DNA of 64,000 bases from Ignavibacteriota bacterium (lineage in GTDB: Bacteria > Bacteroidota > Ignavibacteria > UBA10030 > UBA6906). This document shows positions 1-64,000 of the stretch, in pieces; positions within the stretch are counted from its first letter, which is position 1; the number at the start of each line of letters is the position of its first letter. A model generated the notes under the pieces. That model made no database searches and was not told the DNA's origin. It saw only the letters and a list, made by a program, of their open reading frames with translations. The DNA lies in NCBI GenBank assembly GCA_963801355.1, contig CAWDEM010000008.1:416001-480000 (forward strand), in the 5' to 3' direction. The position numbers and the translations under genes were made by a program.

Positions 1-2
1 TC

Positions 3-74
3 GACCGCCCCCGTCTGGAAAAGATCCGGGCGTTTCTTGATGAATTCCGGTGCGGAGAGGAGGCCAACCGGTGA
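3..74 (+). CDS. 3' end of an upstream CDS (partial, ...DRPRLEKIRAFLDEFRCGEEANR*)
   Basis: Frame is open from the window edge, and its TGA (72-74) overlaps the GTG of the next gene (GTGA coupling). Confidence 0.5.
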   Translation, partial: DRPRLEKIRAFLDEFRCGEEANR

Positions 75-901
75 CGGAGCGCCAGCTCGAGAGAATCCGG
101 GCCTGGTGGCACTCCTATGTCCGCAGGTTTGACGTGGGTGACGCCGAGCTTCGCCGGAACGCGCGCCTCAAAGAAGTGCACACCCGGCGTGTCCGCAGGG
201 AAGCGGCACTAATCGCGGGGGAACTTGGCTGTCCTGCACCGGATCTCCGGCTGATCGAAGCGCTTGTCCTGCTTCATGACGTGGGGAGATTTGCACAATT
301 CGCAAAATACAGGACGTTTGCCGACGTGAAATCGGAAAACCACGCCTTGTTGGGCCTGAAGATCCTGCAGCAGGAGAAAGTGTTGCGTCCACTTTCACTT
401 CGTGAGCAGTCGGTGATGCGGCGGGCGATCAGGTATCACAATCAGCCGGACATTCCACCCGTGAATGAGGCCCGCTTGCTTTTCTTTTCGCGCATTCTTC
501 GCGACGCTGACAAACTGGATATCTGGCGTGTGGCCATCGGGAACCACTATGCGCCGCCGGAGAGGAAGAATCAGGCGATATCCATCGGTTTGCCGGATCT
601 CCCCGGGGTATCCCCGGGCGTGATGGAAGATCTGCGCGCAGGCCGCATCGTGGCAAGCCGCCATGTCACGAGACTTAATGATCTTACGCTGCTGCAGCTG
701 GGTTGGGTGTTCGACCTGAACTTTACGCCGACGATGCGTGCCGTTCAACGGAGGGGATATCTGGAAAAACTGCGTGGAGCGCTGCCTGATGATGAGGAAA
801 TGCGGGAGGCGTATCAGATCGCGCGCTCCTATATCGAGAGCCGCATGACGGATGGAGTATCGCGGTTATCTCACCAGAGCCATCTTGCGCGAAAACGATG
901 A
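71..901 (+). CDS. HD-domain metal-dependent phosphohydrolase
   Basis: H...LLHDVGRF...H...HN...RDADKLD motifs. GTG at 71 is preceded by GAGGAGG. Confidence 0.85.
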   Translation: MTERQLERIRAWWHSYVRRFDVGDAELRRNARLKEVHTRRVRREAALIAGELGCPAPDLRLIEALVLLHDVGRFAQFAKYRTFADVKSENHALLGLKILQQEKVLRPLSLREQSVMRRAIRYHNQPDIPPVNEARLLFFSRILRDADKLDIWRVAIGNHYAPPERKNQAISIGLPDLPGVSPGVMEDLRAGRIVASRHVTRLNDLTLLQLGWVFDLNFTPTMRAVQRRGYLEKLRGALPDDEEMREAYQIARSYIESRMTDGVSRLSHQSHLARKR

Positions 902-2860
902 GGGTGAGGAGCCGTCACCCGGACGGACATCCAGTCTGCAGAGATAAACCCCGCTTGCTAGCCCTGAAGCGTCAAACCTCACGTTGTAATGCCCCGGTGA
1001 TTTCTGTCCGTCCTCCAGTACCGCCACTTCCCGGCCCAGCAGATCGTACACTGCGAGCCTGATCCGGCTGAAAGCCCGGCCCGGGCCTCCGGCTCCTTGT
1101 GTCCCGCCCGGAACATCGAACCCTATAGTTGTGGTCGGGTTGAAGGGATTGGGAAAGTTCTGTGCAAGCGCATACGACGCGGGCACATCTTGCTGCAGAT
1201 CCTCGATGCCGGTGGACGGATTTTGAACCGTCGCGGGATCGATGAAATGCTTTACGGTCCCGAGCCAGTAACCCAATGTAGCCGCGTGTGAGCCGTCATA
1301 CAGATCGCGGTCAGCCTGAAGCAATGCATTCGCTGCATCGGCGGCAGTCACCCCGTAGCCGAGATAGCAGAGGCTCTTGAGGACGATGCGGTCGGTGACA
1401 TCCCTGCCGAGTTCACTCCAGATGCCCATCAACGTGGAAGACCATACCTGACCCGCTGCATGCGGCGATGGATTGTCGAACGGATACGTGTTCGCATCAT
1501 CCAAACGGCGGCCGGACCAGTACACGTTGTGCCCGTCCCATTTGTACACCCATGAGAATTGATCGTCTTCCCGCATCCACTGATTCAGCGAGCGCGCGTA
1601 GGACGCTGCCCAGTAGTCGGAGTAACCTTCGCCGAGCGCAGCGGATTCCCCGCCGCCCCAGGTGGGAGAGAAAGTGTACTGAATGGCATGGCCGTACTCG
1701 TGCCAGATGACATCCGCGTCTTCGGCGTCGTCGACGCCTCCCGTGCCAAATGACATCCAGTTCCCGGAAGGACTGTAGTGTGAATTGTCCATTCCCTGGA
1801 AGCCGTGGGGGTCGATGCGGATCTTGCGCAGGCGGCTTGAGGTGAACCCGAGATCCCGGACCCGTTTGTACGCCAGCGATGCGTGATAGTATGCATTCAC
1901 AGCCTCGAATCCCATCTGGCTCCGGTCGAACTGAAATCCGTCCGGCGTCAGCGATGTGACCGCGGTATCAAAGGGCGACTCGATGTCCATGATCGTGCAA
2001 TACGGTCCGCGGAGGAAAAAGCTTCCACCGGAAAACGTGATCGAATCGAGGGCCACAAGGCTGCGGTACGCCGCCAACGAATCCGAATTCTGATCATCGT
2101 TATCTGAGAATCCGTCTGTGCCGTACTTCTGACGGGCGGCGCTCAATGGATCGGTCAGGTACACAAAGCCGCTGCCGTTCATTTGCTGATTGTCTTCATA
2201 CTCCACGAAGAGGTCGCGTGACTGCAGAAGCACACCGGTCGTCGCGTCGACAATGACCTCCCAATCGCCCGCAGGTTCCTCACGGGTCATTGCGACCCGG
2301 TACGCAAGATGATATGCTCCCTTTTGATCGGCATAGACGATCAGCGTGGCGGAATCATCCTGGCCGATGGCCCGGTTGGAGGTCTTGAGAATGTCGCGAA
2401 CGATGGTGAGGGCTCTAGCAGCGTCGAACGAAGGAGCAGCCGGGGCTTCGACACCGGTCCGGCCGTTGTTGATCACCATGGTGATTTCGTTGAGTGAGTT
2501 GACGCTCACAACAACGTCTGCTCCATAGACCGGGAGTCCTTTGTACATCTGTTGGAATCGCACGTGCGTGCCGCCGGGGGCGTCTATTACCGCGGCGGTG
2601 ACGAGATCAGAACTCGCGGTGCTCAAGCGAAGCGCCTGGTTGTAGGAAGCCAGAAACGAGCTAGCCGCGAGTTCCGGAGAATGTTGAGTTGACGGGATTC
2701 GTAGATTGAAGAGGGCCCGGGGGACTCCCAGCTCATCGACCTTCATCGATCCCACATATTGCACGCCCTGTGCGGTCTGCGCCGGCGAAGGATGGATCGC
2801 ACCGGCAGTCATTGCGAAGACTGCAACTGCGGCGAACATCCTGTTACGGTGCATGATCAT
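866..2860 (-). CDS. Secreted zinc metallopeptidase (M36/M4 gluzincin-like) with propeptide and T9SS-type C-terminal sorting domain
   Basis: Signal peptide, FTP/PepSY-like propeptide (HVRFQQMYKGLPVYG), HEYGH plus EGYSDYW zinc ligands, C-terminal QNFPNPFNPTTTI...GLASGVY...KMALVR. Confidence 0.85.
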   Translation of the reverse strand: MIMHRNRMFAAVAVFAMTAGAIHPSPAQTAQGVQYVGSMKVDELGVPRALFNLRIPSTQHSPELAASSFLASYNQALRLSTASSDLVTAAVIDAPGGTHVRFQQMYKGLPVYGADVVVSVNSLNEITMVINNGRTGVEAPAAPSFDAARALTIVRDILKTSNRAIGQDDSATLIVYADQKGAYHLAYRVAMTREEPAGDWEVIVDATTGVLLQSRDLFVEYEDNQQMNGSGFVYLTDPLSAARQKYGTDGFSDNDDQNSDSLAAYRSLVALDSITFSGGSFFLRGPYCTIMDIESPFDTAVTSLTPDGFQFDRSQMGFEAVNAYYHASLAYKRVRDLGFTSSRLRKIRIDPHGFQGMDNSHYSPSGNWMSFGTGGVDDAEDADVIWHEYGHAIQYTFSPTWGGGESAALGEGYSDYWAASYARSLNQWMREDDQFSWVYKWDGHNVYWSGRRLDDANTYPFDNPSPHAAGQVWSSTLMGIWSELGRDVTDRIVLKSLCYLGYGVTAADAANALLQADRDLYDGSHAATLGYWLGTVKHFIDPATVQNPSTGIEDLQQDVPASYALAQNFPNPFNPTTTIGFDVPGGTQGAGGPGRAFSRIRLAVYDLLGREVAVLEDGQKSPGHYNVRFDASGLASGVYLCRLDVRPGDGSSPSSFSRKMALVR

Positions 2861-3040
2861 GGCGTGCTGAGTCTTCTCTCTGGTTCAGTGGTACTTGTGA
2901 TCGAACATAGACGGCGCTGAGGGCGTGCGCGTTGTTCGATCATGACTCAATATAGGCAGGTATGAGCGTCCGGAGGTGTGTCGGTTGTCACATTTTGTAG
3001 AATTTACATAGGTGACAGGTAAGAATTCCACCCTTTTTCG

Positions 3041-5260
3041 CTATTTCAGCAGACCCATTTCTGAAAACGGGATGTCCTGAAAACCCGCTTTGCGGGCTGG
3101 AGAGTCCAGCGGCACTGAAATCACACGTCGTTGAGCATCAAACCGGAACGGTGGCTCTGGAACAAACGCATCGTCCTGGAAAATCTCTTTGACCCTCGGG
3201 TCGGTGCGGGTCAGGGCTTCGTACCCATCCACGAGATCGATGTTCAGATAGTAGGGATCCCATCCCTTCTGGCCGGCTTTCCAGCGACGCAGCACAATAG
3301 GGTCGGCGGAAATATTGTTGCGGAATGTGCTGATGTGCAGGTCGAATGTGTGGAAGTCATAAATATCCATCCACCGGCCGCCGTATGAGAGATTGTTCTC
3401 GAACCGGTTGTTGACCGGAAGGTCCTGCGTCTCTCCCGGAAGATTTGCAAGCGCGGGATACCGCGTTGTGTAAGGCGGCTGATTTCCCTTGACCTCCTTG
3501 AGCCGGTCGAACAGGGTGTTGTGAACACCGTCAAAATAATATGATGCCCACCCGCGCCCGCGAGCATCGAGATGAATTGACGGGCTGCACTCCACGTACA
3601 CATTGTTCTTGACGATATTGTCCCTCCCGCCGCCGACGAGTGTTGCCCGCCCCGCCCTGTAGAATACATTACCGATCACGGTGAACCCGGTTGCCCAGTC
3701 ATCGAGATAGACTCCCATGACTCCATGCAGGCCCGGACCCTTCAGGTCATGGAAATAATTGAAACGGATCACGTTGCCGTACCATGTGTAATCCCTGCCG
3801 GTGTGCAGTGCGCCTGCATCGCCGGATTCCTTTGTCACGCTGTGGACTTCATTGTATTCGATGAGGTGATCATTGCCCTTGACGTAAATGGCTTCAAACG
3901 GGGCATCGTGCATAAGGCAGTGGGTCAGCCGATGGCCTACGCCGTCGAGAATCACGGCGTACGCGCCTGTGCGGAGCCACTCTCCATAATGATGAATGTG
4001 GGTGTTGTGCACGAGGTGTCCCGACGGGACAAGTGTCGTGCGGTCTCCCCCCGAGAGAAGGATTGCCCCCCGTGCCATGTCCGAGATCTCGCATCCCACT
4101 ACGGAATGTCCGGAGCCGCCGAGTATCTCGATCGCATCACTTGCACCGTTCCTGAACGTGCACCGGGTGAGCGAATTGCGTGAGCCGCCCTTCAGCGAGA
4201 TGCACTGACCGCGGGTGCATTCGAATGTAATGCCGTCAAACATCACCTGTGCGCATTCATCGAGAATCGTAAGAGGCGCCTCCATCATGGAGGCTTCGAC
4301 GTCGCCGTCACGCACGGGCCCCGGTGGTGCAAAGAAAAGCACTCCGGCCTTCCGGTCGATGTACCATTCTCCGGGTGTGTCGATCTCTTCCATGACATTG
4401 AGGAATCTGAATCTTTGATTCTTCGTGTATCCGTAGTGGTGATGCGGCTCCGCGAAGGTGATCTCGTGGCGTCTGTTGTCGATGCGTTTGATCCTCTGGT
4501 AGGTGTCACTCCAGTCGAATGTCCAGTAGCCATGGGCGATGATGTCGTCGACAGGAGCCCATGCGGCCGGCCGCTCACCCACATATGTGATGCGGCCGTA
4601 ATGACGGCCGGCCGGCACACCATCGTAACGCTTCTCTCGTTCCAGGCCCTGATTGTACAGGGAGTCTCCGGATTGCGGGACATCGGCGATGTTGAGCCAC
4701 CCCTGATTCGGATACCTGGCGAGATCCATCCGTTTGCCTTTGAAGAATATCTCAATCCCGGGGTTGCCCCTGGGTGCGATGGTACCGAATTCGGAGATGC
4801 CCTGCGCCTTAAGATCGGTCCGCAATACAGATTTGCGCATCCCGGCGGAAAGGCGATTCAGTTCGGCTGCATTTGTTACCGGGACGAGGCCCGTGACGGT
4901 TGTTGCGCCGGAAATCCTGGGCGTTGTGCCCGGAGCCGCTCTCCAGACGAGCCACCCTGCCTGCGGTACATCGGCAGCAGTGATGGCCAGCGGGCGTGTC
5001 ATCCTGTATGTGCCTCCGTGGAGGAGAACAAGCACGGTATCCAGTGCCGCCGGGTAATCATGCGCGATTTTCCCGCCGGCCAGTCGGGCGGCGTCGAGTG
5101 TGGCAAGCGGCCCATCTGTGCCCCGGATGTTTGCTGACGATAGGCGTCCTGACCAGCGATCATTTCCCGCGGGGCTCACGTGGAGTGTATCGGTGCGGGC
5201 GGCAAGGAGGGTTGGTATGAGAAAAAGAGTGAGCAGCCAGGGACCAGGATTTCGATTCAT
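3041..5260 (-). CDS. Secreted right-handed parallel beta-helix protein (probable polysaccharide-active enzyme)
   Basis: Signal peptide, HVSPAGNDRWSG...DGPLATL N-terminal motif, repeated beta-helix strands, DAGALH and GVYLDD motifs. Start set at ATG 5260. Confidence 0.75.
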   Translation of the reverse strand: MNRNPGPWLLTLFLIPTLLAARTDTLHVSPAGNDRWSGRLSSANIRGTDGPLATLDAARLAGGKIAHDYPAALDTVLVLLHGGTYRMTRPLAITAADVPQAGWLVWRAAPGTTPRISGATTVTGLVPVTNAAELNRLSAGMRKSVLRTDLKAQGISEFGTIAPRGNPGIEIFFKGKRMDLARYPNQGWLNIADVPQSGDSLYNQGLEREKRYDGVPAGRHYGRITYVGERPAAWAPVDDIIAHGYWTFDWSDTYQRIKRIDNRRHEITFAEPHHHYGYTKNQRFRFLNVMEEIDTPGEWYIDRKAGVLFFAPPGPVRDGDVEASMMEAPLTILDECAQVMFDGITFECTRGQCISLKGGSRNSLTRCTFRNGASDAIEILGGSGHSVVGCEISDMARGAILLSGGDRTTLVPSGHLVHNTHIHHYGEWLRTGAYAVILDGVGHRLTHCLMHDAPFEAIYVKGNDHLIEYNEVHSVTKESGDAGALHTGRDYTWYGNVIRFNYFHDLKGPGLHGVMGVYLDDWATGFTVIGNVFYRAGRATLVGGGRDNIVKNNVYVECSPSIHLDARGRGWASYYFDGVHNTLFDRLKEVKGNQPPYTTRYPALANLPGETQDLPVNNRFENNLSYGGRWMDIYDFHTFDLHISTFRNNISADPIVLRRWKAGQKGWDPYYLNIDLVDGYEALTRTDPRVKEIFQDDAFVPEPPFRFDAQRRVISVPLDSPARKAGFQDIPFSEMGLLK

Positions 5261-5361
5261 GGGTGTTTTGGCGATAGGGAAGGGAAGGATTGTGAAACAA
5301 GTTACATAAGCGATATGAATTATGCCAGTCAACTGAGTAAGCCTGGCGCAAATGACTCGAA

Positions 5362-5413
5362 AGCCTGGGGAAAAAGCCTGGGGAAAAAGCCAGACTTTAA
5401 AGCCAGGGGAAAA
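5362..5413. repeat. Four tandem 13-bp units AGCCTGGGGAAAA (third unit degenerate)
   Basis: AGCCTGGGGAAAA / AGCCTGGGGAAAA / AGCCAGACTTTAA / AGCCAGGGGAAAA, read directly from the sequence. Confidence 0.85.
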
Positions 5414-5416
5414 AGT

Positions 5417-5445
5417 GTGACTTTATTGCCTGAGCATCGTATATT
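5417..5445 (+). promoter_or_regulatory. Putative sigma70-type promoter of the esterase gene
   Basis: GTGACT-N17-TATATT, ending 9 nt before the ATG at 5455. Confidence 0.5.
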
Positions 5446-5454
5446 GTCTCCATC

Positions 5455-6420
5455 ATGTTTACCGATCTGCCACTCGAACAGCTGCGCGCATATGCTCCCG
5501 CGCGCACCGAACCGCCCGATTTCGATCAATTCTGGCGGGCAACACTCGATGCGGCGCGCTCCGTGCCGCTTGCTCCAACCTTCACTCCCCATGAAACCGG
5601 CCTGAAAACTGTGGAAGTGTTCGATGTGACCTTTCAGGGGTATGCCGGTCAGCCGATCCGGGCCTGGCTTATTATGCCGGCCCACAGGGAGTTGAAACTT
5701 CCCTGCATTGTGGAATACGTAGGCTATGGCGGGGGACGTGCAAAACCGTTCGATTGGCTGACATGGAGTGCGTTCGGCTACGCACACCTCGTCATGGACA
5801 CAAGAGGGCAGGGGAGCAGCTGGGGAGGCGGAGACACGCCGGACGTCGAGGACTTTCCTGCAAATCCGCAGATCCCCGGTTTCATGACGCGCGGAATTCT
5901 CTCACCGGTGACCTACTACTATCGCCGCGTGTTTACAGACGCAGTGCGGGCCGTGGAAACTGCACGCCTTCATCCGGCAATCGATCCTTCCCGCATTGCA
6001 GTGACTGGTGTCAGTCAGGGGGGTGGCATCACGCTGGCCGTTGCGGGACTTCTCCCTGATGTCGCTGCCGCTCTGCCCGATGTGCCGTTCCTCTGCCACT
6101 ACCGCGTCGCCACAGAAATCACGGACCGCGATCCCTACTACGAGATCGTCCGGTTCTGCAAGATTCATCGGGACAAAATCGAGACGGTCTTTTCGACGCT
6201 CTCCTACTTCGACGGTGTGAACTTCGCTCCCCGTGCGCCGGCCCCTGCACTTTTCTCAACGGGACTCATGGACGACATTTGTCCGCCCCGTACGGTTTTC
6301 TGTGCCTATAACCATTACCGGGGTGAGAAGAGAATCGAGGTCTATCCCTACAATCAGCATGAGGGGGGGCAGAGCCATCACATGATCCGGAAATCGGAAT
6401 TCCTGCGGGGAATTTTCTGA
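5455..6420 (+). CDS. Acetyl xylan esterase / cephalosporin-C deacetylase (CE7)
   Basis: RGQ motif, GVSQGGG nucleophile elbow, DDICPP and HE catalytic motifs. Confidence 0.92.
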
Positions 6421-6548
6421 CAGTTCGCAGCTACAACGTACACAGCAGGCGGAGAGCATAAGGTCACGCGCTTTCCGCCTGCTGTGTCATTTCAAATCCC
6501 GACCGGTAGAGCCGGTTCCTCAGAGAAGGTCTTGCCCCGGCGAAGGTC

Positions 6549-7469
6549 TCACTTCAACTGTTCGGGAGCAAGGGCCTTCACGACCTTTAACGCGATCTCG
6601 GTACCGACGCGATCTTGCGCTTCGACCGTAGAGCCGCCGATATGGGGTGACACGCTGACGCGCGGATGGTTGATGAGCGCCATCTCGGCTGCGGTGGGGG
6701 GTTCATGTTCGAATACATCGAGTGCCGCCGCTGCCACTTTTCCGCTGTTCAATCCGTCCAGAAGTGCATTCTGGTCGATAACGCCGCCGCGTGCGCAGTT
6801 GATGATCACCACCCCTTTCTTCATCATTGCGATCTCTTTTTCTCCGATGATCGGCCCTGCTTTCTTGTCGAACGGCAGATGCAGTGTGATGAAATCCGAC
6901 TGCTGGAGGAGCCGTTCCTTTGTTGTGATCTCCACGAAGAAGTCCATCGGAGCGAACGGCGGATCGTGGGCAAGTACATGCATGCCAAAGCCAAGCGCGC
7001 GGCGGGCAACTTCCTTCCCGATGTTGCCGAGTCCCATGATGCCGAGGGTCTTTTTGTACAGCTCAATGCCCGCACCGTATTCCTTCTTGGGCCACTTCCC
7101 TGCATGCATCTCTGCTGTGCTCAAGTGGAGAAACCGGGAAACCGCGAGCATATGCCCCAAGGTGAGTTCTGCCACGGAGACTGCCGAAGCACCCGGCGTG
7201 TTCATCACAGCGATACCTTTTGCGGCGGCGGCGCCGGCGTCGATGTTGTCGAGCCCCACGCCACCGCGCGCAATGACCCGGAGCTTCTTGCCGGCTTCGA
7301 TGACTTCCTTCGTGACCTTGGTCGCGGAACGGACGAGGATCGCGTCGTAATCGCCGATGCGGGCCAGCAATTCCTCAGGCGTGAGCTTCTGTTGCGTGAC
7401 GTCGAACCCGGCGTCTTTGAGGATCTTTGCCCCTTCGGGCGAGATTCCGTCGGTGATAAGCACTTTCAT
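6549..7469 (-). CDS. serA: D-3-phosphoglycerate dehydrogenase-like D-2-hydroxyacid dehydrogenase (no ACT domain)
   Basis: VRSATKVT, RGGVGLDNID, GLGNIG, NCARGG, DVFEHEP, PHIGGST. Confidence 0.8.
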   Translation of the reverse strand: MKVLITDGISPEGAKILKDAGFDVTQQKLTPEELLARIGDYDAILVRSATKVTKEVIEAGKKLRVIARGGVGLDNIDAGAAAAKGIAVMNTPGASAVSVAELTLGHMLAVSRFLHLSTAEMHAGKWPKKEYGAGIELYKKTLGIMGLGNIGKEVARRALGFGMHVLAHDPPFAPMDFFVEITTKERLLQQSDFITLHLPFDKKAGPIIGEKEIAMMKKGVVIINCARGGVIDQNALLDGLNSGKVAAAALDVFEHEPPTAAEMALINHPRVSVSPHIGGSTVEAQDRVGTEIALKVVKALAPEQLK

Positions 7470-7633
7470 GGTGAACTCCAATTCTGGGATCGGAAGGATT
7501 GAAAACAACGAAAGATAGCCAAATGCGATTCAAGCCGCAAGCGCGCGGCGCACCGGCCGCCTTGCTTGTTGCCGGGCGTTTGAGTAGATTGCCTCACCGT
7601 TTCGCCTTAACCATCCGAAATCCCATCCATGCC

Positions 7634-8701
7634 ATGACTTCTCGAGAACGGGTCCGTCGCGCATTTTCCCACGACATCCCGGATCGTGTTCCCATTGATT
7701 ACCTGGCGAACCCGGATATCGACCGTCGCTTGAAAGAGCATTTCGGCTTTTCCCCCGGCGATGACGAAGCTCTGAGGCAAATCCTGCACGTGGATTTTTT
7801 TGAGATCGTCCCGCCATATACCGGCCCGCAACTCCACGCACCGATTCCTGACCGGAAAATCGACCTCTGGGGCATACGGACCCGGTGGATCGAACACAGC
7901 GATGGCGGCTATTGGGATTACTGTGACTTCCCCTTGCGGGATGCCGATCTCGAGACCGTCGAGGCCTGGCCAATGCCTTCCCCCGACGACTTCGACTATG
8001 ATGCAGTCCGGGACCTCTGCAGGACCTATCGCCACTACTATCTGATGGCCGGCAACCCCGGCGCCGGCGACATGATCAATACCGCCGGAATGATCCGCTC
8101 GCCGGAGCAAGTGCTCGTGGACCTTATGACCGACGAACCGGCATGTCTCCGGTTCATGGACAGGAAGAACGAAGTACAACTGAAGATGCTCGAGCGTGCG
8201 CTTGAGGCGGCACGCGGCGAGATCGACATGCTCTGGCTGGGAGAAGACCTCGGAACGCAGAGGGCTCCGATGATCAGTATCGACCTGTTCCGGAAGCATA
8301 TCCGCCCGCGGCACCAGGCGTTTGTGGACCTCGCGAAGCATTTCGGCATTCCCGTGATGATTCACTCCTGCGGGTCCAGCAGCTGGGCCTTCGAAGATTT
8401 CATCGACATGGGCATTACGGTCGTTGATACGCTGCAGCCCGAGGCGCTCAACATGGCTCCCGCGTATCTCAAGCGAACGTTCGGCGACCGGTTGTCGTTC
8501 CACGGATGTATCTCCACGGCCGGGGTCGTCGCCACCGGCACGGTTGATGAAACCCGTACGATGGTTCAACAGACCTTGCAGACGATGATGCCGGGAGGCG
8601 GTTATGCATTTTCCCCGACGCACATGTTGCAGGACAACACTCCGACGGAGAACGCCCTGTTGATGTACGAAGAAGCCTTGAAGGCAGGAAAGTACCTGTA
8701 G
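7634..8701 (+). CDS. Uroporphyrinogen decarboxylase-superfamily protein (MtaA/CmuA-like, not canonical HemE)
   Basis: MTSRERV start, EDLGTQ, IHSCG and GGGYAFSPTH motifs. Confidence 0.8.
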   Translation: MTSRERVRRAFSHDIPDRVPIDYLANPDIDRRLKEHFGFSPGDDEALRQILHVDFFEIVPPYTGPQLHAPIPDRKIDLWGIRTRWIEHSDGGYWDYCDFPLRDADLETVEAWPMPSPDDFDYDAVRDLCRTYRHYYLMAGNPGAGDMINTAGMIRSPEQVLVDLMTDEPACLRFMDRKNEVQLKMLERALEAARGEIDMLWLGEDLGTQRAPMISIDLFRKHIRPRHQAFVDLAKHFGIPVMIHSCGSSSWAFEDFIDMGITVVDTLQPEALNMAPAYLKRTFGDRLSFHGCISTAGVVATGTVDETRTMVQQTLQTMMPGGGYAFSPTHMLQDNTPTENALLMYEEALKAGKYL

Positions 8702-8792
8702 AGAGCGACGGAGCATCATGGACGGTCAGTACTGATATCACACATCTGATATCCGGATGGGAATCAGCAGATCCACTTCAGGAGGCACTCTT

Positions 8793-9902
8793 ATGGATAT
8801 CGGGATCCCCCGGGAACACCGGGCAAATGAATACAGGGTCGGACTGACCCCTGCCGGGGTCGGGCTCCTCACGGCAATGGGGCATTCCTGTTATGTGGAA
8901 AAGGATGCTGGTCTTGGCGCGGGCTTTTCCGATCTGGACTACGAGCATCAGGGGGGGAAGATCGTCTATTCCCCGCTGGAACTCTACGCGCGATCATCTC
9001 TCCTGCTGAAGCTTGCGCGTCCGACCGCCGATGAGATCAGCATGCTCAACGAGGGGGCCGTGGTGATGGGCTTTCTCCACCTCGCAGTGTCGCGCCGCGA
9101 ACGTGTGGAGACACTGCTCCAGAAGAAAGTCACGGCCATCGCGTACGACCTGATGCAGGCAGACAACGGGACGCTTCCCGTACAGCTGCCTCTCAGCCAG
9201 GCTGCGGGGCGCATGACGCCCGGGATTGCGGCGACGTTCATGCAGAATCATCATGGGGGGAAAGGTATTCTCCTCAGCGGCGTACCGGGAGTGCCTCCTG
9301 CTGAAGTCGTGATCATCGGGGCGGGAGCTTTCGGCTCCGCCGCCGCACACGCATTCCTTCGCGCGGGTGCGAGTGTGTATGTCCTCGACAAAGACCTGGC
9401 GAAACTCCAGGCGCTCGACGAAGCGCAGGGAATGAGTGGACGCCTTGTCACGATGGTCTCGCACTCCTTCAATGTCCTGAAGACAACACGATTCGCCGAT
9501 GTTCTGGTCGGCTGTGTGCTTGTCCCCGGTGAACGGGCACCGGTTCTCATCTCGCGCGACCTGGTCAAACGCATGAAAGCACGCTCGGTCATCATTGATG
9601 CCTCCATCGACCAGGGCGGATGTGTTGAGACAAGCCGCCCAACCACACATCGTGATCCGGTCTACATCGAAGAGAACGTCATTCACTATTGCGTACCGAA
9701 CATGACCTCGGTGGTTGCGCGCACGGCAACGCATGCATTCAATAACGCTGCGTGGCCGTTCATTCAGGAGATCGCGTTGCACGGGCTGGAACATGCGATC
9801 GAGGCCATGCCGCCGTTGAAGCGGGGGGTCATGGTGCACAAAGGTCATGTGGTGAACCCCACTCTTGCATCCTATCTGGGGATGAAAGGAGTGGCCCTAT
9901 GA
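8793..9902 (+). CDS. ald: Alanine dehydrogenase
   Basis: GIPRE..EYRV, FLHLA, GVPGVPPA, DASIDQGGCVETS, HYCVPNM. GGAGG ribosome-binding site upstream. Confidence 0.85.
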   Translation: MDIGIPREHRANEYRVGLTPAGVGLLTAMGHSCYVEKDAGLGAGFSDLDYEHQGGKIVYSPLELYARSSLLLKLARPTADEISMLNEGAVVMGFLHLAVSRRERVETLLQKKVTAIAYDLMQADNGTLPVQLPLSQAAGRMTPGIAATFMQNHHGGKGILLSGVPGVPPAEVVIIGAGAFGSAAAHAFLRAGASVYVLDKDLAKLQALDEAQGMSGRLVTMVSHSFNVLKTTRFADVLVGCVLVPGERAPVLISRDLVKRMKARSVIIDASIDQGGCVETSRPTTHRDPVYIEENVIHYCVPNMTSVVARTATHAFNNAAWPFIQEIALHGLEHAIEAMPPLKRGVMVHKGHVVNPTLASYLGMKGVAL

Positions 9903-11203
9903 GCTTGCTGGACCTGATGCGCGAACGCACAGTCACGCCCGAAGAGGCCGTCCGGAAAATCCAGTCGGGAAACCGGGTTTTCCTCACGGGGAACGCTTCG
10001 GTTCCGCAGAAGATCATGGCGGCGTTTGTGGCCCACGCCAAGTCCCTTCAGGATGTGGAAGTCGTTCAGGTGTTGACAATCGGCAAACCGGATTATGTCG
10101 CACCCGAAATGGCGGGGCACATACGCGTGAATACGCTTTTCATCAGCGACGATGTGCGCCGGGCGGTGAACGAAGGGCGGGCGGACTTCACCCCCTGTTT
10201 TCTCTCTGAGGTTCCGCTGCTTTTCAGGCATGGACAACTTCCCCTCGACGTGGCGCTGGTTCATGTCACACCCCCCGACGAGCACGGGTTTTGTTCATTC
10301 GGGGTGGAAGTGGGTGTGACGAAGGGCGCGGCGCAGTCAGCGAAGATTGTCATCGCCGAAGTGAACCCGCGTATGCCCAGAACGCTGGGTGATTCGTTCA
10401 TCCATGTGTCCAAGATCAACTATGTCGTGCCGGTGGATTACGCGCTCCCCGACACGGCGATGGGCGATCCGTCACCTATCGCGCAGAAAATCGCCCGGAA
10501 TATTGCCGGACTCATCCCCGACGGGGCGACCCTCCAGACGGGCATAGGCGGCATCCCGGATGCCGTGTTGCGCGAGCTTACCAATCACAAACACCTGGGC
10601 GTACATAGCGAGCTGTTCTCGGACGGCGTGGTGGACCTCGTGGAACGGGGGGTTGTTGACGGGGAGATGAAGACCCTGCATCCCGGAAAGATGGTGGCCG
10701 GATTCCTTATCGGCACCAACCGGCTCTACTCCTTCGTGCACGACAACCCTATTGTGGAACTCCATCCGACGGAGTACGTGAACGATCCGTTCATCATTGC
10801 GCAGAACGCAAAGATGGTTGCAATCAATTCTGCAATTGAAGTGGATCTCACGGGGCAGGTCTGTGCCGACAGCATCGGCCCGCGACTGTACAGCGGTGTC
10901 GGCGGGCAGGTGGACTTCATCTATGGAGCATCGCGGAGCCAGGGCGGAGTCCCCATTATTGCATTGCCCTCGAGCGCAACCGTGAAAGGGCAGACCACGA
11001 GCAAGATTGTTGCAACGCTCAGGCCCGGCGGCGGCGTGGTCTCCACGCGCTACCATGTACGGTTCGTGGTCACAGAGCACGGGGTCGCCGAATTGTATGC
11101 GAAGACCGTACGCCAGCGGGTGCGTGCACTCATTGATATCGCAGCGCCGGAATTCCGGGAGGAGCTGGAAAGAAAGGCGAAGGAGATGATGTATCTGTGG
11201 TGA
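9899..11203 (+). CDS. Acetyl-CoA hydrolase / 4-hydroxybutyrate CoA-transferase family
   Basis: LQTGIGGIP, HSELFSDG, NSAIEVDLTGQVCADSIG, SGVGGQVDF, VVTEHG. Confidence 0.9.
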   Translation: MSLLDLMRERTVTPEEAVRKIQSGNRVFLTGNASVPQKIMAAFVAHAKSLQDVEVVQVLTIGKPDYVAPEMAGHIRVNTLFISDDVRRAVNEGRADFTPCFLSEVPLLFRHGQLPLDVALVHVTPPDEHGFCSFGVEVGVTKGAAQSAKIVIAEVNPRMPRTLGDSFIHVSKINYVVPVDYALPDTAMGDPSPIAQKIARNIAGLIPDGATLQTGIGGIPDAVLRELTNHKHLGVHSELFSDGVVDLVERGVVDGEMKTLHPGKMVAGFLIGTNRLYSFVHDNPIVELHPTEYVNDPFIIAQNAKMVAINSAIEVDLTGQVCADSIGPRLYSGVGGQVDFIYGASRSQGGVPIIALPSSATVKGQTTSKIVATLRPGGGVVSTRYHVRFVVTEHGVAELYAKTVRQRVRALIDIAAPEFREELERKAKEMMYLW

Positions 11204-12492
11204 CGTCGCCGCAGCATTTTCCTCGCGGGTTCCTCTGGGGAGCTGCGACCTCTTCGCATCAGGTGGAGGGGGGGTGCACGAACAACAACTGGTTCGCCTT
11301 TGAGTCTGCGCGTGATGCGTCGGGGCGTCCCCGGATCGCCGGCGCACAGAGGGCGGGCAACGCATGTGAGCAGTGGGAACGATTCCGGGATGATATCCGG
11401 TTGTTAAAGGAGATGGGGCTCAATGCCTACCGCTTCTCGGTGGAGTGGAGCAAGATCGAGCCACGTGAGGGAGTCTTCGACGATGCAGCGTTGACACATT
11501 ACGGGGAAGTGGTGGACGCGCTGCTCGACGAGGGCATCACGCCGATGGTAACGCTCCATCACTTCACGAATCCTCTCTGGTTTGAGGAACGCGGCGGCTT
11601 TCTGAGGGATGATTCACCCGGCATACTCGCGCGCTTCAGCCGCAAGGTCTATGAGAGGCTTGCAGATCGCGTGCCGTACTGGTGTACCGTTAATGAACCG
11701 TCGGTCTATGCGGCGAACGGTTACGTGACCGGTGAATTTCCCCCGGCGGATTCGAATCTCCGGAACGCGGGTGTTGTTCTCGGCAACATGATGCGTGCGC
11801 ACACGTGCATGTATCAGACGTGCAAAGAGTTCAACGCGTTGCCGCAGATTGGGCTGGCGACGAATGTGTTTCTGTACGAGCCGGCGCGGCGAATGCATCC
11901 GCTGGACGCGATCGCTGCACGGCTTGCGCAGAAGAATCTCAACGCGGAGATCTTCCGCTACCTTCTGCTCGGGAGATTGGATTTTCATTTTCCCTTCATG
12001 GTTCGCGTGCGTGTGAACTCAGTGCAGCCGGATGCGTTCGATTTCATCGGGCTGAATTATTACACGCGGTTCCGTCTCCGCTTTTCGTGGCATGACACGG
12101 GGAAGGTCAGACAGGTAGTGCAGGCGCCCCCGGAGCGGGTGACCGACATGGGATGGGAGATTTACCCGGAGGGGCTGGCGGAGTCTCTCCGGATGGTGGC
12201 GGCATGGACCCCCAAGCCGGTCTTCGTAACGGAGAACGGTCTGGCGGACGACAGCGACACGAAACGCGCTGGTTTTTTCCGGGATCACCTCCGCGTACTC
12301 GGCGATGTGCGGAGATCGGGGGTCAACGTGCAGGGGTACTTCTGCTGGTCGCTGCTCGACAATTTCGAGTGGGCGCACGGGTACACCAAACGCTTCGGCC
12401 TCTACCACGTGGATTTTGTGACGCAGAAACGCACGCTGCGTAAAGGAAGTGAAGCCATGCGGGAGTTCATCAGGAGCAACACTGCAGAATGA
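11197..12492 (+). CDS. Glycoside hydrolase family 1 (beta-glucosidase)
   Basis: FLWGAATSSHQVEG, NEP acid/base, TENG nucleophile, WSLLDNFEW. Confidence 0.93.
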   Translation: MVTSPQHFPRGFLWGAATSSHQVEGGCTNNNWFAFESARDASGRPRIAGAQRAGNACEQWERFRDDIRLLKEMGLNAYRFSVEWSKIEPREGVFDDAALTHYGEVVDALLDEGITPMVTLHHFTNPLWFEERGGFLRDDSPGILARFSRKVYERLADRVPYWCTVNEPSVYAANGYVTGEFPPADSNLRNAGVVLGNMMRAHTCMYQTCKEFNALPQIGLATNVFLYEPARRMHPLDAIAARLAQKNLNAEIFRYLLLGRLDFHFPFMVRVRVNSVQPDAFDFIGLNYYTRFRLRFSWHDTGKVRQVVQAPPERVTDMGWEIYPEGLAESLRMVAAWTPKPVFVTENGLADDSDTKRAGFFRDHLRVLGDVRRSGVNVQGYFCWSLLDNFEWAHGYTKRFGLYHVDFVTQKRTLRKGSEAMREFIRSNTAE

Positions 12493-14240
12493 ATACCAAG
12501 GAAATCGCCGGCGTCCTGGAGGAGATGGGAACGCTCCTTGAGCTCAAAGGGGCCAATCCCTTCAAGTCGCGTGCGTTTGCCAACGCGGCCCGTGCAATTG
12601 AAGGACTGCCGGGGGATGTGGCGGATGCCGTTGCGGCGGGAACGCTCCGGGAAGTGAAGGGGATTGGAGAGAGCATCGCCCGGATCATAACGGAGCTGGT
12701 GGAGAAGGGATCGTCGATCGAGTATCAGGAACTCCGCAAGGGTATTCCTGACGGTGTCTTGCAGATGTTGCGGATTCAGGGACTTGGCCCGAAGAAGGTG
12801 AAGATCCTCTTTGAAAAATTGGGCCTCACGGATATCGGCGATCTGGAAATGGCGGCGCGAGCGGGCCGGCTGGCGGAACTCGAAGGCTTCGGGCAGAAGA
12901 GTCAGGAAAATATTCTGAAAGGGATCCAGACCCTGCGGAGTCACGGGGAGAAGTCCCATTATCCCCCGGCCGCCTCCGCCGCAGGGATTCTTCTGGATGC
13001 GCTGCGGAAAGAACCCGGCATCATCCGCGCTGAAGTGGCAGGAAGCCTCCGCCGCCGTAAGGAAGTGGTGGGTGACATTGACCTGCTCGTCAGCTCGAGC
13101 GAGAAATCGCGCACACGGCTGATGGATCGGTTCACCGCTCATCCGGATGTACAGTCCATCCTGGCGAAAGGCGACACCAAATCCAGCGTCATGCTGAAGC
13201 AGGGAATTCACTGTGACTTGCGGATCGTGCGGGACGAGGAGTTTCCGTTTGCACTGAACTACTTCACGGGCAGCAAGGAACACAACGTGGAGATGCGGTC
13301 CCGTGCGCGGCAACGCGGCTGGAGTCTCAATGAGTACACCCTCTCGAAACTCGAGGAAGAGGAACCCGGCAGGAAACCGACGCGGCCGCCGGCGTGCCGT
13401 GATGAATCAGACATCTATGCGGCCCTCGGGCTTCAGTACATCCCGCCGGAACTCCGCGAAAATATGGGCGAATTCGAAGCTGCAGAGAAGAATGCTCTTC
13501 CGGTGCTCGTTGACGAACGGGATATCAAGGGAACATTCCATTGTCATAGCACGTACAGCGATGGAGTGAACACGATTCAGCAGATGGTCGCGGCCGCCCG
13601 CGCCAAAGGATGGGTGTATCTGGGGATCGCAGATCACAGCAAGGCCGCGGGATATGCCGGGGGGTTGAGCATTGAGAGGATCAAGGAACAGATCAAAGAG
13701 ATCGATGCGCTGAATGTGAAGACGAAGAACTTCCGGATTTTCAAAGGAACCGAGTGCGATATCCTGCCCGACGGGAGCCTGGACTTTCCGGACAAAGTGC
13801 TGGCGCTGCTGGATTATGTCGTGGTGTCGGTCCACAGCAGCTTTGCGATGTCCGAAGACCAGATGACCCGGCGGATCATCAAGGCCCTCACAAGCAAGTA
13901 CGCCACCATTCTCGGCCACCCCACGGGACGATTGCTGCTGTCACGGGAACCTTACCCCGTCAATATGACAAAGGTTATTGACGCGGCGGCGGACGCAGGC
14001 AAATGCATCGAGATCAACGCTCACCCCATGCGGCTGGATCTGGATTGGCGTCTGTGCAGGTACGCGCGGGACCGCGGGGTACGGATCGCAATCAACCCTG
14101 ATGCACACAGTATTGAAGGGCTTAACGACGTGGCTTTCGGTGTCGGCGTTGCCAGGAAAGGATGGCTCCGCGCACAAGATGTGATCAATGCGGGCTCGGC
14201 GAGCGATGTGCTCGCGACGTTTGCGTCAACAAGGAGGTGA
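12489..14240 (+). CDS. polX: DNA polymerase X with PHP exonuclease domain
   Basis: AGSLRR..VGDIDLL, YFTGSKEHN, HCHSTYSDG, NPDAH. Confidence 0.93.
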   Translation: MNTKEIAGVLEEMGTLLELKGANPFKSRAFANAARAIEGLPGDVADAVAAGTLREVKGIGESIARIITELVEKGSSIEYQELRKGIPDGVLQMLRIQGLGPKKVKILFEKLGLTDIGDLEMAARAGRLAELEGFGQKSQENILKGIQTLRSHGEKSHYPPAASAAGILLDALRKEPGIIRAEVAGSLRRRKEVVGDIDLLVSSSEKSRTRLMDRFTAHPDVQSILAKGDTKSSVMLKQGIHCDLRIVRDEEFPFALNYFTGSKEHNVEMRSRARQRGWSLNEYTLSKLEEEEPGRKPTRPPACRDESDIYAALGLQYIPPELRENMGEFEAAEKNALPVLVDERDIKGTFHCHSTYSDGVNTIQQMVAAARAKGWVYLGIADHSKAAGYAGGLSIERIKEQIKEIDALNVKTKNFRIFKGTECDILPDGSLDFPDKVLALLDYVVVSVHSSFAMSEDQMTRRIIKALTSKYATILGHPTGRLLLSREPYPVNMTKVIDAAADAGKCIEINAHPMRLDLDWRLCRYARDRGVRIAINPDAHSIEGLNDVAFGVGVARKGWLRAQDVINAGSASDVLATFASTRR

Positions 14241-14248
14241 AAGGGATC

Positions 14249-14860
14249 ATGAAGAACACAGCACGGATGTGGGCGGGACTGTTTCTCATCGGATTCGGCG
14301 TCCTGATGTTGCTTGACAGAATGGATATCTTCAGCTTCCGGGAGATAGTGAGGACCTACTGGCCCCTGATCCTCGTGGGGATGGGCATCTGGATAATTTT
14401 CGGCACGAGAAGAAGGGAAGGAGCCGGCGACGGAAGGGGAGTGGGTGTCGCGGGCGACATCGCGACCACGAATAGCAGTGAGTCGGTCCACGAATCGAAT
14501 GTCTTTGGCAACGTTGCGGTCCAGGTCCGTTCCGGCAATTTCAAAGGGGGGGCAGTCACCACGGTCTTCGGCAATGCCGTTGTTGACCTGACGCAAGCTG
14601 CTGTCGGAATGGGAGAACACCGTCTGAAAGTCGAATGCGTGTTTGGAAAGGTGGAAGTAATGCTGCCGGCTTCAATCGTTGCGAAGGTAAAGGCGGACAC
14701 ATTGCTCGGTTCGGTGACGGTGAACGGTGAGAAGAGGGAGGGATTTGCGCCGGAGAGGGTTCTTACGCCTGACCTCTATGCCACCGCTCCGGCGCGTCTG
14801 TCCATCAAAGCATCTACGGTGATGGGAGAGGTCGTTGTCAATACTGTGCCGCCGAGGTGA
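14249..14860 (+). CDS. LiaF/LiaI-like membrane protein (cell-wall antibiotic response family)
   Basis: Two N-terminal TM helices with a YWPLILV motif, then repeated FG beta-solenoid units. Confidence 0.75.
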   Translation: MKNTARMWAGLFLIGFGVLMLLDRMDIFSFREIVRTYWPLILVGMGIWIIFGTRRREGAGDGRGVGVAGDIATTNSSESVHESNVFGNVAVQVRSGNFKGGAVTTVFGNAVVDLTQAAVGMGEHRLKVECVFGKVEVMLPASIVAKVKADTLLGSVTVNGEKREGFAPERVLTPDLYATAPARLSIKASTVMGEVVVNTVPPR

Positions 14861-15159
14861 GTGTGCCGCGTATACGTTTTGTCCCGTTGGGGAAGGAAAA
14901 AGAGATCAGGGTAGGGGCGACGATTCTCGCCGCCGCGAACCAATGCCAGGCGCCCGTTGGACAGTCGTGCAGCGGCGAGGGAAGCTGTGGCTGGTGCAGG
15001 GTCTCCGTGCTCGAAGGTGCAGAGCACCTTGCGCCGCCCGGATTGCTCGAACAAGAGCTTATGCGAACGAAGGAGTTCAAAGCCAATGAACGGGCTGCCT
15101 GTCTTGCCCGCGTTCAAGGCGATGTCACCATCACCACTACATACTGGAGCCATGAGTAG
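14857..15159 (+). CDS. 2Fe-2S ferredoxin
   Basis: CSGEGSCGWC...RAAC cysteine pattern. Confidence 0.85.
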   Translation: MSVPRIRFVPLGKEKEIRVGATILAAANQCQAPVGQSCSGEGSCGWCRVSVLEGAEHLAPPGLLEQELMRTKEFKANERAACLARVQGDVTITTTYWSHE

Positions 15160-15514
15160 ATACGAACGTCACGTGTTTGTGTGCATCAATGAGCGGCCCA
15201 AGGGGCATCCCAAGGGATGCTGCCTGGAAAAGGGTTCGTGTGCTGTCCGCGATGCGATGAAATCACTGGTACACGAACGTGGTCTGAAAGCCCTCGTGCG
15301 CGTCAACAACGCCGGGTGTCTGGATGCCTGTGCACACGGGATCTCTCTGGTCATCTATCCCGAAGGTATCTGGTACGGGGGAGTCACCGTACAAGACGTG
15401 CCGGAGATTGTCGACCGCACGATCATCAATGGTGAGGTCATCGAACGGCTGCTGATACTCGATCCCGGGTATTCTCCCGCGCGCATGCAATTTCGCCTGC
15501 TGGAGAAACCATGA
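15152..15514 (+). CDS. Thioredoxin-like (2Fe-2S) ferredoxin
   Basis: HVFVC...GCC...GCLDAC..G...YPEGIWY. Start set at ATG 15152. Confidence 0.85.
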   Translation: MSRYERHVFVCINERPKGHPKGCCLEKGSCAVRDAMKSLVHERGLKALVRVNNAGCLDACAHGISLVIYPEGIWYGGVTVQDVPEIVDRTIINGEVIERLLILDPGYSPARMQFRLLEKP

Positions 15515-16170
15515 AGCGACGCAGTGAAACACAGGAGGCACGGCGACAACGCGCAGCGCAAATCCTCCGGGTGCTCCGGAAGAACTTTCCCCGGGCGACC
15601 ACCGCGCTGTCGCACACGGATCCGTTCCAGCTGTTAGTTGCCACCATCCTGTCCGCTCAATGTACCGATCAGCGGGTCAATATGGTGACGCCCAGCCTTT
15701 TCGCAAGGTACGCATCACCGCCTGACTTTGCCTCCGCCGACATTCATGAGCTGGAAGCTGAAATTCGATCCACCGGCTTCTTCAGGATGAAGGCAAGAAA
15801 CATCGTCGCCTGCTCACGGGCTTTGGTCGACCGATTCGGATCGAACGTCCCGCAGACAATGGAGGAGATGATCACGCTGCCGGGTGTCGGCCGCAAGACT
15901 GCCAACGTTGTGCTCGGTTATGCATTCGGGATCGTGTCCGGCGTTGTGGTTGACACGCATGTCCACCGGCTCTCCCGGCGCATGGGTCTTTCCGCCGAAA
16001 AGACACCGGAGAAGATTGAACTTGATCTCATGGAGGTGTTTCCGCGGAGAGATTGGATCGACGTCGGGTCGATCTTGGTACTTCATGGCCGGAAAAACTG
16101 CAATGCCCGGAAACCCGTGTGCGAGACATGCCCGGTGAAGGCGCTTTGTCCGAGAATCGGGGTAGAGTAG
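15511..16170 (+). CDS. nth: Endonuclease III
   Basis: LSAQCTD, LPGVGRKTANVV HhH, VDTHV, C-terminal 4Fe-4S cysteines. Confidence 0.95.
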   Translation: MKRRSETQEARRQRAAQILRVLRKNFPRATTALSHTDPFQLLVATILSAQCTDQRVNMVTPSLFARYASPPDFASADIHELEAEIRSTGFFRMKARNIVACSRALVDRFGSNVPQTMEEMITLPGVGRKTANVVLGYAFGIVSGVVVDTHVHRLSRRMGLSAEKTPEKIELDLMEVFPRRDWIDVGSILVLHGRKNCNARKPVCETCPVKALCPRIGVE

Positions 16171-16405
16171 GTGGTGCTCCTGCACTCGTTCCTCCTGTTG
16201 CGTATTTCTACACTCGTCCCATTTTTGCATAACTAAGAACCTTTTTGTGCCTACTTCTCATAGCTGCGAAAATCCATGTTCATATCCCCTCTTTTGATCG
16301 GATTTCGGCACCTCCCTGTGTAATCTGAGCTGGCACGGCATCTGTCCTTGAGTCCCGTGAAACCTCGCTTGTTCCCGACTCCAAACCTTCGCCGGAGGCA
16401 CGTGA

Positions 16406-17527
16406 ATGTTCATCCTTGAGGAAAGCGCTCTACAGGGACTCATCACGGCGCTGCAGGCAAAAGGGTACACTGTGGTGGGCCCGACCCTTCGGGACGGGTC
16501 AATTACGTTCGACACGATTTCTTCAATAGACGAACTTCCTCGTGGTTGGTCCGATGACCAGGAACCGGCACGCTACTCCATCACGCGACGTGATGATGAC
16601 GCGCTGTTCGCCTACAATGTGGGTCCGCATTCGTGGAAGAAGTTCCTGTTCCCTTCCCGCCTGCGCCTCTTTGCTGCCACACGCTCGGGCAAAGCCTTTG
16701 AAGTAGACCCCCCCCTGGACGCCGACCCCCCGCGCTATGCCTTCCTCGGTGTCCGCTCATGTGAGCTGCATGCGATTGCACTGCAGGACCAGGTGTTCAT
16801 GACTGGAACGTATGCGGACAGGAACTATGCCACGCATCGTCAGGGGGCGTTCCTCGTTGCTGTGAACTGCGTCAAGACAGGGGGGACCTGTTTCTGTGCT
16901 TCCATGAACACCGGTCCGCACGCGACGGAGGGATACGATCTTGCGCTCACGGAAGTCATAGGCGGCGGGCTTCATTACTTCGTGGCGGAGGTCGGGAGCA
17001 AGCAAGGGGAGGCGATTCTCTCGGAACTTCCGCACCGCAACGCGGAGCAAGAAGAAGTCGACCGCGTGCAAGCTCTCTGGAAGGAAGCTGCCGGGCAAAT
17101 GGGCCGGACACTGGACACAGAGAATCTTCCTCGGTTGCTCACCGAAAATTATGAACACCCCCGTTGGGACGATGTTGCCAAACGTTGTCTGGCCTGTGCC
17201 AACTGCACGATGGTGTGCCCCACGTGTTTCTGCTCCACCGTGGAAGATCTTACGGACCTTACCGGTGAGCATGCTGAGCGCTGGCGGCGGTGGGATTCTT
17301 GTTTCACGACGGATTTCACCAGAGTTGCCGGCGGCAATATTCGCATGTCGACACGCACCCGCTATCGCCAATGGCTGACACACAAACTGGCGAATTGGGT
17401 GGAACAGTTCGGAAAAATGGGCTGTGTCGGGTGTGGACGGTGCATCACCTGGTGCCCGTCGGGGATTGACATCACTGCGGAAGCGACTGCGATCCGCGAA
17501 ACCAGTATGACACCAACCCTTGAATAG
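16406..17527 (+). CDS. hydB: Group 3b [NiFe] hydrogenase (sulfhydrogenase) beta subunit, 4Fe-4S dicluster
   Basis: [16 protein letters not shown] and [12 protein letters not shown] motifs, first gene of the hydrogenase operon. Confidence 0.85.
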
Positions 17528-17539
17528 AGGAGTCATGCC

Positions 17540-18022
17540 ATGGAAAAAGAAGATCTGAGTCAATTGCTGCGGCAGCATCCGTTCCTCACGGGCCTCTCCG
17601 AGGAACACATGCAAACACTGGTGGGCTGTGCCTCGAACGAGCGGTTTGAAGAAGGTGCGATCGTCATGCATGAAGGGCAGGTGGCGAACAAGTTCTACCT
17701 CATCCGGACGGGCCGTGTGGCTCTCGAGATGCAGGTAACCGGCAAGGGAGACTTGCGCATCCAGACTGTCGGTCCGGGCGAGACCCTGGGTTGGTCATGG
17801 CTCATTGCCCCGTACCGCCAGCATTTTACCGGCGTGGTCGTTCTTGAGACACGTGCCATATCGTTGGACGGCGAGTGCTTGCGCGGCAAGTGCGAAAACG
17901 ATTCGCACTTCGGTTATGAGATGCTGAAGCGTCTTGCCCAGGTCATGGAACGCCGCCTCGAAGCCACGCGCCTCCAGCTGCTGGATGTATACGGTATGCA
18001 GCAATCGGGAGTGACGCAATGA
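17540..18022 (+). CDS. Stand-alone cyclic-nucleotide-binding domain protein
   Basis: EGQVANKFYLIRTGRV...GPGETLGWS cNMP fold, with no C-terminal HTH. Confidence 0.85.
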   Translation: MEKEDLSQLLRQHPFLTGLSEEHMQTLVGCASNERFEEGAIVMHEGQVANKFYLIRTGRVALEMQVTGKGDLRIQTVGPGETLGWSWLIAPYRQHFTGVVVLETRAISLDGECLRGKCENDSHFGYEMLKRLAQVMERRLEATRLQLLDVYGMQQSGVTQ

Positions 18023-18879
18023 CACTCACAACTGACGCTCTCCAAGAGAACGTCCTGGATCCCATGGTAACCCAGCCGGTAACGGTGCGCCGCACCCTCT
18101 GGGAGAACGATGACACATTTACGCTCACACTTGACATGGGTCCCCTGGGAGACGGATTTCACTTTCTCCCCGGTCAGTTCAACATGGTGTACGTATACGG
18201 GATTGGCGAGGTCGCGGTGTCGATCAGTTCCGATCCTGCACGTACGAACACGCTTGATCACACCATCCACCGTGTCGGGCTGGTTACGACTGCTCTTGCC
18301 CAGAAGAAGCGCGGAGACATCATCGGCATTCGTGGACCGTACGGATCGAGTTGGCCGATCGACGCGTGCCGCGGGAAGGATGTGTGCATTGCGTCCGGCG
18401 GAATCGGCCTGGCGCCCCTCCGTCCGATTCTCTACACGCTCCTGAAGAACCGTGAGGACTACGGGCGCATCATCATACTCTACGGTGGCCGGAGCCCGCT
18501 TGATCTTCTCTATCGTGTGGAGCTCGAGAAATGGGAAAATGACTTCAACGTGGAGGTTTTGGTTACCGTTGACCGCGGGGATTCTTCCTGGAAAGGGCAC
18601 ATCGGCGTTGTCACCTCGCTTTTTCAGTACATTAAACTGGATGCCCGGGCGACGGTGGCCTATGTCTGCGGTCCGGAAATCATGATGAAATACACCATTG
18701 ATGAACTCGAACGCCGTGGTGTGCCGATGACGCAGACATTCCTCTCCATGGAGCGGAACATGAAGTGTGCCATCGGCTTCTGCGGCCATTGCCAGATGGG
18801 CCCCACATTCATCTGCAAGGAAGGTCCGGTGTATCCGCTCCCGCGCGTCCGCCCGTTACTCGACAGGAAGGAGCTCTGA
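18019..18879 (+). CDS. hydG: Group 3b hydrogenase gamma subunit (FAD/NAD-binding, 2Fe-2S)
   Basis: [38 protein letters not shown]. Confidence 0.88.
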
Positions 18880-18880
18880 C

Positions 18881-19657
18881 ATGCCGGCCAAGAAGCCGAA
18901 GATCGCCGTGTTCAAGTTTGCTTCGTGCGACGGTTGTCAGCTCTCGCTCCTCGACGCCGAAGACGAATTGCTGGCTGTTGCGGCCGCGGTGGAGATAGCG
19001 AATTTCCCCGAGGCAAGCCGGAGAGTGCTCAAAGGTCCCTACGAGGTCGGCCTCGTCGAAGGCAGCATCACGACTCCGCACGACGTCGAGCGCATTCGGG
19101 GCATCCGCAAAATGTGCCGCGTGCTCATTACGATCGGTGCATGCGCCACCGCGGGCGGAATCCAGGCCCTCCGGAACTGGAAGGACGTGAAGGACTTCAC
19201 GCGCCTGGTCTACGCATCCCCCGAGCACATTTCCACACTGGACCGTTCGATGCCGGTGGGTTCGTATGTGCATGTGGACTTCGAGCTCCGAGGGTGTCCA
19301 ATCAACAAATACCAGTTGCTGGAGGTTCTGAATGCATTTCTCAATAAGCGCAAGCCGAACGTGCCGACGCACTCGGTATGCGTTGAGTGCAAACTGAGCG
19401 GGACGATCTGTGTCATGGTAGCTAAGGGCTTGCCCTGTTTGGGTCCGGTCACGCAGGTCGGCTGCGGTGCGCTCTGCCCCTCATTTGACCGGGGGTGCTA
19501 TGGCTGTTTTGGCCCGATGGACAATCCCAATCCCCCTGCGCTGAGCAAGCATTTGCGTGACATGGGTGAGTCGCGGCGCGACATCATGCTCCTGTTCCGC
19601 GGATTTAATGCATACGCGGAAGCATTCCGGAAGGAGAGCGAAGCCCATGAAGAATAG
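18881..19657 (+). CDS. hydD: Group 3b hydrogenase delta (small) subunit
   Basis: [28 protein letters not shown]...GCYGCFG. Confidence 0.88.
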
Positions 19658-20930
19658 AGTGATCAAGGTCGATACGCTCGCACGTGTCGAGGGGGAAGGA
19701 GCCGTCTATATTAAGATCAGCGACGGCAAAGTGGTCGACACAAAATTCCGGATCTACGAGCCGCCCAGGTTTTTTGAAGCATTTCTCCGCGGCCGCAACT
19801 ATGCTGAGGCTCCGGACATCACCGCGCGCATCTGCGGCATCTGTCCCATCGCCTATCAGATGAGTGCGGTCCATGCGATCGAAGACGCATTCGAGATCAC
19901 CGTAGGCGGACAACTGCGCGCACTGCGCCGGCTCATCTATTGCGGCGAGTGGATCGAGAGCCATGTACTGCATGTGTACATGCTCCACGCACCCGATTTT
20001 CTGGGGTATGAGGATGCCCTCCTGCTGGCAAAGGACAAGCCGGATCTGGTGAAGACCGCTTTGCGCATGAAGAAGATCGGCAACGAGCTGGTACGCGTCA
20101 TCGGCGGTAGGGAAATCCATCCCATCAATGTCAAGGTAGGTGGATTCTACCGCGTACCCCGGAAGAAGGATCTCAAGGCGCTCGTGGATGACCTGACGTG
20201 GGCGCGCGATCGTGCGGTGGAGACTGTCAGACTCACGGCAACATTCGAATTCCCTGATCTGGAACAGGACTACGATTTCGTCGCTCTGCGTCATCCAGAT
20301 GAGTACCCGTTCAACGGGGGGCGCTTCATCTCAACGCGCGGACTCGACATTGCGATCCGGGAGTATGAGTTCCATTTTGAAGAGCGCCATATCCCTCATT
20401 CAAATGCACTGCATTCCGTCGAGAAGGGGATTGGCGCGTACCAGGTGGGCCCAATGGCGCGTTTCAATCTCAACTTCGATCTGCTGACGCCGATGGCCCG
20501 GCAGGTTGCACAGGACGTCGGTGTGCTGCCGCCCGTCAAGAATCCGTTTAAGAGCATTGTCGTGCGGAGCATTGAAACGGTGTATGCCTATGAGGAGGCG
20601 TTGCGGTTGATCGCCGAGTACGAAGAGCCCGACGCCTGTTCGGTGAAAGTCGAGCCACAGGCGGGACTTGGGTTCGGTGCAAGCGAGGCACCCCGGGGCA
20701 CCCTCTACCACCGCTACCGTCTCGATGATGAGGGCATGATTATCGATGCGAAGATCGTGCCCCCCACGGCGCAAAACCAGCCGTCGATTGAATCGGACAT
20801 GCGGAAGTTTGTTACGGCAAACATTGACATGGACCGGGAGAAACTGACCTGGCGCGTCGAGCAAGCGATCCGAAACTATGATCCGTGCATTTCCTGCGCA
20901 ACGCATTTCGTCAAGATTTCGTGGGAATGA
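19647..20930 (+). CDS. hydA: Group 3b [NiFe] hydrogenase large (alpha) subunit
   Basis: ARVEGEG, L1 RICGIC, EAPRG, L2 DPCISCATH followed by a short cleavable tail. Confidence 0.92.
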
Positions 20931-21412
20931 CAGGCGCCATACTTCTTGCCGGGGTGGGGAACGAATACCGCTCCGATGACGGGCTCGGCATCTTCGCTGC
21001 GCGGGAGATCCGTCGCCGGAACATACCCGGCGTTGAAGTCCTGGAGTTCAATGGCGAAGGCGCGGCCATGATGGAGGCCTGGGAGAAGCACAGCTGCGTG
21101 GTTATTGTCGATGCAATCAGCTCCGGCGCAGCGATTGGGGATGTGCACCGCCTTGACGCCGTGAACGAGGAAATCCCCGCGGATTTCTTCCACTACTCGA
21201 GCCATACATTCGGCCTCGTGGAGGCCATCGCAATGGCGCGGGTGTTGCACCGCCTGCCGGAGACCTTGCTTCTGTACGGCATTGAAGGGAAGCAATTTGA
21301 CGTGGGCATAGGCCTTACCGATGCGGTGTTGCGCAGCATGCCTGCACTCCTTTCAAACATTGAGAATGAGTTGAGACAGCTGTGCAATCGTCTCCCGGAA
21401 GCGACACCATGA
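20927..21412 (+). CDS. Hydrogenase maturation protease
   Basis: [20 protein letters not shown] motifs, directly after the large subunit. Confidence 0.9.
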
Positions 21413-21957
21413 CACGCCCAGAAGCCCATGAGCTGCTCTGCGAGTTCACAAAGTCGGATGCCCTGCGCAAACATGCTCTGGCAGTCGAAGCCGCCGTCTG
21501 CGCGTATGCCGGAAAGCTGGGCGGCGACAGGGAAGAGTGGAGTGTCGCCGGTCTGTTGCACGACTTTGACTACGAGATGTATCCGCAGTTTCCCGACCAT
21601 CCGATGAAGGGGTCGGAGATACTCAAGGAGCGTGGTCTGTCTGAGGAGCTTCGCCGCACTATTCTGTCACATGTTCCTGCAACGAATATTCCCCGCGAGA
21701 CGCCTCTGGCGAAGGCCCTGTTCGCATGCGATGAGCTCGCCGGGTTCATCATGGCTGTGGCCGTGATCCGTCCGAACAAGATCGCCGATCTCGAGGTTTC
21801 TTCTGTGAAGAAGAAATTGAAGGACAAGGCTTTTGCCCGGGCGGTGAGCAGAGAGGACATTCAGAAGGGGGCCGAAGAGCTGGGAGTACCGCTGGACGAA
21901 CATCTCGGGTTTGTCATTGCCGCCCTTAAGGAGCGTGCAGCCGACCTCGGGTTCTAG
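21409..21957 (+). CDS. HDIG-domain hydrolase
   Basis: KHALAVE, GLLHDFDYE, ACDELAG, KDKAFA. Confidence 0.85.
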   Translation: MTRPEAHELLCEFTKSDALRKHALAVEAAVCAYAGKLGGDREEWSVAGLLHDFDYEMYPQFPDHPMKGSEILKERGLSEELRRTILSHVPATNIPRETPLAKALFACDELAGFIMAVAVIRPNKIADLEVSSVKKKLKDKAFARAVSREDIQKGAEELGVPLDEHLGFVIAALKERAADLGF

Positions 21958-22058
21958 TCAGCAGGGAGCCTGCCGGACACCACTGCGATTTGTTTCTCTT
22001 GCCTTCGTTTCGTACATTTTCTGATTCAAGTTGCATACTCATTCCGGAGTCAAGAGAC

Positions 22059-22811
22059 ATGAAACGACTGATCTGCGTCAGTGTACTTCTTGGTTTTGTG
22101 CTCACCGTTGGCTCTGCACAGGAAGAGCCGATTCCGCCCAAGCGGTCGCGTGCCGTCAAGGTCGGGCTGTTCGGCGGTTTCACGCCGGGTTGGCTTCTTG
22201 TTGATATCAAGCCGGTCAATGCGTTCCTCCTTGCAGCGAAAGGGGCACCGCTTAAAGACGATGGTGTCTTCATGACCGGAGGTGCGGGTGCTGCCTACAT
22301 CATGCTCCTTCCGAATGTTCGTGTCGGCGGAATGGGTTTGACGGGCGCAGTGAAGAGCACATCCATCGATGGTAATAGCATTCGGCGTGACGCGGAAATG
22401 CGAGTGGGTTTTGGTGGGCTCACGGTTGAATACGTGCTTCCGCTCATGGAACGGCTTGACCTTGCCGTTGGGGGCATGCTGGGCGGGGGAGGCGTGGATC
22501 TCACGCTGCGTCAGAGCAACGGGGGGAACAACACTTGGGTTGGGGAGCAGGATCTCTTCGGTCATTGGACGGCCGGTACGCCAGGCAACATGACCCGCAC
22601 GTTGTCGGGGATGTACTTGATCTGGTCGCCGACGGTCAACATTGAGTATGCGCTGTTGCCCTGGTTAGGCATGCGTATCGGCGCGAGCTATGTCGGGATG
22701 GCATTCCCGTCGTGGACTGTTGACAACAATTATGAATTGCTTGGCGTGCCGAGCGATGTTTCGGGCAGGGGGTTCATGATACAGGCGGGTGTATTTGTCG
22801 GCACATTCTAG
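22059..22811 (+). CDS. Probable outer-membrane beta-barrel protein of unknown function
   Basis: Signal peptide, Gly-rich amphipathic strands, C-terminal Phe. Confidence 0.6.
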   Translation: MKRLICVSVLLGFVLTVGSAQEEPIPPKRSRAVKVGLFGGFTPGWLLVDIKPVNAFLLAAKGAPLKDDGVFMTGGAGAAYIMLLPNVRVGGMGLTGAVKSTSIDGNSIRRDAEMRVGFGGLTVEYVLPLMERLDLAVGGMLGGGGVDLTLRQSNGGNNTWVGEQDLFGHWTAGTPGNMTRTLSGMYLIWSPTVNIEYALLPWLGMRIGASYVGMAFPSWTVDNNYELLGVPSDVSGRGFMIQAGVFVGTF

Positions 22812-22856
22812 CGCGGGGTAATCCTGCAGTAGGAATTTTGTCTGATCGATGCAACG

Positions 22857-22884
22857 ATAGGTCCGGCCGCGAAGCCGGACCTAT
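22857..22884. terminator. Hairpin between convergent genes
   Basis: ATAGGTCCGGC-CGCGAA-GCCGGACCTAT, an 11-bp stem. Confidence 0.6.
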
Positions 22885-23973
22885 GTGTTTTGTGTCAGGG
22901 TATTCAGGGCGGTGAGCAGCCGGTTATTTTGTTCTCCTGTCCCGATCGTAATGCGGACGCAGTGCGGCAACCCGAATCCTTTCAGTGGCCGGATGATGAT
23001 GCCCCTGTGGAGGAGTTCCTGGTAGAGATGCAGGGCTTCGTCTTCGCTGGAAAGTGGGAGGCAGAAGAAATTCGCCTCGGTAGGGATGATCGAGTATCCC
23101 AGCAGCTGGAGTCCTGCGCCGAGCTGCCGTTTGCCGGCTGCATTCGCTGCGAGCGAACGGTGGAGGAACTCGGTATCCTTGAGTGCGCCGATCCCCGCGG
23201 CCTGAGCGAGCGAGCTGGGTTCGAAGGGGAGTTTCACCTTGAGCAAATTCTTGATCAGCAGAGTCATGGGCAAAACCGTACCCGATGCGTATGCCGGCGA
23301 GTCCGTACACTTTCGAAAATGTGCGAAGGGTGATCACATTGTCATAGCGATAGTGCATGGAATCGGGGTACGACGGGTTGTCGCGGGCGTATTCGAAGTA
23401 GGCCTCGTCCAGAATGATCAGCACATTGGAGGGGACGCTTTTCATAAACTGATCGAACTCGGGCCGCATGAAGATAGTGCCGGTAGGGTTATTCGGGTTG
23501 GCGAGATAGATAATCTTGGTGTGTGGAGTTATCCGGGCCGCGAGGGCTTCAAGATCAAAGTGGTACTGCTTGAGCGGCACGGTAATCATGCGGATGCCGC
23601 GGGAGCGGGCAAGCACGTAGAACCCCACGAATGTCCCTTCAGAAGTCAGCACCTCGTCATCGTCGCAGAGAAATGTGCGGATGATATTGGACATAATGCC
23701 TTCTGATCCACTGCCGGCGATGACGTTCTCGATACGCAGGTTGTATTGTCGCGCGAGCTCTTCGCGAAGATCGAGGCCGCCGTTGGGATAGAGGTTCAGA
23801 TCAGCCGTCGCGCCGTCCATGGCCTTCAGGGCATTCGGCGACGGGCCGAGCGGGTTTTCATTTGAGGCGAGTTTCAGGACGTCGGCGATGCCGAGTTCGC
23901 GCTGGAGTTCGGCGATTGGTTTGCCGGGTTTGTAGGGTTCCAGGGATTCGATATACGGGGGGACGAGGGGCAC
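22881..23973 (-). pseudogene. hisC: Histidinol-phosphate aminotransferase split by a 1-nt frameshift near 23262 (pseudogene or sequencing error)
   Basis: The N-terminal frame has KLASNENP, NPNNPTG, DEAY and RTFSKVYGLAGIRIGY. The C-terminal part (LIKNLLKVKLPF...ANF...VRITIG) is in a different frame. Confidence 0.8.
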
Positions 23974-24105
23974 GTGATGTCCATAGATGGGTAACAAATC
24001 AAGAACTCCGAAAAATGTACCAAGGGGAACAGGCAAAAGCAAGGATAGTCAGAGGGAGGGCATTCACACGGGGCGTAGCCACACGGAGGGAAATCACGAA
24101 AGGAC

Positions 24106-24134
24106 TTGACTTAAGATGATCTGTTGTGTACGAT
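24106..24134 (+). promoter_or_regulatory. Putative sigma70-type promoter of the ECF sigma operon
   Basis: TTGACT-N17-TACGAT. Confidence 0.6.
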
Positions 24135-24194
24135 TGAATTACACCCGCTCGTAAACAGTAGTTCACGCCGCGCCCTTTGAACAGGGCTTCACTC

Positions 24195-24782
24195 ATGACC
24201 ACCAATGATTCGCACCGATGCGCGCAGCCGGCCCTTTGGGCTGCGGCATACAAGAAGTATTTCCGGCTCTGGGTCAACCTTGCACTCACCGTATACTTCA
24301 ATGTAGCAGAAGCGGAAGACGTGGTGCACGGGGTTCTGCAATCCGCAATGCTGCGGGAGGGGGAGCCGTTCGAATCCCTGGAGCACATCCGGAACTATGT
24401 TGCCAAGGCTGTTCTGAATCGTGCCGGCCAGAGCAGGCATCGAGCTGAGCGGATGAAGACGTGGGATGAGCAGGCGGAGGGACTATTCGGTGTTGGCCCT
24501 TCGTCGGAGGAATTGGAAGACAGGGAGCAGATGAGGATTCTCAGAAAAGTGCTTGTCGGCTTGAACAGCAGGGACTACGAAATCGTCAAATTGCGCTATT
24601 TCTTGGGATTGACATTCCAGGAAATCTCGGATCATCTGGGTTTGGCGTTATCGACGATAAAGAGCAGGGAGGAATCGGCGTTGCGGAGGATCCGGCGGCA
24701 GCTTCGCAAATACGGCGTTGAGGCTGTAATAATAGGGGGGAGAAAGGCGCACCATGACAAAGGAAGTAATCGACCGGGATAG
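24195..24782 (+). CDS. ECF-type RNA polymerase sigma factor
   Basis: Region 2 EAEDVVH...YVAKAVLNR and region 4 LNSRDYEIVKLRYFLGLTFQEISDHLGLALSTIKSR. Confidence 0.88.
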   Translation: MTTNDSHRCAQPALWAAAYKKYFRLWVNLALTVYFNVAEAEDVVHGVLQSAMLREGEPFESLEHIRNYVAKAVLNRAGQSRHRAERMKTWDEQAEGLFGVGPSSEELEDREQMRILRKVLVGLNSRDYEIVKLRYFLGLTFQEISDHLGLALSTIKSREESALRRIRRQLRKYGVEAVIIGGRKAHHDKGSNRPG

Positions 24783-25515
24783 GTTGATCGCGTTTGCCCG
24801 CGGGAAGTTATCGCCTGAAGAGTCCGAGCGTGTGCTGGCAGCGGTAGAGGCGGACGAGGTTCTCTCGCGGGAACTCGAAGAGGTGTTGCAGCTGATGCGG
24901 GCCACGGAGGCATTGGAAAATGAGAAGAGAGACGCTCACGGTCGACTGACCATTGGTGAGCCGGCGCTCAAGTACGTGTTGCGTATTGCGGCGGCGGTGG
25001 TGGTGTTGTTGGGAGCTTCTGTTCTGGTCAGTCAGCTCACGAAGGGGCCATATCACGATCTTGCCCGTGTTGACAATGTGGACCTCGGTGTACGCTGGCG
25101 CGGCGAAGCTGAAGAGCAGATCGAATGGGCGAGGCGTGAATTTGTGGGGGGGGACAAAGATGCTGCGATCCGGGAGTTGGAGCGGATAGTACAGATGCAG
25201 CCGGTCGGTGAGTCGATGTCGGTCGTGCACCTGATGGCGGGGCAGATGTTGCTGGCAACAGCGGAGCGGAGCACATTCGGTCTGTTCCCCCGGTACGACA
25301 GGGAACGGGTGGCGCGTGCCATGGATCATCTTGGGCTCGCAGCGCAGTCGACGAACAACCGGGTGGTTGAGGAGGCACATTGGTTGCGGATGAAGGGATT
25401 CTTGATGCTCGATGAACGCGAAGATGCGAAGATGGAGGGGGAAGAGGTGAAGAGAATGGGTGGGGAACATGATGTCCAGGCTGTAAAACTCCTTGACGAA
25501 ATCCACGATCATTGA
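24754..25515 (+). CDS. Probable single-pass anti-sigma factor with extracytoplasmic TPR-like domain
   Basis: N-terminal LIAFARGKLSPEESERV...D..LSRELE anti-sigma-like helix, TM segment IAAAVVVLLGASVLV, helical-repeat C-terminus. Overlaps the sigma gene. Confidence 0.7.
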   Translation: MTKEVIDRDRLIAFARGKLSPEESERVLAAVEADEVLSRELEEVLQLMRATEALENEKRDAHGRLTIGEPALKYVLRIAAAVVVLLGASVLVSQLTKGPYHDLARVDNVDLGVRWRGEAEEQIEWARREFVGGDKDAAIRELERIVQMQPVGESMSVVHLMAGQMLLATAERSTFGLFPRYDRERVARAMDHLGLAAQSTNNRVVEEAHWLRMKGFLMLDEREDAKMEGEEVKRMGGEHDVQAVKLLDEIHDH

Positions 25516-25522
25516 CCTTGAA

Positions 25523-28500
25523 ATGAATTCACTTGTCAAGTGGCTCACCATATGCCTCCAGGGCCTGGTCTGCATAAGTGACACATTTGGAACCACAGAT
25601 CCGAATTCAGTGCATGATCACATCGCCCTTCGACAAATGGTTGGTAAAGGCATGTTTGCGCAAGCCGCTTTGCGCTGCGAAGAACTTATAAAGAGATATC
25701 CTGAATACATTAGCCTTTATGAGACGTATGCTGAGATTTCTCAGTACAATGGGACACTGGCGGGAGGTGTGGGCTTCCTGGAGGGCCGATTTGACGGGAC
25801 TTCGCGGGGCGCGTTTCTTCACTATGGTTTAGGTTGCATGTACATGCGACTGGGTAGTTATGACTCGGCCCAGAAGGCATTTCAATACGCCTTGGACTTC
25901 GGAATTCGTGATCCAAGATTCGTGAGAGGGTTTGTCTACGCCTATGAGCGTGTAAACGGTGTCTCTCGTGCGGTCTCACATTATCAGGTGCTTTGCCAGA
26001 GGAAGCCAGATCGCGCTGATCTGTGGTATGGTCTGTGTCTCACCTATTGGGGAAGAAGTGACTATGTGAACGCGCTAGACGCAGCGCGAAGGGCGGCGAC
26101 ATTGGTCCCAGAAGAATTGCATTTCAGAATCGCAGTAGGCGTTCTCCTGTTTGCGGCTGGTCAAGATGAAAGGAAGGAGAACATTATTTCTGCCTTGATC
26201 GATTCTGCGAAGAGTCGCTATGAATTCGAGAGCCTTGGCTTGTTGAGGTCAACCCTCATTCGAGCATTCATACAAGAACAGCGTCTCGCTGAAGCGCATG
26301 CGCAAGTGGAGCTTCTGCTCAGCGAAATGTCTGCCATTGGAAACCTTCGGTGGCTAGGTTGGTCGCAAATACGTCTTGCTGAGCTCAATTTCATGGAAGC
26401 GGATTTCATTTCTTCACTCGGCAACGCAAGGAAAGCAATTGAATCTGCACGAAAGGAAGGGGACCATGATCTTGAAGGAGACGCAGGTTCTCGCGAGTTT
26501 GATTGCTTTATGGAGCTAGGCCGTTTTCGAGAAGCAATACAAAACGCACAGGTCCGTCTCCCCCATCGGATGCAAGAACAAGTCAACAAGCCGGCAAAGG
26601 CGTTTGCAGACAATGCCCGGGCGTTCATGGAGGTTGGTGAGTTTGAGATCGCGCTCGAATATGGAATAAGAGCGATCATGGCACTGGAAGGAGTTGCTTT
26701 TGATCCGACCGTTGCAGCCAGTGTCCACTCAACCCTTGGCCAGATCTACATGGGATTAGGACAATTCGCTGAGGCGCAGCGTCAATTTTCCCTCGAAGAG
26801 AAGATCATTCGTGCTCCGCTTTTTTCGCTACGGGATATCGCAGTTCTTCGGGGAAATCAAGGGAATTGCTACATGTCCCAAGGTCAACTGGCAAAAGCCG
26901 GAGCTGCATTTCGCGAGCAACTTGCTCTTGTTCGTAAGACCAAGTATTCGAGGGAGAGGGTATATGCCCTCGTAAACTTGGGCAACTACCACAAGGCACT
27001 TCGACATTTTTGGCGTGCGAGGGAGTACTTCCTATTGGCAATGAGTGAAGGTCAGCAAATGTCTCTCAGAAAGGTAGTTGCTCAAGCTGCGCACAACTTG
27101 GCGGCTCTGTCAGAGCATTTGGGTACTGAAGCGGAGACGATTGATTGGCTAAAAAAGGCGATTTTTGAATGGGAGAGAACAAATTGGCTGGCCAAGAGCG
27201 GACTTCTTGGCATTCGAGGTGCGGACGGAATAATCGGCGATTTCGAGCGGCTCATAACGCTACTTATGCGTGCCAATCGCAAGAGAGAAGCCTATTCAGT
27301 GACGGAGCTATACAATTCGAGCAACGGATCACTGCTGCTCAGTCGTGGACAGGCGAGACAAGTCGCAGCTTCGTACCCGATCCATCGGAGGTCAAGAGAT
27401 GAGATCTCGAACAGGGTCGAACGAGGCCGACTGAAGGCGTATGTTCAACCCGAGAATCAAATGCCCAGTTATGTCCGTTCGATTGACGAATTCGCTGGTT
27501 TGCTTATGGGGGGCGAAGAGTCATTCTCGGGGGAGGACTCGGGGGATGCAAACTATCGTGAAAGCGAATCGGCGTCAATTCCGATGAATGGACAGACTTC
27601 GGACGAAGACATCGTCGATGGTGACGTCGCAGTCTTGTCGTATTTTGTCGGTGAGAACCAAGCATTCTTGTTTGTGGCAACGAGAGATACGCTTGAAGCT
27701 TTTCCCCTGGCAACGACGCGAGGGCGCATTAGAACTCTGATCAAACGTGTGGGGAGTTTCATCGATTCATCTCCGGTAGAATCGGCAGTCCTCTTGAATA
27801 GACCCTATTTTAAGAAAGCGACAGCAGAGACTCTTTTGACTGTACTCTTGTCTCCGGCATTTGGGATTCTGCCATCTGTGAAGCGACTCATCATAATCCG
27901 TGGTCACGACCTTGAAGCTCTACCTTTTGAAATGTTGCCCTCAACACTACTTGGCAATTTTAGCTTACCCGAACCCAAACCAAGATTCTTGATCGAAGAG
28001 TACGAGATTTCATACAGATATTCAGCGAAGCTACAGCAGCCGAATACAAATCCAAAGGATGCCAGCCAGCCATTCCTCTTTGCGCTAGGGTGCAGCACGA
28101 TGCCAGTGCCCTCAAATGTCTCGAACACTGCTTCCGCTGTTAGGAAGAGTCCATCGAAGCCAACTGATGACGAGGTGCTACCTGAAATCATCTCAGAGCT
28201 CAAATGGTTGAAATCGGAATTCGGTGATTTAGCCGTAGCTGCGATTGATGGTGCGGCAAGCAAAGAGGTTTTTCTGAAGCACGCAGAACGCAGCGCTATC
28301 ATTCATATTGCCTCCCACTCAAGGGCGTGCAATCAACACAGAGAATCAGGCTCAATCATGTTATCACCGGCCCAGCGAAACGAAGCGTCGGATTCTTTGA
28401 GCGTTCTTGATGTTTTAAAGATGAAAACTTCAGCCAAGCTTGTAGTGCTCAGCAGTTGCCGCACAGCGACCCCTTTCGAGGCTTACTCAAGGATTGACTT

Positions 28501-28837
28501 TGTCAAGTCATTTCTCATAGCGGGCGCAGGCAGCGTGATTGCCTCCGAATGGGACGTCGATGACGAGAGTACGCTCAAGCTGATGAAGGTATTTTATACG
28601 CATTTGAAGACTGGTGAACGGAAGAGCAAGGCGTTACAGGATGCTAAGAAGGAATTGATTGCGGCGGGGATGTGTAATCCTTATTACTGGGCATCGTTCA
28701 TTCTCGTGGGAGATGAAAGGGAGATAGCATTCCCGACGAAATCGAAGATTCCTGCTTCGATTTCATGGGTCATCGCCGGCGTTGCCATCTTCATTCTTTG
28801 CGTGACCGTATTTGTTCATGAACGTGCGAGCAATTAG
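25523..28837 (+). CDS. TPR-repeat CHAT-domain (caspase-like) protease with C-terminal membrane anchor
   Basis: Long TPR array, IIHIASH and LVVLSSC dyad motifs, FLIAGAGSVIASEWDVDD, PYYWASF, C-terminal hydrophobic helix. Confidence 0.88.
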   Translation: MNSLVKWLTICLQGLVCISDTFGTTDPNSVHDHIALRQMVGKGMFAQAALRCEELIKRYPEYISLYETYAEISQYNGTLAGGVGFLEGRFDGTSRGAFLHYGLGCMYMRLGSYDSAQKAFQYALDFGIRDPRFVRGFVYAYERVNGVSRAVSHYQVLCQRKPDRADLWYGLCLTYWGRSDYVNALDAARRAATLVPEELHFRIAVGVLLFAAGQDERKENIISALIDSAKSRYEFESLGLLRSTLIRAFIQEQRLAEAHAQVELLLSEMSAIGNLRWLGWSQIRLAELNFMEADFISSLGNARKAIESARKEGDHDLEGDAGSREFDCFMELGRFREAIQNAQVRLPHRMQEQVNKPAKAFADNARAFMEVGEFEIALEYGIRAIMALEGVAFDPTVAASVHSTLGQIYMGLGQFAEAQRQFSLEEKIIRAPLFSLRDIAVLRGNQGNCYMSQGQLAKAGAAFREQLALVRKTKYSRERVYALVNLGNYHKALRHFWRAREYFLLAMSEGQQMSLRKVVAQAAHNLAALSEHLGTEAETIDWLKKAIFEWERTNWLAKSGLLGIRGADGIIGDFERLITLLMRANRKREAYSVTELYNSSNGSLLLSRGQARQVAASYPIHRRSRDEISNRVERGRLKAYVQPENQMPSYVRSIDEFAGLLMGGEESFSGEDSGDANYRESESASIPMNGQTSDEDIVDGDVAVLSYFVGENQAFLFVATRDTLEAFPLATTRGRIRTLIKRVGSFIDSSPVESAVLLNRPYFKKATAETLLTVLLSPAFGILPSVKRLIIIRGHDLEALPFEMLPSTLLGNFSLPEPKPRFLIEEYEISYRYSAKLQQPNTNPKDASQPFLFALGCSTMPVPSNVSNTASAVRKSPSKPTDDEVLPEIISELKWLKSEFGDLAVAAIDGAASKEVFLKHAERSAIIHIASHSRACNQHRESGSIMLSPAQRNEASDSLSVLDVLKMKTSAKLVVLSSCRTATPFEAYSRIDFVKSFLIAGAGSVIASEWDVDDESTLKLMKVFYTHLKTGERKSKALQDAKKELIAAGMCNPYYWASFILVGDEREIAFPTKSKIPASISWVIAGVAIFILCVTVFVHERASN

Positions 28838-28891
28838 GGCAACAGATCGAATTCGTCCCTTGAGAAGAATAGGCAGGACAGGTAAGCTTGG

Positions 28892-29839
28892 CTAGAGGGT
28901 GAGTGTGAAAGGCGATATCGAAAAAGAGAGTAGCATGATGAACAAACAGATAACTGCAAGTATTTTGCGACGTGTATCGAGCTGATGTAATTCCAGGGTG
29001 GAAGTCTCCCTTCGGCCGGATCGTTTGAGGAATATGAACAAGACTATCGCCCAAACGAGCCAACCGCTCCAACCGAATTCACAATCAACACCGAACAGCG
29101 GAAGAAATCCCAACAAGCCGATAAGACATAGAAACGCCAGAACGATCTTCCCAAACATCTTGGCTTGTTTGGGAAGCAACGCACCTACAACGTGCCCACC
29201 GTCCAATTGGCCAACTGGAATGAGATTCATGGCGGTCACCAAAAGACCAAACCAACCTGCACAAAGGAACGGATAGTGGTAGATCTCATTCATGGGCGGT
29301 ATGAAATCAGCTTGGCCCGCCACAATTTTGCCCAACATGGAATACAGCAAGGGAGCTCCAAAAGTGAGCCCACCTTTGGGTATGGATGGCATGCCAACAT
29401 ATTCTGGATGGATCGAGTACAAGTAGTCGATCGTGGGGAGTGTGGTAAAGCCATAAAGTAGGCAGAGGACGCTAGCCACGAAGCCTGCAATTGGTCCAGA
29501 TGCACCGATGTCAAAGAGCGCTCTCCTCGAATCGATAGACGATCTCAGACGAATTACTGCACCTAATGTGCCAAAGGGGAAAACACCTCCGAGCATGAAG
29601 GAGGGAAACGGTAGGAAGTAAGGCAGGGTTGCATCGACCTTGTGAGCACGCGCGGCAAAATAATGTCCGAACTCATGAGTCAAAAGGATAAAACAGACAG
29701 CAACACCGTAAGGGATTCCCCGTTTGACGTCAGCCAGCTCGTAAGGGTTAAGGTTGAGCCACTGAACTCCCGCAAAGACTGTGGTGACGAAGGTGAGGGA
29801 GAAGAGGATCACGTGAAGGGCGGCTCTCTTCAGCTGCAT
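28892..29839 (-). CDS. Site-2 protease (M50 intramembrane metalloprotease)
   Basis: HEFGH, GTLGAVI, FDIGASGPIAG, NLIPVGQLDGGH, multiple TM helices. Confidence 0.92.
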   Translation of the reverse strand: MQLKRAALHVILFSLTFVTTVFAGVQWLNLNPYELADVKRGIPYGVAVCFILLTHEFGHYFAARAHKVDATLPYFLPFPSFMLGGVFPFGTLGAVIRLRSSIDSRRALFDIGASGPIAGFVASVLCLLYGFTTLPTIDYLYSIHPEYVGMPSIPKGGLTFGAPLLYSMLGKIVAGQADFIPPMNEIYHYPFLCAGWFGLLVTAMNLIPVGQLDGGHVVGALLPKQAKMFGKIVLAFLCLIGLLGFLPLFGVDCEFGWSGWLVWAIVLFIFLKRSGRRETSTLELHQLDTRRKILAVICLFIMLLSFSISPFTLTL

Positions 29840-30023
29840 AGATCTCAACTCTCCTGCAGGTCGCCCATGTGCGTCAAGAAGTACGAGTGTGGCGTTGCTT
29901 GGACCGCGTCTTCAAATGCCACCCACTATCTCTCATGCCCTTGGGAGATTTGAAATGAGAACTACTTGCACAGCTGGCTGCTCTGACAGCGGGGGCACTT
30001 GTGATGATCGAGCGCACTACTCG

Positions 30024-30188
30024 TCACGGCCGCGGTGGATTCAGGGTTGTTGGTGCACCGCTTGTTTTGGGACGGGGGGGATTCAATGTCGTCGGTGCAC
30101 CGCTCGAGTAGGCGATCGCCCAATTGATCGCCAGGATACCAGCTACAGCCAAAACCAATGAGCGGAACTTGCGGGCGTTGCGGCTCAT
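30024..30188 (-). CDS. 54-aa secreted precursor peptide with two identical SGAPTTLNPPRP cores
   Basis: AAGGAGA ribosome-binding site 4 nt before the ATG, Sec-type signal peptide ending A-I-A, and a repeat with 8 synonymous and 0 non-synonymous differences. Confidence 0.85.
   Translation of the reverse strand: MSRNARKFRSLVLAVAGILAINWAIAYSSGAPTTLNPPRPKTSGAPTTLNPPRP
30027..30104 (-). repeat. Two 36-nt coding repeats (30104-30069 and 30062-30027), 42-nt period
   Basis: agcggtgcaccgacgacattgaatcccccccgtccc versus agcggtgcaccaacaaccctgaatccaccgcggccg. Confidence 0.9.
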
Positions 30189-30399
30189 GTTTTCTCCTTC
30201 TTGATGCTTACTGATTATGATTCTTCGGATCGTTTGCTCGATGAGTGTCGGACAAAAAAGAATACACCACACCCTGGTTTGCCTGCTAACACTGCTGCGA
30301 GATGTAACTGGAGAACAATGAAGCAATGATCGAGGGTACTACCACGTTTCCGCCAACCGCCTGAGAACGGCCTGCAGAATATTGTTCAACTGTTGGTCA

Positions 30400-30428
30400 A
30401 ATATATACATCCTCAAGGCTAGTGTCAA
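30400..30428 (-). promoter_or_regulatory. Near-consensus sigma70-type promoter facing the peptide gene
   Basis: Minus strand TTGACA-N17-TATATT(TG). Confidence 0.7.
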
Positions 30429-30466
30429 GTTTTTTCTTCTTTTTCGCACAAATTCACGCAAATTCC

Positions 30467-30481
30467 TGGCGCGATATTTGC
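30467..30481 (+). promoter_or_regulatory. Putative sigma54 -24/-12 element
   Basis: TGGCGCG-ATAT-TTGC, with exact GG-N10-GC spacing. Confidence 0.5.
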
Positions 30482-30490
30482 GTGCAAACG

Positions 30491-30506
30491 TGTGATTTGG
30501 CTCACA
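30491..30506. promoter_or_regulatory. Palindromic operator TGTGA-N6-TCACA (CRP-type, also TGT-N10-ACA)
   Basis: TGTGATTTGGCTCACA, between the two divergent promoters. Confidence 0.6.
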
Positions 30507-30542
30507 AATTCGCCTATTTCATAAATTTTTGCGTTTCTTCGC

Positions 30543-30571
30543 TTGACTTAACACCATCCCCCTCCTATATT
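30543..30571 (+). promoter_or_regulatory. Putative sigma70-type promoter of the membrane protein / AAA+ regulator operon
   Basis: TTGACT-N17-TATATT. Confidence 0.65.
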
Positions 30572-30599
30572 GCAGGCAGCCACAATAGCGGCTGGGAAC

Positions 30600-31766
30600 G
30601 TGAACCTTAGCGGCAAAAATATCTTCAGGATCTGGATTTTCATCATGGCTGTCTACACCGTCCTGCTCCTATCCCTGGAGCACGAGCCGGTGAGCGTGTC
30701 TCTCTTCGCCCTGATTTCTATGGAGACGCTCAGCTTTCTGATTACTGTCGCCATCATACGCCGTGAGACGAGCACAAAGAACAAGATGATATTTGTCAAC
30801 TTTGCACTGGTCTTCAGTACGGCGTTCCTGGGGATGATTGGTTCGTTTATTACACATTCGATGTTTCCCGATAACCGCTTTGCTAAACACCTTTTCGACC
30901 AATATACCTCATACGGGGCCTATGCATTCTTCCTGGCCTTCAGCATAGGGTACCTAGCGATCGACGTTCTCTTTCGTGACTTCAGAATATTCGCAAAGTA
31001 CAGCGTAACCCTCCTGGTTGTCGGCGGACTCTTTGTGCTCTACTTCCACCCATTCCTGACGGACCCGATGCACTCTTACCACACTCAGGACATTCGGGAC
31101 TGGAAGACCGTGGATTCCTTGAATAGTGCCTTCATCAAGACGCGGGGATACGGACCCAACGCTGAGGAACTTGCTCAAACGAGCCAGTTGTACGTGTACG
31201 ACGGGAAGGACACGGTAGCCGTGCTTCAGCCTGAAGCAAGAGAACGCCGCATCGCCCAGCTGCTGCCCTACGTCGGCGACAATTACGGTCCGCTCGTGAA
31301 CAAGCCAATCTTGCAGTACACAATTCAAATGTCAATCGTCGGCATCATTTTTTCGTTGCTCTTTTTTGGCTACCTCTACATGAAAGATCCTCCCCAGGGA
31401 GCATATATCGAAAAGATCATGTTCCTGTGGCTCGTTTTCTGCAGCATGGAGGTACTCCATAACTGGGGGGCCATCAACGCTGTCGAGTGGGAAACGCTGT
31501 CAAGCATCTTCTCGACAGGTCAATATGCTTCAAATGTGGCCCTCGTGTTCATTGCGCTCTATCTTTCGCTCCGACTACGGTTCATCACAAGTGTCAAGGG
31601 GGAATTTTACGAACAGGAATTGTCAGAACGTCCGGCAGGGGTTACGCGCTGGCGCGATACGCTGGACAATATGGTGGTGGAAAGCTTCTTCAACCGGCAG
31701 ACAATCATGGGGAGGCTCTTTGCCGTGCCGGCCCACCAGCAACACCAACATTCACAACCTCGGTAG
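30600..31766 (+). CDS. Polytopic membrane protein of unknown function (about 8 TM helices, one large loop)
   Basis: Hydrophobic segments judged by eye. The start is uncertain (GTG 30600 or ATG 30645) because the TTG at 30570 overlaps the -10 box. Confidence 0.75.
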   Translation: MNLSGKNIFRIWIFIMAVYTVLLLSLEHEPVSVSLFALISMETLSFLITVAIIRRETSTKNKMIFVNFALVFSTAFLGMIGSFITHSMFPDNRFAKHLFDQYTSYGAYAFFLAFSIGYLAIDVLFRDFRIFAKYSVTLLVVGGLFVLYFHPFLTDPMHSYHTQDIRDWKTVDSLNSAFIKTRGYGPNAEELAQTSQLYVYDGKDTVAVLQPEARERRIAQLLPYVGDNYGPLVNKPILQYTIQMSIVGIIFSLLFFGYLYMKDPPQGAYIEKIMFLWLVFCSMEVLHNWGAINAVEWETLSSIFSTGQYASNVALVFIALYLSLRLRFITSVKGEFYEQELSERPAGVTRWRDTLDNMVVESFFNRQTIMGRLFAVPAHQQHQHSQPR

Positions 31767-31799
31767 AACGCCACATGTACTGCCGTCAAGGGGGGGGCC

Positions 31800-32816
31800 A
31801 TGGAGCATAGGGAACAGAAATCGGCCGACGATAAGAAAGGCCGGCCGCACTTCGAATACCCCATCGTCGGGAAAAGCAAGGCCGTCGATCAACTCATCAA
31901 ACAGATTTCGTCGCTGGCAAAGAACCGCCGGGATGTGCTGATCGTGGGCGAAGCAGGCGTCGGCAAGGGGGCCGTCGCAAAGGATATCTATATCAGCGGC
32001 AAGGGCTTTGGCAACAACGGACCGTTCTTCTCCATTAACCTCTCCGTAGCGGACGACCGTGAGCTGGATTCACTCCTTTTCGGCCACGACAGAAGCGGAC
32101 CCGGCGTCGGCTCGGCTCCACAACAGGGCATACTGGACCAGGGAGAAGGGGGCACGATCGTCCTGGAAGAACTGGAGGAAGCCAGCTTCCGCAACCAGCG
32201 CAAGGTCATTACGTTCCTGTCCGAACGTGTTCACCACAACGGACGACCTGCCACCGATCTGCGAGTCGTCATTACCATGAAGAGCGATCCTGCACTGCTC
32301 CTGCAGGAGCACAAACTCATGGATGAAGTCGCGCAACGCCTCCGGGAATTTGAGATCGTCGAAATCCCCCCGCTGCGCGAGCGGCTGGAGGATATCCCGA
32401 TCCTTGTCAAACACTTCAGCTCCGAGATCTGCAAAGAACTCCAGATGCCGGAACTGGTCATCGATATCAACGCGATCGACGTCCTTGTGGCTCAGCCGTG
32501 GCGCGACAACATCCGCGGCCTGAAATCGGTGATAGACAAGTGCGTGCTGCTTTCTCGCGACGGACGCTTCATCCTGCCTCCAGAGCTGGTCGACGAGAAG
32601 TCGGAAGTCGCGAAAATGATCAACAACATTCTGGCAGGCCAGGAATTCATACTCGACAAGTCACTGGATGTTATCGAGAAGGGCATCATCGAACGATCAC
32701 TTGAGAAGTTCGGCTTCAATCAGTCGCGGGCGGCTCAGTTCCTTGGTATGACGGAACAGACCTTCCGGTACAAACTGAAGCGATTGGGAATTGCCAGCGC
32801 CCGAACCAGGGCGTAG
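31800..32816 (+). CDS. Degenerate sigma54-interaction (NtrC-like AAA+) Fis-HTH regulator without a sensor domain
   Basis: GEAGVGK Walker A, PPLRERLEDIP, NQSRAAQFLG HTH. GAFTGA motif absent. Confidence 0.85.
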   Translation: MEHREQKSADDKKGRPHFEYPIVGKSKAVDQLIKQISSLAKNRRDVLIVGEAGVGKGAVAKDIYISGKGFGNNGPFFSINLSVADDRELDSLLFGHDRSGPGVGSAPQQGILDQGEGGTIVLEELEEASFRNQRKVITFLSERVHHNGRPATDLRVVITMKSDPALLLQEHKLMDEVAQRLREFEIVEIPPLRERLEDIPILVKHFSSEICKELQMPELVIDINAIDVLVAQPWRDNIRGLKSVIDKCVLLSRDGRFILPPELVDEKSEVAKMINNILAGQEFILDKSLDVIEKGIIERSLEKFGFNQSRAAQFLGMTEQTFRYKLKRLGIASARTRA

Positions 32817-32871
32817 GAACTCTCGGGTGTTGCCCACGTTCCTGAAGCCGGGACAAGCGGTGATTCAAACA

Positions 32872-32908
32872 AACCAGCCCTCGCACTACGAGGGCTGGTT
32901 CTTTTTTT
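32872..32908 (+). terminator. Intrinsic terminator
   Basis: AACCAGCCCTCG-CACTA-CGAGGGCTGGTT followed by CTTTTTTT. Confidence 0.85.
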
Positions 32909-34010
32909 CCCCACTGAAACTCTGTTCCTTCCAGACCACCGTCCGGCCGGAGAGAACTATCACTGGAAAAATCAGCACGTACAAGAAATAGTAGACCTCA
33001 TACACGGGGAAAGCAGGGAGCAAATCCCACCTCCTGAATGTGTAAAGCGACGGCAGACAGAGGAGGAGATCCACACCCACCTTCAATAGTGCGGCCGTCC
33101 AGACCAGGGGCCCCGGAGCAAAAACCACACCGGCCACCAATCCGGCATGCAACAGCCAGGCTCCAGCGAACATCGCAATCGTCTGCAGATTCATGTCGCG
33201 CCCACCCGTGAACCAGCGCTTTCGTTGACGGTAGAGCTCACGCCAGGTGGGGCACGCCTCGCTTTCGACAAGTGTCGCCGGATCAAGGGGAAAAATGGCT
33301 CGATAACGGGTGGTGGCCGTGACCGCGTGGAACAAGGCATAGTCCTCGGTGATGCTGAAGGGAATGCCCTCGTAGCCTCCCACGGCATCGTACGCCGCCT
33401 TTCGCACCGACAGATTGTTGCCAACGGCTGTCACGGGGAAACCCAGACGGTTGGCTCCGGCAGCGACGGAGAACAGGGCAAACCAATCGAGAGTCTGCAT
33501 TGCCTCGAACAACGTCGCCGATCGAATGGCTGTAAACCCGGGCACAATGCCCACTGACTCATCGGTGTAATACTTCACCGTTTCGTCTACCCAGCCCGGT
33601 GGCACCGCGCAGTCGGCGTCGGTCATCATGATGATCTCGCCGGTTGCAATAGCCATGCCCTGCTGTAGCGCGTTCGCTTTTCCGCGGAGATGCCCCGTTC
33701 CCGGTTGTGCATTGTGCAGCCTCAGAAACGGGCAGAGGTCAAGATACTCACGAACGATGTCCGCTGTTGCATCCGTGGAACGGTCGTTTACGAGAATCAC
33801 CTCCAGAAGCTCCCGGGGATACCGGAGACGCGTGACGGCATCGAGGCAGCGCCGGATATTCTTTTCTTCATTGCGGGCAGCGATGAGCACGGAAACCCGC
33901 AGACGAATTCCACTGTTATGTGGATAACGGGCAAAGGCAGCGCCGACGGTGAAAAACAACATCCCGGCTGCGTACGCTACCGCAAGTATCAGGAGGGTCA
34001 GAACAAACAT
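32886..34010 (-). CDS. Family 2 glycosyltransferase, membrane-bound
   Basis: IAARNEE, NDRSTD, GKANAL, TDADC, TED and QRKRW motifs. Confidence 0.9.
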   Translation of the reverse strand: MFVLTLLILAVAYAAGMLFFTVGAAFARYPHNSGIRLRVSVLIAARNEEKNIRRCLDAVTRLRYPRELLEVILVNDRSTDATADIVREYLDLCPFLRLHNAQPGTGHLRGKANALQQGMAIATGEIIMMTDADCAVPPGWVDETVKYYTDESVGIVPGFTAIRSATLFEAMQTLDWFALFSVAAGANRLGFPVTAVGNNLSVRKAAYDAVGGYEGIPFSITEDYALFHAVTATTRYRAIFPLDPATLVESEACPTWRELYRQRKRWFTGGRDMNLQTIAMFAGAWLLHAGLVAGVVFAPGPLVWTAALLKVGVDLLLCLPSLYTFRRWDLLPAFPVYEVYYFLYVLIFPVIVLSGRTVVWKEQSFSGEKKNQPS

Positions 34011-34166
34011 GCGTTGCGGAATTTTCGCGATTTGAATTTTTTTCAGAATACAGAATTCCCCCAGCGAATGCAAGCTGCAGCAAACTTGTCTTTCTGCCAA
34101 GTTTTCCTATATTTGTATCGTCTAAAGCACTCTCACCAACTATCCATAATTGTGATGGAGGTTCCA

Positions 34167-34532
34167 ATGAAACTCAGGTCAATGCTGGCACTTGTTGCCC
34201 TCGTGCTGTTTGCAGGAGTCGCCTTTGCACAGTCGATCGAGACCGGTGAGTTTACCGCTTCCCCCAACCAGGAAGGTTTTTCGCTGAATACCGGGAAGGG
34301 TGATCGAGTATATATTGAGACCATCGCTTTTGACAAAGGCTTCAAGGCACCCCCCAAAGTCCATGTGTTCCTCTCCGGATTCGATGCAAAAGGCGATGAG
34401 ACCGGCGTCGTGCGGGTCCACGTCAGCGCGTCAAAGGTCACCAAGACCGGCTTCACACTTCGCGTAAAGACCTGGGGTGAGAGCATTGTCGGCTCCGCAT
34501 GGGGCACCTGGATGGCAGTTGGTGTGAGGTAA
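34167..34532 (+). CDS. Secreted H-type lectin domain protein
   Basis: Signal peptide, IAFDKGFKAPPKVHVFLSGFD...VTKTGFTLRVKTW...WMA pattern, GGAGG ribosome-binding site. Confidence 0.75.
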   Translation: MKLRSMLALVALVLFAGVAFAQSIETGEFTASPNQEGFSLNTGKGDRVYIETIAFDKGFKAPPKVHVFLSGFDAKGDETGVVRVHVSASKVTKTGFTLRVKTWGESIVGSAWGTWMAVGVR

Positions 34533-34560
34533 GAATCTTGAGCTGCACGCTGCATCCCGC

Positions 34561-34589
34561 TGCGGGCTGCCGTCCGACGGTAGCCCGCA
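34561..34589 (+). terminator. Hairpin after the lectin gene
   Basis: TGCGGGCTGCCGT-CCG-ACGGTAGCCCGCA, followed by TCTGTTTCT. Confidence 0.6.
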
Positions 34590-34613
34590 TCTGTTTCTGA
34601 AAGGAATGAGTCT

Positions 34614-36104
34614 ATGAAGGAGTTGTCTTCGGATAAGCCCCGTTGTCATTGCGCCATTTTCGGTGTCTATGGTCACAACGCAGCCGCTCAACTCAGCTAC
34701 TACGGATTGCTCGCGCAACAGCATCGCGGTCAGGAGGGTTCGGGGATCGTCACTTCCGAATTTGATACCACGCAACAACGCTACCGGTTCCATCTGCACA
34801 AAGGCGTTGGGCTGGTTGACGATGTCTACAGCGACCGCTTGCTGCTCACCGAGGCGCTTCGCGGCACCTCCGCCATCGGCCATAACCGCTATTCCACGTC
34901 CGGCTCGGCCGACAACAAGGCGAACATCCAGCCGTTTACGGTGATGTATAAAGGAGGCAATCTTGCCATCGCTCACAACGGCAATCTGACGAATTTCCGG
35001 GAAATCCGAAAACGCCTCCAGGATTCCGGGACGATATTCCAAACAACGTCCGATACGGAAGTCATTCTCCATCTCATCGCTCGCAGCCCGAAGACCGATC
35101 AGCTCGAACAGATCCGCGATGCACTCGCACAGGTACGGGGCGCATATTCACTTGTGATTCTCACCGACCACGGGTTGATCGTTGCGCGAGATCATCACGG
35201 GGTGCGTCCGCTGGCGATCGGACGGAAGGATGGGGCATTCTTCGTCGCGTCCGAGACCGTCGCGTTTGACATCATCGACGCTGAATACGTTCGCGATGTC
35301 AAACCCGGCGAAATGGTTGTCTTCGACGACGAGTCCTTGCGCACCGGCGAAGGAAAATCCTCCGTCATCCCCGGCGAATCCGGCATGCCGCATCACTGCA
35401 TCTTCGAGTTTATCTATTTCTCCCGGCCGGACAGCCAGATATTCGGTCACAGCGTGGACAAGGTGCGGCGCAAACTCGGCAAGACTCTTGCGCTGGTGCG
35501 TCCGGTGGTGCCGAAGAATCCCTCAGATAAGGTCATCGTCATCAATGTTCCCGATTCGAGCAATACCGCCACCATGGGGTTCGTGCAGGCAACGAACAAG
35601 CAGGGAGGCAACGCCAAACTGGAGATCGGCCTGATCCGGAGCCACTACATCGGGCGCACATTTATCGCGCCCCGGCAAGAAGTCCGGCAGAACAAAGTGA
35701 AGATCAAGTTCAATATCGTCAAAGGTGTGTTGAAAGACCGCGTTGTAGTAATTGTCGATGACTCCATCGTGCGCGGTACGACGTCCAAGCAGCTTGTACA
35801 ACTCATCCGGCAAGGGGAGCCGAAAGAGGTGCACTTCCGCGTGACTGCTCCGCCTATTACGCATCCCTGCCATTATGGGATGGACTTTCCGACGCAGCAT
35901 GAGCTGATCGCACATCAGTTCGGCGGGGATGTGGATGCGATAGCGAAAGAGCTCGGCGTCGACAGTCTGGGTTACCTGACCATCGACGAGCTTCTCGCTT
36001 CAGCACCCGCCGAACACGGCGAGCATTATTGCACCGCATGCTTCAGCGGAAAGTATCCCATCCCCATCGACGTCCAACAAAGCAAAGATGAGAATGAGGC
36101 GTGA
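34614..36104 (+). CDS. purF: Amidophosphoribosyltransferase
   Basis: Propeptide plus CAIFG, QHRGQE, HNRYST, VDDSIVRGTT, Fe-S cysteines. Confidence 0.95.
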   Translation: MKELSSDKPRCHCAIFGVYGHNAAAQLSYYGLLAQQHRGQEGSGIVTSEFDTTQQRYRFHLHKGVGLVDDVYSDRLLLTEALRGTSAIGHNRYSTSGSADNKANIQPFTVMYKGGNLAIAHNGNLTNFREIRKRLQDSGTIFQTTSDTEVILHLIARSPKTDQLEQIRDALAQVRGAYSLVILTDHGLIVARDHHGVRPLAIGRKDGAFFVASETVAFDIIDAEYVRDVKPGEMVVFDDESLRTGEGKSSVIPGESGMPHHCIFEFIYFSRPDSQIFGHSVDKVRRKLGKTLALVRPVVPKNPSDKVIVINVPDSSNTATMGFVQATNKQGGNAKLEIGLIRSHYIGRTFIAPRQEVRQNKVKIKFNIVKGVLKDRVVVIVDDSIVRGTTSKQLVQLIRQGEPKEVHFRVTAPPITHPCHYGMDFPTQHELIAHQFGGDVDAIAKELGVDSLGYLTIDELLASAPAEHGEHYCTACFSGKYPIPIDVQQSKDENEA

Positions 36105-36642
36105 GTTTTGGACGATACCGAATGCACTCAGTATTCTCCGCATTCTGCTTGTGCTCCCGTTCCTGGCGGCGATCTTTTCTTCAGGAGCGGATGCCCGGTG
36201 GTGGGCACTCTTCTGGATGGGCCTGGGTGTCCTGACAGACAAGCTCGACGGCGACGTCGCGCGCTGGACCCACAGCGAGTCAGAATGGGGGCGCATTCTC
36301 GATCCACTTGCCGACAAAGTGGGCGTCGGAGCGGTTGCCCTCGCATTGCTCATCAAGGGTTGGCTGCCACTCTGGTTTGTTGTCGTGCTTCTCTTCCGGG
36401 ACACGGTGATTCTCATCGGCGGGTTAGTGATCAAACAGAAAACCGGAGAGGTTATACCTTCAAACATGGCAGGGAAGTGGGCCGTCGGCGTGATCGGCGG
36501 GACATTGATTGTCGCGATCGTTGATTACACCACGCCGTTTCTCTCTTACTGCATAGGCCTCAGCCTTGCCATGGTCGCGCTTTCGACCGCGGGCTACCTG
36601 AAGCGATTCGTGCAGATCATGCGCGTGCAAAAGGCAAACTGA
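36088..36642 (+). CDS. CDP-alcohol phosphatidyltransferase
   Basis: TIPNALSILR and TDKLDGDVAR...GRILDPLADK. Confidence 0.9.
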   Translation: MRMRREFWTIPNALSILRILLVLPFLAAIFSSGADARWWALFWMGLGVLTDKLDGDVARWTHSESEWGRILDPLADKVGVGAVALALLIKGWLPLWFVVVLLFRDTVILIGGLVIKQKTGEVIPSNMAGKWAVGVIGGTLIVAIVDYTTPFLSYCIGLSLAMVALSTAGYLKRFVQIMRVQKAN

Positions 36643-36648
36643 CGACTG

Positions 36649-37590
36649 ATGGGACTACTCGACAAGATCGGTATGGGCCGGCTCCGGGAGGGATTGTCAC
36701 GGACCCGGGACGGACTTTTCGGCGCGGTGACACGGATAGTGACCGGCAGTGTGAAGATCGATGAGCAGTTGCTTGAGAACATGGAAGAGACACTGATTGC
36801 GGGCGATGTCGGTGCTGGAACAGCCGTGGAGATCATGAACGCCCTGCGTGAGCGGTGCAGGAAAGATCAGGTGAAGGAAGCTGCGGCGTTGCTTCCTCTC
36901 CTTAAAGAAGAAATCACCACCCGGTTGCGTGCGGCTGCGCCGGTGGGAGAAGCGCCATTCGCTCTCCCGGCTGCCCGTCCGTTCGTCGTCATGGTGGTCG
37001 GCATCAACGGAGTGGGAAAAACCACAACGATCGGGAAGCTTGCGCACCGGTATGTGGGGCAGGGGTACCGTGTCATGATTGCGGCCGCCGATACGTTTCG
37101 CGCAGCGGCGAATGAGCAGCTCGAGATCTGGGCAAAGCGGGCTGGTGCAGAGATCATACAGCAGAAGCAGGGTGCAGACCCGGCCGCCGTCGCGTTCGAC
37201 GCCGTAAGTGCCGCCGCTGCACGCGGATTCGATGTGGTGATTATTGATACCGCCGGGCGACTACACACGCGAACGAACCTGATGGAGGAACTCCGCAAGA
37301 TCCACCGCGTGGTCGGCCGTCACAGCCCTTCGGCGCCTCACGAGGTGCTGCTGGTGATCGACGCATCAACCGGTCAAAATGGCTTGCAACAGGCAAAGCA
37401 GTTCAGCTCCACGACCGGTGTCACGGGGCTCGTGCTGACCAAACTGGACGGCACGGCGAAGGGCGGCATTGTGCTCGCCATCGCACATGAATTGGGGATT
37501 CCCGTGCGCTACGTCGGTGTGGGCGAACGTCTGGACGACCTGCAGCCGTTCGACCCACAGCAATTCGCGGAGGCGCTGTTCGAGGGATGA
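36649..37590 (+). CDS. ftsY: Signal recognition particle receptor
   Basis: GINGVGKTTT, DTFRAAA, DTAGR, TKLDGTAKGG. Confidence 0.96.
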   Translation: MGLLDKIGMGRLREGLSRTRDGLFGAVTRIVTGSVKIDEQLLENMEETLIAGDVGAGTAVEIMNALRERCRKDQVKEAAALLPLLKEEITTRLRAAAPVGEAPFALPAARPFVVMVVGINGVGKTTTIGKLAHRYVGQGYRVMIAAADTFRAAANEQLEIWAKRAGAEIIQQKQGADPAAVAFDAVSAAAARGFDVVIIDTAGRLHTRTNLMEELRKIHRVVGRHSPSAPHEVLLVIDASTGQNGLQQAKQFSSTTGVTGLVLTKLDGTAKGGIVLAIAHELGIPVRYVGVGERLDDLQPFDPQQFAEALFEG

Positions 37591-39419
37591 ACGTAACACA
37601 CACAGAGAACGCGCCGGCATCACCCAGGCGGCGCGTCGAGGTCCTGCCGGACCACATTGCCAACAAGATCGCCGCCGGTGAGGTGATCCAGCGGCCGGAG
37701 TCTGTGGTCAAGGAACTCGTGGAGAATGCTATCGATGCCGGCGCACGTTCGTTGCAGGTGATCATCAAAGGCGGAGGCACCGACCTTGTGCAGGTGGTAG
37801 ACGACGGATACGGGATGGACGAACGGGATGCGGTGGCATCGTTTCTCCGCCACGCCACGAGCAAGATCGTGCGGTACGAAGACCTCGAAGAAATCGGCAC
37901 GTATGGATTCCGCGGAGAAGCGCTGGCATCCATCGCAGCTGTCGCGCAAGTGGTCTTGACAACGCGGCGCCCCGAGGATGATGTTGCAGTTGTCGTGCGC
38001 GTACATCCCGGCGGGGAAACCGAAGTCGCACGTGATGCGCGGCCGCCTGGCACCACGATCACGGTCAGCAATCTCTTCTATACCGTTCCCGCAAGAAGGA
38101 AATTCCTCAAGAGTACGCAAACAGAATTCCGGCATGTGCACGATGTCCTTGTCCGCACAGCGCTCTCCCACCCGGAATTGACGCTCGACTTCTACAGCGA
38201 CAACGAGACGGTGTTCCGGCTGAAGCCGTCAACCGTGGAGCAGCGCATTATCGATCTGTTCGGACAACGGACCGGCGAATCCCTGTTGTACGTGGCAGAG
38301 GAGTCTGAGTTCCTCTCGGTCTCCGGGTTCGTCGGAAAACCGACGTACGGACAGAAGACGCGGGCACATCAGTATCTGTTCCTTAATGGCAGATATATTG
38401 CGAACCGGAACATAGCGCACGCGGTCCTCGGTGCGTACGAGCATCTGCTCGAGAAGGGCTCCTTTCCTTTTTTCATCCTGTTCCTGCAGATTGATCCCCG
38501 GCGTGTCGACGTGAACATCCATCCCTCGAAGATGGAAGCGAAATTTGACGACGAGCAAGGGGTCTACCGCTTTGTCGCCGCGCTGGTGAGGAGGGCGCTC
38601 GGTTCCTCGGGAGCCGTTCCGGCAATGACGATCACGGGTGGGATGGACGGCGGCGATCCACTCGGGCTGCGGTTCACAGCGGCTCAACACGGCGGCGAAG
38701 CTCGCGGGTTCTCGCCGACACAATGGTTTCCGGACGGGCGGGTGAACAGAGAGACCGGGGAGATCCTGCCGCCGCTGGAGTTCGACGGTACGGGGCCGGC
38801 GGTCGCGAACGGAGCGGTGACGCAGGGTGAATTCACGGCGGATGATGAACCGGGACCTTTGCTGTGGCAAGTGCACAACAAGTACATCCTGTCGCAGATC
38901 AAGAACGGCATCATGATCATCGATCAGCATGTTGCCCATGAGCGTGTATTGTATGAGAGGGCACTTGAGAGACTGCAGCGCGGTCTGCGATCATCACAAC
39001 AACTGCTGTTCCCTTGCACAGCGCCGTTCTCTGCGTCCGACTATTCGCTCATTGAAGAACTCCTCCCGCAACTCGAAGAGCTGGGATTTGACATCAAGCC
39101 GTTTGGCAAGAATACGCTGATGATCGAGGGTGTTCCCACTGACGTCCGTCCGGGCCAGGAACACTCGATTCTTGACGAGATGCTCGCGTTGTACAAGGAG
39201 TACCGCCGGGAAGCACCAACGGATGTACGTGACAACCTTGCGAAGTCGTTCTCCTGCAAGTCCGCCATCAAATCGGGAGATTCGCTGACGGAGCAGGAAA
39301 TGCGTTCGCTGATCAGCCAGCTTTTCGCCACGCGAATGCCCTATGTGTGTCCGCACGGCAGGCCGGTGGTCTTGCGTATTCTTACAGAGGAGCTCGACCG
39401 CCGGTTCGGGAGGCGTTAA
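37587..39419 (+). CDS. mutL: DNA mismatch repair endonuclease MutL
   Basis: IAAGEVI, GFRGEAL, DQHVAHE, CPHGRP. Confidence 0.96.
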   Translation: MNVTHTENAPASPRRRVEVLPDHIANKIAAGEVIQRPESVVKELVENAIDAGARSLQVIIKGGGTDLVQVVDDGYGMDERDAVASFLRHATSKIVRYEDLEEIGTYGFRGEALASIAAVAQVVLTTRRPEDDVAVVVRVHPGGETEVARDARPPGTTITVSNLFYTVPARRKFLKSTQTEFRHVHDVLVRTALSHPELTLDFYSDNETVFRLKPSTVEQRIIDLFGQRTGESLLYVAEESEFLSVSGFVGKPTYGQKTRAHQYLFLNGRYIANRNIAHAVLGAYEHLLEKGSFPFFILFLQIDPRRVDVNIHPSKMEAKFDDEQGVYRFVAALVRRALGSSGAVPAMTITGGMDGGDPLGLRFTAAQHGGEARGFSPTQWFPDGRVNRETGEILPPLEFDGTGPAVANGAVTQGEFTADDEPGPLLWQVHNKYILSQIKNGIMIIDQHVAHERVLYERALERLQRGLRSSQQLLFPCTAPFSASDYSLIEELLPQLEELGFDIKPFGKNTLMIEGVPTDVRPGQEHSILDEMLALYKEYRREAPTDVRDNLAKSFSCKSAIKSGDSLTEQEMRSLISQLFATRMPYVCPHGRPVVLRILTEELDRRFGRR

Positions 39420-39531
39420 CCTTCCGCAGTCCGGCCGGAGGAGGCAGGTCCGACCGCCATATTGCAATTCGTGCGGGTGCTTCGTAAATTCATACGATAT
39501 ATCGTTTTTTGTCAAACTCTAGGAACAGGCA

Positions 39532-40650
39532 ATGGGGAAAGCAACGGTAGCGGTTCTGAAAACAACACCTCAAACAGTGCTTAGGGACTACGAGCGTCTT
39601 GCCGAATTGGCGGGAATGAGTGCCGCGCTGGACAAAAAGGCCCCGACGATTCTCAAGGACAATATTTCCTGGCATTTCCCCTTCCCGGCGGCGAACACCA
39701 CTCCTTGGCAACTTGAGGGCGCCATCCTTGCGCTGCAGAAGTCGGGCTTCCAGGACATCACAGCCGTGCAGAACAAGACTGTTGTCACCGATGCGTTCAA
39801 GGGAGAGGATCTCAACAAGTACGTTCCGCTCTTCCGGAAATACGCGATCCCTGTGCGATTCAACTTCCGCGAAGAAGACATGAAGTGGGTGGCCTACAAG
39901 CCCAAGAAAAAGATGCACGTACTCGACAAGATCTATCCGGAAGGGATCACAATCCCGGACTATTTCTTTGGCAAGAATATCGTCCATCTGCCCACGGTGA
40001 AATGCCACATCTATACAACGACCACCGGCGCCATGAAGAACGCCTTCGGCGGTCTGCTCAATACCAAGAGGCACTACACACACTCCTGGATCCACCGGAC
40101 GCTTGTAGATTTGCTTGCCATCCAGAAGGAAATCCACACGGGGTTGTTTGCGTTCATGGACGGCACCACGGTGGGAAACGGACCGGGTCCGAGAACCATG
40201 TACCCGGTTGTCAAGGACTACATTCTGGCGAGTACCGATCAGACGGCCATCGATGCCGTTGCGGCGAAGATGATGGGGTTCGACCCGCTCTCTCTTGAGT
40301 ATATCCGGGTTGCCCATGAAGACGGATTGGGTGTCGGCGATGTCCGCGACATCACCATTGCCGGTGCCGACATCTCAAATGAGTCGTGGGGGTTCCACGT
40401 GGGGAATAACCTCGCAAGCATGGCGGGGCATCTGACCTGGTTTGGACCGCTCAAAGGTATGCAGAATCTGTTGTTCCACACCCCGGTGGTCAACCTCTTT
40501 ATTTTTGCATCGGAATCGTATCATGATTACTATCGCTGGCCTGTGAAAGACCGGCGGACATTTGAGAACTGGCGTGCGACGACACACTGGGGAAAACTGT
40601 TTCAAGAGTACGAAAAACTTTCACCGGCCCCCGTCGGCGTGAAGTCGTAG
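39532..40650 (+). CDS. DUF362-family protein
   Basis: LPTVKCH..TTGAMKNAFG, DG...GPGP, AIDAVAAKMMGFDP. Confidence 0.75.
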   Translation: MGKATVAVLKTTPQTVLRDYERLAELAGMSAALDKKAPTILKDNISWHFPFPAANTTPWQLEGAILALQKSGFQDITAVQNKTVVTDAFKGEDLNKYVPLFRKYAIPVRFNFREEDMKWVAYKPKKKMHVLDKIYPEGITIPDYFFGKNIVHLPTVKCHIYTTTTGAMKNAFGGLLNTKRHYTHSWIHRTLVDLLAIQKEIHTGLFAFMDGTTVGNGPGPRTMYPVVKDYILASTDQTAIDAVAAKMMGFDPLSLEYIRVAHEDGLGVGDVRDITIAGADISNESWGFHVGNNLASMAGHLTWFGPLKGMQNLLFHTPVVNLFIFASESYHDYYRWPVKDRRTFENWRATTHWGKLFQEYEKLSPAPVGVKS

Positions 40651-40663
40651 CGGGAGCACATAT

Positions 40664-41551
40664 GTGAATTCGAAGACGCGCGCCGAACTGGCGCTCCTTG
40701 CCACGACGTTTCTCTGGGGTGGGACGTTTCCGGTCGTCAAGATCGGGATGATCTATATATCTCCGGTGTTGCTGATCGCCGTGCGTTTCGTTGTGGCGAC
40801 CATCGTGTTGTTGCTTTTCTTCCGCCGGAAGATCTTTCCGATCCCCGCTGCATCTGTGGCGAAAGGTGCGGTGCTCTCACTGTTTCTTTTCCTGGGCTTC
40901 GTTGCGCAGAATATCGGTCTGACCATCACCACGGCATCGAAGTCCGCGTTTATCACGGGGATGATGGTGCTCTTTGTCCCGCTCCTCCAATTTGTGATCG
41001 AACGCCGACCGCCGAAATTCGGCAATGTCCTGGGAGTGGGGGTTGTCGCGGCGGGGCTCTGGTTCCTCACGTCGCCGACTGGAGCGGGCTTGAATGCCGG
41101 AGATGCACTGACGCTCGTCTGTGCCGTCCTATTCGGCGTCTACATCGTCTATCTCGATGTGATTTCCCGTGACATGACGCCGCTGCAGCTCGTGTTCCTG
41201 CAGATGTCGTGCACCGCGGTGTTCGCGGTGGTTGCCACACTCGGATTTGAGACACCATCGTTCCGGTGGTCGACGGAAGGTGTTGCGGCGCTGCTGTATC
41301 TCACAGTCCTGGCCACGCTGTTGACGACGTACGTGCAGACGCGGTTTCAGAAGGACACGACCCCCACGCGGGCCGTCGTGATCTTCTCCATAGAGCCGAT
41401 CATCGCCTCGGTGTTGGCGGCGTTGATGCTCGGCGAGCGGATGGGCACGTTGGGGATGCTCGGCGGCGCGTTGATCATCGTGGGCGTGCTCGTGTCGGAG
41501 CTTTCCGATGGAGTGCCGTGGCTGAACCGGGCGGTAAGAGGTGATTCTTGA
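40664..41551 (+). CDS. DMT/EamA family transporter
   Basis: About 10 TM helices, WGGTF, SKSAFITG, EP motif. Confidence 0.88.
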   Translation: MNSKTRAELALLATTFLWGGTFPVVKIGMIYISPVLLIAVRFVVATIVLLLFFRRKIFPIPAASVAKGAVLSLFLFLGFVAQNIGLTITTASKSAFITGMMVLFVPLLQFVIERRPPKFGNVLGVGVVAAGLWFLTSPTGAGLNAGDALTLVCAVLFGVYIVYLDVISRDMTPLQLVFLQMSCTAVFAVVATLGFETPSFRWSTEGVAALLYLTVLATLLTTYVQTRFQKDTTPTRAVVIFSIEPIIASVLAALMLGERMGTLGMLGGALIIVGVLVSELSDGVPWLNRAVRGDS

Positions 41552-41588
41552 TTTTCAGTGCATCCGGCCGTACACTTACATACGTGTC

Positions 41589-41861
41589 ATGAATGTCCGT
41601 GCGCACATAATTGTCAGGGGGATGGTGCAGGGCGTGGGGTTCCGGTGGTTCGCGGCGCGGGAAGCGCAGAAACTCGGTCTGGCGGGATTCGTGTGCAATC
41701 TCGCCGACGGGGGTGTGGAGGTGGAAGCGGAAGGGGAACGCGGCACCGTGGAACAACTCATTGCCCTCCTGAAGGTGGGTCCGCGTGCCGCAGACGTCCG
41801 GGATCTGCATATCACCTGGCAGCAACCATTGATGGAGAGAATCCGCTTTGAAATCCGCTGA
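41589..41861 (+). CDS. acyP: Acylphosphatase
   Basis: VRGMVQGVGFR...N..DG.VE. Confidence 0.9.
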   Translation: MNVRAHIIVRGMVQGVGFRWFAAREAQKLGLAGFVCNLADGGVEVEAEGERGTVEQLIALLKVGPRAADVRDLHITWQQPLMERIRFEIR

Positions 41862-41868
41862 ATCTCAT

Positions 41869-42345
41869 GTGCCCCGCATCGGGTTCGGGTACGATGTGCA
41901 CCGGCTTGTGGACGGCCGGCGGCTCGTGCTGGGCGGCGTAGAGATACCTTCGACGATGGGTCTGGAGGGGCACTCTGACGCCGATGTGCTTGTGCACGCC
42001 ATTTGTGACGCGTTACTGGGGGCCGCGGGACTGGGGGACATCGGCGAGCACTTTCCGAATACGGATCCGCAGTACCGGGACATCTCCAGCCTGACATTGC
42101 TCGGCCACGTCGGCAGGCTTCTTGATGCCCGGGGATACGCGCTGGTCAGTATTGATTCCACCGTGATACTGGAGCGACCGAAGATTCTACCGCATGCAAA
42201 GGCTATGTGTGCGGCCATCGCGGGCACGCTCGGTGTCTCTCCCGCGCTCATTTCGATCAAGGCTACGACGAGCGAAGGGCTAGGCTTCGTAGGCCGGGGT
42301 GAAGGTGCAGCAGCCCATGCCGTGGCCGCAATCGTGCACTCCTGA
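41869..42345 (+). CDS. ispF: 2-C-methyl-D-erythritol 2,4-cyclodiphosphate synthase
   Basis: RIGFGYDVH, GHSDADV, GDIGEHFP, KATTSEGLG. Confidence 0.95.
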   Translation: MPRIGFGYDVHRLVDGRRLVLGGVEIPSTMGLEGHSDADVLVHAICDALLGAAGLGDIGEHFPNTDPQYRDISSLTLLGHVGRLLDARGYALVSIDSTVILERPKILPHAKAMCAAIAGTLGVSPALISIKATTSEGLGFVGRGEGAAAHAVAAIVHS

Positions 42346-42377
42346 CCGGCGACCCGACTCAACCACGAGAGAAGGCG

Positions 42378-42995
42378 ATGCAGGAATTTTTCCAGTACCT
42401 CAACACTATCGACCCGCTCGTCGTCTATGGACTGATGCTCGGGCTCGCCCTTGTGGAAAACATTTTTCCACCCTCACCGAGCGACATGATGATCATTGCG
42501 GCCGGGTCGCTCGTCGGATTGGGAAGGTTGGATTTTTTCGCAGCGCTCCTCAGTGCGACAGCCGGGAGCACGCTCGGGTTCATAATCATGTACAAGATCG
42601 GCGATTGGTTCGGGGACCACATCCTGGAGCAGGGGAAACTGAAATTCATCCCCATTGAGGCAGTGCATAAAGTGGAGAAGTGGTTCGCGCGCTACGGGTA
42701 TGCCGTCATCGTGGTCAACCGGTTTCTCACGGGCACCCGCGCTGTGGTGTCGTTCTTCGCCGGGATGTCCGAATTGAAACTGACGACGACGACAGTGCTC
42801 TGTGCGGTGAGTGCGCTCGTCTGGAACGCTGTGCTCATCGGCATCGGGTACTACCTCGGCCACAACTGGGATCGCATCAACCTGCTGCTGCACACCTACA
42901 GTCAGGCCGTGACGGCGATTGTGATCATCGTCGTCATTCTCCTCGTCGCGCGCTACGTTCTTGGCCGGCGCAAAACCGGTGCAGGCCAGGCATGA
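42378..42995 (+). CDS. DedA family membrane protein
   Basis: ENIFPPSPSD, RF..G.R and AG motifs. Confidence 0.9.
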   Translation: MQEFFQYLNTIDPLVVYGLMLGLALVENIFPPSPSDMMIIAAGSLVGLGRLDFFAALLSATAGSTLGFIIMYKIGDWFGDHILEQGKLKFIPIEAVHKVEKWFARYGYAVIVVNRFLTGTRAVVSFFAGMSELKLTTTTVLCAVSALVWNAVLIGIGYYLGHNWDRINLLLHTYSQAVTAIVIIVVILLVARYVLGRRKTGAGQA

Positions 42996-43603
42996 TCGAG
43001 TTCCTGTACACTCTGGACGTCGCCGTCTTTCACTTCATCAACGGGGCATTGAGCACCGCGGCCGGAGATCTGTTCTGGCCCGCCGTCACGGATTATGATA
43101 AGATCCTTGCTGTACGCATTGTCCTTGTCGCCGTCTGGCTCTGGCTCATGATCAAAGGGGGGAAGCGCGGGCGCACCGCGGCACTGCTGCTGGTAGTGGT
43201 GATTGTGTGCTCGGACCAGATCAGCAGTTTTGTGGTGAAGCCGCTCGTGCAGCGACCGCGTCCCTGCCACCTGGTCGACGGAAGACCCGCGGTTGCGGAC
43301 GTTCACCTTCTGGTCGGATGCGGCGGCGGAAAATCGTTTCCTTCATCGCATGCGGTCAACAACTTTGCCGTGGCCACGGTCTTTGCCCTCTACTATCGCC
43401 GCTGGCGTTATGCCTTCTATGCCTGGGCGGCACTGGTCGCCCTCTCGCGGGTATTCGTCGGGGTGCACTATCCTTCTGATATTCTCGGCGGCGCGCTGAT
43501 CGGCGGCATCGTTGCCCTCATGATCGTCGCCACCTGGCGCGCAGTGGCACGCCGCTGGCTCCCCGCGCTTGCGGTCGACATTCCGGCTCGGGATACGGCA
43601 TGA
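42992..43603 (+). CDS. PAP2 family phosphatase
   Basis: KPLVQRPRP, SFPSSH, SRVFVGVHYPSD. Confidence 0.9.
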   Translation: MIEFLYTLDVAVFHFINGALSTAAGDLFWPAVTDYDKILAVRIVLVAVWLWLMIKGGKRGRTAALLLVVVIVCSDQISSFVVKPLVQRPRPCHLVDGRPAVADVHLLVGCGGGKSFPSSHAVNNFAVATVFALYYRRWRYAFYAWAALVALSRVFVGVHYPSDILGGALIGGIVALMIVATWRAVARRWLPALAVDIPARDTA

Positions 43604-45261
43604 GCACGGCCGAACGACATACGGAGCGCCGCAGGATGTACCTGCTTGCGGTATTGTCGGGAGTGTTGCTGGGACTCTCATTCCCACCGTTTCCTCTCGG
43701 GCTCTTTGCCTGTGTCGGCCTGGTGCCTCTGCTGATTGTTCTGAACGCGTTTCCCCATCCGAAGCAAACCTTCCGCTTCATGTACGTTGCGTTGTTCGTG
43801 TTTCATGTCATCACGCTGAATTGGACGGGCGACTATGTCGAGGCGAACGATGTCTACATGATGATCGCCGGGGCGGTCACCATGGTCGTTCATCCTCTCT
43901 TCTACTTCCTTCCGCTCGGGGCGTACGTCGTCATCCGCCGCCATCTGGGCGAACCGGTGGCGCTCACCGCACTGCCATTTGCCTGGGTCGGGTACGAGTA
44001 TACTCACTCCCTTACCGAATGGTCGTTTCCATGGCTGACACTCGGCAACAGCCAGTCGTATGACATAGGCAGGATTCAGTTCATCGAGTGGACCGGGGTG
44101 TTCGGGGTGTCCTTCTGGGTGCTGGTGCTGAATGTGCTGGTCTACCTCATTGTGCGGGCACTTCTGGAGCGGCGGTCCTTGCGGTCACGTCCGGTCATCC
44201 TGCCCTCGTTGCTGCTCGTTGTGCTGGCGCTGATTCCCTCATTACACGGGTGGATAGTGCTGCAGGGGGAAGAGCAGGAGAGCTCCCGGGAGCGCGATTC
44301 CATTGCGGTGGGCATCATACAGACAAATATCGATCCCTGGGACAAGTGGAGAGCGAACGGCTACGCCACCGTTGACCTGTACATGCGCATGACCCGGGCA
44401 CTGGTGGAGAGTACTGCATCCTGCAAACCAGATCTGGTGCTCTGGCCGGAGACCGCCTTTCCGTTTGACATCATGAATCCCGCGAACAGTGATCTGCTTG
44501 CCTCACTGCAGCATCAACTGGGCGTGTGGGATGTCAGTGTGTTGACGGGCCTACCTCACAAGGTGTCGTACACCGACACACTTGCGGCGCCGCCAAGCGC
44601 GCGGCTCAACACCACCACCCGGGAAAGGTACGATTGGTACAACGCGGCATCATTGATCCAATCCTCCGGAGACCCCCCGACCTGGTACGGGAAGATGAAA
44701 CTCGTCCCATTTGCTGAACGCGTCCCTTATGCGGATGCGCTCAGATTCGTGGACTTCCTGCGGTGGGATGTGGGCATCGGAGGCTGGCAAATCGGTCCTG
44801 ATACCAGCGTGTTTGTCGACCGGCGCACGGGTGCCCGGTTCAATGCGCTGATCTGTTATGAGTCCACCTATCCCGGTTTCGTCGCCGCGTTTGTCCGCAA
44901 GGGTGCGGAGTTTATCACTCTGATCACCATCGACAGCTGGTGGGACCATATGTCGGGAGCGTACCAGCATCAGCAGATTGCGATCTTCCGAGCAATCGAG
45001 AACCGGCGCTGGATTGCGCGATGCGCCGTCGGAGGTATTTCCTGTTTCATTGATCCATACGGACGGGTGTACGATGCGACGGAATTGTTCACCACCAGGG
45101 CGCTCTGCCGCCAGATCGAACGGCGGACCGGCTTGAGTTTTTACACGCGGCACGGCGACTGGCTGGGAGAAATATCATTCTGGGTGGCGCTGATACTGGT
45201 CGCTGCCGCGATGGGGCAGGGCTTCTTAACAAAACAACGCAGGCAACTATGGCAGGCATGA
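43600..45261 (+). CDS. lnt: Apolipoprotein N-acyltransferase
   Basis: FPW..LG.SQ, WPETA, K..LVPFAE, ICYES, RAIENRR. Confidence 0.93.
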
Positions 45262-46295
45262 AGATTGACCTACGGAGCGACACCGTCACGCGCCCATCCG
45301 AAGAAATGCGACGGGTCATGGCAGCAGCCGAAGTGGGAGACGATGTGTATGGCGAGGACCCGACCGTGAACAGGCTGCAGGAACGGGTCGCCGAGCTTCT
45401 GGGAAAAGAAGATGCGCTGTTCGTTCCGAGCGGCACGATGGGGAACCAGGTCTGCATAAAAGTGCACACGCAGCCGGGCGATGAAGTGATCGCCGACAGC
45501 AATGCGCACGTGTTTCAGTACGAGACCGGGGGTGCGGCGTTCCTTTCGAACGTGCAGATCCATACCGTGCAAGGAGCGAAGGGGATTCTCAGCGCGGAAT
45601 TGGTGCGCTCCGCGATCAGGCCCGACATCTACTACATGCCCCGTACCCGGCTGGTCTGCCTGGAGAATACACACAACCGTGCGGGGGGGACGATATACCC
45701 ACTCCAGGTGATTGCGGAGATCGCTGCGGTCGCGCAGGAGCATGACATGCGGGTGCATCTGGATGGGGCGCGGATCTGGAATGCGAGTGTCGCCACGGGG
45801 ATCGCTCCCGTCACGTTTGCGCGTCCGTGTGATTCAGTTTCCGTCTGTCTCTCGAAGGGACTCGGAGCGCCGGTGGGGTCGGTCGTCGCGGGCACGCGCG
45901 GATTTATCGAGGCGGCACGGCATTTCCGGAAACTCTTCGGGGGCGGCATGCGGCAGTCAGGCATCCTTGCGGCGGCGGGGCTGTACGCGCTGGAACACAA
46001 CATCGAGCGCCTGGGCGAGGATCACGAGAAAGCCCGGATACTCGCGGAAGCACTCGCCGGTGCAAAGGGGTGCACGCTGGATCCCGGTTCCGTGCAGACC
46101 AACATCATCATCGCTGACATCGGTGGTACGGGTTGGGGAGCAACGAAAACGGTCGAAATGCTCAAAGCCAGCGGGATTCTCGTGGGAGAGGCGGGGAAAG
46201 ACCGGATTCGTCTGGTGACACATCTGGATGTGTCCTTCCAACAGGTTCGCCACGCAGCGAAGATAATCAGGGAGGTATTTGCCGGCTCGACTTGA
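45249..46295 (+). CDS. ltaE: Low-specificity L-threonine aldolase
   Basis: [34 protein letters not shown]. Confidence 0.93.
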
Positions 46296-46320
46296 TTTTT
46301 ACTGTTTGATGTTGTATACT
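46292..46320 (+). promoter_or_regulatory. Putative promoter of the rimP-nusA-infB operon
   Basis: TTGATT-N17-TATACT. Confidence 0.65.
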
Positions 46321-46385
46321 GTTAAGGTTTGTGTTGTAGATATAGCCCAATTTGGGCTATTTTTGTTTGATATGTACAGCAGTGT

Positions 46386-46841
46386 ATGCACATCCCTGAC
46401 GAACTACGCGGTATTGTGGACGAGAGCGCACGTGCGTGCAATGCACACGCCATCGACCTTGTTCTTCGCGGCGACCATCGTCGGCCGGTGGTAGAAGTGT
46501 TTGTCGACGCAGAAGGGCCGGTGACGGCGGACCTCTGTTCAGAGATAAGCAGGCGCATTGCGGCCGGGATCGAGGCCGGGGGATTTCTGCCGGAGACATA
46601 CCGGCTCGAGGTTTCATCGCCTGGAATCGACAGGCCGTTGCAGCATCCGTGGCAATTCCGCAAGCATTGCGGACGCAAGCTTCATGTACAGCTGCAACCG
46701 TCCGGCGGGCCTGCCGGCGAAGTCCGCGGAACACTGCAGTTGGCGGATGATGAGGGAATACTCGTGCGCACTGTCGACGGCGTGGAGACGCGTATCTCCT
46801 ATGCCGCGATTCACGAAGCGAAAGTGATGCCACCCTGGTAA
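46386..46841 (+). CDS. rimP: Ribosome maturation factor RimP
   Basis: YRLEVSSPGIDRPL, positioned before nusA. Confidence 0.93.
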   Translation: MHIPDELRGIVDESARACNAHAIDLVLRGDHRRPVVEVFVDAEGPVTADLCSEISRRIAAGIEAGGFLPETYRLEVSSPGIDRPLQHPWQFRKHCGRKLHVQLQPSGGPAGEVRGTLQLADDEGILVRTVDGVETRISYAAIHEAKVMPPW

Positions 46842-46885
46842 GTCAGAGGGTGGGCAATGTGTTTACTCTATTGAGGAGGTAATGA

Positions 46886-48271
46886 ATGAATTCCGAGATT
46901 GTCGAATCGTTCGCGCAGATGGTCCGCGAAAAAGGAATCGACAAGGACATTTTGGCGGGGGTCGTCGAAGATGTCTTCTCCATGATGGTGCGCAAGAAGT
47001 ACGGGCAGGATGCGAAGTTCGATGTCGTGGTCAACATGGACAAGGGCGACATTGAAATCTTTCTGGAGCGCGAGGTGGTGGAGACGGTGGAGAATCCGAC
47101 CACGCAAATCGACGTGGAAACGGCGCGCGAAGTGTCGGGAGAAACGCTCGAAGTGGGGGAGGACTTCGTGGAGGTTGTGCCCCTGGTCACATTCGGACGT
47201 CGCCTGGTGGTGAGCGCCAAACAAAATCTGAACCAGCGTATCAAAGAAATTGAACGCGAACAAGTCTTCAACGAATACAACAGCACGATCGGCGACATCA
47301 TTGTCGGTGAAATTTACCAGCTGCGCCGGAACGAGATCCTGGTCAACCACAACCGGAATGAACTGATCCTTCCCAAAAGCGAACAGATTTTCAAGGAGCG
47401 GTACAAAAAGGGAGAGACCATCAGGGCTGTGGTGAAGGAAGTGCGTCGGAACAACGGGAACCCCGCCGTGATTGTCTCGCGGGCGGACCCCTCGTTTCTG
47501 TCAAAGCTGTTCGAAATGGAGATCCCGGAGATCTATGACGGCATCATTGAGATCAAGCGGATCGCCCGTGAACCCGGCGAGCGCGCCAAGGTGGCCGTGG
47601 AATCGCACGATGACCGCATCGATGCGGTCGGTGCGTGCGTCGGGATGAAGGGCGTTCGCATACACACCATTGTGCGGGAGCTGAACAACGAAAACATCGA
47701 TGTCATCAACTACAGCGATGTCCCTGAAGTCTTCATTGCCCGTTCCCTCGCGCCGGCAAAGCTGAAGAGCGTCGAACTGGACAAAGAGCACAAGACCGCG
47801 AACGTCCTGGTGAGTGCGGATCAGGTTTCCCTGGCTATCGGGCGGAACGGACAGAATATTCGTCTCGCCAGCAAGCTGACAGGGTTTGAGATCACGCTCA
47901 TCAAGGAAGGTGGCGACGAGGACGAGTACGATATTGAACTGGTGGATTTCAAGCCCGAGCTCGGCGAAGAATTGTATATGAAGCTGATCGAAGCCGGTTT
48001 GGAGACGGCGAAAGATGTGTTGAGCGCAAGCATGGATTCATTGCTGGCGATCGAAGGATTCACGGAAGAACGGATCAAGGAAGTGCGTGACATGATTCGC
48101 CGCGATCTCGATGAAGCCGAAGTGGAAGAGGAGGAGGCTGCGGAGGATGGGAAGCCTATCATGACGGCGACGCCGGATGATCGTCCTCCGTCCGAAACCG
48201 CCCCGGTGCCACCTCCGGCAGTTCCGCCGGCAGGGACCGCCGATTCTGAAGAAGCGCCGAAGAACTCGTAA
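46886..48271 (+). CDS. nusA: Transcription termination factor NusA
   Basis: EIPEI, AREPGERAK, GACVGMKG, AIGRNGQN. Confidence 0.97.
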   Translation: MNSEIVESFAQMVREKGIDKDILAGVVEDVFSMMVRKKYGQDAKFDVVVNMDKGDIEIFLEREVVETVENPTTQIDVETAREVSGETLEVGEDFVEVVPLVTFGRRLVVSAKQNLNQRIKEIEREQVFNEYNSTIGDIIVGEIYQLRRNEILVNHNRNELILPKSEQIFKERYKKGETIRAVVKEVRRNNGNPAVIVSRADPSFLSKLFEMEIPEIYDGIIEIKRIAREPGERAKVAVESHDDRIDAVGACVGMKGVRIHTIVRELNNENIDVINYSDVPEVFIARSLAPAKLKSVELDKEHKTANVLVSADQVSLAIGRNGQNIRLASKLTGFEITLIKEGGDEDEYDIELVDFKPELGEELYMKLIEAGLETAKDVLSASMDSLLAIEGFTEERIKEVRDMIRRDLDEAEVEEEEAAEDGKPIMTATPDDRPPSETAPVPPPAVPPAGTADSEEAPKNS

Positions 48272-48280
48272 AGGAGTCGC

Positions 48281-51085
48281 ATGTCCGAAACTGCAGAAAA
48301 AAGGAAAAAGCTGTACAAGGTTGCAACGGAACTCAATCTCTCTCACGAGACGCTGATCGAGTTCCTCCGGAAGAAGGGACATGAGGTCAAAAGCCACATG
48401 TCGTCGGTAGATGACGCCATGATGCGCGATATCCTCATTCACTTCAAGAGGGACAAGGACGTTGCGGAGAAGCACCAGCGGAAGATTCAGGAAATCCGTG
48501 AGACGAAGAAGCGTGCCGAGCGGAAAGCGGTAGAGGAACATGCAGAGCCGGCCGGCAAACCAGCAGCCGCGGAGCTTGAAGCGAAGCAGGTGACGCCGGA
48601 AGCCGAAGTCACCCGGCCGGAGGTGGAGGTGGCTGCGCCGGCTGAAGGAGCGACGCTGGAGCCTGCGGTGGCAGAGGTTGAGGTTGCAGCCGCTGAGGTT
48701 TCCGTGGCGAAGCCCGAAGTGGCGGGTGGCGAACAGCCGCCGGTCGAGGAGGAAGTGGCGGGAGGGGTTACTGCCGGGGCTCCCGTGGATGAGGAAGAAC
48801 CCGGAGAGCCGCTTGCTGCGGAGCAGGCGGTGGTGGAGCAAGAGGCAGGGCCGGCGCGTGCGAGGGAAAAGGGGAAGAAGACCGAACCGCGTTCGCCGCT
48901 CGAAATCGAGAAGGATCGCCGCGGAAAGATCGGATTGACGATCAAAGGGAAAATGGACCTTGCGCCAAAGAAGCCCGCTCCGGGCCGTGGGGGCAAGGCT
49001 GCCGCCAAGGGTGCGGCTGCACCCGCAGCGCCGTCTCCGGCGGAAAGCGACGAGCACAAGAAGAAGAAAAAGAAGAAACACCTTGCCGCAAAGGACGTCC
49101 CGGAGATCAAGCCGATTGATACCGAGGAGGCCGCCGGCGACAAGAAACGAAAGAAGAAAAAGAAGCTCCGGCACAAGGAAGTCAACCAGACCGATGTCAA
49201 GGACGCCATCCGCCGCACCTTCGCGTCCATGGACGAAACGGCCGTCAGCGGCCGGGCGGTCTACAAGAAGCGGAAGCGGAAGGAACGCGAAGAAGAGGAG
49301 GCCCGCGCCGAAGAAGAAGCACGCCGCGAATCCGGCATCGTGAGGGCCACAGAGTTCGTCTCCGTGAACGATCTTGCGAACCTGATGCGGGTCAACGTCG
49401 CCGAGGTTATCAAGAAGTGCATGGAACTCGGTATTATGGTGTCCATCAACCAGCGTCTTGACAAGGATACGATCACCCTCGTCGCAGACGAATTCGGGTT
49501 CCAGGTGGAATTCGTCTCGGGTATTGAAGACGCGGACGAGATTCCCGACATGGTCGATCCGGAAGAATCGCTGCGGAGACGGGCTCCCGTGGTCACGATC
49601 ATGGGGCACGTCGATCACGGCAAGACCTCGTTGCTGGACTACATCCGCCGTACGAATGTGGTCTCCGGCGAAGCCGGTGGGATCACACAGCATATCGGTG
49701 CGTACGAGGTCACTTCTCCGTCCGGGAGCAAGATCACATTTCTGGATACTCCCGGTCATGAAGCGTTCACCGCCATGCGTGCACGCGGCGCTCAGATCAC
49801 TGACATCGTCGTGCTCGTCGTTGCGGCCGATGACAGCGTCATGCCTCAAACACTGGAGGCCATCAGCCATGCGCGCGCGGCTTCCGTGCCGATCATCATC
49901 GCGATCAACAAGACCGACAAGCCGGATGCCAACCCGGAGCGGATCCGCCAGCAGCTCTCGGAGCGGGACATCCTCGTGGAAGAGTGGGGCGGCAAGTACC
50001 AGTGTGTCGAACTTTCTGCGAAGACCGGCAAAAATGTGGACCTGCTTCTCGAGAAGATTGCCCTCGAGGCGGAAGTCCTTGATCTCAAGGCGAATCCCGA
50101 CCGGCTCGCCTATGGCACGATCGTCGAAGCCCAGCTCGACAAGGGGAAAGGCATTGCCGCCACCATTCTGGTGCAGAAAGGGACGCTGCATGTCGGCGAC
50201 CCGTTCATCGGGGGCATCTACAGCGGCAAGGTGCGCGCGATGTACGACGAGGGTGGCAATCGACTGGAAACAGCCGGACCTTCATGTCCGGTGCAGCTGA
50301 CCGGTCTGGACGGCATCCCGCAGGCCGGCGACACATTTATCGTGATGGATTCTGACCGTTCTGCCCGAGAAATCAGCATCCGGCGCCAGCAACTGAAGCG
50401 GGAGCAGGATTTCCGCCAGGTACGGCTCACGACGCTGGATGACATCTCGGCGCAGATCAAGGACGGGCAGGTGAAGGAGCTGGGCGTCATCGTCAAGGGG
50501 GACGTGGATGGTTCTGTGGAAGCCCTTGCAGACTCGCTCATGAAGATCCAGCACAAGGAAGTGAAGCTGCGCGTCATTCACAGTGGAGTCGGGACAATCT
50601 CCGAATCGGATGTGATGCTCGCCACTGCATCGGGGGCTGTCATCATCGGGTTCCGGGTGCGTCCGAACCTGAATGCCCGGCGCCTTGCAGAGAAAGAAAA
50701 AGTCGATATCCGGATGTACAGCATCATTTACGACGCTATCGAGGATGTGCACAAGGCACTTGAAGGCATGCTCTCTCCCGAAAAGAAGGAAGAGATCATG
50801 AGCACGGTGGACATCCGGGCGGTCTTCAAGGTGCCGAAGGTGGGCAACATCGCCGGTTGCTATGTGCAGGACGGGAAAATCGTGCGGAACCACCGGGTGC
50901 GGCTTGTCCGCGACGGCATCCAGGTGTATGAAGGGACGATCAGCTCGCTGAAGAGGCTGAAAGATGACGTGCGCGAAGTGGAAGCAGGTTTCGAGTGCGG
51001 CATTGGTCTCGATAACTTCAACGACCTGAAGGTCGGCGATACCATCGAGTCGTTCCGCATCGTCGAAAGCAAACGGAAACTCTGA
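48281..51085 (+). CDS. infB: Translation initiation factor IF-2
   Basis: GHVDHGKT, DTPGHEAF, NKTD, ECGI. Confidence 0.98.
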   Translation: MSETAEKRKKLYKVATELNLSHETLIEFLRKKGHEVKSHMSSVDDAMMRDILIHFKRDKDVAEKHQRKIQEIRETKKRAERKAVEEHAEPAGKPAAAELEAKQVTPEAEVTRPEVEVAAPAEGATLEPAVAEVEVAAAEVSVAKPEVAGGEQPPVEEEVAGGVTAGAPVDEEEPGEPLAAEQAVVEQEAGPARAREKGKKTEPRSPLEIEKDRRGKIGLTIKGKMDLAPKKPAPGRGGKAAAKGAAAPAAPSPAESDEHKKKKKKKHLAAKDVPEIKPIDTEEAAGDKKRKKKKKLRHKEVNQTDVKDAIRRTFASMDETAVSGRAVYKKRKRKEREEEEARAEEEARRESGIVRATEFVSVNDLANLMRVNVAEVIKKCMELGIMVSINQRLDKDTITLVADEFGFQVEFVSGIEDADEIPDMVDPEESLRRRAPVVTIMGHVDHGKTSLLDYIRRTNVVSGEAGGITQHIGAYEVTSPSGSKITFLDTPGHEAFTAMRARGAQITDIVVLVVAADDSVMPQTLEAISHARAASVPIIIAINKTDKPDANPERIRQQLSERDILVEEWGGKYQCVELSAKTGKNVDLLLEKIALEAEVLDLKANPDRLAYGTIVEAQLDKGKGIAATILVQKGTLHVGDPFIGGIYSGKVRAMYDEGGNRLETAGPSCPVQLTGLDGIPQAGDTFIVMDSDRSAREISIRRQQLKREQDFRQVRLTTLDDISAQIKDGQVKELGVIVKGDVDGSVEALADSLMKIQHKEVKLRVIHSGVGTISESDVMLATASGAVIIGFRVRPNLNARRLAEKEKVDIRMYSIIYDAIEDVHKALEGMLSPEKKEEIMSTVDIRAVFKVPKVGNIAGCYVQDGKIVRNHRVRLVRDGIQVYEGTISSLKRLKDDVREVEAGFECGIGLDNFNDLKVGDTIESFRIVESKRKL

Positions 51086-51086
51086 C

Positions 51087-51452
51087 ATGTCCATTCGCAC
51101 ATCACGGGTTGCGTCACTGATCAAAGAAGAAATCGGCGAGATTCTCACACGGGAGTACAGTTCTGCGCCGTACGGCTTCACCACGGTGACGGATGTCACG
51201 GTCACCGGGGACCTCCGCATCGCCAAAGTGTATTTCAGCGTCATGGGGACGCCGGAAGTGCAGCGGAAGACGATGGAGATGCTGGAGGGGGAGCGGGGTC
51301 ATATCCGGGGCATCGTAGGCTCCCATCTCCGGATGCGCTTCGTCCCTGAACTGCAGTTCTTTCACGACACGACGATGGACCGCGTGGACCGGATCAACAC
51401 ATTGATCCGCGAGATCCACAGGAAAGACGATGAGCCCAAGCAGACCCAGTGA
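51087..51452 (+). CDS. rbfA: Ribosome-binding factor A
   Basis: DLRIAKVY...PELQF..D, in the expected operon position. Confidence 0.93.
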   Translation: MSIRTSRVASLIKEEIGEILTREYSSAPYGFTTVTDVTVTGDLRIAKVYFSVMGTPEVQRKTMEMLEGERGHIRGIVGSHLRMRFVPELQFFHDTTMDRVDRINTLIREIHRKDDEPKQTQ

Positions 51453-52140
51453 CGCAAGGTTCAGCGATGTCCCGGGCGAGGTGCTTCTGATTGACAAGCC
51501 ATCCGGGTGGACATCGTTTGACGTTGTGAATAAGCTACGCCGCGCGGCGGGTGGGCTCAAAATGGGCCATGCCGGCACCCTGGATCCGCTGGCAACGGGG
51601 CTGCTCATCATTTGCACGGGCAGAAAACGTAAAGAAATGGAGCGGTTCACCGGGCTGGACAAGGAGTATCTGGCCGGGATCGTCCTCGGGGTACGAACAC
51701 CGAGTCACGATACGGAGACGGAGCCAATCGAGCAGCGAAGCACGGACGGGGTGACCGAAGAGCGTATTCAGGCAATTCTGGAGGGATTCATCGGTCCGCA
51801 AATGCAGACCCCCCCGATGTGGTCTGCGGTGAAAGTCGGCGGAAAAAGACTGTATGAACTGGCGAGAAAGGGGGTCGACATTGACCGGCCGTCTCGCCAG
51901 ATTGTTGTGCACTCTATCGCAATCGTGGAATGCGCCGTCCCCCGGCTGGTCGTGCGCATTGCCTGTTCGAAGGGCACGTATGTGCGATCCCTGGTCAACG
52001 ACATCGGCGAGCGTCTCGGGTGCGGTGCAAGCGTGAGCAGTCTCCGCCGGACCAGGATAGGTCCGTACAGTGTTGATGAAGCCTCCGGCATTCCCCAGGC
52101 GGCGGCATATCTGGAGGGCAGTCTCGCTCGAAGTCTATGA
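51430..52140 (+). CDS. truB: tRNA pseudouridine(55) synthase
   Basis: DKPSGWTSFD, GHAGTLDPLATG, CSKGTYVRSL. Confidence 0.95.
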   Translation: MSPSRPSDARFSDVPGEVLLIDKPSGWTSFDVVNKLRRAAGGLKMGHAGTLDPLATGLLIICTGRKRKEMERFTGLDKEYLAGIVLGVRTPSHDTETEPIEQRSTDGVTEERIQAILEGFIGPQMQTPPMWSAVKVGGKRLYELARKGVDIDRPSRQIVVHSIAIVECAVPRLVVRIACSKGTYVRSLVNDIGERLGCGASVSSLRRTRIGPYSVDEASGIPQAAAYLEGSLARSL

Positions 52141-53099
52141 ACGTCATCCGTTCTTTAGAGGATATCCGCCACGTCAAGAACTCGGTGGTCACCGTCGGCA
52201 CGTTCGACGGCGTCCACCTGGCGCACCGGGAAATCATCCGCGAGGTGGTGAACCGGGCGCGTATGCGGGAAGGACGGAGTGTGGTGATCACTTTTGATCC
52301 ACACCCGAAAACCGTGGTGGCGTCCTCGCGCGGCCCTGTGGAGCTGCTTTCGACGCTTGGTGAACGGATTGCCATGATCGGCGAGATGCACGTCAGTGAT
52401 CTCATTGTTATTCCGTTCAACTTTGAATTTTCACGCATCAGCGCGACGACGTTTTACCAGAACTACATAGGCCGACTGATCGGGGTGAGCGAGGTTATCG
52501 TCGGCCATGATCACATGTTCGGACGGGATCGCGAGGCGGGAACGGAGGATCTTATAGCGCTGGGAAGATTGCTCGACTTTTCGGTGTTGGCTGTACATCC
52601 TCTCGCGCTCGATGGCCAGCCGATCAGCAGCACGCTCATCCGCCGTGCGTTGAACAGCGGCGATCTGGAGCGTGCAGAACGGATGCTGGGATACCCGTAC
52701 AGTCTCACCGGCAGGGTGGTTCAGGGCGACCATCGGGGCCGGGCGCTGGGGTTTCCGACGGCCAACCTGGTCGTGCAGGAACAGGGCAAGCTCGTGCCCG
52801 CCGACGGCGTCTATCTCGTGGGGGTGCAGGTGGCCGGTGTGCACGCGTTCGGCATGATGAACATCGGAGTGCGCCCGACGCTGACTGCAGGGGACTATCG
52901 CATACTCGAAGTTCATATTCTCGACTTTGATCGTGAAATCTACGACGAAACAATCACTGTGACATTCCTCCGCCGTCTCCGGGATGAGCACAAGTTCGGA
53001 TCGGTGCAGGAGCTGGTGGCGCAGCTTAACCGGGACCGGGACGCGGCGCGTCAGGCCCGCATCGGTGTGAAGTATTCTCCAACACAACGCAAGGAGTAA
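52137..53099 (+). CDS. ribF: Bifunctional riboflavin kinase / FAD synthetase
   Basis: GTFDGVH, ISSTLIR, GFPTAN, NIGVRPT, EVH. Confidence 0.95.
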
Positions 53100-53103
53100 C
53101 AGA

Positions 53104-53373
53104 ATGGCAATTACGAAGGAAATCAAGGAAGGCATTATCGCGAAGTACGGCAAGACGCCGAAGGACACGGGAATTCCTGAAGTGCAGATCGCCCTTCTGA
53201 CGGCGCGCATCAACGATCTTGCACCGCATTTTGAGAAATTCCCGAAAGATCATCTCTCACGTGTCGGACTGCTGAAGATGGTGGGCAAGCGCCGCCGTTT
53301 ACTGGACTACCTTCGCGAGAAGAATATCGAGCGGTACAGGAAGATCATTGAAGAATTGCAGCTTCGTAAGTAA
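53104..53373 (+). CDS. rpsO: 30S ribosomal protein S15
   Basis: [28 protein letters not shown]. Confidence 0.97.
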
Positions 53374-53400
53374 CTCGTGTCTTAACAATTGCAGGGTGTA

Positions 53401-55611
53401 ATGAAAGTCACCAAAGAAATTGAAATCGGGGGAAAACTGTTCTCCCTGGAGACCGGGCGATTCGCCAAACAGGCGGACGGCGCGGTGATGGCGCGGTATG
53501 GCGATACCATGGTGCTGGCCACCGTGGTGGCCAATGACGAGCCCACCCCCGGTCTGGATTACTTCCCCCTTCAGGTCGAGTATCGCGAAAAAGCCGCCTC
53601 AGCGGGAAAGATTCCCGGCGGGTTCCTGAAACGCGAGGCCCGTCCATCGGAGAAGGAAATCCTCTCCGCACGCGTCATCGATCGACCAATCCGGCCCATG
53701 TTCCCGGATTGGTATCAGTGTGAGACGCAAATCATCGTCACCGTGTATTCTTCCGACCAGGAGCATGACGGCGACGTGCTCGGCGCAGTGGCCGCTTCCG
53801 CGGCGCTGGCGATATCCGACATTCCGTTCACCGGGCCGGTTGCGGAGGTTCGTGTCGGCCGGCTGAACGGCGAGTTCATCATCAACCCCACCTATTCGCA
53901 GATCGTGACCAGCGACATGGATATTACCGTTGCCGGCACGGATGATTCGATTGTCATGGTGGAAGGGGAGGCCAGAGAGATTTCCGAGAAGGAAATGCTG
54001 GAAGCCCTCGTGTTTGCACACGGGTACATCAAACAGATCTGCGCCCTGCAAGCGGAACTGGCGAAGGAAGTCGGGAAGCAGAAGCGTCTTCAACCGGACA
54101 GCGACGCGAATGCGCCACTGAAGGCCGAGGTGAAAACCCTTGCCGGAGAACGCATCAACACGCTGGCCGGGACGGCACTGCTGAAAGAAGTGAGAGCGAA
54201 GCAGACGGCTGACCTGCAGAAAGAAGTGCTGGCTGCTCTGGCCGAAAGGTATCCCGAGCAGGAGGACGTGATCAAGGAAGCCCTGCATCAGCTTGAGTAC
54301 CATGCGATGCGCGAAATGATCCTGACGCACGGGCGGCGTCTGGATGGCCGCGGGCTCCGCGAAATCCGTCCGATAACTATTGAAGTCGGTCTACTCCCCC
54401 GGACACATGGCTCGGCGTTGTTCCAGCGCGGTGAGACGCAGAGTCTGACTACGGTGACCCTGGGGACCAAGCTCGACGAACAAATCATCGACGGTCTGGC
54501 ACCGGAGTCCTCGAAGCGATTCATGCTGCACTACAACTTCCCCCCGTTTTCCGTGGGCGAGGTCGGCCGCCTTGGCACGACCGGACGCAGGGAAGTAGGT
54601 CACGGGAACCTGGCCGAACGCTCGATCAAGAACGTGATGCCCCCCGAAGCGTCATTCCCGTATACGGTCCGCATCGTGTCCGATATCCTGGAGTCGAACG
54701 GGTCCTCCTCTATGGCGACCGTTTGTGCGGCGAGCCTTGCATTGATGGACGGCGGCGCGCCGCTCGCGAAGCCGGTCGCAGGCATTGCGATGGGGCTCGT
54801 GAAAGAAGGAGACCGGGTGGCGATTCTGAGCGATATTCTGGGAAATGAGGATCACCTCGGCGACATGGACTTCAAAGTCGCGGGCACGCCCGACGGCATC
54901 ACCGCCTGCCAGATGGATATCAAGGTGCGCGGCATCTCGATCGAGATCATGCAGAACGCGCTGGAGCAGGCACGTGAGGGGCGTATGCACATCCTCGGCA
55001 AGATGGGGGAGGTTATCTCCGCGCCGCGCGCCGACCTGTCGTCGTTCGCACCGCGTCTGACGACCATTCACATCCCCGTGGATATGATCGGTGCGGTCAT
55101 CGGGCCGGGCGGAAAAAATATCCGCAAGATCGTCAGCGACAGCGGCGCAGAAATCAACATCGAAGACGATGGTTCGGTCGTCGTTGCCGCCACGACCAAG
55201 GAATCGGCCGACAAAGCGATTGCGGCAATCAGCCGGATCACCGAGGTCCCGGAAGTCGGAAAAATCTACAACGCCACCGTGAAGAAAGTCACCGACTTTG
55301 GTGCGTTTGTGGAATTCCTCCCCGGCAAGGAAGGACTTGTGCACGTGTCGCAGCTGGACGTGAAACGTGTCGCAAACCCGTCGGATGTTGTGAAGGTCGG
55401 GGATGTCTTCGACGTGAAGATCGTCGACAAGGACGACATGGGGCGGTGGAAGCTCAGCCGCAAGGCCGTGCTCGCGCCCGACGTGCCGTACGAGCGAACC
55501 CCGCCACGGAGAGAAGGTGGCGACAGGCCTCACCGTGATCACCCATCCGGGGACAGAGGGCATGACAGAGGACACGGCAGGGGACCGAGCAGGGACACGA
55601 AGAGCGAGTAG
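53401..55611 (+). CDS. pnp: Polyribonucleotide nucleotidyltransferase
   Basis: [34 protein letters not shown] and S1 domains. Confidence 0.98.
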
Positions 55612-55634
55612 ATCGTCCGCCGGCAAAACCAACA

Positions 55635-55674
55635 AAGCCACGAAGGAGAGTTGTCCTTCGTGGCTTCTGTTTTG
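55635..55674 (+). terminator. Intrinsic terminator after pnp
   Basis: AAGCCACGAAGGA-GAGTTG-TCCTTCGTGGCTT, followed by CTGTTTTG. Confidence 0.8.
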
Positions 55675-55704
55675 TACAGGCGCCTGGCGGGTGCGGGGGA
55701 AAAC

Positions 55705-57348
55705 CTACCGCATCAGCATTTGGTGTTTGAACCCCGTGACATCCACATGATGCTCCAGCCACCGCACGACATCGGGACCGTACTTGTTGAGAAAGTGCAG
55801 GATATTCAGCTGACGCTCCTGGAGGCTCCCGCCGGGCAGAACACCGCTGACGGCTTTTTCAATCTGGCGGACCGCAGTTTCGTGCTGCCGCTTCTGCGCG
55901 GTGATGGATTTTTCCTTGAGCAGGTTCACCGTCGTGGTAATCTTCCCGATCGCGTTCTCGAGTGCGCCGGTGAGTGTCGGGTCAACTTCTCCCAAACCGA
56001 ATTTCAGCTCGTTCAGCGCTTCTGATAGTCCGCCGGTCGCCCGTGCAAACATCTCGTCCAGATTGATCTCCGCGATCTGCTGAACCACCTTATGGGTCAA
56101 CTGCGCGGTATCTCCGAAGAGATCCGAAACATCAAGCCCATACTTCTCCAGAACGCGCTGCACGCGCTCTTCGACGATCGTTGCGCTGGCACGTGGGAAA
56201 AGCACAGGTTGCACGATTCCAAAGTGCTGGTACAACGGAGCAAGCTGGGCATGGTAGGCGATTTCCGACGGGCCGGCGACATAGGCGACGGTGGGCAACA
56301 GCGAATCCTGCGCGAGCGGCCGCAACACCACATTCGGGCTCAGCAACTCGGGGTTTTCCATTGCAATGCGCTGAAGCTCTTCCGGCTGAATGAAGTGACG
56401 CGTGCCCTTCAGGCTGAAATCGCTCTCCCGCGGCTCAATGGGATAGCGCCCGCCTTTGTGAAAGAAGAATAGATTGATCGATTTTGGTTTGACCTGGGCG
56501 TGATAACGCTGTTCGAGTTCGGCGCTTTGACCGATCACAATTTGTGAGGTGATGGGGTACTGCGTCACCTCGCGGAAAAACAGCGGGGAGAGAAGCCTCT
56601 TCAGTTCCGCCCTGTTGCCGGACATGAAGATTATGCCGGAATCGGGAAAGAGGCGCTGCAGCCATTTGGCGAAGGCCGTGTTGAACGTGCTCCCTTCCTG
56701 ATAGCACATCCGGAGCCCGTCCAGCAGATCGTGTGTGAACTCAGTGTGGGGTAAGGCGGAACCCAGGGAAGCTAACGTATGTTCTAGTGAAGAGTCAAAG
56801 GACATTTCGCCAACGGGACCCGGGTTGCGGTCGGGCATGAGGCCGCCGGGGAGATACTCGATTTTTACAACGGAACCCTGTGTATCGAGGACCTGGGTGT
56901 GGTTCATTTCCGCAAAATCATGATCTTCCCCCTCCAACCAGAATACCGGCACAAAGTCCCATCGGGGATATTTTTCTTTGAGCCGCCTGCTCAGGATAAC
57001 GGTCGTAAGGGTTTTGAGGACCGTGTACATCGGTCCTCCGAACAATCCCACCTGTTGCCCTGTGACCACTGCGAACGTAGTCGGCTTGCGGAGCAGCGCG
57101 ATGTTCGCGAGCGTTTGCTCCGGCGCAGCGAGCTCAGTCTGCTGTGCCAGCAACGCATCCGCTACCTGGTTTCTGTACGCATGCGGACGATTCTGCAGGG
57201 CACCGATCACCGTTTCATATGAAGCGTTCTCACGGAAATCAGTCCGGAAGAAAGATTGCACGCGCGGATAGTCGTACAGATAATCAAAGAAGAGATCTGA
57301 GAATCCCCCGACGGCGGGCGGCAGTTGTCGAAAGTCGATCCAGTTCAT
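55705..57348 (-). CDS. bshC: Bacillithiol biosynthesis cysteine-adding enzyme
   Basis: VVTGQQ.GLFGGP.Y, PVFW..GEDHD..E, SPNVVLRP, YVAGPSE.AY, LQER. Confidence 0.92.
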   Translation of the reverse strand: MNWIDFRQLPPAVGGFSDLFFDYLYDYPRVQSFFRTDFRENASYETVIGALQNRPHAYRNQVADALLAQQTELAAPEQTLANIALLRKPTTFAVVTGQQVGLFGGPMYTVLKTLTTVILSRRLKEKYPRWDFVPVFWLEGEDHDFAEMNHTQVLDTQGSVVKIEYLPGGLMPDRNPGPVGEMSFDSSLEHTLASLGSALPHTEFTHDLLDGLRMCYQEGSTFNTAFAKWLQRLFPDSGIIFMSGNRAELKRLLSPLFFREVTQYPITSQIVIGQSAELEQRYHAQVKPKSINLFFFHKGGRYPIEPRESDFSLKGTRHFIQPEELQRIAMENPELLSPNVVLRPLAQDSLLPTVAYVAGPSEIAYHAQLAPLYQHFGIVQPVLFPRASATIVEERVQRVLEKYGLDVSDLFGDTAQLTHKVVQQIAEINLDEMFARATGGLSEALNELKFGLGEVDPTLTGALENAIGKITTTVNLLKEKSITAQKRQHETAVRQIEKAVSGVLPGGSLQERQLNILHFLNKYGPDVVRWLEHHVDVTGFKHQMLMR

Positions 57349-57465
57349 GACGCCTAATATCGACAAAAAAGGCGTTGCTTTCAAGTTGAAAGTTACTTAC
57401 ACTAGCCGAAGATGCAACCCGCATGTGCGGATGACCGCATTTCCTCATCCGTTTCCTGTCGTTGA

Positions 57466-58041
57466 ATGCCTATGAAGAAGTCCCTACTTGACTATACGTT
57501 GAAAATCCGCGTCCCGATCATCCTTTTTGTGGGGGTGGTTGCCTTCGTAACGACGTACTACCTGTCGCGGGCTGAGCGTGAAGGGGTGGGCTATGCTCCC
57601 GCCCAGCCGATTGCGTTTTCCCACAGGCTGCACGCAGGCACAATGCACATCGACTGCAAATATTGTCACTCGGCGGTAACAAGTTCCCCGCACGCCGGAA
57701 TTCCTGCTGTTTCTGTGTGTATGAACTGCCATACCGTAGCCCGGAAAGCCCAACCCGAGATCATCAGACTCACCAAGTTCTATGAAGGAGGGAGCGCGCT
57801 TCCGTGGAAGCGCGTTCATCGCGTTCCCGACTATGCGTATTTCAACCATAGCGTGCATGTGAACCGGGGAATCGACTGCGCCAATTGCCACGGAAAAGTC
57901 GAGGCCATGGAGGTTGTGGAGCAGGTTTCCCAATTCACGATGGGAGCATGCTTGGATTGTCACAGGAATGCACCCGCCCGGCTCGCGGGAGTGCCCAATA
58001 TCAAGCGTGGGCCGGAGAAGTGCGGGTCGTGCCACAGGTAG
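57466..58041 (+). CDS. actA: Alternative complex III pentaheme cytochrome c subunit
   Basis: Five CxxCH motifs, QPIAFSH, N-terminal TM helix. Confidence 0.9.
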   Translation: MPMKKSLLDYTLKIRVPIILFVGVVAFVTTYYLSRAEREGVGYAPAQPIAFSHRLHAGTMHIDCKYCHSAVTSSPHAGIPAVSVCMNCHTVARKAQPEIIRLTKFYEGGSALPWKRVHRVPDYAYFNHSVHVNRGIDCANCHGKVEAMEVVEQVSQFTMGACLDCHRNAPARLAGVPNIKRGPEKCGSCHR

Positions 58042-58050
58042 GAGCAGGCG

Positions 58051-58350
58051 ATGTCACAGGCAAAAAATCAGGGGCCAGAGCTGTACCAATTGAGGATTGT
58101 CAATCGACTATCCACAATCGACAATCGGTCGGGGTCAGACCCCACCCGCCGATCCCGGCGGTCATTCCTCAGCCGCTCGGGAGGCTTGATAGCCGGACTT
58201 CTTGCCGGTGTACCCTTGATTCGCCGTGCATTCTCACTCGGCAGGGGCGATTCGCCGTCCCCAAAGCCCGGAGGTTCCGGACAGATCCAGGCCAGGATTC
58301 ACCCCATGGCAGTGCCTCGCACATCAACGAGTTCACACCCCAATGTCTGA
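58051..58350 (+). CDS. Small protein with twin-arginine-like motif (start uncertain)
   Basis: Fills the actA-actB gap. SRRSFL plus a hydrophobic stretch, GGAG ribosome-binding site, stop overlapping the actB start. Confidence 0.5.
   Translation: MSQAKNQGPELYQLRIVNRLSTIDNRSGSDPTRRSRRSFLSRSGGLIAGLLAGVPLIRRAFSLGRGDSPSPKPGGSGQIQARIHPMAVPRTSTSSHPNV
58101..58128. repeat. Four 7-bp units CAATCGA (degenerate)
   Basis: caatcga ctatcca caatcga caatcgg. Confidence 0.6.
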
Positions 58351-61342
58351 ATTCCTGCCAGGTGTGACCGACGCGTTTTCTCCGGAGGAACTTTCGCCGA
58401 TCTCCCGCAAACAGTTCCTCGGATTGCTGGCCGCTTCTGCTGCCTTTGCCGCGACGGGATGTACTGACTACCGGGACAAAGGAGAGATTGTTCCCTACAC
58501 AAGAAAACCCGAAGAGATCACTCCGGGCGTGGCGAACCACTACGCCTCCACCTGCACCGGTTGTTCACAAGCTTGCGGCACATTGATCAAGACCCGTGAG
58601 GGGAGGCCCGTCAAAGTTGATGGCAATCCCGATCATCCCATCAACAAGGGGAAACTCTGTGCGAAGGGACAGGCATCGATCCTTTCGCTCTATGATCCCG
58701 CGCGGCTTCGCAGCCCCCGGTATGGTGCTGCCTCTTCGCAAAGCGGAGACGTTGCATGGGATGCCGCCGATGCCGAGATCATCCGGCATTTGACCGAGAG
58801 CCGAGGCACCGGTAAGCCCATATTCCTCTTTACTTCTCCTGTGCAATCGCCGACAGCGCGCAAGCTCCTCACTGAGTTTGCTGTGGCGTTCCCCGGCACC
58901 CGGATCATTCCCTACACACTGCTCAATGACGAAGTGCGCAGGAGAGCCTGGGAAGCATGTTACGGAGCTGTTCCGCTCCCGGTGATTCTCTGGGAAAACG
59001 CCCGCGTCATCGTTGCGCTCGAAGCGGACTTTCTCGGCACAGAAGGATTCAGCATAGAGCAGAGCCGTCAGTTTGCCACCGGCCGCGACGTCATGAAGTC
59101 AACACAGTTTAACCGGCTCTATGCGGTTGAATCGGGATTTTCCCTGACGAGTGCAAATGCTGACTACCGTTTGAAGCTGCATCCTTCGGCACAGACAGCC
59201 TTCGTGCTTGCATTGTTGAACGAAATGCTCTTGAAGCGGAAGGCTGTCGCGGCGCCTCGTGCGGTGCAAGCGGCAGTAGAAGCACACGACCTTGGCGGCT
59301 TCTGTGCGAGTCACGGCGTCGCGCAGGACATTGTCACTCATCTTGTTGACGACCTGCTTTCCAGCCGCAAGAAAGGGATGGTGTACGCCGGTCCCGGTCT
59401 TCCGGAAGAGACGCATATCGCCGTCAATGTCCTGAACGACGTATTGGGCAACACAGCGCTATACAGCGAGACCGCGACAGATGCTCCGGGGCTGCGGCCG
59501 GCGACGTCCCGGGAGGTCGCAAGCGCAGTCGACGCGATCAGGGCCGGTCTTGCGGGCGTCGTGCTGCACTGTGGTGTCAACCCGGTATACGATCTTCCGA
59601 AGTCGTTCGGGTATGCGGAAGCCCTGAAACACGTTCCCCTGAGTATTGATCTCGCAGAAGTCGAGAGTGAAACGGGGCAGCTTTGCACGTACCTGTTGCC
59701 GGTACACAACGCGTTAGAAAGCTGGGGCGACCATCAGGTCAGGACGGGCCTCTATTCGTTGCAGCAGCCGGTGGTTGCACCATTGTACGATACCCGGCAA
59801 CGCGAGGCAATCCTGCTGCATTGGATGGCAGGGCAGACACCCTATGCTGAAACGCTCTACCATACGTATCTCAAGAATCACTGGGAGAATGGCATCTTCC
59901 CGTCCCTCGGCCGCGCAGTATCGTTTGAGGCCTTCTGGAATGCCTCATTGCACGACGGTGTTGTGCCCGTTCAATCGGCTGCGGCGCCACGCCAGCCGTT
60001 GAACCAGACCGTCCTCACGGGGCTGGCGGCAGGTGATCTGCGCACCACGATGGTTCTCTCCTGGAACGAGGGCCCGTTCACGGGTGACGGGCGATTCGCC
60101 AACAACGGCTGGCTCCAGGAACTGCCGCACCCGATCACGCGGATTGTGTGGGACAATTATGCCGCGGTGTCTCCCGTGAGCGCGGCCGCACTTGGTGTTG
60201 AGATGCACGACCTGTTGAAGGTCCAGACGCCTTCGGGATCACAAACGCTTCCCGTGTTCGTGCAGGCGGGTATGGCCGACAATGTTGTGGTTGTCAGCAC
60301 GGGTTATGGCCGCTGGAATGCCGGTCCGGTAGGCTCCGGCGTGGGCACGGACATCACGCCGTTGTTTCCCGGTGCGGCGCTGGACGGCGGAAGGATAATT
60401 CCTCTCGTCAAGGCGGAAAAAGCGCTCGGCCGTCATGTCCTCGTCACAACGCAGGAGCACCACTCCCTTGATGATTCCTTCGTTAAGGATTTGCACCTGA
60501 AGCGGAAGATCATCCGGGAAAACACCCTGACGCGTCATCAACAGGATCCGCTCTGGCTGCAGCGCGAACACCGTGAACATGAAAGCATCAGCACGGAAGT
60601 GGAATACCACGGCGTCAAGTGGGCCATGGCGATCGATCTCAACAAATGCACCGGCTGTGCCGCGTGTGTTGCAAGCTGCAACGTCGAAAACAACCTTCCC
60701 GTGATCGGCAAAGAGCAGGTCGAGAAGGGAAGGGAGATGCAATGGATACGTATAGACCGTTACTTCAGCGGGAGTCCGGAGGACCCGGTTGCGAGTCATC
60801 AGCCCATGCTGTGCCAGCATTGCGACAACGCTCCGTGCGAAAATGTCTGTCCTGTTGTGGCCACCAACCACAGTGACGACGGGTTGAACCAGATGATCTA
60901 CAACCGTTGTGTCGGCACGAAGTACTGCTCCAACAACTGTCCGTTCAAGGTGCGCCGCTTCAATTTCTATAATTTCCGGGATCACTTTGCGGATGGATAC
61001 TATTTACAGGAGCCGGTATCGCTGGTGTACAATCCGGAAGTCACCGTGCGTTCGCGGGGCGTCATGGAGAAGTGCACATTCTGCGTGCAGCGGATCATGG
61101 AAGCGCGTCAGCACGCGACGGAGAAGGGTGTCACGTTTGATGGTGCCGGTGTGCAGACGGCATGCGAAGTGGCATGCCCGGCGGAGGCGATTGTATTCGG
61201 AAACATGAACGATCCGGCCTCAGCTGTCTCCCGGTACCGCGAGCATGATCTGGCGTACCACGTCCTCGAGGATCTGAACGTCCGTCCCAACGTGACGTAT
61301 CTGGCGCGTTTGCGGAATACTCACACGGAGAGAACCACGTGA
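58343..61342 (+). CDS. actB: Alternative complex III subunit B (molybdopterin-oxidoreductase-like plus Fe-S domain)
   Basis: Tat/lipobox-like SRKQFL...[26 protein letters not shown]-terminal ferredoxin cysteine clusters. Confidence 0.92.
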
Positions 61343-62709
61343 GCACAGTGCTCGTCGATTACACCCGGGAAGAGGAGGTGATTGCCGGCAGGCCAACGGC
61401 CGGCGACATCGATGCGGTGGTATCGGCGCCACTTGACCGCTTTCCGTCACGGCTCTGGTGGATTGCATTCAGCGTCACCGGCACCATGCTTGGCTTCGGG
61501 GTTGTCTGCATCGCAATCACGGTGCTGTACGGACTGGGCACCTGGGGCATCAATGAGCCTGTCTCCTGGGGTTTTGACATCGTCAACTTTGTGTTCTGGG
61601 TGGGCATCGGTCATGCGGGAACGTTGATTTCCGCCATACTCTTTCTGCTCCGCCAGCGGTGGAGAAACGGCATCGCGCGTTTTGCCGAAGCGATGACGAT
61701 CTTTGCGGTGATGTGCGCCGGCATATTCCCGCTGCTGCACACCGGGCGGCCGTGGCTCCCGCTGTACCTGACACCGTACCCGAACCAGCACGGTCTGTGG
61801 GTGAACTTTACTTCACCGCTGTTGTGGGACGTGTTCGCCGTCTCAACGTATTTGACCGTGTCGGCAGTGTTCTGGTACCTGGGGCTCGTGCCGGATTTTG
61901 CCACGCTGCGCGACCGCACGGTGCATCCGGTGAAAAAAACTATCTATTCGGTACTTAGTCTCGGGTGGCGCCATTCCAACCGCCACTGGCATCACTTCGA
62001 GCGCGCCTATCTCATCCTGGCCGGCTTTGCGACTCCCCTCGTACTCTCCGTGCACACCATCGTCAGTTTTGACTTTGCGGTCTCGGTCATCCCGGGATGG
62101 CACACGACGATCTTCCCGCCGTATTTTGTCGCGGGCGCGGTCTTTTCCGGTTTCGCCATGGTGCAGAATTCTCTCATTCTCGTGCGCCAGTACTTCTCGT
62201 TGAAACATCTCATTACGCTGGACACGCTTGAGAAGATGAACAAGGTGATGATCCTGACGGGAAGTCTGGTGGGCTACGCCTATGCGACCGAGTTCTTCAT
62301 CGCCTGGTACAGCGGCAGCCAGTTCGAATCGTTTGTGTTCATCAACCGGGCACTTGGGCCGTACGCGTGGGCGTACTGGATCATGATCACCTGCAACGTG
62401 GTGTTCCCGCAGCTTTTCTGGTTCAAGAAGATCCGCAGGTCCATCCCGGCGATGTTTGTCATCGGACTCTTCGTCAATGTCGGGATGTGGTTCGAGAGGT
62501 TTGTCATCATCGTCACCTCATTGTCACGCGACTTTCTTCCGACGAGCTGGGGGCACTACGTGCCGAGCATTATCGACGTCGGCATACTCGTCGGCAGTTT
62601 CGGGTTGTTCTTTACATTGATTCTGTTGTTCGTGCGTGTGGCACCCGTGATCTCGCTGGCGGAGATCAAATCCGTCGTGCCCGGGGCACAACCGCACCAT
62701 CACAGCTGA
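61339..62709 (+). CDS. actC: Alternative complex III subunit C (NrfD family)
   Basis: [46 protein letters not shown]. Confidence 0.93.
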
Positions 62710-62730
62710 TGTGTCAGACACTGAAACCCC

Positions 62731-63867
62731 ATGCGCAATCCACTGTACAGCATCACCGCACTGTTCGCGTCGCCTGACGCCCTGGTGCACGCGGTTCAAG
62801 AAACGGTCAAGGCGGGGTACACGCGGTATGATGTCCATTCGCCATACCCCATTCACGGGATCGAACGCAGCATGCGGCTCCGGACTTCGCCGCTGGGGTA
62901 TTTCGCCCTGGCCTTCGGGCTCCTCGGGGCATTCGGCTCCGTCGGGTTGATGACATGGATCACGCTCGTCGACTACCCGCTCGTCATCGGAGGGAAGCCG
63001 TTCTGGTCCTGGCCGGCATTCGTCCCGGTTGCATTTGAACTGACGGTATTGTCGGCATCGGTCCTCACGGTCGTGACTATGATCGTGTTGTACTTCAGAT
63101 TTCCTAATAACAGCCACCCGTTGCATGATACGCCGTACATGAAGCGCGTGTCATCCGATGGATTCGGGATCAGCATACAGGCGGACGATCCGGTGTTTCA
63201 TGAAGCCGCTGTGCGCGCGCACCTCGCGCGGGTGGCGGGGACGGAAATCGCCGCGGTGTATTATGATTCCACGGAGATGGACCACGGGCAGAGGCTCTTT
63301 GATCTCCGGTTCATCGGTCTCCTGATCGGCGTTGCGATCGTCGTCTCGGGGGGCACATACATCGCCTTAAACAAGGTGGCGTTCATGGAACCGTTCAGCT
63401 GGATGATGGAACAGGCGAAGCTGAAGGCCCAGGCGCCGAGCACTTTTTTTGCGGATGGAGCAGGAATGCGCACACCGGTCCCGGGGACCGTCGCGCGGGG
63501 ATTCCTGCCTTACGCGTTCGCGGGAAAGCCCGCCGAGGCGGAGAAAAACCTGGTTAATCCCCTCGCGCCGACAGCTGACGTGCTGGATCGCGGGCGTACC
63601 CGGTATCTGACATTCTGCAGTCCGTGTCATGGCAATTTTGGCCGGGGCGACAGTCGCCTGCGCGGACAATTCCCGAATCCGCCCTCACTGCTGTCGGACA
63701 AAGTGCACAATTGGCCGGACGGGAGCATCTATCATGTGATTACGAACGGGCAGAATATCATGCCTTCGTATTCCGGACAGATCGGCAGAGATGATCGCTG
63801 GGCGATTGTGCACTATGTGCGTGCCCTGGAGCGTGCCCAATCTGCGAAGGAGTCCGATCTGAGATGA
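62731..63867 (+). CDS. Fused alternative complex III ActD (DUF3341) - ActE (monoheme cytochrome c)
   Basis: SPYPIHG...IGGKP...FELTVL, then a TM helix, PVPGTVARG and CSPCHG...MP. Confidence 0.85.
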   Translation: MRNPLYSITALFASPDALVHAVQETVKAGYTRYDVHSPYPIHGIERSMRLRTSPLGYFALAFGLLGAFGSVGLMTWITLVDYPLVIGGKPFWSWPAFVPVAFELTVLSASVLTVVTMIVLYFRFPNNSHPLHDTPYMKRVSSDGFGISIQADDPVFHEAAVRAHLARVAGTEIAAVYYDSTEMDHGQRLFDLRFIGLLIGVAIVVSGGTYIALNKVAFMEPFSWMMEQAKLKAQAPSTFFADGAGMRTPVPGTVARGFLPYAFAGKPAEAEKNLVNPLAPTADVLDRGRTRYLTFCSPCHGNFGRGDSRLRGQFPNPPSLLSDKVHNWPDGSIYHVITNGQNIMPSYSGQIGRDDRWAIVHYVRALERAQSAKESDLR

Positions 63868-64000
63868 CACCTGTGACCCCTGGCATACCGGCGAAGGAAT
63901 CGCCCTTCACTCCAGCTTCCGATCGCCTTGGTGTGACGCTGCTTGCAGCCGGCGTCTTGCTCGTGGTGCTGGCTTTCATGATGGAACCGATGCGCGCAAG
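63864..64000 (+). CDS. actF: Probable start of alternative complex III subunit F (partial)
   Basis: ATGA overlap, open frame with a first TM helix running to the window edge, and operon order. Confidence 0.55.
   Translation, partial: MTPVTPGIPAKESPFTPASDRLGVTLLAAGVLLVVLAFMMEPMRA

What the first reader, a model, noticed from the sequence alone, without database searches (positions are those of the whole stretch)
30024..30188. Small secreted precursor with two identical 12-aa cores under apparent purifying selection
The protein is MSRNARKFRSLVLAVAGILAINWAIA-YS-SGAPTTLNPPRP-KT-SGAPTTLNPPRP*. It has a basic n-region, a hydrophobic h-region and an A-x-A site, a strong AAGGAGA ribosome-binding site and its own near-consensus promoter. 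The two 36-nt copies differ at 8 positions and all 8 are synonymous, so the peptide rather than the DNA is being conserved. Signal peptide plus tandem identical cores is the layout of multi-copy pheromone precursors (some Phr peptides, yeast alpha-factor) and multi-core RiPPs. No modifying enzyme is adjacent, only proteases, which favours an unmodified signal peptide (inference). The ORF track calls it as 100 aa from an upstream codon, but the likely start is ATG 30188.
Basis: partly seen in the sequence, partly recalled or inferred. Interest (0 to 1): 0.88.

Follow-up and report, generated by a model that had tools for sequence, protein, structure and literature searches.

The report
Tandem-repeat secreted peptide gene, Ignavibacteria
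A tiny gene encodes an export signal followed by two identical 12-residue proline-rich peptides; it belongs to a previously undescribed family found across Ignavibacteria, always beside a membrane protease and a sensor-regulator pair, and may be a bacterial peptide signal.

Summary
Window 30188..30024 (-) encodes a 54-aa protein with a signal-peptide-like leader and two identical 12-aa cores. The cores differ at 8 silent bases (3 of 200,000 simulations).

It is a real, unannotated family. A profile finds it in 128 of 277 genomes of the same order (Ignavibacteriales-type MAGs). Members have a conserved leader and 2-7 tandem cores, consensus SGVPxxPDSPRP, usually separated by one K or R. In 64 of 80 proteins the stop codon directly follows P[RK]P. 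Between repeats pN/pS is 0.045 and pS is 0.55. Core positions 4-6 differ between species.

The gene sits in a conserved module:
- the peptide gene, then a specialised M50 (site-2) protease
- divergently, a novel 8-TM protein and an NtrC-type AAA+ regulator that lacks GAFTGA

Peptide and 8-TM protein co-occur: 127 genomes have both, 1 peptide only, 23 8-TM only, 126 neither. A strong sigma-70 promoter and a TGTGA-N6-TCACA palindrome are conserved upstream.

Best reading, inferred at about 0.4: a Sec-exported multi-copy peptide signal sensed by the neighbouring sensor-regulator pair. A multi-core RiPP or an uncleaved multivalent envelope protein is not excluded. No expression data were available.

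The parts
30024..30188 (-). Precursor gene (54 aa plus stop): leader followed by two cores
   Evidence: Orthologues.
30111..30188 (-). Leader, residues 1-26: basic n-region MSRNARKFR, hydrophobic h-region, c-region N-W-A-I-A with near-invariant N22, A24, I25
   Evidence: Alignment A1. N in 71 of 75, A(-3) in 70 of 75, S/A(-1) in 74 of 75.
30069..30104 (-). Core copy 1, SGAPTTLNPPRP
30063..30068 (-). Spacer K-T. A single K or R in most orthologues.
30027..30062 (-). Core copy 2, SGAPTTLNPPRP, followed directly by the stop codon
   Evidence: 64 of 80 family members end exactly at P[RK]P.
30193..30199 (-). Shine-Dalgarno AAGGAGA
   Evidence: GGAG-type motif (GGGG in some) upstream of the ATG in most of the 16 orthologues; not seen in L020.
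30400..30428 (-). Sigma-70-type promoter TTGACA-17-TATATT
   Evidence: Similar promoter upstream of the gene in many orthologous loci.
30492..30507 (.). Perfect palindrome TGTGATTTGGCTCACA between the divergent promoters; putative regulator binding site
   Evidence: GTG-N8-CAC in 19 of 42 loci against 1.1% of shuffles; other spacings at most 1 of 42.
28892..29848 (-). M50 (site-2-type) metalloprotease downstream on the same strand, with HEFGH and NxxPxxxLDG motifs; likely start is ATG 29839
   Evidence: Pfam PF02163, E = 2.5e-20. Motifs intact in 28 of 28. Downstream of the peptide gene in 54 of 57 loci. One of three M50 loci in the genome.
30570..31766 (+). Divergent 8-TM membrane protein of no known family ('MEM398'). 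The true start is probably near GTG 30600, because a TTGACT-17-TATATT promoter overlaps 30570.
   Evidence: No Pfam or NCBIfam hit. AF2 model pLDDT 80. Promoter. Co-occurrence with the peptide.
31800..32816 (+). NtrC-family AAA+ regulator with HTH_8, no receiver domain and no GAFTGA motif
   Evidence: Pfam. GAFTGA in 0 of 12. Follows MEM398 in 78 of 80 loci.
32886..34100 (-). Membrane GT2 glycosyltransferase, a frequent neighbour; link to the module uncertain
   Evidence: Pfam. NCBIfam hits only below cut-off. Synteny.
25493..28837 (+). TPR-CHAT protein convergent with the M50 gene; adjacent only in part of the window's family, probably not part of the core module
   Evidence: Pfam. 8 of 17 and 11 of 80 loci.

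Best explanation
The gene encodes the precursor of a small exported peptide made in several identical copies.

Shown by sequence and comparison:
- It is a real, translated gene of a conserved Ignavibacteria-specific family.
- It has a Sec-type leader and 2-7 tandem 12-residue proline-rich cores, consensus S-G-V-P-x-x-P-D-S-P-R-P.
- The cores are kept identical within a gene by purifying selection on the peptide. Positions 4-6 differ between species.
- The cores are bounded by a basic residue before S-G and by P-R-P, usually followed by the stop codon.
- The gene has a strong conserved promoter and, in most lineages, its own terminator.
- It lies in a four-gene module with an M50 intramembrane protease, a novel 8-TM protein and a GAFTGA-less AAA+/HTH regulator.

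Inferred:
- The precursor inserts N-in/C-out.
- The leader is removed by signal peptidase at A-x-[S/A], and/or cut or cleared within the membrane by the dedicated M50 protease. The invariant Asn in the hydrophobic segment would help this.
- The exported repeat chain is cut at the K/R spacers into identical dodecapeptides.
- These act as an extracytoplasmic signal read by the divergently encoded 8-TM protein, which controls the AAA+ regulator.
- The species-specific tri-residue gives signal specificity.

In logic this resembles an agr- or Phr-type peptide quorum-sensing module, but it is built from unrelated parts.
For: Reality of the gene and selection on the peptide:
- In the window, 8 of 8 differences between the copies are silent.
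- In 71 genes with at least 2 units, adjacent repeats have pS 0.545, pN 0.025 and pN/pS 0.045.
- A GGAG-type (or GGGG) Shine-Dalgarno motif precedes the ATG in most of 16 orthologues; L020 shows none before the chosen ATG.

Leader:
- N is present in 71 of 75, A(-3) in 70 of 75 and S/A(-1) in 74 of 75 (alignment).

Discrete cores:
- 64 of 80 proteins end exactly at P[RK]P.
- The period is 13 residues at 95 of 162 junctions. The spacer is K 72 times and R 20 times.
- Longer spacers still end in a basic residue before S-G.

Specificity-like variation:
- There are 53 distinct cores among 60 proteins.
- Pairwise identity is 0.18 at positions 4-6, against 0.44 for the leader.
- Six species of one genus carry five different cores.
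- P0123 has a near-identical leader but a different core.

Module:
- Among 57 loci anchored on MEM398 with at least 1 kb of upstream sequence, 55 have the peptide by HMM and 2 more by eye. 54 have the M50 gene.
- The regulator follows MEM398 in 78 of 80 loci.
- In 277 genomes of the order: both 127, peptide only 1, MEM398 only 23, neither 126.
- One genome of another order carries the same module.
- The M50 gene is a paralogue additional to an RseP-like gene, and its catalytic motifs are intact in 28 of 28.
- The MEM398 model has 8 TM helices, an extracytoplasmic insert of about 80 residues that is the most variable part, and a conserved disordered cytoplasmic tail.

Expression signals:
- The promoter is conserved.
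- A hairpin of -15 kcal/mol or stronger follows the stop codon in 57 of 70 loci, against 4 of 70 shuffles.
- The palindrome is conserved.

Precedents:
- S2P proteases mature peptide pheromones and clear signal peptides (PMC10202637 passages; PMC8144685 abstract in the listing).
- Phr pre-peptides with repeated autoinducer units exist (PMC5199041 passages).
Against: - There is no evidence of transcription, translation, export, cleavage or binding.
- No K/R-specific or post-proline protease is conserved in the module.
- No route across the outer membrane is identified.
- Paralogous MEM398-plus-regulator pairs exist without a peptide or M50 gene (8 of 8 loci). The sensor pair therefore does not need this peptide, and the peptide operon could be its target rather than its ligand.
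- The regulator has no GAFTGA (0 of 12), and no conserved sigma-54 promoter lies in the intergenic region (64 loci). Its mode of action is unknown.
- The conserved palindrome matches the CRP/FNR-type consensus as well as a TGT-N10-ACA enhancer site (both recalled). It was not found upstream of the paralogues.
- A Mantel test found no co-variation between core sequence and the MEM398 extracytoplasmic insert. It had low power (n = 23, distances saturated).
- The module was not found in 85 of 210 high-quality genomes of the order.
- The window's own genus lacks the terminator hairpin.
Confidence: 0.4

Rival explanations
1. Multi-core RiPP precursor. The repeated cores are post-translationally modified (for example hydroxylated or glycosylated) by enzymes encoded nearby or elsewhere. 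The M50 protease acts as the leader or processing protease, and the product is a natural product rather than a plain peptide.
For: - The layout is a leader plus tandem identical cores.
- The leader is conserved beyond what export alone requires.
- A membrane protease is always adjacent.
- A GT2 glycosyltransferase is a frequent neighbour.
- Recalled precedent: the B. subtilis yydFGHIJ epipeptide operon includes an M50 protease. Not checked in a paper; 'YydH' had 0 occurrences in PMC10202637.
Against: - No radical-SAM, YcaO, lanthionine, ATP-grasp, P450 or 2OG-oxygenase family was found among the conserved neighbours scanned.
- The GT2 is a polytopic PgaC/HpnI-like enzyme scoring below every NCBIfam cut-off. 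Its match to the SunS peptide S-glycosyltransferase model is E = 0.008 against a cut-off of 350 bits.
- The leader looks like an ordinary Sec signal. Cytoplasmic modification would then have to precede export.
Confidence: 0.15
2. An uncleaved small envelope protein, anchored by its N-terminal helix or released whole. Its identical proline-rich motifs act together as a multivalent ligand or spacer for envelope proteins. The M50 protease turns it over, and the MEM398-regulator pair controls it as part of an envelope-stress-type circuit.
For: - The hydrophobic segment with N-in topology would also suit a signal anchor.
- The regulator is PspF-like in lacking a sensory domain (NCBIfam pspF E = 1.4e-42, below cut-off).
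- The peptide operon lies divergent to the regulator operon with a shared palindrome, as expected for a regulated target.
- In families other than the window's, two more same-strand genes follow the M50 gene in 28 of 41 long loci: an Ig-like lipoprotein and a BNR/Ycf48-like propeller. These are candidate binding partners.
- MEM398-regulator paralogues work without a peptide.
Against: - The exact end at P[RK]P in 64 of 80 proteins and the basic residue before each S-G point to discrete units.
- Spacers of very different length (0 to more than 15 residues) are tolerated between otherwise identical cores. This fits excision better than a fixed multivalent geometry.
- Species-specific variation is concentrated in three core residues.
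Confidence: 0.25
3. A secreted antimicrobial or competition peptide: a bacteriocin-like product amplified by tandem copies, as in insect apidaecin multipeptide precursors (recalled).
For: - The peptide is proline-rich with a P-R-P motif, present in multiple copies, with a strong promoter and between-species diversity.
Against: - Net charge is 0 in 161 of 235 units and +2 or more in only 7. Known proline-rich antimicrobial peptides are strongly cationic (recalled).
- No immunity gene or ABC exporter lies in the conserved module.
- It is a single chromosomal locus conserved in synteny across an order, not a mobile, patchy bacteriocin island.
Confidence: 0.07
4. A regulatory nascent peptide: a SecM/MifM/TnaC-like 'monitoring substrate'. 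Proline-rich stalling at its C-terminal R-P-stop would control read-through of the downstream terminator into the M50 gene.
For: - It is a small ORF with an export signal directly upstream of a membrane-protein gene, and it ends in R-P-stop.
- A terminator hairpin lies between it and the M50 gene in 57 of 70 loci.
- The stalling precedents are recalled, not checked.
Against: - Identical repeats under strong peptide-level selection, variable copy number and hypervariable core residues are not expected of an arrest peptide.
- Hairpins start 20 to more than 60 nt after the stop codon, mostly beyond the footprint of a ribosome paused at the stop.
- The window's genus has no hairpin.
Confidence: 0.05
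5. A chance ORF, or a fragment of a longer repetitive surface protein.
For: None beyond the ORF caller's 100-aa call from an upstream TTG.
Against: - Orthologues occur in 128 of 277 genomes with conserved start, stop and context, and most of the 16 examined have a Shine-Dalgarno motif.
- The search for longer forms found 2 proteins, one a mis-called start and one with a 3' extension past the cores.
Confidence: 0.01

Closest known systems
Phr pre-peptides of Bacillus Rap-Phr (RRNPP) quorum sensing, including forms with intragenic repeats of the autoinducer
   Same: Both are small Sec-exported pre-peptides whose mature unit lies at the C-terminus. Some phr genes carry several identical or near-identical copies of the autoinducer, and the signal sequence diversifies between lineages (PMC5199041 passages).
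   Different: - There is no sequence similarity.
- No cytoplasmic TPR (RRNPP) receptor gene is paired with it.
- The hosts belong to Ignavibacteria, taken here to be diderm (recalled, not checked), not Firmicutes.
- Units are 12 residues and proline-rich rather than 5-6 residues.
- The partner genes are an M50 protease, an 8-TM protein and an AAA+ regulator.
Eep/RseP (M50 site-2 protease)-dependent peptide pheromones of enterococci, streptococci, listeria and staphylococci
   Same: An M50 intramembrane protease is involved in maturing a small hydrophobic-leader peptide, or in clearing signal peptides (PMC10202637 passages; PMC8144685 abstract in the listing).
   Different: - In those systems the housekeeping S2P acts on lipoprotein signal peptides or short precursors encoded elsewhere.
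- Here a dedicated extra M50 paralogue without a PDZ domain is encoded directly downstream of the precursor.
- The conserved repeated product lies outside the membrane segment.
- Cleavage is not shown.
Staphylococcal agr (AgrD precursor, AgrB membrane protease, AgrC polytopic receptor, AgrA regulator). Recalled, not checked in a paper.
   Same: The four-part logic is the same: precursor, membrane protease, polytopic membrane sensor and DNA-binding regulator, in two divergent transcription units, with hypervariable signal residues between lineages.
   Different: - No homology to any agr component; Pfam and NCBIfam gave no such hits.
- The sensor has no kinase domain.
- The regulator is an AAA+/HTH_8 protein.
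- There is no cysteine for a thiolactone.
- The cores are in tandem copies.
Multi-core RiPP and prohormone-type precursors (fungal alpha-factor and Kex2-processed repeat peptides, cyanobactins, apidaecin, multi-domain plant CLE precursors). Recalled.
   Same: Tandem identical short peptides are separated by basic processing residues. The core pattern x-x-V-P-x-x-P-D/N in a 12-mer resembles the plant CLE dodecapeptide (a lead from memory, not tested).
   Different: - The lineages differ.
- No Kex2-type, PatA/G-type or other known processing or modifying enzyme was found nearby.
- The resemblance to CLE is probably convergent.

Membership tests
Sec/signal-peptidase-I secreted pre-protein | Basic n-region, hydrophobic h-region of about 10-15 residues, and small residues at -3 and -1 | tested here: met
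   The leader is MSRNARKFR, then LVLAVAGILA, then INWAIA. Family-wide, A at -3 in 70 of 75 and S/A at -1 in 74 of 75. This is rule-based only.
Sec/signal-peptidase-I secreted pre-protein | Prediction by a trained signal-peptide predictor, or experimental cleavage | not testable with these tools
   No SignalP or DeepTMHMM was available.
RRNPP / Rap-Phr-type peptide signalling | A cognate cytoplasmic TPR receptor encoded beside the propeptide gene | tested here: not met
   The conserved neighbours are the M50 protease, the 8-TM protein and the AAA+ regulator. The TPR-CHAT protein is adjacent in only 11 of 80 loci.
agr-type quorum sensing | AgrB-family protease and a histidine-kinase receptor | tested here: not met
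   No such Pfam or NCBIfam families were found in the neighbours. MEM398 matched no Pfam family consistently across its 11 members.
RiPP (multi-core) | Precursor with a leader and repeated cores | tested here: met
RiPP (multi-core) | A co-localised post-translational modification enzyme | tested here: inconclusive
   No classical RiPP enzyme was found among the neighbours. Only a generic membrane GT2 is present. Unlinked enzymes cannot be excluded.
Site-2-protease (M50) substrate | N-in/C-out single membrane segment containing a helix-destabilising residue | tested here: met
   There are positive charges before the hydrophobic segment, and Asn lies within it in 71 of 75. The requirement itself is recalled knowledge.
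Site-2-protease (M50) substrate | Cleavage by the protease | not testable with these tools
   Only genetic linkage (54 of 57 loci) and intact catalytic motifs (28 of 28) are available.
Sigma-54 enhancer-binding protein (for the neighbouring regulator) | AAA+ sigma-54 interaction domain plus HTH_8 | tested here: met
   PF00158 E = 4.7e-23; PF02954 E = 2.1e-12.
Sigma-54 enhancer-binding protein (for the neighbouring regulator) | GAFTGA loop and a sigma-54 (-24/-12) target promoter | tested here: not met
   GAFTGA-like motif in 0 of 12. No conserved TGGCAC-N5-TTGC in 64 intergenic regions. The single window match at 30467-30482 is within chance numbers (30 found, 32 expected).
Proline-rich antimicrobial peptides | Strongly cationic proline/arginine-rich peptide | tested here: not met
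   Net charge is 0 in 161 of 235 units.

The most novel reading that the evidence does not exclude
Ignavibacteria use a peptide-based cell-to-cell signalling system of a kind not described before. Its proposed parts are:
- a Sec-exported precursor that delivers 2-7 identical proline-rich dodecapeptides per translation
- a dedicated M50 intramembrane protease
- a new 8-TM receptor family
- a GAFTGA-less AAA+ regulator acting at a sigma-70 promoter

Three hypervariable core residues would define species-specific 'pherotypes'. I recall no peptide quorum-sensing module described in the Bacteroidota/Chlorobi/Ignavibacteria group; I did not search for this specifically. If confirmed, it would be an agr-like circuit assembled independently from unrelated parts.
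Probability: 0.3. Interest if true: 0.85.

Novelty: new variant of a known kind. Interest (0 to 1): 0.72.

Why it matters
Peptide signalling in bacteria is known almost only from Gram-positive lineages. Here a very clean evolutionary signature marks a small secreted peptide as the selected product in a diderm, mostly uncultured lineage that is common in soils, sediments and groundwater. The signature is identical repeats with near-saturated silent divergence, combined with species-specific change in three residues.

The gene, its 8-TM partner and the pairing with a dedicated M50 protease have no annotation and matched nothing in the papers I searched. The peptide is short enough to synthesise, so the signalling hypothesis can be tested directly.

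Even if the signalling reading fails, three things remain:
- the family is a good case for studying how tandem peptide repeats co-evolve
- it identifies a candidate natural substrate for a PDZ-less site-2 protease
- it defines a new membrane-sensor plus AAA+-regulator pair

Tried and rejected
- **Rfam.** A scan of 28500-31500 at E up to 1 gave 0 matches, so the long 5' UTR is no known riboswitch. The UTR is not conserved in sequence.
- **Sigma-54 promoter hypothesis for the peptide or MEM398 operon.** Not supported.
- **Co-variation of core sequence with the MEM398 extracytoplasmic insert, M50 or the regulator (partial Mantel tests).** No signal. Only 23 loci passed my filters and core distances were near saturation, so this has little weight either way.
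- **Complex prediction, regulator against the MEM398 C-terminal tail (residues 336-398).** 'No answer', score 0.00, controls not run. This is not evidence for or against binding.
- **Foldseek of the MEM398 model against the PDB.** No match at E up to 0.001. The best were GPCR chains at E = 0.03-0.3 with TM about 0.3, which I treat as generic helical-bundle similarity.
- **Protein Atlas searches.** MEM398 and the peptide scored at most 0.79; no lead.
- **PDB sequence search with the M50 protein.** 0 hits at E up to 1.
- **Expression.** The look-up of sequencing runs listed no RNA holder. All 13 holders carried small shares (at most 0.15) of DNA words.
- **Exact inverted repeats upstream of the promoter.** Only modest enrichment: 12 of 42 against 24 of 210 shuffles. 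The specific GTG-N8-CAC pattern was the informative one. It was chosen after I had looked at the alignment, so the test is not blind.
- **Promoter counts.** 53 of 77 loci matched at my loose threshold and 20 of 77 at 11 of 12 matches. No shuffle control was run.
- **Literature searches.**
  - Ignavibacteria with 'precursor peptide' and 'tandem': 0 papers.
  - M50/S2P with 'precursor peptide': 3 papers, all unrelated.
  - Six core-motif strings: 0 papers.
  - Multicore precursor, Bacteroidetes and genome mining: 2 papers, listing only, neither on this family.
  - Ignavibacterium/Melioribacter transcriptomes: listing only, nothing relevant seen.
- **The stand-alone second copy in G019 (L034).** It has unrelated neighbours and gave no lead.
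Full report
**1. The observation**

On the minus strand, ATG 30188 to the stop at 30026..30024 encodes MSRNARKFRSLVLAVAGILAINWAIAYSSGAPTTLNPPRPKTSGAPTTLNPPRP. The two 36-nt copies lie at 30104..30069 and 30062..30027. They differ at 8 bases and all 8 differences are silent. In a simulation, 8 random substitutions were all silent in 3 of 200,000 trials. AAGGAGA lies at 30199..30193, with a 4-nt gap to the ATG. A TTGACA-17-TATATT promoter lies at 30428..30400. The only correction is that the promoter leaves a leader RNA of about 200 nt. Rfam finds nothing in that leader.

**2. A real gene family**

The genome holds one copy. A search of 61 relatives found full-length matches in other genera. Translating these showed the same design everywhere:
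- a conserved leader of the type MSRTAKRFRSLVITIIAIAATNIAISFA
- 2-4 tandem cores such as SGVATTPDAPRP, SGVGTVPDAPRP or SGVPIIPDSPKP
- a stop codon directly after the last core

In the 16 orthologues examined the protein starts at the equivalent ATG. Most have a GGAG-type (or GGGG) Shine-Dalgarno motif a few nt upstream; L020 shows none before the ATG the script picked.

A profile of 16 members (A1) gave these results:
- It matched 128 of 277 genomes of the same order at E up to 0.001, and 110 of 210 high-quality genomes. Eight of nine families were represented.
- In a class-wide sample of 201 genomes, only 1 of the 177 genomes outside the order matched. That genome carries the same gene neighbourhood.
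- Against 5.8 billion proteins the profile found 164 clusters. The 120 listed carry no Pfam domain and no name other than 'hypothetical protein'.
- The search for longer forms found 2 proteins. One is a mis-called start and one has a 3' extension past the cores.

Titles of 80 related public records place the family in Ignavibacteria (MAGs labelled Ignavibacteriota, Ignavibacteriales or Bacteroidota).

**3. Anatomy of the family**

*Copy number and selection.* Among 76 distinct genes, 71 have at least 2 units. Copy number is 2 in 19 genes, 3 in 19, 4 in 27, 5 in 4, 6 in 1 and 7 in 1. Between adjacent units pS is 0.545, pN is 0.025 and pN/pS is 0.045. My unit finder allowed at most 2 mismatches in 10 residues, which biases pN downward somewhat. 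Silent divergence ranges from 1-2 to 10-11 differences per pair. This fits occasional re-expansion of one unit followed by silent drift under strict selection on the peptide.

*The unit.* Among 235 units anchored on P-[RK]-P, the consensus is S-G-V-P-[TIV]-[LI]-P-D-S-P-R-P. Most units have 3-4 prolines, and net charge is 0 in 161 of 235. The repeat period is 13 residues at 95 of 162 junctions. The spacer is K 72 times and R 20 times. 64 of 80 distinct proteins end exactly at P[RK]P. Where spacers are longer, a basic residue still precedes S-G.

*Variation.* Cores vary between species. There are 53 distinct cores in 60 proteins. Pairwise identity is 0.18 at positions 4-6, against 0.44 for the leader. 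A close relative of the window's protein keeps the leader but carries SGAPSSMQGWPKP in four copies.

*The leader.* Asn at the position of N22 occurs in 71 of 75 proteins. Ala at -3 occurs in 70 of 75, and Ser or Ala at -1 in 74 of 75. By the classical rules this is a cleavable Sec signal peptide, but it is more conserved than export alone would require.

**4. Context**

*Neighbours in the window.* The neighbours are a TPR-CHAT protein, an M50 peptidase downstream on the same strand, a divergent 398-aa membrane protein with no family ('MEM398'), an AAA+/HTH_8 regulator, and a GT2 glycosyltransferase.

*Synteny.*
- In 17 loci of about 20 kb from relatives, M50 is adjacent in 16, MEM398 in 15, the regulator and GT2 in 14, and CHAT in 8.
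- I then anchored on MEM398 instead of the peptide, using 80 loci. Of the 57 with at least 1 kb of upstream sequence, 55 have the peptide by HMM and 54 have the M50 gene.
- The two misses carry divergent versions found by eye. One has three repeats and one has a single degenerate unit.
- The regulator follows MEM398 in 78 of 80 loci, and CHAT is present in 11 of 80.

*Co-occurrence.* Across the 277 genomes of the order, peptide and MEM398 are both present in 127. The peptide alone is present in 1, MEM398 alone in 23 (several at contig ends), and neither in 126. Related genomes are not independent, so I give no test statistic. Three MAGs of the window's own genus (93-96% complete) have neither gene.

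*The M50 protease.* It is one of three M50 loci in the genome, in addition to a 441-aa RseP-like gene. HExxH and NxxPxxxxDG are intact in 28 of 28.

*MEM398.* It has 176 relatives in 1.84 billion representative proteins. The 150 listed are all at most 409 aa, so no fused forms appear. It matches no Pfam family consistently. The AF2 model (pLDDT 80) shows 8 TM helices, an insert of about 80 residues between helices 5 and 6, and a low-confidence C-terminal tail that is nevertheless highly conserved. By the positive-inside rule the insert is extracytoplasmic; this is my inference. It is also the most variable region (mean p-distance 0.64, against 0.53 for the rest).

*The regulator.* It has no receiver domain and no GAFTGA motif (0 of 12), and has E-E where Walker B usually has D-E. 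No conserved sigma-54 promoter lies in the intergenic region.

*Further neighbours and paralogues.* In families other than the window's, two more same-strand genes follow the M50 gene in 28 of 41 long loci: an Ig-like lipoprotein and a BNR/Ycf48-like propeller. Eight paralogous MEM398-plus-regulator pairs elsewhere have neither an M50 gene nor a repeat ORF.

**5. Expression signals**

A sigma-70-type promoter recurs upstream of the peptide gene. It matched 53 of 77 loci at a loose threshold and 20 of 77 at 11 of 12 matches. No shuffle control was run for these counts.

A hairpin of -15 kcal/mol or stronger lies within 120 nt after the stop codon in 57 of 70 loci, against 4 of 70 shuffles. 44 of these have a T-rich tail. 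The window and its congener lack it (-9.9 and -11.8 kcal/mol).

A palindrome, GTG-N8-CAC, occurs in 19 of 42 loci, against 1.1% of shuffles, mostly 52-60 nt upstream of the -35 hexamer. Other spacings occur in at most 1 of 42 loci. In the window it is the perfect TGTGATTTGGCTCACA at 30492..30507, between the two divergent promoters. It fits both the CRP/FNR consensus and a TGT-N10-ACA enhancer site (both recalled), so I cannot say which protein binds it. It was not found upstream of the paralogues.

**6. Interpretation**

*What is shown.* This is an exported-type small protein whose repeated 12-residue unit is the object of selection. It is genetically tied to a dedicated M50 protease and to a membrane-protein/regulator pair.

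*What I infer.*
- The leader is removed, and the M50 protease cuts or clears it. S2P enzymes do both for pheromone precursors and for signal peptides (PMC10202637 passages; PMC8144685 abstract in the listing).
- The chain is cut at the basic spacers into identical dodecapeptides.
- These peptides are sensed by MEM398, which controls the regulator.

*Why I infer this.*
- The exact P-R-P end, the basic residue before each S-G and the tolerance of long spacers argue for discrete units.
- Species-specific change in three residues argues for a specificity determinant.
- Intragenic repeats of a signalling peptide are known for Phr (PMC5199041 passages).

*What weighs against it.* There are no expression or processing data. 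No conserved spacer protease is known. The sensor-regulator pair also exists without the peptide. No co-variation signal was found. I put this reading at about 0.4.

*Alternatives.*
- An uncleaved multivalent envelope protein under control of the same regulator: 0.25.
- A multi-core RiPP: 0.15.
- An antimicrobial peptide: 0.07.
- An arrest peptide: 0.05.

**7. Comparison and novelty**

The design, a signal peptide followed by tandem identical short peptides, is known from Phr, fungal pheromones, apidaecin and plant CLE precursors. None of the parts here is homologous to those systems. The defining partners of RRNPP, agr and classical RiPP systems were looked for and not found (see the membership table). 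I file it as a new variant of a known kind. The peptide family and the MEM398 family carried no name or Pfam domain in the databases I searched, and nothing matched them in the papers I searched.

Noticed in passing
window 30492-30507: Perfect 16-bp palindrome TGTGATTTGGCTCACA between the divergent peptide and MEM398 promoters. The GTG-N8-CAC pattern is conserved in 19 of 42 orthologous loci, against 1.1% of shuffles.
   Followed up: yes
window 30455-30484: A second perfect inverted repeat, CACGCAAAT-N12-ATTTGCGTG, lies just upstream of the peptide promoter's -35 hexamer. It overlaps a sigma-54-like TGGCGC-N5-TTGCG at 30467-30482(+), which is not conserved elsewhere.
   Followed up: partly
window 30543-30571 (+): A TTGACT-17-TATATT promoter overlaps the TTG at 30570 that the ORF list uses as the MEM398 start. 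The true start is probably downstream, with GTG 30600 as a candidate.
   Followed up: partly
window 24177-25515 and 25493-28837 (+): An ECF-type sigma factor, a 253-aa protein with no family, and a 1114-aa TPR-CHAT protein in a row. This looks like a separate ECF/CHAT unit lying convergent to the M50 gene.
   Followed up: no
window 31800-32816 (+): The NtrC-family AAA+ regulator lacks both a receiver domain and the GAFTGA loop, and has E-E in place of the Walker B D-E, in all 12 orthologues examined. It probably does not work through sigma-54.
   Followed up: yes
L160-L167 (other genomes of the order): Paralogous MEM398-plus-regulator pairs (27-32% identity to the window's MEM398) occur without a peptide or M50 gene. 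The pair therefore looks like a self-standing, undescribed sensor-regulator family.
   Followed up: partly
L073, L082-L089, L102-L147 (28 of 41 long loci): Outside the window's family the M50 gene is followed on the same strand by two genes: an Ig-like lipoprotein ('choice-of-anchor X' domain) and a BNR/Ycf48-like beta-propeller of about 500 aa.
   Followed up: partly
orthologous loci, first 120 nt after the peptide stop codon: Strong GC-rich hairpins with T-rich tails (intrinsic terminators) follow the peptide gene in 57 of 70 loci. They are absent in the window and its congener, where the peptide and M50 genes may be co-transcribed.
   Followed up: yes
L132, L139; G082, G161, G171; G019: Some genomes carry two tandem peptide genes with slightly different cores (for example SGPTAPEPPRP beside SGPTAPPPPIP), or an extra stand-alone copy away from the module.
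   Followed up: partly
window 33690-34532 (+): A small secreted-looking protein with a C-terminal H-type lectin domain. As called, the ORF overlaps the 5' end of the GT2 gene, so its true start is probably later.
   Followed up: no
window 19557-20930 (+): A NiFe-hydrogenase large-subunit-like gene lies upstream of the region studied.
   Followed up: no
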